Below the pieces are notes generated by a model. That model was not told where the DNA came from. It ran no database searches and was given only the letters and a program-made list of their open reading frames with translations. From assembly GCA_003971905.1 (NCBI GenBank), contig RSEE01000059.1:124001-188000 (forward strand): a stretch of 64,000 nucleotides of DNA, in the 5' to 3' direction. Shown piece by piece: positions 1 to 64,000 of this stretch (its first letter is position 1; every line of letters starts with the position of its first letter). The position numbers were made by a program, and so were the translations under genes. The stretch is from Moniliella sp. 'wahieum'. Its lineage: Eukaryota.

Positions 1-1484
1 TTTCACTGTCGATTTTAATTTGAGGTGATTTGGAGATGTCGGGTGGGAAGTGGTCGGGGTGGAGATGGGGGTAGATGGCGTTGCCCCATTTGTACGGTTT
101 CGACCAGCGGTAGGTGAAGGTACCCAGGGATGGTTGGTATGTGGCGAAGAGCCATCCCTTTGATCCGCGCTGATGGTGGTATCCTACCAGCATACCTTCC
201 TCTGCCCGCGCGCTGAGCTTGTGCTCGCGGCGTGACTCGGGCAGATGGAGGTATGCAACGCGGCCAAAGGGTTGCATCGGTAACGAGTATGCGTGGCCTT
301 TGTATCGCTCAAATCGCGATTTGTTGTCTTCCCCGGATGTTTTGAGTGGCATTTGGTTTTGGGTGAAGCACGCAGCGTGGAGGCTGTGTTCCCACCAGTC
401 CGACGTCGGAAGACCTGTACCCAAGAGCAACTGCCTTGCACGAGTCGTTATGGTTCGGATGGCACGCTCAGCCACACCGTTGCTAGCACTCTGCCCCGGG
501 ATTGTCCGTTCTGACGTGATGCCTTGCTCGTCCAGAAAAGGTTGCAGTGCGCTTGTCAATTCGGGGGCGTTCGTCGTTGTCCGTGCGCAAAGTCCGCAGC
601 AGTCTGTCCGGGCCGTAGCGTTGCTCCCGCAATATGAGGTTCCGCAGTTCCTTCGTTGCAGCGCCCTTTGTCGGGATCGCTGTGGTGAAGACGTACCGCG
701 TGAAGTCATCAACGGCGACGAGGGCGTATCCGTGCCCCATGCCGGTTACCCGGGGGAGGTCTACTACGTCGACGTGGAGGACCTCGAAAGGTCTTTTGGA
801 TCGGAGGCGGTCCCGGCTCGGATGGGGCGATGCTGTCGCTAGTGCCACCGCGCATGTTGGGCAATCCCACTCTGAACGACAGAGGGAGATATGCTTGGCT
901 GTGACGCGGAGGCCTGCGGTTTCCGATCGTGTAAGCCAGGGGAGGAGGTCGATGGCTGCGTGGTTCCAGCGTTTGTGGGCTTTAGAGACGTGGTCCAGGG
1001 CCAGGGATGCTGCGAGGGAGTTTGGGGTTGAGGGTGGGTCGGCCGGTTTGATCGGTTTGGTCGCCATGGCCCGCAGGGGTGTGGGTGGCGTTCGCGGGTT
1101 GTGTAAGATCGTGAATTGATAGTCACTGCCGGTTACTTTTCGTAGGGTGGATCCTGGGTTACCAAGCCAGATACCCTTCTGGTGTGGGGCGAAGTATGAT
1201 GCGATTCCGGTGTTCGACAGGTGTGCTACACTGACGAGATTTCGGCTGAAACGGGGCATGTATAGGCTGTTGGGGAGTTTTATCTCCATTTGGTGTCCTC
1301 CTAAGCATCGGATACGGATTGTGGCCGTGCCTCGTCCTTCCGCCTTTACATGTGTCCCGTTAGCAACCTCTATCTCGTCGTCGCAAGGGGTCATGGATGT
1401 GAAGACGGATTTGTCTTTCCAAATGGATGGGAATGCCCCACTGTCATATAATGCCCGGATGATTCGCATTTCGCCCCCGAGTTC
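1..1484 (-). CDS. pol: copia Pol polyprotein (aspartic protease, GAG-pre-integrase, rve integrase, SH3-like region), partial
   Basis: Motifs DSGA, IEVANG..KAEGRG, LYMPRFSRNLVSV, LHVDVV, VDDFTRY and LRTDN. After a frameshift near 570 the other frame reads PELTS...SNGVAERAIRT...HKLSARAEEGMLVGY and stays open to the window edge. Confidence 0.9.
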
Positions 1485-2732
1485 CTAGTAGTCAGCTGTG
1501 CCCGCATCAACGTCAATCACTTCAGACTCGGGAGAGCTCGCTCTCTGAGCGACGTGAGCGTTGGCTCGGCCTGGGTTGCGCGGAGGGACAACAGGTTTAT
1601 TAGACGTCGCGCTGCGCCAGGGTTGGTTGGTGCGGTCTTGCCCCTTGGTCTTTGTGTCCGCGAGGTTGTCGTCGCCGGCTTTGCCCCCGCTGGAGTTTTT
1701 TCCCCCGCTGGTGGGTCGTCCCCCGCTGTCGGGTCGAGTCCAAGGCGTTCCTCCGTTGACCGGCTTGCCTCCGTTTCTCTTCCTTTCTCCACCGGGATAC
1801 GTGGCGGCTGGTATGTCCATCACGGCCTGCCGTAACTTGTCTAGACTCGAGCGCTCTTCACGCTGGCGAATGCTCATGTCGCGTAAGCCGAGTAGGATCC
1901 CAGTGCGTTCCTGCTCTTCCGTAAGTGGGATGCCCGCTCGCGTCAGGCTTGCACTGATCTCTTCCATGTAGTCGAGGTAGTCTCGACCCGATCGGTTTCC
2001 TTGGTCGGCCGAAAAGTAGCGAATGAGTAGAGGCCCTCTGTTTGCGGTAGGCGTATATCCATACCGCTGACGCAGCATGTTCAGCGTGTCCTGGGTGCAT
2101 GATATTTCGTGGTGGGTGCGGATCGTCCGGAAGAGGGTTGACGGCATGGCTTCCCTAAGAAGGTTGTGCAAGCGTCTGTCGAGGTCCTCGGTGAAGTAGC
2201 GGGAGCTGCGACCATTCTGGACGACGTCGCTTGCGTGGGGGTGGGCATCTGTTATCGCGAAGAGAAATTCGTCTTCCCAAGCGCTGTAGGCGGACGGGTC
2301 TTTGTTCAGATCAGGCCACTTGATATTCTTGGTGGGAGACTCGCGTAGTGATCTGTAAAGGTCGTACTCGGGTCGCGAGGCTGCGCCTGTAGGTGCCCCC
2401 AAAGTTGCGTTGGGTTGAGTTTCCATTTGGTGGATGTTTTGCACCACAAAATTCGTAGCCCGTCGAACCCAGTTTGTCGTGATAGACGTAGGTTCGTCCT
2501 TCCATCCAAGCCACTCGGCTCTGTCGTGTATAGCTCTGTTGATCTTCTCTTTAACGACATCGATGTCGTTCGTCTTCTTGAACCACAGGTGCGCTTCGGC
2601 GCAAAGCATCATGAGTTCCTCGTTGTCGGTGCCAATCGGTGGCGGATCGCGACCGGTTGGTGTCCAGTAATCGCGCTTGTTCACCATTGTGGTGTCGCTG
2701 ACCGAGAGATCGGTGTTAGCGTTGGCGCCCAT
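1485..2732 (-). CDS. gag: retrotransposon Gag-like protein (~415 aa, no CCHC knuckle seen)
   Basis: Long ORF between the putative LTR and pol; capsid-like segment (YSAWEDEF...LRQRYG...DYLDYMEEISASL...GIPLTEEQ..ILLGL) followed by a basic Gly-rich tail; ends in TAG at 1485-1487. Confidence 0.8.
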   Translation of the reverse strand: MGANANTDLSVSDTTMVNKRDYWTPTGRDPPPIGTDNEELMMLCAEAHLWFKKTNDIDVVKEKINRAIHDRAEWLGWKDEPTSITTNWVRRATNFVVQNIHQMETQPNATLGAPTGAASRPEYDLYRSLRESPTKNIKWPDLNKDPSAYSAWEDEFLFAITDAHPHASDVVQNGRSSRYFTEDLDRRLHNLLREAMPSTLFRTIRTHHEISCTQDTLNMLRQRYGYTPTANRGPLLIRYFSADQGNRSGRDYLDYMEEISASLTRAGIPLTEEQERTGILLGLRDMSIRQREERSSLDKLRQAVMDIPAATYPGGERKRNGGKPVNGGTPWTRPDSGGRPTSGGKNSSGGKAGDDNLADTKTKGQDRTNQPWRSATSNKPVVPPRNPGRANAHVAQRASSPESEVIDVDAGTADY

Positions 2733-2778
2733 GGTTGTGGGTGTAGTTTTGGCCAGCTCAGGGATGAGCAGATAAGGA

Positions 2779-3026
2779 TGTAACTCTGTCGGCCTCGCTA
2801 CTACCACAGAATGTGAGCACTGAACGTCGTATTGGACTAAGAAGCTTCTGCGACTGACTCGTCCAGAAGACTGGTGCGAGCTCGGAAGGAATGAAAGCTG
2901 ACTCACGTGACTCAGGGTCCGCGCGGTCCTAGGACGGATGTCAACAGTCCGGACGTTGCGATCGGGGCGAGTACAACAGGAGGTGTTGACCACCAGTGGT
3001 CTAGAGCCCATCGGCCTTCAGTGACA
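2779..3026 (-). repeat. putative 5' LTR (~248 bp)
   Basis: On the minus strand it begins TGTCAC and ends GTTACA (TG..CA termini, imperfect inverted repeat), 46 bp before the gag ATG. The second LTR is not in the window, so the boundaries are unverified. Confidence 0.45.
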
Positions 3027-3555
3027 CGTGGCCCGATGCACACAGTGCACCGGGGCAGTGAGTTCCGGCCCTTCCACGGGTTTCCACTGGCCTCCAGGCC
3101 AGGAGCCTATCAAGGCCCATAGCTCTAGCTCTCCTTAGCTCTTGAATGCCATCTCCATCCATCATCGCCAGCATCGCTAGCTAGGCCTGTGACAGGAGGG
3201 GTGGCTGGGTGGCTGGCTAAGCTCTAAGCGAACTGATCGTCCGATTGAGGACCACCAATGATGGATGATGGGTGATCGATCATCGGTCATATATTCATCA
3301 ATGATCTCGATGATCCCGGTGGGCGCCAAAAAAGTGGGCGAGCCATCGACGGGGACCAAGTCGCCGACGACGCGCGCCTGGAACCTGCGACCACTGTTCA
3401 CTTGAAGCTTCAGGCCAAGCTTGACCCTTTCTTTGCGTTGGTTTGCTTTGCTTACTTCCCGGGCTACCACCACCATCTCCCCCACAGCTCTTTCTTGGTT
3501 ATCCTTCACCTCCGCCCTCGCCTTTCACGTCCCGCTTACCGCTTACCGATTCCCC

Positions 3556-4177
3556 ATGTCCGACCTGTACTCCCTCTCGGTGCCGTGGAAGAAGAGCACG
3601 TACGACTTTGCCCAGACCAAAGGCAAGGTGGTGATCATTTTCAACTCGGCTACCAAGTGCGGCTTCACGCCGCAGCTGGATGGGCTGGAGAAACTGTACG
3701 AGGAGTTCAAAGACCAAGGACTGGAAATCGTCGGCTTCCCCAGCAACCAGTTTGGTTGGCAAAACCCGCAGGGCGACGAGGACACAGAGTCCTTCTGCAA
3801 GCTCAACTATGGCGTCACCTTCCCATGGTCAACAAGAGGTACGCTCCCCCCCACCCCTTTCTCCCTCTCCCTCTCCCTCTCCCTCTCCCTCTCCCTCCCC
3901 ACTTTCGCTCCACCTCGCATCTATAGTAGCGACGCACCGAGTGGGAGCATTCATCTGACTGTGAGCTGGCAGCGACGTGAATGGAAACGACACGAACCCC
4001 GTTTTCAAGCTGCTGAAGCACGAAAAGAAGGGTGTGCTGGGGGAACGGATCGTGTGGAACTTTACCAAGTTCCTGGTGGACCGTAAGGGCAATGTGCATG
4101 CGCGCTACGCGCCGACCACCACCCCCGAATCGATCAAGGCCGAGATTGAAAAGTTGCTGGCTGAGCCAGCCGAGTAA
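3556..4177 (+). CDS. GPX: glutathione peroxidase family, Cys-type (Hyr1/Gpx3-like)
   Basis: Motifs [37 protein letters not shown] and [12 protein letters not shown]. Intron about 3839-3972 (GTACGC..CAG); one missing C near 3824. Confidence 0.95.
3861..3896 (+). repeat. (CTCCCT)n microsatellite in the GPx intron
   Basis: About 6 direct hexamer copies. Confidence 0.9.
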
Positions 4178-4931
4178 GCATGAGCGTAAGCAGGACCCAG
4201 GACCCAGGGCCCCGCCTCGGCCCCAGTCCTCTTGCTACCGACTCGGGCACGTGTATCCCCCCGGCGCACGTTGGTGCGCCCGGACCTGCAACCCGCAATC
4301 CAAGCAGAGACCTTGGACCTCGTATTTCCTTCTTGTGCCTCCATGATGATCGATGGATTCCTCCTACCCATGTCTCCCTGTTTCCTCGCCCTTCCCTTGC
4401 CCTATGTGCCTACCCATTGCGATACCTGTATCCTAATTGCGCGCTCTGCGCTCCTTGCTCGTTCTTTCAGCTAACTGCGGCGGTACCATCACGTGTTCAC
4501 CAAGGCCCTATCTGCCCCTACCTGCCTTATTCGTACATGGAGACTGCGATAGTGAAAGGGGCGATGCGTCATGCATCTTTGGTCCAGTCTGCCATGTCAG
4601 GGCGGTAACGAGAGTAGGAGAGGTAAAACAGAAACAGGTGCGTGAGGGGGGAGCGAAGCGTTCTAGACAGGGAAGTTGGGGTTAGGAGAAGAAGGTGATG
4701 CAGGATGTACGTTGTTACACTTTGGAACCGTCTGCTCGTGCGCGGACCAAAGAAGCCTCGAGCCAGGTAGCAAGGCGATCGGGCAAGGCGACCAGGCTAC
4801 TGGCCAGGCCTTGTCGGGCGAAGATAGGGGCGATAGGCCAGCTTGGGCTTTCGTAGCGAACCGTGGCGAGGTGAAGGCGGATCCAATGGTACGCCGCATA
4901 GGGTCGCCAGGTCGGGGGAAGCTTGGGTGCG

Positions 4932-6669
4932 CTACCCATCCACCAGGGTGCAAGAGCGGAAGAGGGACCCATCCCCGTCGCTCCCACGTCCGTTGCGATC
5001 CACCCTTCTTCGTCCCCATCCAGCCCGTTCCGATGGCCGCAGAGGGACGGGGGGAGCATGGGTGCTCGTGCTGGGACACAGGCTGAGATCGGAACGGAGC
5101 GCGAGCGCCCGCGCATCCGCTACCAACCACTTGTACCACCCTATGCTGATGGGGATGGTAGATGCGTGCCAGAGGGCATGAGCATCGAGCGCCCGGCCGA
5201 GGGGCGGGAAGTCACTCCATTCCAGAACGACCGAAACGAGAAGACCGACACCAAGCCAGAACAGCTGAATGCGTCGCTGGGAAAGAGGAACAAGTTGCTG
5301 TCCCTCTGAGGCGGAAGAGGACGTGGACGTGCCCGACGCAGCGATCCAAGCGACATAGGAACCATGTGCGAGGCCGACCCGGGAGACCCGGGGGACGGAG
5401 TTCGGTCCTGCGCTTGCGTCGCACGCGCAAGCTGCAGTGACAGCTGACGCCGGTGCGTACCAGAGGGACTTGTGAGAGGGAGGGAAAAGCAGGTGGAAGA
5501 ATTGGCCTTGTGTAACTCCGAGGGATGACGAGGGAGATCGGAAACCATCTGCGAATCATGCTGCTGAAGAGGGGCATCGATGTGGAGCGACTCCATCATC
5601 AATGGGGCACTCGAGGTCGTCGTCGGGCTACGGTCCCGGCGGGCCTGCTCTCCAGGGAAAATTGAGGGCTGAGCGGCATAGAGAAGCAGGAGGGCGACTT
5701 GGACCAAAGCGAGCAGGATATTGATGGTTATATTGTAGCCGTAGTTGAACTGGCCAAAAAAGAGAAAGATGAGAATGTGGAACACGTAGGCAATCCCAAA
5801 GTAAGATCTCAGTCGGCGGAACCGCAGCTGGGATGAGGCTGGTGACGTTGATGGTAAAGCAGACACGGGGGAAGGGGGAAGGGAGGGTGTGGATGCATGA
5901 GTAGATGTGTTGGTAGAGGGTCGCGAGGAAAGACGCAACAAGCGAGCGAAAGTCAAGAAGGTGAGATGGAACAAGACCGAACTGGCTGACATGGAATCCA
6001 GTTTCTCAGTCCACCAACGAGTATGGGCATGGAAAATAACCGACCAGAAACAAGCGTGGACCGCAAGAAAGGTGTGAGGAGATAATGGTGTTTCAGGGGG
6101 AAAGTGTCTGGTGTCCGGCTCCAAAGGAGATGCATCCCCCAAAGCTGGGCTGCCAGGTTGCCCAGGCTAAACAGCACGCTGAGTGGTTCCTGCGCCGAAA
6201 AAACGCGGACAAAGACCCACCTGCCATGGTACTTGACCATCCTCCTCTGAATTTCGGGTAAGGAAGCCAGTCGAGCCGCCACCACGTCCTCCTCCCGCGC
6301 TGTTGTCCGTGTGGCCAGTGGGTCGGGACTGGTCGAAGTAAATTGGAGATGAACGAGGTGGCGGATGTGCTCTACGCGGGCCTCGGCCTGGTTGGTCAGC
6401 TGGTGGGTGCAATGGTAAGCACAGTCGTCGCGGCAGCTCCAGGGGGACAGGCGCTGAGCCCAGGAGAGCTGCTTGGGGTTGCGTTCGGGACGGCCAGTGC
6501 GGCCGTCGTCCACACCATCGGGGCCACACACGTCAGCGTAGCAGGAGGATACACAACTCTGGTACTCGGGCGCCTGGTCGCCAACGGATGCGGACAGTGG
6601 GAGCGGCGCTAAGGCTCGCCAAAAAAGAGCGGCGGCACAGAAGAATGCGGGAAAGCAACAGATGCGCAT
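4932..6669 (-). CDS. PER1: Per1/PGAP3 GPI lipid-remodelling protein (3' end uncertain, frameshifted)
   Basis: Signal peptide followed by ASVGD..EYQSCV..C, WSCRDDCAYHC, KYHGRWVFVRVF..QEPLSVLFSLGN, WSVIFH...WTEKLD, FNYGYN and DFPP..LDAHALWHAST. Confidence 0.9.
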
Positions 6670-8124
6670 TGTGCGGGGCACACGAGTGGCAGGTGGGGGT
6701 CCGTGGCTGTCGGGCCACCGCCGGGAGAGAATGTACGGGAGGGAACGGAGTGGGAGAGGATGAGCGGAGGAAGAGGAGGCCTTGCTGAAAGAGGCTGACG
6801 AAGAAGGCGAACGTTGGCGGGGGCGCAAGACAAAAAAAGGACGAGATGCAGGGGGGAGGGGTGGACGAGACGTGGGTTGAATATTGAGGCACCAAAGAGA
6901 CCCGAGACGGCGAGGCTGCCTGTGTACTGACTGAATGTCATCGAGGCTGTCACGCCAAGAGGACTGGGCGAGCGAGCTTCGCTTAGGCGGTGCGGTGGGG
7001 CTGCACCCTTGCTGGGTATGAAACTGCGTGGCCAAAAAGACATCACGCGTGCGGACGACCAGTGGGACCATCGATCATCGATCAGCCTACCCCGGATGGG
7101 CGCAGCCTGCGCACTGCCCCAGCCCCGCCGGCGCCCCCCGCCTGCTCGCTCGTGCCCACCGTCTCACATGGCCAGTCTAGCTAGCCGATACTCGTAGCCA
7201 CGCCTGCCTACGCGCTGTGGCGGATGGGTTCACGCGCGTTCACGTTGAACGCGTTGAACGGGTAAGCGCTAAGCGCAAGCGGAACCCGTGGAGGCTTGGC
7301 GTGAGGCTCACGCCGAGCACCTCTCCCAGCAGCGCACAGCTTCGCTGGAGGCTTCAAGCTTCAAGCTCCAAGCAAGGAGCTTCAAGCTTGACTTGAAGCT
7401 TCAGAGCTTCAGATGTCCCATGGCTGGCTTCAGCTTCCCCGCCTTCTCCCTGCTTCTTCCAGCGCGCTTCCCACCCCACCGCCCCACCCCTCTTCCCCGA
7501 TCTGAGATCGGCAGATCTCCACCCTTGTCCACCCCGGCCCCATCGTGCATCGAATCCCGTCCCTCCTTCGCCACCCAACAGAGCGCTCCACGCTGCTGCC
7601 CACCGCCGCCCAGTGCCACGTCACATGTGGCGCACATCGCCCCCTCACGCATCAGCACTGCCTCCGGCTCAGGAGCTGCACTGCTCCAGTCTGCTTCCGG
7701 CATCTGCAAGTTTCAATCCGAGCTTGGATCTCCGCTTAAAACTGCAAGTTTCAGATGTCACCCTTCCCTGGGGGTGCCATCCGTCACGCGTCACCCCACC
7801 CTGCGCCGCCGCCATCGCCCATCTTCTCAAACGACACACAACCAGCGTCCACCGTCCAACACGTCTCCATCTTCCCCACACTATGTATGGCCAGCCAGCA
7901 ACATGCTCCCCGCCGCACTGCTAATCTGCCAGGGCCGAGCCTTTAGCTTAGGCCTCACATAGCCTTTCTGTGCTTTGCAGGATAGACACCATGCAATAGT
8001 ACGCGCCAGCAAGCGCCTCATCCACTTCATCATCAGCTGATCGTTCAGGGTTTTCCAACTCCACCCCCATCCACCTCTCTCTGCGAACCCGTTCCGTCCG
8101 CCGCCTTCTGCCCGCCCTTGCGCA

Positions 8125-9741
8125 TCAGAACGAGGTCGCTCGTTCCCGGAAGATGCCCACCACAAGCGCAAAGCAGAGCGGAAGCTGCAGCACGGCAATC
8201 GCAAATAGGAACTGGATTCGCTTGGAGCGCTGCGCGTGGGTGATCGTCACGCTGCTCGCCGACGACGGGTCAGGCAGGACAACGTAGCGAAGCGAGCGCA
8301 GAGTGAAGAACGCATTGGCCACCGTTGCGTACAACCATACGCCCCAGTACACCCACCCGCCCGGACTCAGCAGTCCTACGAGCAGCGTCACCAGCGCGCC
8401 AACAAACTTGTACCCGCTGTACGCCACCAAGTCCACCAGTGTCGTCTCGCTCTGCACGTTGAGCAAGTAGTTGCCCAGCCACCGCCAACACTTCGGTCCC
8501 GATGATCCCCAACGCCCAGGAGGCCGCAATGCCGAGCACTTGGGTAGTAAACTGCGAGTGCACCCGCGGATCACAGCGACGAGCAGAACGTACGTGACGA
8601 ACGCCATGCCTACCACCCTACCTGTCAGTAAACCATAGAAATGTTGGGCGAGTGGGGGGGGGGGGGGGGGGCAGAAAGGCAAAAACGTACTGGGAATGTA
8701 CAGATCGGGTGAATTGACATCTTCTCGCGGGGGGGCATAGCCTTCGGACGACTTTGTCCGCCGCATCACTCATTCCTCCACCATACACCGCGGACGCACT
8801 GGTATGACGCTGCGAGCGCGACCATGGTTTGTGCCGCCAAGGGAAAAGGACCAAACGAAGCTTATGGATCACGTAGCTGTTGGAAACGTTGAAGGAACGC
8901 TTGAGCGAAGGCCAGAAAAGAACCGACTCCATTGTTGAACCTGCATCATACACCGTCTCCTGGGTCAGTAGAGTGACTAGCGATGGGGATGCTTGAACCC
9001 CGCCCCCAGGCCCTCCTGGCCTCTTCCTTCAAAACACGAGGGTGCGGTGTCGCGACGTACATTTTTCTGCATGTAGCTCCCACCCGCAGCGACAAACTGG
9101 GCGCCGATCTGCATGCCGATCTGCGCGGATGGATCCATACCTTGGATTGCGCCCGCCGGGAGACCCCAATTGGCAAACCCGCCATCCTGCCCATTCGAAG
9201 CCGAAGCAGGAGCACTCGCCGTACCGCCCGTCATATCTCCGCCCAGCGAGCCGGTCATGCCATTCATGTTGTTGCTCATTCCCATCGGCACCGATCCGTC
9301 CAAGGCGCGGTTGGATTCCACGCCGCCCATGCCCATTGAACTCATTTGACCCATTTGACCACCCAGTTGGCCCATTTGACCAGGCGTGTTGGCCATCGTA
9401 GGGTAATACCCTCCCTGCTGCACTGATCGCCAAACGAGCGGGCGGCCGAGGCAGCGGCGGTCGAGGCGCCGCCATACAAGCTGTTCTGGATGGAGGGCGA
9501 AGCATAGCGCACGTACCCACCAGTATGGGGGTGCGCACCGGACCCGGGACAGGCAGGCCAGCACCTGCCAAGCCCTCCCTGCCATGGATCCGACGCGCTG
9601 CGACGCTGTCCGACGGCGAGGTCTGGGAGCTGGTGCTAGCGGTCGGGGTAGGGGTGACGGGCAGCTCGGGCTTGCGTGGCGGGTGGGTGGGGACGGGATG
9701 GCGAAGGGGCGGGGCCCACGTGGCGCATAGGGATTGGCCAT
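8125..9741 (-). CDS. YIF1: Yif1/Hrf1 family ER-Golgi trafficking membrane protein, multi-exon
   Basis: Motifs FNVSNSYVIHKLRLVLFPWRHKPWSR, PPREDVNSPDLYIP, MAFVTYVLL, DLVAYSGYKFVG and NAFFTLRSLRYVVLP. Confidence 0.93.
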
Positions 9742-10103
9742 GCTGTGGAGTGGGCAGGGGCAGTGGTGGTACGCACGAGCGATGGGACCGAGGCTGGCGC
9801 TGGCAACTCCCACTCGCCTCGCCCGCCCGCTTCGGGGGTGGCTGGCGTGGCACCCTGGATATGCAATTGCACCAGACAACTTCGTGCTCATCACACGCTC
9901 CCACCGCCTGCGCCCCGTTCCGCCCGCTCCGCTTCCGCCCCGTGCCTTAAGTGAACATTTCATGTAGCCCCGTTGGTGGCCTGGCCCCTCTCCACAGCAC
10001 GAGCGCCATCCCCCGTGTGCTTTTGCCCCCCACCACACTATAGATGCACACACGGGTCAATTCCCTTTGACAGACGGCTTCATTTGGGATGGACCACAGC
10101 GAT

Positions 10104-11395
10104 CTAGGAGAAGAGGGTGTGAAGGTGCCCCGAATGTGTATGGTCTTTTGTGTGGTTACTATGCCTGAAGAGAGGGGACCGTCGTCGAACTGTTTTGGCC
10201 ACAGAGAAAGGTGGAACAAAAATATGATGAACTGAGGTGGATAAGTAGGTGTGGGAGGGCTTGGGCAAGGACACGGCGTCTATTTCTTTGCTAACATGGG
10301 TAGGTGCTATGATAAGACGTGATGAGTATGTAGTACACAACAAGGGGGACACGGAAGTAAGAAAGGGAGTCAGAGTCAAGGCTTTTGACGGAGGGACAAT
10401 GGAGGACACGACAGGTACGAAGGATGTGTGACAAAAGAGGGAGACCAAAGACAGCTGTACTGCTCTGCAACCAGGGAACAGTGTGCACAAGAGAGAAGAA
10501 GTTGAGAGAAACCGGTTACGAGAGATGCAAAATTAAGATGAACTACTCGGGGGCAGCCAGAATGCCTGTTGTAGGAACGGAGACCAAGGAGGTAGGCCTC
10601 GGAGGTAAAGTGTAGGGGAACCCAATAGAAACTCTCGACGTCGCTTTCCCGCTAGTCTGGCGTGTCTCGCCCCATGGGCCCAAAAACGGTACGCTAGAGT
10701 AGCGGGTGCGAGAAACAAAGGTCGCCGAGACGGGCTGGTCGAAACGACGGGTGGGGGGAGAGGTGCTTTGGACGGCCGACAAGGATAGCACATCCCTCCC
10801 ATATCAGTCTGACAACCCCGCCCGAGTGCGGCCGGCATTCCCAGAAGAGGGGACCGGGTTGCCCCTCGATGAGAAACCCGGGGGCAAATCGAGGGTGTAG
10901 CCGGGTTGTCGGAATCGTCACTCTGTGTCGACGCCGAGTCCCGCTGCTCGTCCGTCAAGGAACTGCGGAACGAGCGAACGGAGCCACAGCGAAGTGTGAG
11001 CCGTCGCGAAAACAACAAATTGGATACGTCGGGGACCTGCAAACTGCCCGCGTCGAACCACGACAATCGATAGAACAGTACAGTTCGCGAGCAGCCGAAA
11101 CGGGTTTGGTACAGACGGTGCACACGTCGGGAAGCCAATCCGTGTCGGCTTGTGCTTTCATCAGGGCTGCATGAACTTCGGTGCTGGATCGCTTTGGCCG
11201 ACGCGGCCGAGGCCCAGAATGGCGAAGCTTGCTCCCTTCTCCCAGTCCTGACGCGGGGGTAGATGGGGCTGCTGGTTGCGCCTTGCTCAGTGAGCCGTTT
11301 TCAACGTGAGGAGGAGAGGGATCATGTTGATCAGACAGTTGTGGCTGGTTTGTGGGTTGCTCACCAATTCGGGGCAAACGCGTGGCATCCATCAT
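10104..11395 (-). CDS. Ser/Pro-rich protein with an Ecl1-like zinc motif (boundaries approximate)
   Basis: WLPDVCTVCTKPVSAARELYCSIDCR matches the CxxC...LYCSxxC pattern of Ecl1-family proteins. It continues through frameshifts and a probable GTAGTT..TGCAG intron near 10465-10546. Confidence 0.55.
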
Positions 11396-14300
11396 GGTAG
11401 TGTTGGGAGAACCCCTCAAATCGGTATAATGGTAGTTGTTTCGGAGGGTGTGGAAGGGAAAGTGTTTGATGTTCTCGACTCGGTTTGAGCCTGGACTTTT
11501 GAAAAGGTCTGGGCAAAGGGAATAGGGAATGAACGAGGGACTTTGGTGGGCGAATGAGAGTATGGAATGGTACGATATAGTACTCTTCAAACAGTGAGGG
11601 CCCATAGGCACGAGAAGCAACATAAGGTGACCTTACATTATATGCATAATGCATTTTCCGCGTTGAGCGCTTCGTCTCACAAATCTCACACCAACCACCG
11701 TGGGAGAGTGAAGGAGCGCATTGGCACCGCGCCGGGTGCCACAGATATGAATGTCACAAGTGATGTCACTAATCACTATGATCCACGAGTCACTAGTCAC
11801 ATTTAACAGTCACTTTGTGCGATAGCATTTGTGGTCCCGTCACGACAGTGTCACTGCAGGTCACGGCTTGGGGGGCGCAAGCGAGGGGCGAGATGGGCTA
11901 GATGCCGAAAGACGAGACGGCGCACGGCGCAGGAGGTGTCACAAAAAATCTCGTTCTTCCAGGTAGCCTGTAAGCAAAACACACTTGATTGTTGCGGACG
12001 TTGTGAAACGCAACAAAGCAATCCACACCCTACATTAGAGGGCCGACCGATCAGTATACTTGCTGCTGTTACAGAAAACATTCTCAAACAGCTGGATGTG
12101 AAGGAAAAGAAGACAAGACGTGAGGTGGGAGGAATCTCAGCAGGCGTACTACGGACTACCGAGTGATGAGATCTGAGACCAAAGGTGCGTTCGGATAATG
12201 ATCAAGAATGGAAGTGGAAACCAACCCTGAGACTCAGGCACAAAAGAGGGTGTGCGTGCGTATGATACCGGGAAAGGTGGTATGGCCGGTACCAGGTACA
12301 CGAAAGGATGGTGGAACACCTGGAGAAGGAGCTGCTTCGACTGGCGCTCGCCTTTATTCGAGAGCTCGTCACATTTCACAGAAACTCAGTGCAGTTTATT
12401 GTGGCCCCCGGTCCACAACGCACCCTATCCAGCATCATTTGCATGATTATGCATTATCGACATACTCGATATATTATCGCACCTGCTGGGGATCAGGTTC
12501 AAGGAACCATCTCAGGCCTGAGCCTCAGGCCTGAGAGACTCAGGGACTCAGAATCCACCAGTCACAGACGCCACCACAATGAACGTACTGATGAGTTCTG
12601 AGTATAGTACTGATGCAAAACTCTGAGGCCCTCTCATATTCATATACCTCAGGCCGATCCGGACCAGTACCGCTCAGGCTCAGAGTAGGCAAAGCACCGT
12701 ATAGAGCTTGCATCTCTGATCGAAGCTCGAAGTTGGAAACGCTTCTGCGCGTTCCACGTTTCGAAGACATGTTAGGTGTTATCTATGAACTGATAGGCTA
12801 TAGTGTCGCGTGACTTGAAGCCTCAGGTGCGCTCACAGTGACAATATACCTTTGTGCCCGTAGAGCGCTGGTTGTGGAGAGGCGCAAAGATGTGGCGTGC
12901 GTATGATTACAAGCACACACGATCACGTCTCCTTCCGTCTCCCTTGTGCATGAGGAAGAGCGTTAGTAGTCCCAAACGTTCGACACCCCCCGTGGCTATG
13001 TATAACTTCGCGTCAGGCTAGTGCGCGCTCAAGGCCATCACGTGAATCACGCGGCGAATGTGCCCATGTTTCACAACTCTTCCCTATGCTCGATCTGTTG
13101 TTATAGTAATAGAGCACGTATTAGTAACGTATGGAGACGCCAGTTTTTAATGCTCGAGCTATACTATAGTTCGACTATAGTTATTGTTGATCTTTTCTCC
13201 CGTGGTGACTTTACTGGCTGACTCTCCTCGCCTTTTGGACAGTGTACCTCACATCTTGCTGTGTCACATGTCACATGCACTTCTGTCACATGTCACGCAC
13301 AGCCACTAAGTATCGGTCACGTTCCTAGTCTTCACCGGGCCGCAACAAGCCGAAAAATATAGAAACCCCACTCCGTTTCTGTGACGTGTACTTCGGCTTG
13401 TGGGCATATAGCTCCCTCTCGACTTGTGTGGACATCTAGTACCAAGACTGGTGCACTGCTGCTTGGACTGGTGAGTGGCCCTGTGGACGCCATCAGTGGG
13501 ACAGTTGTAGCCCTGTAGCCGCCATCTGTTACTGACATGCGGGATCGTACGGGGCGAGTGTTTACGCTGGACGATTCTGCTCCGAATCAGCGGGGCCAGT
13601 TGAGCTAGAAATTAGATCGGCATGGCACAGAGCGGTCATGGCAAGAATGGGGTCAGGGCCTCGATGGCCAATGCCGCTGTGTAGCACCCAGTCTCACCAA
13701 TCCATCCTCTTGAATCTGGGCCCTTTCCGGTGCACAGCAGGTAGTTCAGCCCCCCACAAAGCGATGGGGCGGATCACAACTCAAAGCAGGGCCGTGGCAG
13801 ATGCACTTGGTGGGCACACAGGCCCCGCCCCAACGTCAGGTCTGAATGTGAGGATCAAAGTGGACAAGTAAGGTGGTCCAAATCCAACGGAACTGTCCGG
13901 CGTGTCGGCCACAGGGCGGTGCCCGGAGGTGCGACACGGGCTGCATGGGTGGTAGGATGAGCGCGGTCTGGTGGTAGTGCCAAAGGCTGTGGCCCAACGG
14001 ATCTTCAACCTGTTCGCCTCTCCAAGCCTAACCCTGCTCTCCAGCTTGGAACGGCGCCTTGGACGAAACACTTGCCTGGTACAGCAAAGTAAGGTGAACA
14101 TAATGCACCTATATACTTCATCTATTACCCAGAGGTCTTCTTCCATAACCTTTGGATTCTCGACGTGCTACCCAAATATATATCCACGCCAGTGTCACGA
14201 CGGATGCCTTGACTGGGGTCGTCTCGTTTTTTTGCGCCGTCCAGATCTCAAAATCCGGGCTGGTTTCACCAGTTGGGCGTCGGGCGTCAAGCATCTGATG

Positions 14301-14649
14301 TCTTGGTGGGGTCTTCATCTGGGGGAGGACAGCGCCCTGATACTCTCGAAGGAAAGTGTCTGTGGTTATTGCTTCCAAAACAGAGGTACCGGGCCAGTCC
14401 CGTCTCATCAGAGATTCCCATTGAGCAATTAACGCCCTGACCCATCCCCCTCAGGATATGAGACACAGACCAAAACAGCGTATTTTTATTTTTGGATTTG
14501 ATGCATAGTAGTATGCTTTTCTCTACCTGTTACGGGCTCCGGATCTAATCCAATTAAATACCGCCTCCCCCTCCTCTTCTCTCCCTCCTCCTCATCACCA
14601 CCATCCATCCCCTCCCCTCCCCTATACCCGTTTCCCTGTCACCTTACGG

Positions 14650-14706
14650 CCTACCCGCTACCCACAGTCGCCTCACGACCTACCTGCTACCCAGTCGCCT
14701 CACGAC
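14650..14706 (+). repeat. imperfect tandem duplication (~28 bp x2)
   Basis: CCTACCCGCTACCCACAGTCGCCTCACGA followed by CCTACCTGCTACCCAGTCGCCTCACGA. Confidence 0.85.
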
Positions 14707-14797
14707 GATCTTGCCTGTATCCTCAAGCAACGCAGCCCACGCCAGCGGTGGCAGTGCGCCGCTCCATTCCAGCGCCAATAAGCGCACCCGGGCGGAT

Positions 14798-16299
14798 ATG
14801 GAGGCCGATGACATCTTCCAATCCGACGTCTTTGACCGGCCGGCAAAACGAGTATGTACCCTTCATCGTTTCACTCACACTGGGCGACGCAGCCATCCTA
14901 ACACGAAAAAACTGCTTCCGACGGTCCATTCACCCCCCACCGTTTTACCGGGCCCCCCGCCGCGGCTGATTCATCCAGCCCCAGGGCCAAGTGCCCATTT
15001 TTCATCGTTCCTGCGGGACGAGGATGAAGGTGAGGACGGGGGCTCGTACCCCCCCCGTCCTACCAAGAAGCTGCGCTCAAAACCGATCCCCAATAAACCT
15101 GAGCCCAAGTGGAAGTCGAAGCTCAAGGCTACCTTGCCCCGCGAGCGAGAGGCGCCCGGTGAACGATTGCTTTTTCCGCCTCTGACCCCGAAGGACCATG
15201 ATCCGAGGGCTCGGACGCAGCGGAAGCGTACCGCCATGTTCAACGCCGAGACCTCGAGGTGATCCTCCATCGGTTTGAACAACATCTCCAACAATTTGGA
15301 GCCAAAGAGTGTGACAGCAACACTGCATCCTCCGAATCTTCAGAAGATGAGTGGGACGGGGAGGTGAATGAGGAATACTCTGAGCCCCATGAGTCCTCGG
15401 TGCAGGACCTGATCAACATGGGAGCGCCATTATGCCCGTTTGGCCTGAACGACGACTTCTTCCGTCCCACAAGTCCGAGAAGAGGACGAGGCGGACACAA
15501 CCAACAGTGGGCCACCAAACCCACACCTTGCGTCCCCTTTGTTAGTGCCGCTCTCCCCACATTGGCGGAGAAGGAGGTGGACGAAGCTGTCTCGACAAGC
15601 AACGGCGACCCTCTGAGTCCTATACTTTCGCTTATGGCCCCCGACGACCGGGAGGGAAGTGGGGAGACTGATTCGTATGAAGAAGACGAAAGCGATGTGC
15701 GCCTCTTCCCTCACCCTGATCCCCTACGCCCGTACGCCCCAGGATGTGCACAGACGAACGGCGACAGGTTCCACCCCTTCTGGCACGGCACTCTTCTTTC
15801 TTCCCAATCCACACTGCAGGAGTTTGCAGCACAGCAAGTGGGAGACCCATCGCTTCACCATCTGTCTAAGAAGCAGCAAAGCAAGTTTTTCAACGGCCCG
15901 GAATGGAACCGCCACCAAGTATTGAAATCGAAGATTGCAGCAGCGACCTTGGAGAAGGACCAGCGGAGCGTGGTCGTGTGGCGCGTGGAGGCGAGGCCAC
16001 TCAAAAGGCCATGCGAGCCAGCTCACCTTGTCGAGGCCAAGATGCTGACTGAGTTTGATTGCAGTGTTACGTGGCCAAGGCCCCATAGCACGCAAGCCTG
16101 GGTGCTAGGCATCGAGCTGATCCCGCTGGATAACACGGGGCGGTACTGGCCCCCTTGGCTGACCAAGGTGATGGGGATGGATGCACACCACTTGGCCAAT
16201 CTGGAGCCTGGCCTCCACCTCTTTGTCGTGGCCCTGATTTATGCGCCTACTTTCTTCCCACCTGAGAAAAAACGGCGGAAGAGCACTCAATCTGTGTAG
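14798..16299 (+). CDS. hypothetical protein (two ORFs probably joined by a frameshift near 15250)
   Basis: 183-aa and 346-aa abutting ORFs with protein-like composition (basic NLS-like patches, acidic tracts, globular-looking C-terminus), preceded by TTAAATA and a CT-rich leader. No family recognised. Confidence 0.5.
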
Positions 16300-17882
16300 T
16301 GCAAGTGCCTTATTGTTCTACTTTTCCTTTTTTTGTGGCCTATGGATGACTCCAATCAGTTTCTCATCTCGCCCCTATTACCCTCCATCTCCCGAATTGT
16401 GGTTGAGACCCACCCCACCCCACCCCATCGGATGGATGTACACCACCCTTCCGAGTGCAGTTCCAGAATGTATGGCGGTTTGACTTGTCCATTTGGCCCA
16501 CAACTCTAATCATGATGTATAGCAGAGGATTTATAGGAAAGCGACGAATGAACTCACCGTCATCAGAAAAAGGTAGCTCGGCTCCATCCCCATCTCCATG
16601 TTTTGACGTGCTGTCTTGATGCATCCATCCAAGCTCATACTGATTTACATATCCTTTGGGGTATATGTGACCGCCACGTTTTTGCTCACTTCCTTCTCAA
16701 CCAATTACTTTACTCGCACAGCCATTGACTTTCGTCGGCAGTATATAGTATGGGAATGTACACGTCGGACCACCGATCGCCTTTCGCCACCCGCCCCCGG
16801 AACCGGCTGTGGCAGCCCAAGAGATGCACTGTACCATCCCGCCATTGCAGCTCTCCTGCATCCTCCCAACCCTGCTACTGCTCCCGGTTTCCATCCACCC
16901 CCTCTGGAGATATCCGCTTCCATTCTGGGCGCCTCTTCAGCCAGAAAACCAAACTAAGCCCGTATACGTCTTTCTCTCGGCCACAATGGGCCTAGTGCTT
17001 TTAGCACGTAGCATGAACGAACTACAAGGATGTGGTAAGACGGCAGTGTATACCGGGACCATGCTCGGTCGTCAAAGTATTATATACGTTCATCCCCCCG
17101 GCGTTTCAGCTCTCACGCAATCGGGAAACTTCCGCAGGGCAGGGTCGTGCACCACTCATCATCCAGTATTTCCAATGCAGCACCTGGCGGTATGGATCAT
17201 CGACTTAGCAGACAAGTGCGCGATGAAACCCCTCTACTGGCACATCCTGGCGCATCTTCGCAATAACGAGATAAACTAATAGACTTGTCAGCTATTTGAA
17301 TCAAGGTCTCTGTAATTTTCTTTGTGGTGAAATCGCAGCCTCGTGTCTGCATTTCCGAAAATACGTTCTTGCTAAACGAAGGTCGAGTTCTGATACAGAG
17401 GAACGGTTGAAGCACGAAGCTCTCGATGCTCGAAGCCGTGGTGCGATCTATACACAGCACATATGCATATCTGGGGGTAATTGCTGTCATGTTTGGCTGA
17501 TCTCGCTCCCATTTCCAATTTCTTCGTCTCGAGCGTCTCGCTCCTTCCTGTTCCTTCCACTTCGCACCATGTCCTCTGTTCTTGCTTCTTCCCCACGAAC
17601 GATTGCTACACCCCTTGGCCTAGTCCGATCCTGGTCTCCCTCGCCTTAGCCCGGACTGCGACAATTGCAAGCCTGGCCACAGAGAGATTCTCCATGGCAA
17701 AAATGAAACCTGTATTTTCTTTCTCTTATAACGCGGGTGTAATGCCAATGAAGCAGTCGCACCACGCCGCACCACCTCACCAGTTGAATTGGAACCAATT
17801 CCGCCCCAGCGGAACCGCCAAATTTTTCGGACAATGCTAACCAACTCCCCCACTCCATTTGCCTCTACTACCACCAGCAGCC

Positions 17883-19007
17883 ATGCCGGCCCAGCCAAGG
17901 CGATCAGCAGGTGCAGCGCGCCCTGCAGCGCGCAACATAGCAGCCACTTCTGCTCACAAAACCAGTGTGCTTGAATCTGCTTCTGACGTGGCCTCCGACT
18001 CGTCCGACTCGTCCGGCTCGGACTCCGACTCAGACTCCACTTCGGATGCAGACTCGGATTCGGATGCCTCGTCCTCGTCCACGAGCGATGCCGAAAGCTC
18101 AGAGCTTAACCTTGATACTCTCGCCACTGAAGCGAGCGAGTCGCTTTCTCGAGAAAAGCAAGAACGCATGGCGGCCTCCCATGCGGCCTTCGCTACGGAG
18201 GATATGATTGGCTTTGACGAGGCACCCTCCAGCGAGGGGGCCGTCGACGCAGCTGGCCAGCTGCCCCCGCTGCCCCCGCCCAAGGAAACGGAAGAACAAA
18301 TCAAGAGCCTCGCGGCACAGTACACGGCTTCTCATCCTAGCTTGGGCCAAACCATGGCCCAGCAGTCCGTCGCGGCCCATGGGTCGGACCGGACGCGACT
18401 CGACTGGGCCTTGCCCAAAAAGACAGCGAAAAAAATGCGGGCAGCCGAACGCGCCATGACGGCAGGCAAGAAATGGTATGGCATGCCTGCTGTCATTCCT
18501 GCTGGTGGGCCGGCTTCGCGGTCTCTCACTGGTCCTTCGACGACCGACCTGGCCCGGAATGGGGATCGGTCCTTGCTCACCAAAGGTGGCGCGGCTGCCG
18601 TCGCGGGCGATGCACGCTACCAAACCGCTGCCGAGATCCGAAGAGAGATGGTGGCGATACGGTTGCGCAACGCAATGGATCCCAAACGGTTCTTCCGTGG
18701 CCATCAAAAGAAACTCGACATTCCGCCCTATGCCCAGATTGGTACGGTGATTGCCTCGGCCTTTGCACCTAGGCAGCAGCTTGGACGGGGCGAGCGGGGC
18801 CGGACTGTGGTGGAGGAAGTTATGCGTGACTCCCAGACCACCGAGTATGCACGACGAAAAATGGCACAGGTACGTTCATCGCTTTCCAGTGGCGGGGCGA
18901 GACTGACGCTAACTCCCCTTTCTTAGATGTCGTCGGCACGCACACCACGGGGGCGGACCAAGTACCGCACCAAAGGCAAAAAACAAAAGTCATCGAGCCA
19001 GCGCTAG
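17883..19007 (+). CDS. FCF2: Fcf2 pre-rRNA processing protein
   Basis: Motifs TAGKKWYGMP, IRLRNAMDPKRFFR, PPYAQIGTVI and RTVVEEVMRD..YARRK. Intron 18870-18926; basic C-terminal exon ends TAG at 19005-19007. Confidence 0.9.
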
Positions 19008-19178
19008 CGCCACCATCATACCAATTCCATCCTTCCTCCGTTTTAATGGGATCGTTCCATCATGATATCTACAGCTCAAACGGGCACATGAGAAGGGAGG
19101 GGGGAGGGGATGCAAGCTGTCTCCAGAAAAGATAATTGTCCAGCAGGCAACAGAAGCAGTGTTAGATCTCAGATCAAG

Positions 19179-22100
19179 TTAGTACAGGGCCAAGAGGCTA
19201 TGAAGTCCGGGAGGTAGCGTTCCTTCACCGAGTTGGCGAGAAGGGGCGTGGGTTGGCATACGCGTATACCGAAGCATGAGGTTGAGGCTGAGACGAAGCG
19301 CTATGATGAGGTAGCCCATACCGAGGACAGGGCTGACCTTGTTGGTAGCCTTGTTGGGCTTGCTGGGAGACTGCACTTGTGTCAGTCCAGCAGGGTGTTT
19401 GTCTTCGTTCGCGGATGGAGAGGAGCTTGAGGCAACACGAGCTTCCCATTGCTGAATCGCATGTCCCACTGAGCCCGCCTGGCCTGGCCCTGCTCCTTGG
19501 ACGCGGGCATCGTAGTCCTGCATGCGAAGGGGTTGGGATCCGAGATTGTGTCCCACGGGAGCATGGCTGGGAGGCGCAGTACCACCCGTAGGCGAAGCAG
19601 AAGGTACATGATGTGCACCTAACCAAGCAGCGGAGTTAGGTGCCGTACTCGCTCTCACGGGCGAGGGTTGTCGGGGGGGGGCGAGGATGGAATGAAGTGC
19701 GATCCGTGGGGGATGCGCGTGGGGGACGGAGAACGCGATGGGGAAGGACTACTGTGCGTTCCTGAGGTCCTCGTACGGGCGACCAAGGCCGGTCTCGGTG
19801 CCTCTTGGGAGACGAAGAAGAAGGGGAAGCGGGAGGGTGGCCTGGTACCGCAGAGAAGTGTGAGGGATGGGCACCTTTCTGCGAGTGAGCCGGCGAATCG
19901 GGTCGAGACAGAAAGGGGAGGCATGGACCCGAACTTTGTGCCTGTGGGCTGGCAGGGCGAGAGGAGGGGTGGCCTCGAGAAGCAGAGGCAGTGGGCGATC
20001 CAGGCACTGCCCCGGGTGTAGGGAGGGGCCGAGAGGGTGAGGCGGCGCGACGCGAGCAAAGGGGGAGATGGCAGGCAAGGCCTGGGTTGAACAGGAGCCA
20101 GCACAGGGGCGGGCACAACAGGCACAGGATCGCGGCCAGCGCCCTGGTGCGCAGGGCGATGCCGCAGGTACGGCTGGGGTGGATTGGATGGTTGGCTCGG
20201 ATGGGATGGTTGGGGTGGGTGGGAGTGTGCCGGAGATCCAGTTGGCCCTGGTGGTAGCAAACGATACTAGAGGAGCACGGGGATCGGCGAGGACCAGACA
20301 GGCGGGATCGTTGGAAGCTGGCGATCACGTGGTGAAGATGGGGCCGGCATCGGTGCGGGATGGACCATGGACGTAGCCACTGGTGAAGGCAGCGACGTGG
20401 ACGGCATAGGTGTTGTGGCTGAGGACCCTGCCGGGACGCTGCGATAGCCATGGGCCGAGCAATCTGGGGTGGAGGGGCTTGGGCACTGGCCCCACCAGCG
20501 GGAGAAACTGCTCGTGGCGGAGACGGAGAGTTTACTGCGGTAACTGACGACATTACTCCTTCCTCTTGCCCGAGGGGTCGGTACGGACAAGCCACTGAGT
20601 GACCTCGGCGGGCAAACGGATGCCAACCTGCTGGGCGAGGAAAACATGATGGGCAATGGTGAGGTGGAGAGCAGGATAGTACTGCTTACTGGCCCGGCGA
20701 AGGACTGAGAGAATGCGGGGCCAACCCGAATTGAGGAGGTAGGTAAACATACTCTTGGCTAGATCCGGTGCACTAGGGCCGAGCCTTTGGGCGATGGTGT
20801 TGAACAAAGTGAGATGCGAACCAAGGTAGGCAGCAGCCGAAAACTCGACCCCGTGGGTCATACCCCCAGGCACAGTGGGGCGCAGAACCAGCTTGGGGTC
20901 CAGATCACTCCAAGTCCAGATTGAGTTGGATGGGTGACAGAAGGCCCAAAAGTGTGTCCGGATCGTCTTGGCAATCTCAGTCAGCCAGGGATGTAAGGGC
21001 CGGGGTTGATGGGCCGCCTTAATGAAGCTGACCACTGACATGGCGTCTGGGTCGCGTGGGGAGTGGATCAGTGCATAGGCGAGCTGCGCTCCGGTGGGCA
21101 CAAACGAACCGGAGCGAGATGCGGAAGAGTCCATCATTTGATCAAGTGCCTCACTTGGCTTGCGGGAGGCAGCAACTGCAGGAACGATTGACGCTGAGGA
21201 AGGGGCATCAATCTCAGCCAATACGCAAAGAAGATCAACAATCAACTTTCGTGTATCAATCCCCCGGTTTCTTGGGGGATAGAAGCAGATCCGAAAGCTC
21301 TGCGAAAGGTGAGGGTAGACGGGATGCCAAGATGGCGCGGCCATCCTACAGACTGAGGTTAGTTACGGTCATGCAATGTTGAGGAGTGAAGAACGCACCT
21401 TGGTGTTGGACAAGACCAGCAAGCAGCGCAGGATCTCGTGTAGCAATAGGTCATCATGCTGCTCCTCGCGCCATTCGAGCTGTAGTAGATTGGAGAGGAT
21501 AGTGAGCAGCGCATCAAACCCGCTTGCGCCGCGTGGCATCGGGGCTGCAAAAGCAGTGGCCCACGAGGGTGACTCTGCCGTCAAGACAGCACGAAGGGAT
21601 TTGACTTGACGAATGTCGAGCTGAGTGGCGGGCGCACTGCGCAGCATGTCTGCATACCACCGCGGCGGCTGAGCGCGGGCGTGGGGATGCGCGGCAAGGG
21701 GCTGGTTGTGCGACTTGGGCTTCCGCTGCGGCTGGCAGCGGGGCTTCCTGAGATGATGGGGGACGGGGTGCGACTGGGTACCAGGCTGGGGCGTGGACTG
21801 GCGCTCATGCTTACTGGGCTGCGGCTGCGGCTGCGGCTCCTGTCGCGGCTGCTGCGCGCCGCCTTGACAACGCGGCCAAGGGTGCCGAAGTTGAGCCCCT
21901 TTGGGGGCGGCGGAGGGCTGTCGGCATGAGCGCTAGGGGGGCCGGTAAAGAGCATGTTGGCAGGCGGAGGGGCAGGCGGGGCGAGGCGAGTGCTGCTGGG
22001 CTGGGCGGGGCGCGGGCGGGGGCGGGGGAGGAGGGAGAGACGGCAAGCGCAGTGGCGCCGGCGAGGAGCTGGGCCTTGAGGGCGGGGTCGAGCCCCGAGA

Positions 22101-22260
22101 GGCGCGGACGCTGGGCGGGGCCGACGTCGAACTGGTCGAGCAGCGCGCCAAAGTCGGCGTCGATGTCGGGGGAGGCATGGGCAGCGTGCGGGTGGTGGCG
22201 GGGGGCGCGAGGGGTGTTGATCGCCCGGCGGCGGGAGGCCCAGCGGGGTGCTAGGGACGC
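19179..22260 (-). CDS. Diaphanous GTPase-binding-domain (Drf_GBD) protein without FH2, Rid1-like (start uncertain)
   Basis: IDADFGALLDQF..LDPALKAQLL, VKSLRAVLTAESPSWATAF, GFDALL..L.EWREEQHDDLLLHEILRCL, RKLIVDLL and VPGGMTHGVEF; Pro-rich tail. Confidence 0.7.
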
Positions 22261-22477
22261 TCAAATACCAGGTGGCGCAGGGGGCGTGTGTTGGGTGGCA
22301 ATTCTACATCTTAGGTAAGCCCCGACTCCACATTTCCACCGGCCCGAACCACAGAAGAGCGTCTCCAGCACACGCGCGACAAGCACCGCGCACGCCGCCG
22401 CCGCTGCCACCACCACCTCCCCGGCCATGCCGCCCGATGAGCACGAGCTGCATACGAGCGGCGCCTACACCGACGGC

Positions 22478-24930
22478 ATGCGCGTCGTGCCCCCCCTCGG
22501 TGCTGGTCACCGTCCTGCGCCCTTGCCGGCGTTCCGGACGACCTGCAGTCGGCCAGTGCGAGCAACACTCGCCAGCCCAGCCTGCTCTCCCGCTCCATGG
22601 CCTCGCTCCGGCGCCGAGTGACGCCTACGCGACCCATGGGTGCCGGTCATGATGCACAGCCGTCGCAGCCGGACACGCGCCCGCTGCTGAGCGCGGCGGA
22701 TGCGTACCTGTCCTTACCCGACCAGCCCCAATACCACCAGCAGGACCGCGGCGCCGGCTGCTCGCCCGACATGGCCGAACTTGCGCCACCCGCCGACACA
22801 AGGGCACAATCCACTGTCACCTCCACCGACACCTACCCAATCCTCAGGCCCAGTTGGGATTACGTCAATGTCACCGAGCCCTCGCTCTTCATCCGGCCAC
22901 TCGTCCTCCGCTCCACTCGCCGACACCCTCGGTCGCGGTCTTGACCCCGCCCCCTTCTCCGGTTCCGGCCCCGACGCCCAGCTGCACCCCCACCCATACT
23001 CATCAGGGCCAGGTGCCACTTCTCCATGGCCCATGGCTAGTACGCCCTCGGGCTGCTCGACGAGCCCGAGCCTCCGACCCACGACGAATCCCGAAACCAG
23101 CTTCTCCCGTCGACCCTTAGTCCCAGTGCCCCTCCGTCATGGACTGCGTTGGGCCTCGGTCGCCGCCGGCGAAGCAAACGCCAACGTGTCCCCACCGACG
23201 GCCCCCCGCCAAAGGCCGGGCGTTGTGCATCATCCTTACCCTTTTGCCTTGTTCGTCTGTCTCGGCGTGGGGTTGGGTGTCGGTCTGGGGCTGGGTCTTC
23301 CGAAACGATCCTCACACCTGGCCGCCAGCGGCCATATTAAGCTCCCCACTCCCCCCACAAATGCTGTCTTTCTTCGCTGGGCCCCTTGTCCGGGCCAAAC
23401 GGAGGCAACAGTACCGTTGATGCACTCCAGCCGCTGGGCTGACCCGGCGGGAGAGGCAGTCAGTAATGCCACTCTCGGCGTGGTGGTCCAGCATGGCATT
23501 GATCGCGACTTTCAAGTGGCTTTTTCCGACCTCGCACCGCTGTTGGACCTGAGCTCGGCAGTGCTTATCGCCCCCAACTTTTACTTGCCTAGCGACTCAC
23601 CTACCCTCAACCACACAAGCAACACCTACTCCAACTGGTACAATGCCTCTGAGACAATGGCATGGAACAACTTCACTGATTGGGTGGGCGGGGCCGACCC
23701 TGTTGCGCCCAACTCCTCTCTTGTCTCTTCAAACCAAATGGTCGGGAAAGCAAGCAATGCAGCACTTACGACGTCTACGACGGTCTGGTTGCTCTCTTGG
23801 CCAATACTACACTCTATCCTAATCTGCGACACATCATCATTGCTGGCCATTCGGGGGGGGGCGCGTTCGTGGCTCGCTATGCGCTCATGGCCGCCAATCC
23901 GCCCGTCGCGCCCCCAGGGCATACCAATGTGACGGTCCGATATGTTCACGCCAACAGTCCCAGTTTCCCTTACTTTAATACCATCCGACCCACCGCCACA
24001 AGTGATCTGGACTGCCCCGGCCAGAACAAGTGGATGTACGGGTTGAATATGCCAAACCGGTATGCCGCCAAGCGGCTCGCCAAACCCGTTCGAGCACTGT
24101 TTCGGTGCGTATCCCCCCCATCCCCATCCCTGCCCAGTTGTGAGCCTGGTGGCACTACTAACCCCAACTATCACCCGATCAGACGGTACATCGAGCGAGA
24201 CGTGGTCCAGTTGCAAGGAAACCTGGATACCCGGGCTCAATTCCCCAATGACGACTACACATGCGAGGTGGAGGCGCAAGGCGGCGACGACACCAGAGAT
24301 CGCAATTATGCCTGGTGGATCTACAAGAACCTCATGGCCGGCTCACCAACCAACGTGACAGCGCTGCCTTTCTATACCAACCTAAGTGCCCTCATCGCTC
24401 CTAGCACAGCATTCGAGGTCACCACGCTCCCCTCGACCACCCCCTCAAATCCGGGATCGGGGTCGGGGTCAGGATCGGGGTTGGGATCAGGGTCCAGGCC
24501 GTCCTCCATCGATTCGTCCAACGGATACCTTGTTTCCGCTGCGACACGGCCGCAGGACCATCTCCTGGGCATCCGCCCTTTCCGTCATCGCTTTTGCCTC
24601 GTGGATAACGTGGGCCATGTGGAACAGCTGATGTGGAACTCGAGCTGTGGCAAGGCCGCGTTCGACCCTTTACAAGGCACCCCAACCACTCTTAATGTCA
24701 CATCCACCACCGGTTGGCCTGCTTTCCAGCCTCCGCTGTCGTCATCTTCTTCCCTTCAATCGCTGCATCCCGCAGGGCCGAATAATCCCTTTCCGAACCT
24801 TTCCGAACTGCTTTTTTTTCATTCGGCCCTCATCACCATTGTATGCATCTCACTTTCCTCGTTGCGCCCAACTGGCTCCATCCCCTCTTCTTGCCCTTGC
24901 ATTTCTTTCTCTCGGCTGGGCCGGTCCTGA
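22478..24930 (+). CDS. membrane-anchored alpha/beta-hydrolase-fold protein (start uncertain, frameshifted)
   Basis: TM segment (LFVCLGVGLGVGLGLG), VVVQHG oxyanion-like motif, IIIAGHSGGG nucleophile elbow, RYVHANSPS, QGNLD and VDNVGH; many N-glycosylation sequons. Confidence 0.75.
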
Positions 24931-25408
24931 CGACGACCAGTCCGCCAGAGCCGCACCTTTTCCTCGTTCTGTCTCTGCTTATGTTACTCTGCTTTGTTGA
25001 TCACCTCCAGCACCCGTCTTCATCGAGGTCCTCCTGGACACTCCACCCCTGGTCCTCTCCTTTTTTTGCGCCTTCGCCATCCCTTCCCTCTCTACCTGCT
25101 GCCATGTCGATTCTTGCATCACAATCTCCCCACAAGTGCCCCTCCCCGACAATAAAAAAGGAGCGCCACCTTGAACAACGTGAGTTGCCTAGCCGTACTT
25201 TCTGTCCACGGTCTACGATCCTATTCGATGTTTGCGCCTTTTGTATTACCGAAAAAAATGGTGTTACATTATGGACATTGCAGCGTACAAACAACTCAGC
25301 CAAGGCGAGCTGGATATTGAATCCCGCCCCGAAGGATAGAAGCGTTTCTGGCCCAAGAGGGAAATGGGCGGGCAAGCGGGAAAGGAGAGAGAAAGGCAGG
25401 AATGAAAG

Positions 25409-27280
25409 TCACACCTCGGCCCGTTCGCGGACCAAGCGCAAGTACGCACTTTTCGTTAGTCGTCGGAAGGTCTTGCCCCAGATCATCATGGGGATACAGA
25501 GCAAAATAAAGAAGAGGTCCAACACGGCACATGCAATCATCGTGTTCTCAATCCCGCTTGCATCGATCCAGGGCTCTGTGCATACAGTTCGTCAGTCGTC
25601 CGGGCATGGCTCTGTGAGGAAGGGAGCTGGAGCTGGAGTAAGGAGGCGGCGGAAACGTACCAACAGCAAACGTGAATCCACATGCCATGCCGTTGTTGAT
25701 CAAAGCAATGCATGCCATGCCTATACATCAAATGTGATCCACAGGGGTCAGAATCATTCCACCACTTTCATAGTTGGGGAGGGAGAAAGAGAGGGGCAGG
25801 AGTAAAAGACGTACCTTCCATCACACAGTCCGGGTAAGCTTCTGCCACATAGTCATGGACAAGTCCCACAGCAGCCAAAGCCAAAGCCAATGAAGCCGAG
25901 CGCCACATACGGCGCACCCCAGGACCAGCCCCGGGCAGTTCCGATCCCAAACACGAGCATGCCAATAAAGCTAATGAAGGCGGCCGGAATCATAAACCAC
26001 AAGCGATCCTCCGCTTCACGACGGCCCTGGCGGCGGGACGCGAGCCAAATGACAAACTTGTCGTTGAGCCAGCCGCCACAAACAGCCGATCACCGAACCG
26101 ATCAAGCAAGGCACGTTCATGATCCCGTCGGCAGCATCGCCATAGTTCCAAGGTGCCTCTGTCCAGTTGTCCTCCTCCAGGGTGAGGTAGAAGGAGAGCC
26201 AGGCGTCTTGGGCACCCCATTGCAACCACATGTAGAGGATGGCAGGGAAGAAGAGCAGACAGGTCAAGCCGAGGCGTTTCCAGTACTGCACAAAGCCCGT
26301 GCCCTTTAGGTTGTGGGCGAACGTAATGGGCTGGATGCTTTCCCAGTAAGTTTTTTCCGCTCATGCGCCCGGGAGCCCGATCCGGGGGCCAAGGCACCCG
26401 ACTCGAGCAGCGTAGGGCGCAATCCCATCCCCCTTGAGATTCTTCTCCTTTTCCAAGCTGGTGTTGGATCCAATCTCATGGTCTGGCGTGGGCATGACCA
26501 CCGTCTCGGCCACCAATGGCTCCCGGTTAAACATGGTCTCCTCCATCCCAAATAGCAGGACCACGATCGTGCCCGCCGAGATGATGACGGCCCACCATCC
26601 AATCCAGCGCCAGCCAAACGTTTCACTGTCTGCAATAAAGCCAGCGATCAGAGGGCCAATGTACGTGCCGATGGAGGTCGCCATCACGTACAAGCCCAAC
26701 GCCGCACCACGCTGGTGGTCAAACGACACGTCGGTCAGTGAAAGTTGCACGTTGGCCTCGGCGCACGACTCGCTTGCGCCGACAAACAGTTGGTTCCAGA
26801 TCGAATCACTGGGCGTCTGGATCTTGGCAAACCAGATCGCCCCGGCCAACCCGACAGCATCGACAGCATGTACACACACTTGCGCCCGTACAGCCACGGC
26901 AAGGGCGCGGTAAAAAAGGTGACAAGACCAATAGCGGCAAACAAGACGCCTTTTGGTAGTTTAATAAGAGGAAAAAGAGGCAAACAGGTCAGCCGACATA
27001 CATCGGGATTCGACCAGAATACGTACCAGCGCCGGTGTTGGCGTACGAATAAGAGATGCCCAGTTGGCTCTCCATGCCGCCCTGGCCTGAGCCGGCGTCA
27101 TGGATGTGGCGGCGGTGAGGCCGACGAGGTAGCAGCACAGCAGGCCGTTCCAAAAGCGACGGCTCCAGTGCCAAGTGAGCGGGTCGTTGGGGGAGTCGGT
27201 TGGGATGGGAAGGAGGATGATCTCGTTGTGATCGAGCAGCTCCCACGAACCGGGAAGCTCCTCCGGTGGGACAAGGCCAT
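25409..27280 (-). CDS. MFS transporter, HOL1-like, multi-exon
   Basis: LLPIPTDSPNDPLTW, LYGRK, NQLFVGASESCAEANVQLSLTD..DHQRG..LGLY, GPLIAGFI..GWRWIGWW, QWGAQDAWL; C-terminal WGKTFRR...RERAEV*. Confidence 0.88.
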
Positions 27281-28202
27281 GGGAGCGACAGAGAGAGGGG
27301 AGGGGGCGAGGCGGGGTATACACGGCTAGGGAGGCGCCCAGTGGGTGTTCCGTCTTGCAAGGGAGGGGAGAAGCAAGATGCGTTTACTTGAACGGAAGTC
27401 AATACTCGGTATGGCTGCCCCTTCTATACTTGCCCTGGTTCCCCTGTGGCGGCCAGGCGGGTGCGTCAATCGGGATACACTCTCTTGCTACGGGCACCAC
27501 CACCCGCGCGAGTCAGGGAATATACACTGGCGTGTGCTTGAGATGTGATTTCGGGGACCGGCGCTTCGCTGCCCCTGGTGGCTACGCTGGGGCACTGGCG
27601 CCCTGCGGCGTAGCCCAACACGGCCCCGGCACAGCGGCCGATGCCTGAGGCCGGAGGGACAGATAAGGCTCAAGAGTCGATTCACCCATCGACATCACTG
27701 GTCACGTGTCTTAGATGTCTGATATCAGCACGCGAGCGCAGGCGCACCGCCAACACCGCCTCTGCCGCTCTCGGATGGGCCACTGCCTCGCACGCTCGCG
27801 CCCTCCGGGTGCTCAGCGTGCTTAGCGATCGCAACGCCTCCCGGCAGTTCGGCCAGCGCAGCCCAGAGCACCCAGCGCTCGGCGCTCGCAGCGCCAGCAC
27901 TGGCACCGGCACCTGGCTCTGCTATTGCCTGTCCCTCAAGTCCGTGTCTTGGGATATCGATGATTAATTGAGTTTCGCTTTCGCTCTCCTCCCATCTACA
28001 TCTCGTTGTCGGTGGTTTAGTTCGGAGTTCGGGAGGAGCTTGGCGCCAGACTGACATGCCCCGAACAACGATATCCCTCCCCCTTCCCCCCCGCCGCAGA
28101 GCAAAACACAGAGAGATACTGTGCAGATGAGCTCTCGGTGGACACCATCGCCTACAAACGCAACCACCCACAAGTTATGCATTAGACCCCTCAGGCCTCA
28201 GG

Positions 28203-28244
28203 GACTAGTGACTAGTGACTAGTGACTAGTGACTACTGACTGGT
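28203..28244. repeat. (GACTAGT)n tandem repeat of a palindromic core
   Basis: 4 perfect and 2 degenerate 7-mers. Confidence 0.9.
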
Positions 28245-29489
28245 ACCATTACCGCAACCCCTCTTAGATCTCACATCTCACAGGCATCATGCATCACAAA
28301 GGATACGTCTCTCGCATTGGCGCCACAGACCTGTAAATGACTCCTGCTGACCGAGAGATCTCCACAATCTAAGATCGAATATCTAATCTTTATGTCGTTT
28401 TGTTCCTGTTCCTGATGCAGCACATGTGTATCATGCTCCTCGAAGCAAATGCCGCTCTCTACGACTAAGTTTAGCTCCGCGAGCGATCGGAGCATGGCTT
28501 AGAACCACTCTGCAGCAGAAAACCTGAGATCCGAGATGCGACGTATGACAGAGATCTCTCCCCTTCTTGCCCCCACATTCGATCCGCGCTAGGCGCGCTC
28601 GCTTTCAAATTTCACTCCTATAACCGCTGTAACTTCTACTTATACATAGAAAAGCTGTCCCTGTGTTGCCACAATATATCCAACGTCTCTTCCTCTGTTT
28701 GATACACTGGCAGCCGGCGAACCTCATCGGCCTCTACGGACATCAGTGTCTTCAATCACGTCTCCGGCCTGATGGCAAGCAGCACAACTGTGCCGGATAG
28801 GAAACAAACGGGCGCCTTTTTTCACAGACAAGGCGGGGCGGCAAAGTGGGAGCCACAAGTCCTCAAAAGCGCGTTTTACTGACGGCATCTAACAGAAGAA
28901 AAGAGACAGGAGACAGCAACGAAAGGGGAAGACGGAGAATGATTAATGAACAGAGACAGTGCCCCCACGGCGTATACCCTTAGAGAAGCATGTGCGGCAG
29001 AGTCTGACAGCACCCCCCTAACGTCTTGCTCTTTCTCCGCTCGCTCCACGATGGTGTACCAACTTTGGCTGTATCCGAGTTGGAGACCCGATGGCTTGTG
29101 ACATGTGACATGTGAGGGAGGCCTGAGGTCAAGCGCGGTTAGTGGTTAGCGCTTGTGAGCCAGGCCACGCCCACGCCACGCCACATCACGTGACGCAAGT
29201 TTGAAGCTGTACTATTTCATTTCAAAACCAGGCCGATCCGAAAAAATACGCCGCTGCTGCGGCCAACAAAGGCGCAGCGCAAGTCATGGCCGATGAAACG
29301 GGGTACACTGGCCTCGCACCTGGAGGAATAACCCTACAATTGCAGCCGCCGCCTTCATCTTCCGCTTGCGGGCTGTGGCCATGTTCTGTTTCCTCTCACC
29401 ACTTCTCGCGCGCCTGAGAGTCTCTTTGAGCTAAGGTCCTTTGGACGGATTATCAGCACGCACCCCCCTATTACTTCCTTTCGATCACC

Positions 29490-29942
29490 ATGAAGCACGT
29501 CGCCGCTTACCTTCTGCTCGTCTCGGGTGGCAACACCGCGCCTCGGCTAAGGACGTTACCCAGCTCCTTGCCACCGTTGGCATTGAGCCCGACACGGAGC
29601 GCTTGGACAAGGTTGTCGCCGAGCTGTCTGGCAAGGACGTTTCCGAGGTGCGTAGTGTCTCTCTTTTTTTGGCCGTGCCAGTCCCAGTCCCAAGCATTTG
29701 TTTTGGGACTCACGGATGAACTTGCCCCTTTGCCGGATGCAACCCGCTAACCTTGGATATCCTCAGCTGATCGCCGCTGGTGCGGAGAAGCTCGCGTCTG
29801 TTCCTGCTGGTGGCGCTGTCGCTGCCGCTGCCCCCGCTGCCGGTGGCGCTGCTGGCGGCGACGCGCCCGCTGCCGAGGAGAAGAAGGAGGAAAGGAAGAG
29901 GAGGAGTCGGACGACGACATGGGCTTTGGTCTGTTTGACTAA
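29490..29942 (+). CDS. RPP2: 60S acidic ribosomal protein P2
   Basis: MKHVAAYLLL..GGN, LIAAGAEKLASVP and EESDDDMGFGLFD*. Intron about 29648-29766; two indels. Confidence 0.97.
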
Positions 29943-30547
29943 GCGCCTGGATTCTCTCTCTTGCTTCCTTGGCATGAAGATGGACGGGTGGCATTTCAAT
30001 GGCCGACTGGTCTAAGTTTGTCGCTGCCGCTTGTGGCCGTTTCTTTCCACGTAAGCTTCCTGCTCGGCTTGGCCTTGTAGGGGCTAGCAAAATGCCTGGT
30101 CGATATTGAATGGGATTCTGTTCAACGGTCATCCGATTGTCGTAGCACGTGTTATGCTTACCCATGTAGTTCTCTGTAGTTGAACTCAGGGCAAGTGGAT
30201 AAAAGAGAAAACATCGGAGCTCTAAGGCCTGTTGATCGATGATGAACCGGACCTTGGCCAACCCCACGTCGAGCCATGGCGACGACAGGATGTACATGTG
30301 AGGCGGGAGAAGCAATCTAGTACAGAAGGAGAGGCAGCACGCTAATTTCGAAGGGGAGAAGATCTAGAAGATGTGTAGGGTGCAATAGGTATCAATACAG
30401 TACAGACCACAAAAGGCGCGGGCGGCCTGAGGCATGACGAAAAGACTATTGGGAGAAAGTAGGGGAAAAAAGTCCGAGTACACCATGTGGGTGATGGGAT
30501 AAGAGGGGCAGGGGCAAAAGCGGTACGGCAGAAAGGAGAAGGTGAGA

Positions 30548-31738
30548 TTACCACACAGGTGTGGCCATGGGTTGCCGGGCCTCTGGGCTAGGTGGGATAG
30601 CAGTAGGGTAGGCACGGCGAATGGGGAGGCCACCGGCTGTAATCATGCTAGCAATCCCGCCCGCTGCAGTGTTTGCGCCTTCCAACCCGCTCACAATCGA
30701 GCTGAGCGCGCCTACGTTGCCCGCCGCAGCAGCCGAAGAAGCGAGTGGGTTGTTGGCAATGATGGAGCTGGCCACTGCAGCAGCGCCCGAACCCGTACCC
30801 GTACCCGTTGATCCGGATAGAAGAGATCCCAGGCTAGGGCAGTCGACATTCACCTTCACGTTGTTGACAGGGATGCTGAATTGGACGGAAAGGACGGATA
30901 CTTTGATTTTGAGATTGACATCCAGCGGGATGGTCCCGTCTCGCTTGGCCAGGATGTGGGAATCCGGTCCACGCCGGCGCAAATTGTTTGTCAAGCTCGA
31001 CAAGTTGGTCAGACCCGAGACATCCCATCCACACCCACTGGCCACATCTTGGAAAATGGCAGCGTTGTTCAAGATCTCATTGGCTTGAACCAGGGCTAGT
31101 TGGACTGGCAGTGCAACTGTCGTGTTAGCGTTGCTGGCGATCTTGATGTTGGTTTGTTTGGCTGTACCAATTGGATGGTCCCGAACGTTGGCCTCGTAGA
31201 TGGTGGCATTGATTGTCTTGACCGTTGCGCTGATCGAGTTGGGGTTGGAAACGCCTGCGTAGACAGTGGTGTTCAAGTAGAGCGCTTCATTCGCCAGTCC
31301 CAGCTGGGGATCTGAATAACCCGACACGCCCACATTAGGCGGGCGGGCATACTGCCATAACGGAGACGTCAGAGGCATGAAGGGTTATAGAGGCGGAGAA
31401 CGTACCATCACAGCGAGAAGAATGCCCGACGCAACACCAATGACGGCCAGAAAAACAAAACAAAAGATGGACCCAAAGAGCTTGGCACAGCCATTGCGTT
31501 CCGCCAAGCGAGACTTGTCCTCGGCGGTCCAGATCGAGTCGCCGCGGTAGGCACGCCCGGTGATCATGCCGTATGTGCTTGGGTGGGCGGAATGGGAGCC
31601 GCGGGGCAGACTATCTTCCTTGTCGCCGGGAGTGTCGGTGTAGGAGGCGTAACCACCAGGCTCGTCGTAGCGGCCCTGGGCGTAGTCGTTGGTGGGGTAC
31701 TGCCCATACACATGTTCGTACGCTCCGTTGGTGGCCAT
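30548..31738 (-). CDS. single-pass membrane protein with an LEA_2-like beta domain
   Basis: N-terminal cytosolic part, TM helix (IFCFVFLAVIGVASGILLAVM), intron, then RPPNVGV...VSNPNSISATVKTINATIY..IGTA...I.SNANTTVALPV. Confidence 0.7.
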
Positions 31739-34074
31739 GGTGGGCGGGGGTGGTGGGGCTGCGGCCTAGGGGCTGAAGACGGAAGCTTGAAGGGAGGGCG
31801 GTGGCGTGTCTTGGCAGTCGCCAATTGCTAGGGGCAAGTCGCTTGTTTCTAGTCAGTCACTGGTGGCGGCTGCACGCCCCGGTGGCTCTCCGAGGCTCTC
31901 CGCCGCTCTCCGCGCTCTCCCTCTCTCGCGGAGCATCGGGATCCCGATGTATGGGCAACAGTGTGGCAGTGTGGCAGTGTGTGGCCCCGCTGCGCAGCAG
32001 CGGCGCAGTGTCAAGTGCGCCCCCATGCCCCTCGTCGGGTTCTGGCATCATCGATCATGTCCATTAATATATCACGCCTCGGGGATCGATCTGAGATGAG
32101 AGGGTGAGCCTCCTCCTGTCTGTTGCCATTTTCTCCTGGGCGGCTTGATCGCATTGGCATCCTCCAGCGTGACCAGTGACCGTCATTAGTGCGGTGCGTG
32201 AGGACATGTGACAGCAATCCATCTATGTTTGTCGTTCGCACTTGAAGGCTTCTTGGGACAACGGCATTGCGCTTCGCTCGGCCGGCTCTTGATGAGACCT
32301 GGAGTCTGGATGATTATCGAGGGTGATGCATTCGCACTGGTAGTGGCGGTCTAAACCAACCAGCAACGCCTTACCGATGAACTTTATCATCAGCAGCGAG
32401 TCGCCACCAGGGGCTAAGCTGTGCGGAACAAGGAAAACAGGAGAGAGAAAACAACGGAACTCCTACTGGCCTGAGGAGGAACGGAAAGGACGTTGGCCAA
32501 AGCCACAGCCCACCCGGTATATATTAGCTCGATAGCCCTTGTGCTCCTATAAATATGAGGTGACCGTGTCTCCGGTTGTCAAGCCCTCCAAACGTTCTAC
32601 TCGTTTTTACACGAGAGTGCGTTGTTGAGCCTTCTACCTTTTCCTGCTTGCCTTTCCTTGTGTCATCGGGACCACCGGCTAGCGGGGTTGCGGACTAGCA
32701 GTTTGTGTTGAGGCGGCCGATTCCCGCGGTGAGACGATGGAGGGGATTAGAGCGTAAATGTTGAACGTTTTGATGGCATATCACGAGCTCAACGGCATCC
32801 GTTGCTTGTCACACGTCACCGTTGCCCCACCTTTTGGCTTCCATTTCCCCCTGACTCCTACCCGGATTCGTGCAATCTCGACTCCTAACCTAACTCGTTT
32901 CATCCCTCTCTTCCCCACGTCTTGATTCCTGGTGCTTCTCTCGACCATAGACGGTAGTTTGTCGCCAGCCTGACTGCCTCCCGGCTATTGCAACACTTGC
33001 GCCCACTACCAGGCTGAGAGACCGATGAAATGATGATGATGCATCCTTGAGCTGATGCTGCCTGATGTACCTGATGGAGATCTCATCTCCAGTGCTGCCA
33101 TACTACTAGAATCAGTGAATAAGGCCTAATGACCCTCGAGGGGGATGCAATCGCATTAGTAGTAGTATAATGGTGGTGGTGAGAGCGGCATTCAAGCTTC
33201 AAGCCCGCCAAAGATACGTACAGGGACAGTCAATGCATTAGTTCCACCTGGCCTGGCCGCGGAACAAGGAAAAACAGAAGTGGCTAAACAAGCTCATAGG
33301 CCTGTGAAGCGGGACTGTTGAAGAGACGGACCTTTTAGCCGCAATCACACAGGAGCAATGCAACTCCGTGAGATGTATCAGCATCAGCATAATTAATGCC
33401 ACACACACCTCCTCACACGAACCCAACGTCGCTCTCGCGTTTATGGCTGCCGAAATACCGTCTCGGCATTCCAATACTCATCGAGCATCGGGGGCATTAT
33501 GGGCGTAGGTAGAGTAGTAGCAGACGCATTAAAAACGTAAGAGAGGAGGCGATGAGGGGATGGCTGTGTATGGCAGCCTCCACTCAACCACGTTGAAGGT
33601 CCACACACGACCAGTCCTCCTGAGGGGCCTGTGGCCCGATGGTGTCATGGCAACATGAAGACGGCGAATTTGATGAAAGACGACGATGAAGACATACACA
33701 ATCAAGGCAAAATGGGAGAGCACCGTGAAACGGAAGGCACGGTGAACACACGTACGAGATCTGGGCGCACACAAAAACAGCATACAGTCTGTCCATGGTA
33801 CAATTAGAATACGAGTAGGATATACGTAGATGCATTCCACGCGAGATGTGCTACTACTCTATTAGTATAGTATACTCAGTACGGCACTTCTCTGTATACC
33901 ACTATACAACCTCAGCATATAACGTTTGTCCGATTGCGAATCGCTGTAATATAGGGCCTCACCGGAGTCAGTAATGTTCATTGGTTTTGAGCCATATATA
34001 TAGAGCCCTTTATTCTTGAGCTAAACAATGCCTTATCCGAAGGAACGAGATCAGGTTTCCAGTTTTTCTTCTCC

Positions 34075-34974
34075 CTAGATGCTGATCCCTACCCCGGATT
34101 CATACCACGGGTTGGGATGATTCCAATGCACCGGGATCCGAAGAACGAGAGTGATAGCCGTGACGTAGGCTACCGGCACGTTGGGTGCAACAGTGATATA
34201 TCGTGGACGTACACCCACGCGCACGATCGTAGCGATACCCTGGATGGGCGTGGTGGTGGTCCGAAGAACCCATCCGGCGTCGGTGCGATACAAACCCCAA
34301 GTCTCCCCCAGGAGAAAGTAACCTTCTGCTGTTCAGGGTCAATCGACATGACTTCCTGTCCCTTCATGTGGCCCACAAAGCTGCCTTGCGTGCTAGGACG
34401 AAGGGCGAGGATCTGTTGGCCTGACAGGTCACATATCCTCTCGGGCACGTACCCTGTTTCGTCTCTTGGCCAAGTGTACTCCAAACGAAAGAGCGGGGAC
34501 CTGTCCTTGCGTGTCTTCCGACAGGACGAACAACAGATATATCAGATTAGCAGAGTGGCCCAGAGCAAAAACCAAAGTGTTCCGGCCAAATCCGAAAGGA
34601 TGGAAAGAAGACCAACCTCTACGACCGGATGGGAACCGAGTGAAACGCTTGGGCCCAACAACAAAGGAGGTCTTATGCTCATAAGAACAAAGTTCGGGGG
34701 GCTCCGAGTAGGCTGGGGGATTGTCATCGGGCGCATCTCCCAAAAAGTCATCCTCCTTTGTAACCGTCTTTGTAGAAGCCGTCACTTGACTGGAAGCTAA
34801 CGATCCCCACGATTGGGATGGGACGAGGTGGCCGGTATTTGATGGTAGCACGTGTTGGGGCTCCTGCATTTGTTGCTGTTGCCAATTGCGTGGCACCTTA
34901 TTTGTTCTTTCACCATCATTGCGGTTACTGAAGAGTTTGGAAAGCATTGTGGCCGGGGAGAGGAGGTTCGACAC
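34075..34974 (-). CDS. hypothetical protein with a PPAY motif (joined across frameshifts)
   Basis: ATG downstream of a TATATA element; disordered N-terminus with NPPAYSEP; adjacent minus-strand ORFs give beta-strand-rich sequence ending near 34075. Confidence 0.5.
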
Positions 34975-37900
34975 AAGGAAAGGGGATTGGAGAGATGGTT
35001 GGTGGTCGGGAAAGGAAACCAGAGATGAAGAGAGAGTGCGTGGCAGTTGGGTGGCAAAGAACGCAGACTATATATAGAGAGAGCGCAAATAGTGCACACT
35101 GCTATCCCCCGTACCAACCAAGTCCCAAAGCGCCACAGCCAGCTGTCAAGTATTTTCGTTGTACGCGTCACGCATCTCTCCGTGGTGGTGTGGTGGAGTC
35201 ATAACGACTATTAGTCGTCCTGGATTTTGTGAGATACTATCTCCGCAAGACAGAATAATACATCAGGAACAGCTTAACAAAAGAATGTATATTAGTACCC
35301 TGTGCATTCGGAGATTCGTGTATGTACCCTCCTGCATGTGACATTGTTACCCCACACATCTTGCTGTGCGTCGGCTGTATCTATACCTCAACACTCTTTC
35401 CGTTCCAAAACATGCACATGGCCCATTCTCGGAGGTACGAGACCAGGCGGTTGCAGTGCATCAAAGAGAAGCCGATGACCGATTTGTCCGTGGGTATACA
35501 TAGGCAGTGGAATAAGACTACGATAGGGTTACTACAGATGCTGCTATACCCAGCTGCTACCCTGCGGGGATGCTCCGTGTGCTTTAGAGAGGTGTAAGGC
35601 CTAAGGGGATCCGTGTGTGGCATACCGTTACTGACTTTCTGAGTGTGTTACGGGTTTTATTAATAGATGCGTGCCCTTTCACATCACTATAACCGTCACC
35701 CTCAACACTCATTGAGTACTGAGTTCAACGACGTGATTGCGTTTTCCGATGAGGCCCCGGTGCAGGCCAGTGAGGAGTGAGGAGTGAGGGGTGAGATCTG
35801 AGAGGCGAGAGGCAGTGGCGCCTGAGGGCGCTGAGGGGTGTTGGTGTGAACACGGAGAATCATTCCCGCAGAAGCCATGATGCATCATTACTCGATTACC
35901 TTGCCATGACTCATATGTCGACTCATCGAACTCATCGATACAACGCGAACACCATCAGTGATCACATGCCACAGAACGCGAAAGTACAACGACCGCGTAC
36001 GGCGAGGAATAGCACTGTACTTTAATTAATTACCGTGTTGGACGCGTCTGCAGAAAGGGGTATCGCGCGAAGGATCCTTAGTAGTAGTTATTTTGATTCG
36101 ACTCAGTACTCAGTATACTCGAAAGTAGAGTTCTTTGGCTTTCTGTAGCTTCTAACGACGACGACACAGGTAAAACAAAGTACAGCGCTTGAGTCATCCA
36201 GTCATACCAGTGTCACGCCTTGTCATATAATACGGTAGTTGTTGGTTATCTCCGGACGCCGAGCCCCGCATGTCGTAGACATCTCAGCCGAAGACGCGTC
36301 AGTACTGAGTCCGATTAGACTAGCAGGAGAGAGCCAGTCGACACCTTATCCTTGGTGCGGATATCATCCGCAGCCCGCCATGGTCGCATGGACTCTCATC
36401 GGTGCGGTGGTTTGTGTCCATCGCACTCTTCAGCCTTGGCAGAACCCTTTCCGCTGCCCCCGACCGCGCAGCGTCAGCGCCTTTGAGAGCCTGGGCTGCG
36501 TAGTGGGTTTTACCTCTCTGGAAAGTTCCTTATATTCTGTTTATACCTGTCATGAGGCCCTTGACGTTGAGGTCTGGTTCCTTTTCTGTATATTATAAGC
36601 AGCCCTGTCTAAGGCTTCTAGCTGTGGTCCTTGTCGACCGTTGCCACATCTGCCCCTGTTCCAACCTTCCCATTCTTCTCTCGCCCTTCCACCCCCTACC
36701 ACCCTTGATACGAATTTCCGACTCACGCCGGTTCCACTGCAATCCGCGGTTACTCTCAGTATAGCGCTTGCTCTTCGTTAGGACTCCGTCTGATTCCACC
36801 TATTACAGAGCGCGTCAAGTGTTCATGTGGTAATACCCCAGATAACCCACGTCAGTACCTCATAGTTCCTGGACTGTTTCAACTGGTCTGAAGACTTACA
36901 AATATACGCTACTCCTACCTCGGAGGGTCTGAGCTGAGGCCGTTGCATGCAGGCAGCCACCCGAACTAGAGTAGGGTCTCTCCCTCGCCTATCGGTTCGA
37001 CCAGGTTCTGAGGCCGGACATGTCGCACGTGGCTCCGATTGGCCGTCGAAGGGTTTGTACCCCTAAACTACAGGGGTGAATCCCACCTCGGGACTCCCCC
37101 CATGACATGCATGACAGAGCTTGCTGTCCAGCTCACAGAATTTTTTTGCCCTTCTTGCCTTTGCTCTCTCCCTCCGCCATTCCGAGAATGGAGTAGTACC
37201 TTTTGGGATTCACACTGTCCTCGTCCTTGCTGCGGCCATTGACGATTCGGACACGCACTTAGGTCTCTTTCATCACCTGAAGCTGTGTTAGCCATCTTCA
37301 CCCCATACAGGACATTTTCCTTTTGCGCAGCTCTCTAAATGATGTTGCTCTATTAGCGCACACGTGCCCTCATCCTGGCTTTGTCCACTCACGAAGCAGA
37401 GGTGCGACGTTTTGTCCAGGCCGACTAGAACACAGTGGAGAGTCCTGATCTCCTTTCCTTCCCGAGTGGCGTCCTCTGCCACGGCAACTTCCGTGACCTC
37501 GGGTTCGGCATCATTGTGGTTTTACCCTCCTCTTCCCGTCCCCATCGTGTCCCATACTAAAATGCTCATCGAGTGTGTATATAACCACCAATCCGCCAAC
37601 CACAGGACACTCACCCTTTACCTCGATGAAACCACACGTGTGCCTCTGCCCCCTCCGGCTGGCCCTAGGGACGAGCGCCACCTTCGGCCCAGCGGCCATA
37701 CCGCACAGGGCTGTGTGGGACACGCCATACTTTTATTCCCAGCGTTCGACGCTACCGGGGCCGACTTCGCCTGCGAACCAATGAGCCACAACTTGCTCTC
37801 CGGCCCCCGACTTGACGGGCCGCTTCAGAAACGCTCCGGGCGTGCAGAGGATGTGGTGCCCTCCGCCTCCTCGGCATCGCGAGGTACGTCCTTTGGTTCA

Positions 37901-38127
37901 CACTCTCGCTTGTGGCCCCGCGGAGAGGAAGTTTGCTCGCTTGTTGGAGTTGGGGGGGTTGTGAACCAAATGCATTGTTCGCTCATCATCCAGAGGAGTG
38001 CCCCCAAGGGATGGAATGATGGGGGAACAAGGAGATTTGGAGTGAGGCTGGGGCCCTCTGAGCCTACAAAAAGTCTGCATTGATTTTGAGCTCACCCCAC
38101 GGCTTTTAATCAAGGAAGCCAAAAAAC

Positions 38128-38227
38128 TGTCGTGTCCCGGGATCGAACCGGGACCTTGAGGAATCGTAAACGATCTGCTATTGAAGCTGACTTCAATCTC
38201 ACGCTCTCCCATCTGAGCTAACCCGAC
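38128..38227 (-). tRNA. tRNA-Phe(GAA) with an intron
   Basis: GTCGGGT-TAGCTCAGATGGGAGAGC-GTGAGA-TTGAAG, ~27-nt intron, then CCTCA-AGGTCCCGGTTCGATCCCGGG-ACACGAC-A, followed by an oligo-T Pol III terminator. Confidence 0.88.
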
Positions 38228-41211
38228 TTCAGTGAGCAATCGCGCGTTTTACAGAAGATGACACGCCGGATGGATTAAAGGAGCCTTCGCTTGATCATTG
38301 CTTGAGAATGATTGGCAAAGAATACATTTGAAGTGGGTTCTAACTGTTAAAACGTGGACAAAGGCCTACGGAGAGAAGAAGAGAGAGGGAGGAGGTGATG
38401 GATCTATTCCAAGAGAGGAGCCCGTTAGGGGCAGAACATAGGGGAGAGTCGGATAGAACAGCGCGATGCGTGGTGCGTGATCACAGCTGCATGCATGATG
38501 GCGCTGACACTAACGTGTCAGGAAACGGGAGATGGAGGAAAAGAGAGCAGGTGATTGGGCTGAAAGCCGGAGAGCTGAGTGGGATCAAACCTAAAACGTG
38601 TGATGGAGATGGAGGAAAGGATGGATTGGATACATTTATGGACGGACTGGAGGTATATGTACCTCAGAAGGAAGAGGGGGCACCGTCGAGAGGTGGACAC
38701 AGAATTTCCCAACTGATAGGAATCACGACATAGTGTCCCCATACGGGCCTAGTGGTCCAAGGGCCCCCTAGCAGGGCGTATTAACAGTATGGGTTGTTGC
38801 TACTAGTGTGGAGCACATTCTTATGACATTGAATCCGTGGGCCATGGGGGGGCTCACCGTGGTGGTCCCCGAGGTGGGACCCTGCCCCTGTGTGTGGTTT
38901 AGCGGTAAAATTCAAACGTCCTTGGACGGCCAATCGGTGCCACACGCACGGTATATGTCCGACTTCAGATCATCTTCGCAGTCGAACCGAGAGCGAGTGA
39001 AGAGACAGGGAGAAACGCTCTGGTTTGAGTTGCTGTGCCTGCGTGCATAGGACTCACCTTATATATAGACCCCCTCCAAGGACTGAGCAGGGTGTGTATA
39101 GGACGTCAAGCCCCTCCCCTCCTCTGTTGAATGTGTCCATGCAGATACTCCAGCATAAAGCTTTTGCTTCCTGACCGTTACCGCACTGGCGGCCGTATCA
39201 GGCGGAGAAACAGACAGAATCCTGAGGCCTGACTGAAGAACAAAAAAGCGCTACCTGTGAGAGGTACTAATAACTTTTTAACACACCGCACTCGGTACTC
39301 AATCTGAGTACTCAGTGTACTCACCCCATATCCCGCCCGTTCCTGTGTTGTATAGTAAAACATGTACGCAAATCCCTCAGATCTCTTCCCGATTGCCCGC
39401 ATGGCCATATGAAGCCGGCGGAATGAGCTTTCTCTCTTTTTCTACCACTCTTATATTTTCACTGGAGGACCACACATCTCACCGAAGAATCCATATGGTC
39501 TTTCGTCTCTCATTGATCTCTTTCTAGTTACTGAAGTTGGGTTCCAGCATGAGCTGAACACTGCTGGGCCCAGTTCGGTATAATGCATCTCTTTCTTCCT
39601 CAAGATGACATGGACCTTGAGGCCTTGAAGCTTGAAGCTTGAGGGGTTACCGGTTACCGGTTAATGCATACAATCACAGGCTCTCAGGTGTTCAATACAG
39701 CCAATGCGCCCACCGGGCGACAATTGAAATGTGAAACCATACCGAAGCTTGAGCTTCAAGCTTGATGCATGATGCGCCTTTTAATGAAATTTGCTTGGTG
39801 GGTGATGCATGCGATGCATTCCCAGCACAAGCAACTGTGTTCTTGCGGCAGGAGAACACCTTGCGGCTTGCTGCGGCGGGAACCGGCATGTCTCTGGACG
39901 AAGAATCAATGACGTCAGATCAAGATTGGGAGGTAGCACACGGCCTGTGTACAGCATGGAGGGAATGATCGCCGGATACCAAGCCACGGCACACGCAGCA
40001 TAGCGCTTGCCATCCCACGGCGCAGCAGAGGCAGCAGCTGTGCAGTCTACTGGGCAGCCGCCACCGGCACCAGCTGTGCCAGCCCATGCCGCTTTGCTCG
40101 GCAGGGCTTGAAAGGGCTGCGCGTCACTGTCATTGTCACCGCATCACAGCGCCATGGGTGGCGCGTCTGCTGCGCTGCTCGTCGCGGCACGTGTCAGGCA
40201 TGACGCATGTGACGCACCTCGTTGCTGCCTCTTGTTGCCTGCCCCTCTGCGCGCTTTGTATGTTCTCAGATCTCAACGCCTCCAGTGGAGTAGTGCTCGT
40301 GATCAGCGCGATTGATCAGCAGCTACTGGCTCAGCTGCTGCTGCTGCTGACCCAGTGCTGAACGCGCTGAACGCGCTGAGCGCTGAACTGACCGATGATC
40401 GATGATCCTGATCGGCAATTGAAACTCGCTCGCCGCTTTGAAGTAAAGATGAAAGCACCACCACAGCGGCCGTCAGCACGGACAAGGCCATGGGTGAAAC
40501 AGGCACGAAGGCAATTGTCAAGGACAATATCCGGTGTCGACCAGTGGCCAATCGCGCTTTCGCAACCGTGGCAGCGTTTTCTCAGAATCTGGCTGTGGGT
40601 GTGGTGACGGTGAGGCTGGGGACATCGGTGACGGAAAAAGCAGAGCGAACAGTCGGACATGGAAGCGAGAAGTGCGGCATGTGGGCGCGTCAGGCGTCAC
40701 GCGTCAGGGGCGTCAGGAAGCGCATTTCCCATGTACGCAACGCCATTCTATTCTTCAGATACTCCGCACGACGAGGGACGATGGTCGATGGCAGAGGGCG
40801 GATGGTCGAGGGAGGGAGCAATGTTTTTGGCATCCGCTGCCGCGTGTCTGTGGACGACAGGGTGTCTGTCTGGCACAGACACCCCCGCAGTGCTGGCTGA
40901 AATGATGCATCAGCGATCATGGCGTCGGACGGCTGGGCGCGGGCTGGCGACGCGCGTGGCGCGGCATGGGGCGTGGGACGAGTGTCCACACGCCGGCTGC
41001 TGCTGCTGCTGCTGCTGTGCCTATCTGCCGAGGGCTTGCTGCTGGCCTGCTCTGGCTGCAGCTATGGGCGCCCATGCCCATCCACCCATCCATTCATCCG
41101 TTCATCCTCATCCCCACCCCATTCCCATCCCACCCTTCAGCTGGCCCTGAGCACCACCACCACCACCACACCATCCCCAACCCCATCCCCAACCCCTCCT
41201 CATCCTCCTTA

Positions 41212-41274
41212 CCATCCCCCTCTCCATCCCCCTCTCCGTCCCCCTCTCCATCCCCCTCTCCATCCCCCTCTCCA
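41212..41274 (+). repeat. 12-bp pyrimidine-rich tandem repeat (CCATCCCCCTCT) x~5 upstream of the PAK kinase ATG
   Basis: Direct repeats visible in the sequence. Confidence 0.85.
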
Positions 41275-41311
41275 CCGCCCCTGCTCCCCACCCTCCTTCT
41301 CCTGCGCCAAG

Positions 41312-44300
41312 ATGGACTTTGTGCCCCCCTCCGCCCCACCCCCGCCGCCTGGCGCGACGGGGCTGCCAATCGCCCAGGCGTTTGGCACGACGCTCGACGC
41401 GCCTATGCCGCTCCCATCAGCGCTGCCCTTGGGCCTCTCCTTCCCACCACCACCACCCGTGACCAGCAGCCATTCCTCCCAACCACGCGAACCCACCGCA
41501 CCCGGCTATGTTCCCACCCACAACTGGCGCGCCTCCATTGCCAGCATGAGTGGGGGTCCACCTAACCACACAGGTCGATCCACCCTCCAATCCGCCGCTG
41601 TGGCCACCTCTGCGCTCGATCCGTACGAGACGCTCACTGGTCCCGCAAACTCCCGTCATCCTAGCCCAGCGCCACCATCCGAATTTGCTTCGGTCTCTCC
41701 AATGATGTCTCGCATGCCCTCGGCCCCTTCGATCCAGCCCGCATACGGTGACGAGCCATTTGTCCCCCTGACCAACAAGTCGTCCCGCTTCCCACCCCCA
41801 TACCGCTCCCAGCGTCCTCCCCTCCTCCTTCGAGCGGACAGAGAGGACAGGGCCGTAACCTCAAAAGTGTCATTGGGGGCATGTTTGGCGGTAGTAAGTG
41901 AATAGCTTGTCTTTTCATGACTACATGCTGACCCACTCTCTTCTCTTCGCTTCCCCAGACGTCTTTGGATCCTCATCCGGCCGGCCCCTCGAAATCTCAG
42001 AGCCCTACGCTCCGGTGCACCTTGTCCATGTCGGCTTCAACAACGACACGGGCCAGTTTACGGGCATGCCTCAAGAGTGGCAAAACACTCCTCCAAGCTT
42101 CCGGCATTCTCAGCGCGAGCAGGCCGAACATCCTGAAACCATGCGTGCCATTGTGGCCCTGTACCAAGCCCAGCAGCAGGACACGGCATCAGGCGAGGAT
42201 GTATGGAACAAGTTTGGCCAAGCCCACCCTACGCAAACCTTTACCGCCCGTCTCAGTCTCAGCACTGGCCACCTCAACCGTCGGCACACCCCAGCTCAAG
42301 CTCGATAGCCCAAGGATCTGAGTTATCCAGGCTGTTTCTTACTAGTTTGACTACTCCTCGTGCCTCCCGCGCCGCGCCCCCGCCACCGCTTCCGGTACCT
42401 TCTGCTCCAATGTCCTACAAGCCCGTTGCGAGTGTCCCAAGTCGTAGCCTACTCAGTCTGGACAACATCCTCCCCTCCCCAGCCCACGAGTGCTCCGCCG
42501 CTCACCCGATCATTGCCACAACGAAGTTGGACGTCCGATCCCATCTCGCAACCTCATTTGCACCCCAACCTCCACCCACTTGATACGAGCCACTCCCCCT
42601 CGCAAACGCCATCCTCCCAGGTTTCGCGAGGCGTCACTCCCTCTGCCTCCCCTACCCCCCAAGCCGTGCCTACCTCGTCCAACTCCGACTTGATACCTCA
42701 CGATCTCACACTTCTGTCCCCGATCTGGCACGAGAATCTCGGCCTACTCGTGAGCCACAGCTATAGCCAAGGCTGTTTCAGCCGGATCGTCCTCAGCCTC
42801 CTTGGCGGCGGCGGCAGCAGCGGCGACGGCTATCTCTTCTGCTTCTTCTTCTGCCTCGGCGTCCATTCTCTCTCAGTCCCACCAGTCCGGAGGTGCACAA
42901 CCTCCATTCCCTCCCGCCGGTTGGCAGCTCCAAGAGCCTCTCTCCTCCCGTGTAGCCAGTCCTCCTTCCGGGGCCTTGGTGCGCAAAGCCAGTCCCGCAC
43001 CGCAGAGTACCGCCATCTCTCTTGGTGGCTCAGGCTCGGACTTGGCACGTTCACAGTCACAGTCCCCGTCCAACTTCCCCACTCGTTCAACAACGACAGG
43101 AGCAGCAGCACCTCAATCCAGCCCTACGCCTCATGCTGCCGACAACCGCTCTTCTTCCCATTCCCGGCCCCGCCAAGCCTCTGTATCACGCAGCGCAAGT
43201 CGGACCCGCACCAAGTCCGTCAGCACAGAGACCACCCGTGCGGCGCGGCCTGCGCCCACCTCCCGCCTCGGCAGCGCATACAGCGACGGTGAAACCGGTC
43301 GAGCTGGGGCGCACATGGCAGCCAACTTTCCTCGTCATCTGTCCGGGCCCGATCCAAATCCTCTGCGTCGGAGAAGGCATCAGTAGCGGCGCGTGCAACG
43401 GCGGCAGGGACCAACGCAGCACCTGCGCCACCGTTGCCTGCTGCGATCCCGCGGCGGCCGAGGAAAGAGCCAGCGGGGACACTTTCCCACGATCAGGTTG
43501 TGGCCCAGTTGCGTAGCATCTGCTCGCCCGGCGACCCGCATAAACTGTACCGTTCCTTCACCAAGGTAGGGCAAGGTGCGTCGGGCGGCGTGTACACAGC
43601 CTATGCGATGGGTACCAATGCTAGCGTCGCCATCAAGCAGATGAATTTGGCCGCCCAACCGAAGCAGAACTGATCATCAATGAGATTCTCGTCATGCGTG
43701 AAAGCCGGCACGCCAACATTGTCAACTTTATTGACTCGTTCCTCGTCACCAACTCAAAGGGCGCGGCGGGCAAACCCGACAATCTCGATCTCTGGGTCGT
43801 GATGGAGTACATGGATGGCGGGTCCTTGACCGATGTGGTGACATACTCTGTCCTGTCCGAGGGCCAGATCGCGGCGGTGGCCAAGGAAGTGCTCAAGGGT
43901 TTGATCCACCTGCACCAACAAGGGGTGATCCACCGCGACATCAAGTCGGACAATGTCTTGCTTTCGCGCCGGACGGGCGAGATCAAGTTGACCGACTTTG
44001 GCTTTTGTGCGCAGTTGGGCGCAGGCGCGCGTGGCCCTGCAGCGAAGCGAACCATGATGGTAGGCACGCCTTACTGGATGGCGCCCGAGGTGGTAACGCG
44101 TAAAGCGTATGGGGCCAAGGTGGACGTGTGGTCGTTGGGCATTCTGACAATCGAGATGGTCGATGGCGAGCCCCGTATCTGCATGAAAACCCACTGCGGG
44201 CGCTGTACCTGATTGCTACTCATGGCACCCCGCAACTGACCCGCCACCCGCCACCCCGAACGGCTGTCACTTAGCCTGCGCAACTTCCTCTCCACAGCGT

Positions 44301-44434
44301 TGCAAGTTGAGCCGGAACAGCGGCCGAATGCCCAAGCCATGCTGTCCCATCCGTTCATCAAGCGCGCTGACCCACTCCGCACTCTCGCTCCGGCCATCAA
44401 GTTGGCACGAGAGCAAGCAAAAAAGGCACGCTAG
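41312..44434 (+). CDS. STE20: PAK/Ste20-family Ser/Thr kinase
   Basis: CRIB domain [26 protein letters not shown]; kinase motifs [29 protein letters not shown] and [13 protein letters not shown]. No PH domain seen, so Ste20-like rather than Cla4-like. Confidence 0.92.
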
Positions 44435-44799
44435 CTACCTGGTCGCTGCTTCTTTGTTGTTGGTTAATGATTTCTACGTTTTCCCCCACGTTTTTCCTCT
44501 TCTTTCGCACTACCTCTCCCCCCTCCCCCCCCCCTTGCCGAGAGTCCGTTTCGCTTAGACTTGTATAACGTGCTCTATAGTCCTGCTCCGGAGCTTGTCT
44601 GTTGCTTGTCTGCTCCTCCTCCTCCAATGCTTCCGGTACGTAGATAAACCAAATAGCCATTGGCGTTTTTGTTTTTTTGGGTCCCCTTGTGGCGCATGTC
44701 AGAAGGAGCCTTAGATTGGAATATGCTGAGAGGCGAGAAAGAGAAAAAATGAATGCACATGCACCATCATGCATCATGGCACACGGGACGAGATCGCGC

Positions 44800-46506
44800 T
44801 TAGAAGCCCATGCCTCCCATGCCTCCCATGCCGCCCATGGAGGGCATACCACCCGCACCGCCCTTCTCCTGCGGTGCCTCCACAATGCAGCACTCGGACG
44901 TGGTCAGGAGCGAGGCGACACCGGCCGCGTCCTGAAGCGAGGTACGGATGACCTTGAGCGGGTCCAAAATCCCAGCTGCACTCAGGTCCTTGAACTCGGC
45001 CGTAGCAGCATCGTAGCCGTAGCTGAAGTCGTCCAGGTGCGACTCGAGCAGGCGGCCGACCACCACAGCCCTCTTCCCGGCATTTGCCACAATCTGCCGC
45101 GTAGGCTGGGTGAGCGCCGCCTTGATAATCGACACACCCAATTGCTGGTCAAAGTTGGCCGTCTTGACCGCCCCCAGCGCTTGGGTGGCCTTGAGCAGCG
45201 CCGTACCCCCACCAGGCACTACACCCTCCTCGACAGCGGCACGCGTCGCGTTCAGCGCATCGTCGTACCGGTCCTTCTTCTCTCCTACCTCGACCTCGGA
45301 GGAGCCACCAACCTTGATCACCGCCACACCACCCGACAGCTTGGCCAGGCGCTCCTGCAGCTTGGACTTGTCGTACTCCGACGTTGTCTCGTTGGCAGCG
45401 GCGCGGATCTGCTCGCAGCGGTGGGCAAGCGCGTCCTTAGAGCCAGCGCCGTTGAGGAAGATAGTGTCCTCCTTGGTGATCGTGATGGATTCCGCTGAGC
45501 CGAGCATGTCGGGCGTGGCGCTCTCCAGCTTGATCTCCAGTTCGTCCGAGAAGACGGTACCTCCGGTAAGAATTCCAGGTCACCGAGAATCGACTTGCGG
45601 TTGTCGCCAAAGCGCAAACCGACAGCTGGCCACGTAGCTTGTTGAGGATGCAGGCCGCGAGTGCTTCGCCATCCACGTCCTCGGCAATGATCAGCAAGGG
45701 GCGACGCAGTTGGGCAGCAGCCTCGAGCGAGGGAAGAATGTCTTGCAGAACCGAGATCTTCTTTTCCGAAAGGAGAATGAGGGGCTTCTCAAATTCCACC
45801 TTTTGGGTCTTGACGTCGGTGATGAAGTAGGGGGAAATGTAGCCGCGGTCAAAGCGCATGCCTTCGGTGATCTCAATTTCGTCCTCAAGGGTACGGCCCT
45901 CCTTGACAGTGATCACACCCTCCTTTCCGACCTTCTCCATGGCAGTGGCAATCAGCTTGCCCACGTGCGTGTCACCGTTGGCGGAGATGGTGGCCACTTG
46001 GGCAATCTCCTCCGAGGTAGTCACCGGCTTCTTGTGTCCTCCAGGAACTTGATCACAGCTTCCACGGCAGCTTGGGTGCCACGCCGCAGGTCCATGGGGT
46101 TGCACCCAGCCGCGACGTTCTTAACACCCTCGGCGTAAATGGCGCGCGCGAGTACAGTGGCGGCCGTCGTGCCATCGCCCGCTTCGTCGTTGGCCTTGTT
46201 CGCCACGTCCTGCACCAGGCGAGCGCCCAAGTTCTCAAACTTGTCCTTGAGCTCAATTGCCTTTGCGACCGTAACACCGTCCTTGGTAATCTTGGGACCT
46301 CCAAACGCCTGCTCGATAATCACGTTGCGTCCCTTGGGACCCATTGTGACGCTCACCGCGTCAGCGAGGAGGTTGACACCCTTGAGCATGGCCGCGCGGC
46401 CGTCGTTGCTGAAGAGCACATCCTTGTGGGCGTGGGCGGCAGCCGACGTGCTGAACGCACGCGACGCACGCAGCGGCGCCTTGGCAGCAGTACGGAGGAG
46501 CGACAT
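44800..46506 (-). CDS. HSP60: mitochondrial chaperonin Hsp60
   Basis: Mitochondrial presequence, [34 protein letters not shown] and a GGM tail. Confidence 0.98.
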
Positions 46507-46957
46507 GGGCAGGAAGGGCAGAGGCGGTGGGGGCTGCCCACAAGAGAAGGCTGGCCTGGGGTGTATTTAATCGCCGGGCCAGCCGGGCCGGATGCGGGGA
46601 GACAGGCGCCGTGCCAGGAAGATTCCACCGAAGCAGCTGGAAGAGGATTTTGTTCGGCCCGCAGCCCAGCGGCCGGACCAGGTGCTTTAAGCCGCCACCA
46701 CACTCGCCTCGTGCCCCCGGCGGTGGCGACCGAACACATAGAACCCCCGTCCAATGCAGCACGGGGGCAGTCCGCCCCCCCCCGACGTTAAAGCATCCTT
46801 GGTCATGCATCATGCATCATCGTTGCCTCTTTCGGGCCCAGGCTGGACTACCCGATCGCATATTTGTCTGACCAAGCTCCGCTCCTTTCGCCCCCTCTCC
46901 CCACCATCATCACGGCCCACCCCCTTCCGCTACTTCCCGTCTCCATCCACTCACACC
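46507..46957. promoter_or_regulatory. putative bidirectional promoter for HSP60/HSP10
   Basis: 451 bp between divergent ATGs; GAAnnTTC at 46618-46625, further GAA units at 46630 and 46640, and AT-rich TTAAATA (minus strand) near 46564-46570. Confidence 0.6.
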
Positions 46958-47360
46958 ATGGCGTCCACCATCAAGTCGGTCAAGAACATTGTCCCCCTGC
47001 TGGACCGCGTGCTGGTGCAGCGTTTCAAAGCCGAGACCAAGACGGCCTCGGGTCTCTTCTTGCCCAGCTCCGCCACCCAGTCGCCTTTGCCTGAGGCGCA
47101 CGTTGTCGCCGCTGGCCCCGGTGCGCTCACCAAGGACGGGCAGACAATCCCCATGAGCGTCAAGGCTGGTGACAAGGTTCTGCTCCCTGGCTGGGGGGGC
47201 AGTTCGATCAAGGTGGGCGATGAGGTAAGTGGGTTTCGTCTTTCTTTGCGGTTTGTCCCTCCGTTTTGGGTCTGTGTTGACCAGACCGCTTCTGCGTTTG
47301 TATGGATAGGAGTACCTCCTCATCAAGGACAGCGAAATTCTGGCCAAGCTCAACGAGTAA
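46958..47360 (+). CDS. HSP10: mitochondrial co-chaperonin Hsp10
   Basis: IVPLLDRVLVQR..ETKTASGLFLP, VKAGDKVLLP; intron 47225-47309; EYLLIKDSEILAKLNE*. Confidence 0.97.
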
Positions 47361-47714
47361 TCCAACATCAAAATGCATTGGCTCTGAAGCCCTCTCATCA
47401 TTCAACCTTGTTCGATGCTCAGTCCAGTGGCGAAGAGTAGACTGATTCACTCACACAGGGCACCCTCCTTGGAGAGTACCTGCGCTCCAGGCAGCAACCG
47501 CACCTGGTATCGTTTGCTGGGAACAGTGGCAATTGGGCTCCCGGGTATAGAGGTCCACAGAGTGGAGTTAGGAAAGTGCCTTGGAAAGTAAGGAAATTTA
47601 ATACATCAGTGGGCTATAGTCTGTCAGACGAAAACGCAGTCGAAGCAAGATGGCAATGATGCGTATTACTTGAAGTCGTCATTGGCGTATGAAAGGAGCG
47701 AGGCATAGAGAAGC

Positions 47715-49113
<1,399 letters not shown>

Positions 49114-51351
49114 GGCGATGGGGGAATGCAACAGCTGTGGGAGACGGGTGGTATGGTGACATGCGAGGGAGGAGGTGTGGGCGCACTTAAGTATATAGAC
49201 GCTGGTCCGCACGCAACATGGGGAGGCGACGAGGCATCATTCGCGTCTGCTGGAGCAGGCTCGCGCTGGGGAAACAGGGCGCACAGGCCACGAGAGAAGC
49301 CAGGTGCGCACTGCCCCAGTGCAACTCGGCTGTCAGGATGCAGGATGCAAATTGAAGTCATCGTGTCCTGCGAGTGGCGGCCGGTGACTGGTGACTGCCT
49401 TCCTTAGGCAGCGCCCACCGTCAGATCTCAGAATCAAACCGAGAGGCAGCGGTTGCCTGCCCCCGCAGCGGCCCCACCACACCACCATCGAACACCAGCC
49501 GATCCCGCGGGGCATGCTGCCTCAGCTGAGGTTGGAGACCATGAGCCTCATGCCACTCTCCCGACGTCCACATCAGACCCTCCCCAGCTGGCGCTTCGCT
49601 TTTGCGAAATCTCGTCCTATACAGCGCTGCTCTTCTCAGCTCTCAGTTCTCAGCTTTCTCTCAGTGCTCAGGCAGCTCAGTCTGAGTGCTGAACTCGGTA
49701 CTTGTCGAAACTTGTTCCTCAGTACCAGCTCGCCAGCTCAGCCAACCCAGCCAGGCCAAATCAGAGAAGCTCACGCCAGATCTCGCCCACCGTACAGTTT
49801 GCCTATCGCAAAGGGCGTTAGTCTTCTCCTCCACTAAACACCCAACAGTTTCGTTTCTTGCATCATTAAGCCTATCCCCGGCCCTCCGCTGGATTGCTGC
49901 CATGCGATGATCATAACCACAGTCCTCTGTGGTCACCGTACTGGTCGGATCCGAGCTGTTGCACCAACTCTCGATAAGTCCATTGTTGCTCTCACGTCAT
50001 CTCTCTTCCTGAGCCTCAATAACGACGAGACTAATCAGATCTCGCCACCCATATGCGACAGCAATGTTTATATTGGAACTATAAGAAGGGAGATTAGAGG
50101 ACCACCGGGCTTACGGCCCGCGGCTTGCCTGTGCCACCTTTCCACCGTCCCACCGTCCCACCGTGTTCCATCATTGCCACCGTCCATCGTCGCCACCGTG
50201 AACTGTAATACGGTTACGAAAACGTCCTCTGTGTTATATATATAGTGGGATGAGATTAGTAACGGCGTGATGGGCAGTCGTGGATTGGATCAAGGATCAA
50301 GGGTCCTGAGGCCTGAGACCAGGTCAGGCTCTTCAGATTATTGCGATGCGTGGTGGTTGTATCGGCAGCAAGAAATGATGCTTCCACGGCTGGTAAAGTC
50401 TATATCTCCCGGCTTTTGGACGAATTCACGCCGCTGAAGTAGCACCGAGACCGGCTTGGACTGAGGGGACTCACCACTCGCCCTTCAGCGCGTCAGCCCC
50501 CAATTTCTCAACCCTCTGATGGTGCTCACAGCAACTCAGCTTCTTGTCCGTGATGGTGGGGCCAGCATCAACGTTCACTAAGCTTGCGGCCGGGTTCAGA
50601 ATGCCGAATGTGGTTTTTGGTCAATCTGGTTTGTTTTCCTGAGAAATACCAGGCCAATGCCTGTATCTGGCATCCCAGTCTGTTCATCCGGTGTACTGTA
50701 TATGTACGGCTTGGGCCCAGACCAAGAACTCTTCGTCTCATTCAGGGTAGATGAAAATGGTATGGACGTTGATGTCGCCACATACCCAACTAGGAGCAGG
50801 CCAAACAGCTTTTATTCATGTCAGTGTCTTGTTTGGCTCGGCTTGTGCGCTGGAGAGAGGGGAAGATTACTAGTATAATATATAACTGCTTTTTCGGCAC
50901 AAATTAAGATGTTGCTCGCTGGCATACACGCTATCCTATATATAAGAACTCGAGTGGTCTGGACTCCAGCCCCGCTGGGTACCATCATGGGCCACGGATT
51001 GGCCTGCGGCGACCATATTATAGAAGTCTCTCCTTGCCCGCCTTCCACAGGGGATCTTTCGCTTGCTGTTCGCCTCCATATCGCCTTGGACAGCCCCGTA
51101 CTGCAATGCGCCAGCAAAACCTGATGGGTGAGGTCACCCCCCGGCCACCTTGCAGTGGGTTTCATTTTGATCCGTTCCATCGATGCCATCTCTTTCGGCT
51201 GTGGTGGGCACCGGGGCTACTGTCTTTTTCGCCTGATCCAGTGGGGCTATGACAGTTATATATGTCGCCGTAAGAGTTGTGAGAGGAGGTTGTACCTTCC
51301 TCGACAGGCAAGGGGAATTCCATTTTGTCTCTCCCGGTCATCGATCATCGA

Positions 51352-54300
51352 TCACCTCCCCTCGTCCGCATCGGCCTCGGCATCGGCATCAGGTTCGGTG
51401 AGCAAGTGCCAAATTTGGTCCAGGTCCTGCGGGGCGACGACCAAGTCGAGCAAGCCGGCTGCCAAGTCGGCTGCGTCTTGCATCTGCGACTCGGTGCGTA
51501 CATCGCACAGCGGTGCTACCCACTCGGGATCGTCTGCAAATGCGATTCTACCCAGGGCAACAGTGAAGAGATGACGGGCGCCATTGAGGTGCAGCTGGTG
51601 GGAGTCCAGCGCGTCGCTCAGTGTCCGCTCTGCCTCGTCGCCAGATAAGAAGAGGTGGGAGAGGAGCAGGACGGCACTGTGTAGTCGCACCGCCAGACGA
51701 TTGAGCGAGACAGTGTCCATCGCGGCGGAAGGGTCGGACCAGAACGCATCGGCGTCCTGCACCAGGAGCGAGATGAGCGCAGCGAGCAACGAAGGCGTGG
51801 CCAGTAATTCGGTGCGGGCTGGGCCGGCCAAGACATGGAGCAAAGATAAGGTGCAGGTGATGGTATGGTTGCACCGCTGCTGCTCGGCCTCGGGGACATA
51901 GTCCAGCTGCATGCGGGCGGAAACGAGGTGATGCGAAAGCAAATCGACCATGGTGGACGCGGGGCCCACCCCGCTCGCTCCTCCCCCGGCCAAGCGGGGG
52001 ACTTGAACGCCGGGCGCAAAACGGGCCTGGACAACGAGCGGGACCATAGCTGGCGACGCTAGGACCAGAGCCAACGCCACCGCCACTCCACAAAGAGCTT
52101 GATCCGGCTCAAGTCGCGGGTGAAGTAAGTTGCACAGCAATCCCGGCGCCGACGCAATCGACTTGAGTGCCCATTCGCCCACACTTTGAAACCCAAGTGC
52201 TCCCGAGAATGACTCGATGAGCGCAACGAGCGCTGTGCGGATCGCTCCTCGACGTCAGGTGCTAGGGGCACGGGGCCCTCCATGGCCTCTCGGAGTGTTT
52301 GTCTCTCTTTGGTTCGGGTGCGCTCGTGCACCTTGCGCTGCGCCTCTTGTACGTCCATCAGCGAAGCGTGGGGACCATGCAGCTCTGGCAAGGGGGGAAA
52401 GCGTGCGTAGAGGTCGAGCCAGGTATCGATCCCAATACCCTGAGGATCCCAGTGACGCAGTACGGGAGGCAGGTCTTGGGACAACAGCATCGCCGCATCC
52501 GACAAGAGTTCCGCCACCGAAGAGGGCAAAGGGAGCGAGATGGGGTGGGTGTGGTCGTGTTTGCCAGAGGCCGGGATCCTTCCAGCGCACCATCCTCCCC
52601 CTCGGTGGGCGCGTCTGTGGGTCGCTCGGTTCGTGACAACGGATCCACTCGCAGCTGTCCTTCGCCCTCACCTCCCTCGCCGGTCGGGGTAGGCGTGACG
52701 AACGCACGGGCAAATTCGGGATAGAGCGAGGCGGTGGCCGCACACAACCTCAGCGTATCCGCAAACGCATCGAGCATGCCCAGACGCAAAGTCAAGCCTG
52801 CGAATGCGCTAAGCGCTCGAGCAAGGCAAGTAAGCGCCACCCGTGCCTCGGCCAGCACGTTCCGATTCGATGCCCAAAACGCATCGTTCACTACATCGCC
52901 CTCTGTCCCGTCCACGCGCTCTAGCACGTCGGCAACTAGGTCAGGCGGGACCGTCGGGGTGGCCTTTGGGAAGGTGAAGTGAACTTTTGCTGTGGCCTTG
53001 GCAGCGTCCGCCGCGGCCATAGTCAAGGCTGCAGGAACCGAGAGAGGCAAAACGAGTGCTCGCAAAATCCGAGCGGAGAGAATGGCATGTAACTTAACTG
53101 CACTCGTGTCAATTCCCGGGGGCAAGGGGGGTACCTAGCATGCGGACCAAGGTTGCCCCGTTCGGGTTAAGGTGATTGTCCAAACTGAACCTGGGCGCAC
53201 CAGGCAGTATTGGCGGATCGGACGGGCCGAGAGAAGGGAAGAGGTAGACACAGGGGCAGGCAGCAGCTCCGCCACGTCCCGGTGGGCCATGGTGATTGGC
53301 ACCCTTTCAGGCGAAGGGGCTGGTGTTGACTGATGGACAACACAAAGGCACAAACACTACTCCGGACCCGCACAGCCTCTTGAACTGCCCAGAGACGCGT
53401 AGCCTGGGTAACCAACAAAATGTTGGCCGCTCGGCTGGCGGTGGTGTCTTCCCTTTCCGCTCCGGCTGTTTTGGCATGACCCACAGAAGAGAGAGCGGGC
53501 AACGGGGGCATATCGGGAAGATCATTGTTGTCAAATAGGGCCCCTTGAGATGAAGACAAGGCGGGCGGCGATCGACGCTGTTGGGATCGGTGGACAGTTG
53601 CCCTGGTGGGTGTTTTATCGGGAGACACATCATGTCGGTTCCGTTGGCACGAGGACTGGCCGCTGGAGCCTCACGCGCAAGACGTAAAGGTGTCGTATGT
53701 GGGAGTGGGTTTGGTGGTGGCCCTGGTCCTGGAACGGATTTCTTCCTTCTGGCATTGGAGCCGAATGCTCGGTCCAACCCAGCAAGCTGGGAAACGAATC
53801 GTCCTCTTCCGCGTTCGGGCCGGCAGGACGGAAAGGGGGGTATGGTGTAGACATTGCGGGTGCTCCCGGAATAGATCCCGTGGCCGAGCAGGAGTGACGA
53901 GGCCTTGGGTGTCAGGTTGGGACCCCAGCGCGGGAGCTGGGGTAGGAACGTCGCGCATCGCCCGTTCCAACGCGCTGAATTGCTCGACCGTCCGCATCCG
54001 TTCGAGAGCATCAGCATGCTCTTTCCGCGCCTGCATCAGAGCACGGGTATGCTCGTCGGCCGTTTCGGATAACTTGTCCTTCAGTGCTTTGTTCTCCTCG
54101 GCTAACCGACGGGTTTGCTGTTGCAGGTCCAAAAGCTTACCCCTCGTCTTGTACTCCTCGTTTTTGCGCATGCGCTCCACCGCTTCCTCGGCTGCTCGCT
54201 TGGCCACCTTGGCAACGGAGCGCTCTGCAGCCCGAACACGAGCCATTGCAATATCGAGCGCGCTTTGAAGTCTGCGCTGCTCGGATATGGAACGAGTGTC

Positions 54301-55159
54301 GGAGGTGCGTTGTGGGGAAGGATGTGGCCCGGTCCGGGGGAGAGCGGGGGATGCGGTCCGGTCACGCTCGGACCGGGACGAGAGAGAACAGTGGGGCGTT
54401 CAGAGGGATTGGATAGACCTACCGATCTTGCTGCGGGAGGGGAGGAAGTGCGGCCACGCGATCGTTGGCTTGCCATAGCATGTGCCTCCACCATGACGCG
54501 GTCCAGCGCATCCGAGTCGGACCAGAACGGGTCATCGTCATTGTCCAAATCTTCGACGCGAGGCAGGCCTGGAAGCGCCGCAGGCCCCTTGCGTGCACTA
54601 CTCGTGCTGCATCGTTTTGTGGACGTGGACGTGGACGTGGTCGAGGCGAGCGGGGAGGATTGGCATCTTGGGGTGGAACAGAGAGAGCGGAGCGGGGTCG
54701 AGAGGTGGACGCGGAAGTTCGAGGGAGTCCGGGTGGGTGCGACTGAGTTGGCTCGGACGGGGCGCGAACAGGCGGATTCGCTGCATACCTGCCGTCAATC
54801 ATGAGCGTGATTTCGGGCAGATCCTCATCGTCGCTGATCGTTTGAGGGGGGACAGACAGACGAGGCCGTTTGCGAGGGGGCGCTGGACCGGGGCGGTCGG
54901 AGGCGGGCCGGATGTGGCGCGCTATTGGGGGACGAGCGGCAGGTGCTGCAGAACGGGGGAGAATGTGGCCCTGCGCGGGAGGGAGAGGATGAGGAGGGGG
55001 CAGCGCGGGGGGGCGTGAGGCGGAGGAGCAGGTGCGGGAGGAGAAGGAGGCGCGGGAGGAGTTGGCATAGGCGCTTTCCGTTTCGCGCAGGGCATCGTCG
55101 AGCAGATGGGGGTCAATTTGGTCGAACTCGTCGTCGAACTCGTCGTCGGTCGAGGGCAT
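51352..55159 (-). CDS. Rad26/ATRIP(Ddc2)-like DNA-damage checkpoint protein (joined across frameshifts)
   Basis: Acidic N-terminus (DDEFDDEF), central coiled coil ending LERMRTVEQF, helical-repeat C-terminus ending FTVALGRIAFAD...LAAGLLDLVVAPQDLDQIW. This architecture resembles fungal Rad26-like proteins. Confidence 0.65.
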
Positions 55160-55519
55160 TACGGTCGCTCAGCCCACGGCGCTCCCAGCGGCCCATGCAT
55201 ACACTCGTGTGCACGATGGAGGTGGTGGGGGCAGTGCGTGCGGGCGCCGGGCACGCTCATTTACCGCGTGCATTACATAAGTCCTCGCCCATCTTCGCTC
55301 GGTTGCCTCCACGGCTCCACAGGCTGCAACTATGTCCTGGTGCACGTGATCCCGCAGCGTCCATCCATCTATGGCACACACGCCCCAATCAAAATCAATC
55401 CAAGCTCCACCGCGTTTCTCTTCATATCCAACAGCAGGCGCCACAGGGCACGCGAGCATGGGAGGCGATGCGGGTAACGGAAGAGGAGGGGAGCTGATGC
55501 ATTATGCCTGTGCCTATGC

Positions 55520-58037
55520 CTATGCCTGGCCGGCCTGGGCCGCCATCAAGTTCAGTGCCGAGCCCGCCTTGAACCAGCCAATTTGGCCCTCGTTGTACGT
55601 GTGGGCCAGGGGGATCTTGTCCTCCGACCCGTCCTCGTGGTGCGCGACCAAGGTGATCGTCGAGCCCGGTGCCATCTCCGTCACGCCCTCGAGGTCAACC
55701 AGGTCGGTGGGCTTGATCTTGTCATAGTCCTTGGGGTCCTTAAACGTAAGCGCGAGCATGCCCTGCTTCTTGAGGTTGGTCTCGTGGATCCGGGCAAAGG
55801 AGCGCGTGATGATCGCCCGGCCGCCGAGGTAGCGCGGCTCCAAAGCAGCATGCTCACGCGACGAGCCCTCACCGTAGTTCTCATCACCAATCACAACCCA
55901 CGGCTTGCCGTGCTCGCGGTAGTAGATGGCCGTCGCCGGCACAGCCCCCCACTCGCCGGTAACTTGTTCTGCACCTCGTTGGCCTTACCGTTGGCCTCGT
56001 TGATGGCGCCAATGAGGCAGTTGTTCGAGATGTTCTGCAAGTGGCCACGGTACTTGAGCCAGGGACCACCAGCGGAAATGTGGTCAGTGGTGCACTTGCC
56101 CTTGGCCTTGATCAGAATGGGCAGACCCGCAGGGTTCTTGCCGTCCCACTTGGCAAACGGCGCCAGCTTCTGCAAACGGTCCGACTCGGGGCTGATCGCC
56201 ACGTTGATCGAGGTGCCGTCGGCGGGAGGAGCCTGGTAGGTGTTCTCACCAGGGTCGTAGCCCTTGGCCGGAAGCTCAATGCCCTTGGGCTCAGAGAACT
56301 TGAACTCCTTGCCGTCCGCCCTTGAGCGAGTCGGTCAGGGGGTTGAAGGTGAGGCGGCCAGCAAAGGCCATGGCCGTGACCATGTCGGGCGAGGCCACAA
56401 ATGCGTGCGTGGCAGGGTTGGCATCGTTACGGCCGGTAAAGTTACGGTTGTACGAGGTGATGATCGAGTTCTTCTCGCCCTTGGCAACGTCCTTGCGGTC
56501 CCATTGGCCAATGCAAGGGCCACATGCGTTGGCAAGCACAACACCACCCGCCTTCTCCAGCGTCTCCATCTGGCCATCACGCTCAATCGTAGCGCGGATC
56601 TGCTCCGAGCCGGGCGTGACAGTGTAGCCCGAAGCCGTCTTGAGGCCATGAGATTCAGCCTCAGCAGCAATGTACGCGGCACGGCTCATGTCCTCGTACG
56701 ACGAGTTGGTGCACGAGCCAATGAGCGCCACCTTGAGCTCCTCTGGCCAGTCGTTCTTCTTGACCGCCTCAGCAAACTTGGAGATGGGGGGGCAAGGTCA
56801 GGGGTGAAGGGGCCGTTGATGTGCGGCTCGAGGTTGTCGAGGTCGATGGTGATGTGCTTGTCGTACGAGGCGTCGGCATCGGGAAGGAGGTACTTTTGGA
56901 ACTTGGTCGCGTACTCTGCAATGCCACCACGCTTGGTCGCCTTGAGGTAAGCCTCGGTGCGCTCATTGTAAGGGAAGAGCGAGGTGGTAGCACCAATTTC
57001 AGCCCCCATGTTGCAGATGGTGGCCATCCCGGTCGCAGAGAGCGAGGAGACACCGGTGCCCTTGTACTCAATGATCGCGCCCGTGCCACCCTTGACGGTA
57101 AGCTCCCCAGCAACCTTGAGGATGACGTCCTTGGGCGCCGTCCAGCCCGAGAGCTTGCCCTTCAGTTCCACCCCGACCACCTTGGGGCACTTGAGCTCCC
57201 AAGGCAGGTTGGCCATCACGTCCACCGCGTCCGCTCCACCCACACCACAGGCAATCATGTTGAGACCGCCGGCGTTGGGCGTGTGGGAGTCAGTACCAAT
57301 CATCAGACCCCCGGGGAAGGCGTAGTTTTCGAGAATGATCTGGTGGATGATACCCGAGCCAGGCTTCCAAAAGCCAATGCCGTACTTGGCGGTGCAGGTG
57401 GCAAGGAAGTCGTAGACCTCCTTGTTGATCTGCTTGGCGCGGGCCAAGTCTGCTTCACCGCCGACTTGAGCCTGGATCAAATGGTCGCAGTGCACAGTGG
57501 TGGGGACAGCGTCTTTGGAGACCAGCCGACATGAACTGGAGAAGGGCCATTTGGGCAGTAGCGTCCTGGCAGGCAACGCGCTGCAGCACATACCAGACCG
57601 GTCAGTATGTGGGCATAGGAAGAGAGGGAAGGGACAAAAAAGAAAAGAAAAGAAAAGAGAGAGAGAAAATGAAAAAGGATAAAAGTACTCACGTCGGGAC
57701 GCAGCTTGAGGTAGGAGACACCACGCTCAATGTCCTGGTTGTGCGGGTCGTCCAAGTGGCCATAGAGGATCTTCTCAGACATGGTCAGGGGGCGGTTGAG
57801 GCGGTCCTTGACGACCTGGAGGTTGTCGTAGATGCGCTTGTAGTTGATAAAGTGGCCCTTGCCCACCTCGAGCGGGGACATCTCGACCTTGTCGTTGAAG
57901 ATGGCGGGGTCGACATCCGGGACCTGCTCGGCAACTGTGGCCGAGGCGTAGCTGCGGGTGGCACGGGGGAAGCGGGTGTGGGCCAAGGCGGCCGCGCCAC
58001 GGCGGACGGGCGGGCGGAGGAGCTGGGCGGCAAGCAT
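55520..58037 (-). CDS. ACO1: mitochondrial aconitate hydratase
   Basis: Presequence, [44 protein letters not shown] and [16 protein letters not shown]. Intron about 57585-57692. Confidence 0.98.
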
Positions 58038-58670
58038 GGGTCGACTCGCGGGCGAGGAGGGCGGGGGGGACGAGGGGCGGTGAAGAGCGGGACGCAGGAA
58101 GCCTCGGCTGCGGGAGGTGACGGGGGCGGCGCACAGGCGGGGTGGCGCGCTACTTTAGTGCGGGGGTGGAGACGCGGGCCGGACGGCCAGAGCGCCTCTG
58201 CCGGCGGCGGCGCTGGGCGGGCTTGGAGACGCGCAGGCCAGCGGTGGAGACCAACACCGCCGCCCACACTGGCGCGCTGCGGGCCCAGCCGACGCGAGGC
58301 GCGCTGACAAATGGCGGCGGCCGCAGCAGCGCCATCGCGCGGTGGGTGACACCCGGTGACGCGTCCCAGCGAAGCCCGCCGCCCGCTTGGGCCGGCGGCA
58401 GCAGCCACCAGCCACGCGCGGCGTAGGGCGGGCCTAATGCACACACTGGCCCCGCGCACCCGCACACATCACCTGTCCATCACACCCGTGGGACTGTCCC
58501 TGGCAGTCACACACGTGTGTTGCAATGTTCAAGCTGCCCGGCACCTGCTCCACACGGCAGCTGCTATACCAATACCCCGCCCTGCCTCACCCTGGCCACG
58601 GACCATGTGCCTTCTCCTCGATTGCAGCCGGGGTCGGACAAGGCGGCTGCGACGGCCACCGCACTGCGCC

Positions 58671-61600
58671 TCACAGCGACCGGTCCACCACCGAGTCCGA
58701 AGCATACTCCACCTCGTCATCGTCCACGCAAAAGCTGTCGTTCGTGTAGCGGTCCTGCGAGTCGTGCGGCGTCGCCGGCGAAGACACCATCCGCCGCGAG
58801 CACCGTCGCAGCGCCGGCGGCAGCCCGCGATCGTGCCTGCGCCCATCCACCCAGGGCACCCCGTCGGTTGTCAGCATCGCCAGCCCACCCACCCCCCCAT
58901 CACACAGCGCCAGCTCGGAGGGTCAGACATACAAGAGCGACTGGACATAGGCGGCGTGTTGGTTGTACCCTGCACCTGCGTCGGCTGAAAGTCTCCCACG
59001 TTGCTAAGGTCCCCAGCCTCCTCCTCCCTGCCTCGTCCTCCGACGCCTCGGGGCCCGACATGTCCGCCTCCACTTGGAACAAGGCGCGCGAGGTGGGTGA
59101 CGCACCAATCCTTTTTTTCCGCCGGGACATGGGCTTGGTCTTGGACTTGGCTTTGGCGTTGGTCTTGGTCTTGGTCTTGGCCTGCGAAGTGCGCCCAGCC
59201 TGCGCATGGGGCTGGGTCGCGTCACCAAGAGGCTTGGGTATCGGCGCAGGTCCACATCGAAAGCGAGACAACTTTGTTCGGGTCGTCTCAGGCGACGAGG
59301 AAGACACCAGGGTGACTTTCCTGCGAGGCACGACAATAGGCGACGAGTCCTCGTCCAAGATGGCGGGCGGGGGCGCTTGGGAACTCGTGGGCCCAACGAG
59401 TCGTCCGGATCCTTCGCATCTGAGCGGTTGTCCCCGCGAGGACTGACACAGAGAAGAGCAAGCGGCGAGAGCACTTCCGGCGCCTTGGGCTCTTGGTTGG
59501 TAGGTACAACAGCAGCAAGCACAGCGGCACGGGGAGGAGAGAGACGCGGGTATCCACTTCCTCAGCTGGGTCGCTGGCGGGAGCGAGGATCATAGGTGTG
59601 GCACGGGGGTTGGTAGTGGGCCGTCCCTTGGCCTCATCTTGCCCCGTCGGCACCGTCGGCGCAAGCGGTGGTGTGGGCATCACCTTGGCCTTCGCCTGCC
59701 CCTTGGTTTGGGGGGGCGCAGACGCGTGGACGTCCCGTCCGCGTCAAACGCAGCGGCAATGAGTGGATGATATAAAACTGGTAGTAGAAGTCGGGGTGCC
59801 ATGCACATACTCGGCCAAGTCGGTACCAAGCAAATTGTCGTCCAATTGGACCCCCTCCTGATGCACCGCGTGTAAAAGCGGCAAATCCGAGTTGCCATTC
59901 TTCGCGCGCCCTGCAGCCGAAACCCGCAGAGGCATCTCGTCCGAGTCGGTTAAATTGCCCCCGCTCGATCCGTAGTCAGGGTTACGGAGAAGAGATAGGG
60001 CGGTGGTGAAGGAGGGGGAAGCAATCTTTGGAGGCATGTGTTTCCGGGAACGTGGCGGGGCCGCGATCCCACCCAAGTCCACTGCCGCAAAGATATCATC
60101 GTCGTCGTCATCGAGCAGGTCATCCGGTTCAAGGAGTTGACGGGCCGAGACAGATTCCTGGCTGAGGAGAAACAGGGGCTCGCCGCGTGGAGGTTTTGGA
60201 GGGGAATGGAACGGCATTCTCGGCGAAGAAGGTACCCTCCCAGCCGCCCTAGCCGGAGAGCCCGAGGGCACAGAGGGAACATCATCCTTTCCTTGCACAC
60301 GGGCGTGCGCAGAGGACGGACGAGACGGTATTGGGGGTTTAGTTGGATAGGAGGTTGCTTTGCTGTTCCACAGTGGCTCATCGTCTGATTCGTCCGATTC
60401 GTCCGGCACGGAAGCAGCCTCGTCCCCGTCCTCTAAGGCATACAATCCCGCAAGAAGGGGATGGGCGGCCGAGCGCTGCACACCGACTGAATCAGGACGA
60501 ACAGATTGGTTTGGCTTGCGTCGTGGAATGGACCGGTCAGTACTAGGAACGGGAAGATGGCCATTTCTTTTGTATTGACCCGGGGGGCGGGGGGGGCAAT
60601 GGGCCCGCCCAAGCCCGCAGAGGTTCGTAGCCGGTTGACATTTGAATGGTGTTGGAGGGCCTTGTTTGGAGAGAGGGGCTACGATGGGAGAAGAGGTCCG
60701 ACATGAGTGGCAGCTCATCGTCCGAGCTGTCCTCCAACGCCCTCAGCGCCTTGGAGACGATGTTTTCGCCCGGGCCAGACGAGTTGTGAGCCGGAGGCGC
60801 CCCTGCGTTGAGCGGAAGATCGTCGTCCGACTCGGAAAGGAGAAACTTGGATCCCGCCAACTCACTTGCTTTGGAGAAGGAGCCATACAAGTCCAACTCG
60901 CCCTTGTTCTTCTTCTTTTTGTCCTTTTTGGTAGCTTGGGTCTTGCTCGTGTGCCGGCGCGGCCAACATCGATCATACCCGGCTCAAACGCGGGTTGGTC
61001 AACGGGCTGTTGACGACCGTAGGCTGGATGTGATCCGGGATCATGCGCGCCACATCGTCGTACAGCTCATATTGGCCCATGGTGATCGAACGAAGCACGC
61101 TCTCATGTTGCGACTTGGCTTGGTTCCACTTGCCTTCGTCCCGGCCGGGTGTGACCAAGACTACACTTTACCCTCCCGTTTGCGGCCTGTCCGACCAATT
61201 CGCTGCAGCATCCGTACTGGATCCGCCACCGAGTCGTAACATACGATCAGGTCCACCTCCCCAATATCCAGGCCCTCCTCGCCCACCGAAGTGGCGACAA
61301 GCACCTGGTACCCCCCCGCCTGAAAGGCGGCCATGGCCTTCTTTTGCTCCTTTTGCGCCATGCCGCGTGCTCCGTTGCGGTCGTTCTGTTGGCCAACAAA
61401 ACGACAGGCACTGATGCCACGCTGAGAGAGGCGCATGGTGATCTCCTCCACACATTCGCGCGAAGAACAAAAGACCATGGCACGGGACGAAGACGGGCCG
61501 TTGTCGTCCCTCTGGGCCTGGGCGATGGCATGCTGATTAAAGTGGTCTTCTAGAATGGTGTGCAAGAGCTGCAGTTTCGGATGGCGATACCCTTCTTCGG

Positions 61601-63328
61601 GGATCTTGAGTTGGTCCACCAAGGCCAGCATCGACGCCACGGCGGGATTGGTTTGACGAAACGGACCACCTCGTTTGTCTTCCTCACACAGGGCCAACAG
61701 ACGCTCGCGAAAGATCAGCGTCGAGGCATCCAGAAGGAAGGTGAGAGCATGCACTGCCGTGGCAGCCTTATTGATGGTGGTACGCAGATACGGCTGGGCA
61801 CGGAGAACGTTGCGGGATACCTCAGAGTTCTGCAGGGCCGGAGAGAATACGGGGTGATCATGTCGGCTCGCTGGTCCCGCGCAGCAACTGAAACCGGCGC
61901 AGGGAATTGAGATAGGCCTCGTCGACCAGTTTGCAAAACCGGTCTTTGATTTGGTTGATGATCGGGTCCGACATGACGGGAAGGATGATTCTTGTTTCCG
62001 GTGAACGTAGCGAAAGATATCGATCGCATCGGGCGTGCGGATCTCAATTGCGCTAATGTGAAGCTTGTTGATAATCTGCTGGACCACCTCGGGCGACTTG
62101 CCCGGGGTGGCGGAAAGAGCGAGGATGCGAAAAGAGGGGTTGAATTGCATGAGCATGGCGACAATCAGTGTAAGCGTAGTTCCCCGTCCCGCGGTGCGCT
62201 TCATCAATCACCAGGCACACCACTTCGTGCGGCTTGAGCAGTCCCAATTTCAGGTCGTTGGCAAGGGTTTTGCGGGTCATGTAGAAGATGCGCTTTTCCT
62301 GGTAGTCTGCCCTCCGCATTGTGCTCTTCGTCTCTCCGGTCAGCTCGACCGCTACATTCCACGGCAGGCCGCAGATACGATGGCAGGCCACTTGTTGCTG
62401 GGCTACCAGAGGCCGAGTTGGTGCGACAAAGACAATCTTGCCTTTGGGATACCAGCGGAAAAAGTTGAGCATCACGACAGCTGCAATGAATGTCTTGCCC
62501 AATCCAGTGGGGAGGGCAACGAGGACGTTACTGGGAGCCAGAGGGTCAGTCGAAACAACACCCAAAGTGGGGCATAAAGGTCCAGAAAAAAGAACTCACT
62601 TAAAGAGGGCCTTTTGAACAATGTTGAACTGGTAGTCGCGAACGGGCATGTTAGTAGGATACACCCAGGTCAGAGCCGCTTGACATCGACCGCGGGGGGC
62701 ACGAATTCCTGAGCGGAGTTGCCATCAAGGTAGTGGGAAAAGGAGGCGTCCGGAAGGTTGGAGTCGATATGCTCGACGATCCACGTACACTGGCCCAAAC
62801 AGACCAACATGGGCCAAGGGGTGGTTGGCCCGGCCCGCATCCCAGTCTTCCACCTCGTCTTCGGCTGGGGCACCCGGCGGGGGCATGGTCCGGCGGTTGC
62901 GCAATGGGCCCGAGGCAGCAGCAGCTTGAGACTTATCCCAGCGTTTCCCCGCTGCCTCTGGGTGGGGGATGTATTTTGGATGGAGAGAACGCCCTCGTGG
63001 CGTGGGTCGACGCGGTTGCCGTGCAGGTCCACCTGTCTGGAACTGCGCGTTGGGCATCGTTGGGTGTAGGGATGGTTCTGCGAGGGAGCGGAGCAGGCGA
63101 GGGGCGGGTCAGCTGGCGCTGATCGATGCCAGCCATGATGACGTTGAGATCGTCGTCGGTGCCAAATCATCGTCGCTGTCGACGAGGACGAGGGGAGTGG
63201 TGGTGGAAGAGGGGGCGGGGCGTGGGCGGGGCGGAGGTGGGGTTGGGGAAGTGGCTGCGCACGCAGATCCAGGTGGGCCATCAGCTCGTCGGCTGAGCCA
63301 AACTCGTCGTCGAGTGGGCGGTGGACAT
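58671..63328 (-). CDS. MPH1: Mph1/Fml1/FANCM-family DEAH DNA helicase
   Basis: WVYPTN..VRDYQFNIV, LPTGLGKT, APTRPLVAQQ, DEAHR.TGNYAY, ALSATPG, ATSVGEEGLDIGEVDL and QRIGRTGRKR; long disordered C-terminus. Confidence 0.95.
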
Positions 63329-64000
63329 GGGCAGGACATGCCCCAGGGTGTAGGCGGGAGCGACGACGCAAGGAAGGCGGTGGTGGCGCCACAGCGATAA
63401 TTATGGCGCGTCTTGCGTTGGAGCTTAGCTTGAACGTTGAACGAACGTTGAACGCGCTGCTTGCGCGCAGCCATGGCACATCACGTGTGACATCACATCT
63501 CACAGTGTCATCACAGTGAGGCCGCCCAGCCATCGCTCCCAAATCCCATGGCGCGTGCGCCCAGGAATCGGAGATCACGTGAACCCCCCCTGGGAATCCC
63601 CGGAAGCCTGAGCCATGTTGCACCGATTGGGGCCATGCTTTCAGCGAGTGCCAAGCAGTCGCCAAGCGTAAATAAAGCGCTAATGCAGCTGCCGCGCGTG
63701 CGCGTGAATATTGAATCCCGGATGCCACGGATCACGTTGTCGTCAGTGTTGCTTGGGTGCTGTCCCAGGCCATCGCAGGGCCATCCCCTTGGAAATTGTC
63801 GGTGACGATTGGCGGCAATGGCGAGTCCAGGGGCAATGCCAGCGATCCCGGCGTCCCAGTCGCCGAATCCAGGCTCTTCGCTCTTAGATGCGTTCTTTTC
63901 TCGCACCAACTAGGGTGAAAGAGGGAGAGCAGGCCAGCATACGTACCCCTTCGTTTCGCCCTGCCTTGTGGCTTGCATGGTGCACGCAACACTCAACCGG

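Follow-up and report, generated by a model that had tools for sequence, protein, structure and literature searches.

The window (the whole stretch of 64,000 nucleotides analysed) contains a Ty1/copia LTR retrotransposon, which lies on the minus strand and is cut by the window edge at base 1. The host genome of this copia-type element is fungus-like, judged by a host enolase whose best PDB sequence matches (1els and 1ebg, entries titled ENOLASE and enolase 1) are yeast enolases; its Atlas neighbours were uninformative about the host. The features of the element are listed below.

2733..2946, minus strand: 5′ LTR and leader; TG at 2946 begins the LTR
1488..2732, minus strand: gag, an open frame of 415 codons
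1485..1487, minus strand: in-frame TAG, the probable gag terminator, at the gag/pol junction (from the sequence and its translation)
1404..1484, minus strand: the 80 nt past the stop, carrying a candidate pseudoknot; no signal above background
1445..1443, minus strand: Asp codon of LYDSGA (from the sequence)
486..1484, minus strand: the opening 333 codons of pol, still in frame with gag, with protease, integrase HHCC zinc finger and the beginning of the integrase core (from Pol_BBD, rve and similarity to P0002)
568..574, minus strand: seven extra bases, missing from a near-identical contig of the metagenome X1
2..574, minus strand: remaining integrase, in a shifted frame and cut by the window edge (from a match to SH3_retrovirus)

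The window ends before RT/RNase H and the 3′ LTR.

Layout of the element

Gag and pol share one frame, with 415 open codons from the ATG at 2732, a TAG, and then a further 333 open codons (1484..486). At the junction the minus strand (1493..1434) reads GAC TAC TAG GAA CTC, then GGG GGC GAA ATG CGA, then ATC ATC CGG GCA TTA TAT and finally GAC AGT GGG GCA. Translated with the standard code, the frame gives ...VIDVDAGTADY*ELGGEMRIIRALYDSGAFPSIW. The ATG is the sixth codon past the TAG, and the protease Asp of LYDSGA is the fourteenth. The element thus has a single stop between gag and pol in a shared frame, and belongs by its layout to the class with an in-frame gag/pol stop. A preliminary description of this DNA had proposed just this: that gag and pol of a copia-type element share a frame and are parted by one UAG, 14 codons before the protease Asp at the gag/pol junction, with no frame change. 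The sequence, its translation and the domain matches bear it out.

Downstream of the TAG the translation matched Pol_BBD, the protease barrel (E 2.8e-12), then rve (E 4.1e-06; 27.4 bits, under the curated cut-off of 32.6) and SH3_retrovirus (E 1.1e-08, within 2..574; the ORF at 2..712 is open at its 3′ end). In the related protein P0002, rve and SH3_retrovirus are followed by a copia-type RVT_2. The order of domains is therefore that of copia elements, protease, integrase and then RT. The preliminary description had also called the TAG the only stop, and this is correct as far as the integrase, where the frame breaks near 568-575; the original frame stops at 485..483, and integrase goes on in the other frame (574..2). 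The seven bases at 568..574 are missing from a near-identical contig of X1, a food metagenome (share 0.12; record over 415..614), and when they are left out the reading agrees with P0002 (TDNAPELTSAL). With its integrase frame broken, the window copy is defective and could not have completed the cycle. Leaving aside the TAG and this one frame break, about 940 codons read open, which makes the copy a young one. Two other sequencing runs, X2 and X3, yielded no piece of the element. Neither a second copy of the element nor a repeat matching the LTR was found within the window.

At the other end of the element, an X1 contig matches 2852..2946 and then diverges from the window past 2946. This divergence marks the end of the element and a second insertion site, and near-identical pieces of the element are present in this other sample at a different site. 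A PBS-like TGGTAGTAGCGAGG was found at 2806..2793 (minus strand), and the TGGTAG at 2806 may be the primer-binding site. A candidate for the 3′ end of the LTR is the CA at 2813..2812, which would give an LTR of about 135 bp.

Gag, its relatives and the origin of the stop

When gag was compared with 1,835,955,588 representative proteins (phmmer, E<=0.001), a single match was obtained. This protein, P0001 (410 aa), is 28% identical to gag over query residues 86-413 and hit residues 90-408, with an E value of 1.7e-17. The C-termini of the two proteins align without gaps in both BLASTP and MAFFT, and both proteins finish at the same column, gag with ...VDAGTADY* and P0001 with ...VDLALSDK*. Their common C-terminal pattern is ...E.E[VI][IL].VD....D, followed by one more residue and the end; the last 14 residues of Gag are kept with P0001 right up to the stop. 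Thus the stop lies at the homologous column in the one detectable relative (1 of 1), a comparison at the protein level that depends on this single relative, known as a protein alone. The same set of 1.84 billion representatives contained no fused gag-pol protein of any length with this type of gag, and it yielded no sequence relation between the window gag and the gag of Tca2.

Gag had no match among Pfam families, even at E values up to 5, and lacks a zinc knuckle. P0001 itself gave a sub-threshold match to Retrotrans_gag (E 0.084, with 13.5 bits where the cut-off is 24.1). The position of gag, between LTR and protease, and its size fit a copia gag. By its Atlas features gag is nearest to a TYA Gag cluster (0.90) and to copia gag clusters (0.88), which serves as a lead only. 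An AF2 model predicted, with low confidence (pLDDT 40.4), a helical core over 37-305 and a tail rich in Gly, Arg, Lys and Pro, and a search of PDB sequences with a gag profile gave only chance-level matches (E 0.42 or worse). The junction segment found nothing among PDB sequences, and a model of it with the TAG read as Q was unusable (pLDDT 35.2).

Relatives of pol were also few. Neither the protease part (0 of 22 candidates) nor the pol part (0 of 1928) matched proteins of near its own length. Among longer proteins, 2 of 3874 candidates matched the pol part, and these were P0002 and P0003. P0002 is 64% identical to pol over 135 residues; P0003 is an ordinary single-ORF copia protein with 27% identity. 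P0002, probably the pol protein of the element that encodes P0001, begins no earlier than the integrase zinc finger, so that the protease region of that element is either broken or was not called. Pattern matches to the gag alignment (247) and the pol alignment (193) in metagenome contigs, and those in viral contigs (43), included none that was confirmed; of 17 in genome contigs, 2 were flagged as encoding a relative and none gave a locus. The lineage is a very sparsely sampled one within copia: about 15 billion proteins include two members of it.

Judged from these sequences, the TAG at 1487..1485 is probably the native terminator of gag and not a lesion of this copy, since P0001 ends at the homologous column. 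Were the stop a private nonsense mutation or an assembly error, the family would normally have a single gag-pol ORF and the TAG would have been acquired by a dead copy. The frame-breaking difference of seven bases in the integrase would suit such a history, and among the host ORFs of the window overlaps in different frames are frequent, so that the assembly or the locus is not free of error. Moreover, the TAG is seen in one copy, the three X1 pieces covering 415-614, 877-1129 and 2852-2946 and none of them any part of 1201-2800. The visible errors, however, are indels and not substitutions, and the TAG is the sole in-frame stop in about 750 codons, placed exactly at the usual gag/pol boundary. 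For gag and P0001 to share their end point, a nonsense mutation would have had to arise twice, independently, at the same one of about 415 columns, which is very unlikely, and the absence of a fused protein with this gag also speaks against a single ancestral ORF. The identities of 28% in gag and 64% in integrase point to a long history of replication with the stop in place. We therefore regard a mutation or error at this site as quite improbable, in agreement with the preliminary description, which had thought a substitution artefact less likely.

Search for a readthrough signal

The preliminary description had pointed to pairings seen by eye past the stop that could form a stimulatory hairpin or pseudoknot. 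The stems exist (S1, +4..9 with +26..31; S2, +15..19 with +49..53), but they are not beyond chance. In a crude, custom-made search for H-type candidates, this pseudoknot had a stacking energy of -18.3, a value that was reached or surpassed at 21% of 956 positions. From the stop onward, 91 nt folded with -19.9 kcal/mol, against -21.19 +/- 3.16 for shuffled sequences (z +0.41), and 126 of 200 shuffles folded at least as well. Junction windows of 60, 90 and 120 nt ranked between the 42nd and 70th percentiles among all windows of the element, and Rfam gave no match at E<=1. The first stem of the candidate begins 3 nt past the stop and not after the 8-nt spacer found in MuLV and Tca2; no MuLV-type arrangement, in which about 8 nt of spacer precede a 3′ pseudoknot or hairpin, was detected at the junction. 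These results do not support the stimulatory structure, although a structure of a non-standard kind could have escaped the search.

The immediate context, UAC UAG GAA CUC, was compared with the leaky contexts quoted in PMC2194720, PMC10085805 and PMC3441728 (CARYYA; UGA-C, UGA-CU and UGA-CUAG; AA upstream). It is not CARYYA, no C, CU or CUAG follows the stop and no AA precedes it, so that it fits none of them. A tRNA scan of the window found no genes, and hence no suppressor tRNA.

Routes to Pol and comparison with known elements

Since pol lies in the gag frame and has no start of its own, a Gag-Pol fusion is the most likely form in which Pol is made. With moderate confidence we propose that the TAG is the native gag stop of a small, poorly sampled Ty1/copia lineage, and that Pol is made as Gag-Pol by UAG readthrough. 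Most ribosomes would stop at the TAG and yield Gag, and occasional decoding of the UAG by a near-cognate tRNA would give a Gag-Pol fusion that carries protease and integrase and also, past the window edge, RT/RNase H. That the bypass is most likely translational readthrough, and what its efficiency and any cis signal may be, we infer. The UAG suppression put forward in the preliminary description accordingly stands as the simplest inference from the layout, but no signal for the mechanism was found at the junction.

With the gag stop still native, Pol might instead be translated independently, starting at the AUG six codons downstream of that stop (1469..1467), by termination-reinitiation, internal ribosome entry or a shorter transcript from a promoter inside the junction. 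This AUG is in frame, 15 nt past the stop, with a purine at -3, and the lack of a detectable readthrough signal also speaks for this route. A start at that Met would, however, leave only 8 residues before the catalytic Asp, and the conservation of the last 14 Gag residues to the stop agrees with a continuous Gag-Pol or with cleavage at this point. UGGGA is a reinitiation-type motif, and none of this type occurs in the 110 nt before the stop. A separate Pol would also be without the Gag moiety that is normally required to package Pol into particles. In Tca2 a minor promoter lies inside the gag-pol junction, but its authors assign Pol to the LTR-driven gag-pol RNA and not to that promoter (PMC2194720). 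We consider separate translation unlikely, and splicing of the stop out of some transcripts much more so; the latter is the least probable of the routes. Removal of 36 nt at 1520..1485 would keep the frame, the length being a multiple of three, and would join gag to pol. The stretch reads GTGATT...CTGAC...TAG, with CTGAC 8 nt before its end, and a host intron in a glutathione-peroxidase-like gene (~3822..3972) likewise has CTGAC before its CAG. Nearly all fungal introns, however, are longer than 36 nt, the 5′ site has no G at +5 (the one host intron that was read has GTACGC), and the stretch is conserved as protein in P0001, where no Val codon stands at the position homologous to the 5′ site.

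Within the preferred explanation of UAG readthrough, it is very doubtful that this UAG-G terminator is bypassed without a local signal by relying on a distant one. A candidate is nevertheless present: AACUCGGGGGCG (12 nt at 1483..1472, from 2 nt past the stop) shows complementarity, over 11 of its 12 positions, to 569..558, which lies within integrase some 900 nt further downstream. Long-range pairings activate readthrough in some plant RNA viruses, and the complementarity resembles them.

Among the closest known layouts is that of Tca2 (pCal) of Candida albicans, also a fungal Ty1/copia element with one frame and a single gag/pol stop (PMC2194720). In Tca2 the stop is UGA, with a purine-rich spacer of 8 nt and a pseudoknot predicted after it, whereas the element described here has UAG-G, lacks a purine spacer and shows no structure beyond the background level. 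The Tca2 gag is 972 bp, compared with 415 codons here. As a precedent Tca2 holds for the in-frame stop, but its junction sequence alone did not direct readthrough (PMC2194720), and the literature on it leaves the mechanism of bypass unresolved (PMC2194720; PMC7175516). VdLTRE5 of Verticillium dahliae, another Ty1/copia element, has short LTRs (159 bp) and, like the window element, an in-frame gag/pol stop and no CARYYA; its authors describe such an arrangement as very rare (PMC3441728). Compared by description and not by sequence, it differs in having UGA and an ascomycete host (PMC3441728). Moloney murine leukaemia virus shares the UAG-G and the common frame of gag and pol, and about 5% readthrough yields its Gag-Pol (PMC2194720); it requires, however, a purine-rich 8-nt spacer and a pseudoknot, neither of which is detectable here. 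Tj1, Tosmo1-3 and Tcry1 of fission yeasts are fungal LTR elements whose in-frame gag/pol stop is likewise kept among relatives (PMC10085805). They belong to Ty3/gypsy, and their TGA sits in an 8-nt context, GAA-TGA-CT, which is strictly conserved and agrees with leaky contexts already known (PMC10085805), unlike the context here.

An in-frame gag/pol stop in fungal copia elements is thus rare and already described (Tca2; VdLTRE5, PMC3441728), so that the novelty implied by the preliminary description was too high; the element is one further example, which alone leaves the known picture unchanged. LTR elements must produce far more Gag than Pol, and an in-frame stop is the rarest known solution among copia elements. 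If a distant signal did act here, the mechanism would be without precedent among retrotransposons and would offer an explanation for non-canonical bypass of the Tca2 type. A second, unrelated fungal lineage with UAG in place of UGA and no recognisable local signal would be a useful comparison for the question of how Tca2, the best-studied case, bypasses its stop.

Organisation of the element

The following features were identified at the edge of the window.

First 2946 bases, minus strand: 5′ part of an LTR retrotransposon, from the sequence
2946, minus strand: element start, TG; a contig from X1, a food-metagenome sequencing run, diverges at exactly the same base
ATG at 2732, 415 open codons to TAG at 1487..1485, minus strand: gag open reading frame
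1484..486, minus strand: pol open reading frame in the gag frame, 333 codons
Residues 13-93 of the downstream part, minus strand: copia protease barrel, Pol_BBD (E 2.8e-12)
Downstream part, minus strand: integrase core, rve (E 4.1e-06; 27.4 bits, below the cut-off of 32.6)
After the frame break, minus strand: retroviral SH3-like integrase domain (E 1.1e-08)

The predicted domains are in the Ty1/copia order, with protease ahead of integrase. The window ends inside the element at base 1, so that reverse transcriptase, RNase H and the 3′ LTR lie beyond it, and the 64-kb window contains no second copy. A TGGTAG... stretch at 2806 is presumably primer-binding-site-like. The X1 contig (463 nt) resembles the window over 2852..2946, where the LTR's first 95 nt lie, and is unrelated beyond 2946. 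The divergence marks the element end and shows a second insertion site: another sample carries the element, or a solo LTR, at a different place, and recent mobility is suggested by this.

The integrase frame is broken near 568-575, and the broken frame then stops at 485..483. Another X1 contig, near-identical over 415..614, is missing the 7 bases at 568-574 of the window. When these are removed, the reading agrees (TDNAPELTSAL) with P0002, the pol protein of a relative. The window copy is therefore either defective or misassembled at 568-574.

Host open reading frames overlap in different frames at 5144-7074 (minus strand) and 22691-25805 (plus strand), with two Per1-like pieces and three frames of 339-416 aa among the examples, which suggests assembly indel errors or introns. 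A GAGGGA-type microsatellite at ~3840-3900 lies inside an apparent intron of a glutathione-peroxidase-like gene (plus strand; gene identified by eye).

The stop between gag and pol

The junction was read again as D-Y-stop-E-L-G-G-E-M-R-I-I-R-A-L-Y-D-S-G-A, in agreement with the letters, frame and distances of the preliminary description; the catalytic Asp is 14 codons past the TAG and an ATG is the sixth codon past it. X1 was the sole run with any part of the element, and 1201..2800 falls outside its coverage. The stop was compared with proteins. A phmmer search of 1,835,955,588 representative proteins with the 415-aa Gag gave exactly one match at E ≤ 0.001, P0001 (410 aa; E 1.7e-17; query 86-413 aligned to hit 90-408), which is 28% identical to the window Gag by BLASTP (E 9e-25). 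No protein of any length that joins this type of gag to pol was found among these representatives.

Both BLASTP and MAFFT aligned the two C-termini without gaps. The window Gag ends ...AHVAQRASSPESEVIDVDAGTADY-stop and P0001 ends ...AHIATEDDISEGEILSVDLALSDK-end; in both, a conserved Asp is followed by one residue and then the terminus, and the final 14 Gag residues are conserved right to the stop. P0001 comes from a 5089-nt Logan contig and was compared as a protein; scans of contig collections gave no DNA of a relative. Two independent nonsense mutations at one column would be very improbable. Integrase identity to the relative is 64%, and at this divergence, with Gag at 28%, the elements must, on these alignments, have kept the terminator through a long period of replication. 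The TAG is thus probably the native, inherited gag terminator, as judged at the protein level from one relative. P0002 (1004 aa), recorded on a contig of 5089 nt like that of P0001, starts no earlier than the integrase zinc finger, so the protease region of the relative is broken, in another frame or simply uncalled.

RNA context and structure around the stop

The stop context is UAC UAG GAA CUC. The published leaky contexts used for comparison are CARYYA after the stop (PMC2194720, PMC3441728) and, in the account of PMC10085805, UGA followed by C, CU or CUAG, and a stop preceded by AA; none of these is found at the stop of the element. Over the 91 nt from the stop the folding energy is -19.9 kcal/mol, against -21.19 +/- 3.16 for dinucleotide shuffles (z +0.41), and 126 of the 200 shuffles equal or better it. 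Junction windows of 60, 90 and 120 nt, starting 2-11 nt past the stop, rank from the 42nd to the 70th percentile of sliding windows along the element. A simple self-written H-type enumerator recovers the stimulatory pseudoknot proposed in the preliminary description (S1 of 6 bp, +4..9/+26..31; S2 of 5 bp, +15..19/+49..53; stacking energy -18.3), but of 956 codon positions taken along the element 21% allow an equal or better one and 31% allow none. Rfam gave 0 matches at E ≤ 1 over 1..3200. No readthrough signal was detected at the junction, and the proposed hairpin or pseudoknot, which stands out neither from shuffles, nor from the rest of the element, nor from chance pseudoknots, is not supported. 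The predicted protein structure of the junction segment (pLDDT 35.2) was too low in confidence to use.

The boldest reading of the junction is based on long-range pairing. The 12 nt starting 2 nt past the stop (1483..1472) could pair at 11 of 12 positions with 569..558 in integrase, ~900 nt downstream of the stop and adjoining the 7-base difference. This was a post hoc observation: such partners exist for 0.6% of 2934 12-mers in the element, and about 3% of sites have such a 12-mer starting inside a 7-nt range. The duplex energy (-29.4 against -25.6 +/- 3.9) is equalled at 19.5% of 123 positions and is unremarkable. Coding of the conserved integrase residues N-A-P-E-L is sufficient alone to keep the distal arm. 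The complementarity is probably due to chance.

Elsewhere, an RNA hairpin of very high stability is predicted in the integrase C-terminal coding region (150-275, minus strand; -69.8 against -43.2 +/- 3.7 kcal/mol for shuffles; z -7.18; 0 of 200 as good), and no other part of the element comes near it in degree of structure.

Routes to Pol and published precedents

As pol lies in the gag frame and immediately behind a conserved terminator, Pol requires a bypass, and readthrough is a reasonable reading of the layout. Low-level decoding of the UAG by a near-cognate tRNA, yielding a Gag-Pol fusion, would be the simplest and best-precedented route, and we give this candidate mechanism slightly better than an even chance. 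Independent initiation of Pol, at the downstream AUG or from a junction promoter, has a parallel in the minor promoter found in Tca2 (PMC2194720); it seems unlikely, since the AUG would leave just 8 residues ahead of the catalytic Asp and the end of Gag is conserved as far as the stop.

A private nonsense mutation or error at the TAG is very unlikely, as P0001 ends at the same alignment column (protein level, n=1). Splicing could formally remove the stop in frame, through a 36-nt segment (1520..1485, minus strand) that has GT at its start, CTGAC inside and the junction TAG at its end, and is a multiple of three in length; with a weak 5′ site and so short a segment, this route is highly improbable. 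The remaining probability would fall to mechanisms without a name. That share is not idle, because Pol of Tca2 was concluded to have a gag-UGA-pol RNA as its source, though the junction by itself did not direct readthrough (PMC2194720).

In-frame gag/pol stops are listed for Tca2 (also summarised in PMC7175516), SIRE1 and MuLV (PMC2194720), and conserved TGA stops are described for gypsy elements of fission yeasts, namely Tj1, Tosmo1-3 and Tcry1 (PMC10085805). The Verticillium copia element VdLTRE5, with 159-bp LTRs, has a UGA between gag and pol and, in the account of PMC3441728, no CARYYA; its authors term this organisation very rare. In MuLV an 8-nt spacer rich in purines, and then a pseudoknot, come after the UAG (PMC2194720), whereas the first possible stem here begins 3 nt past the stop. 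Tca2 and VdLTRE5 have UGA where this element has UAG; in the open-access texts searched we came across no copia element of a fungus that has UAG at its junction, which is not proof of absence. Novelty is limited to three points: UAG in place of UGA, a Gag without a match to any Pfam family, and a rare lineage, with one relative only in the protein collections searched. The in-frame gag/pol stop itself is an established though rare strategy, of a class already known.
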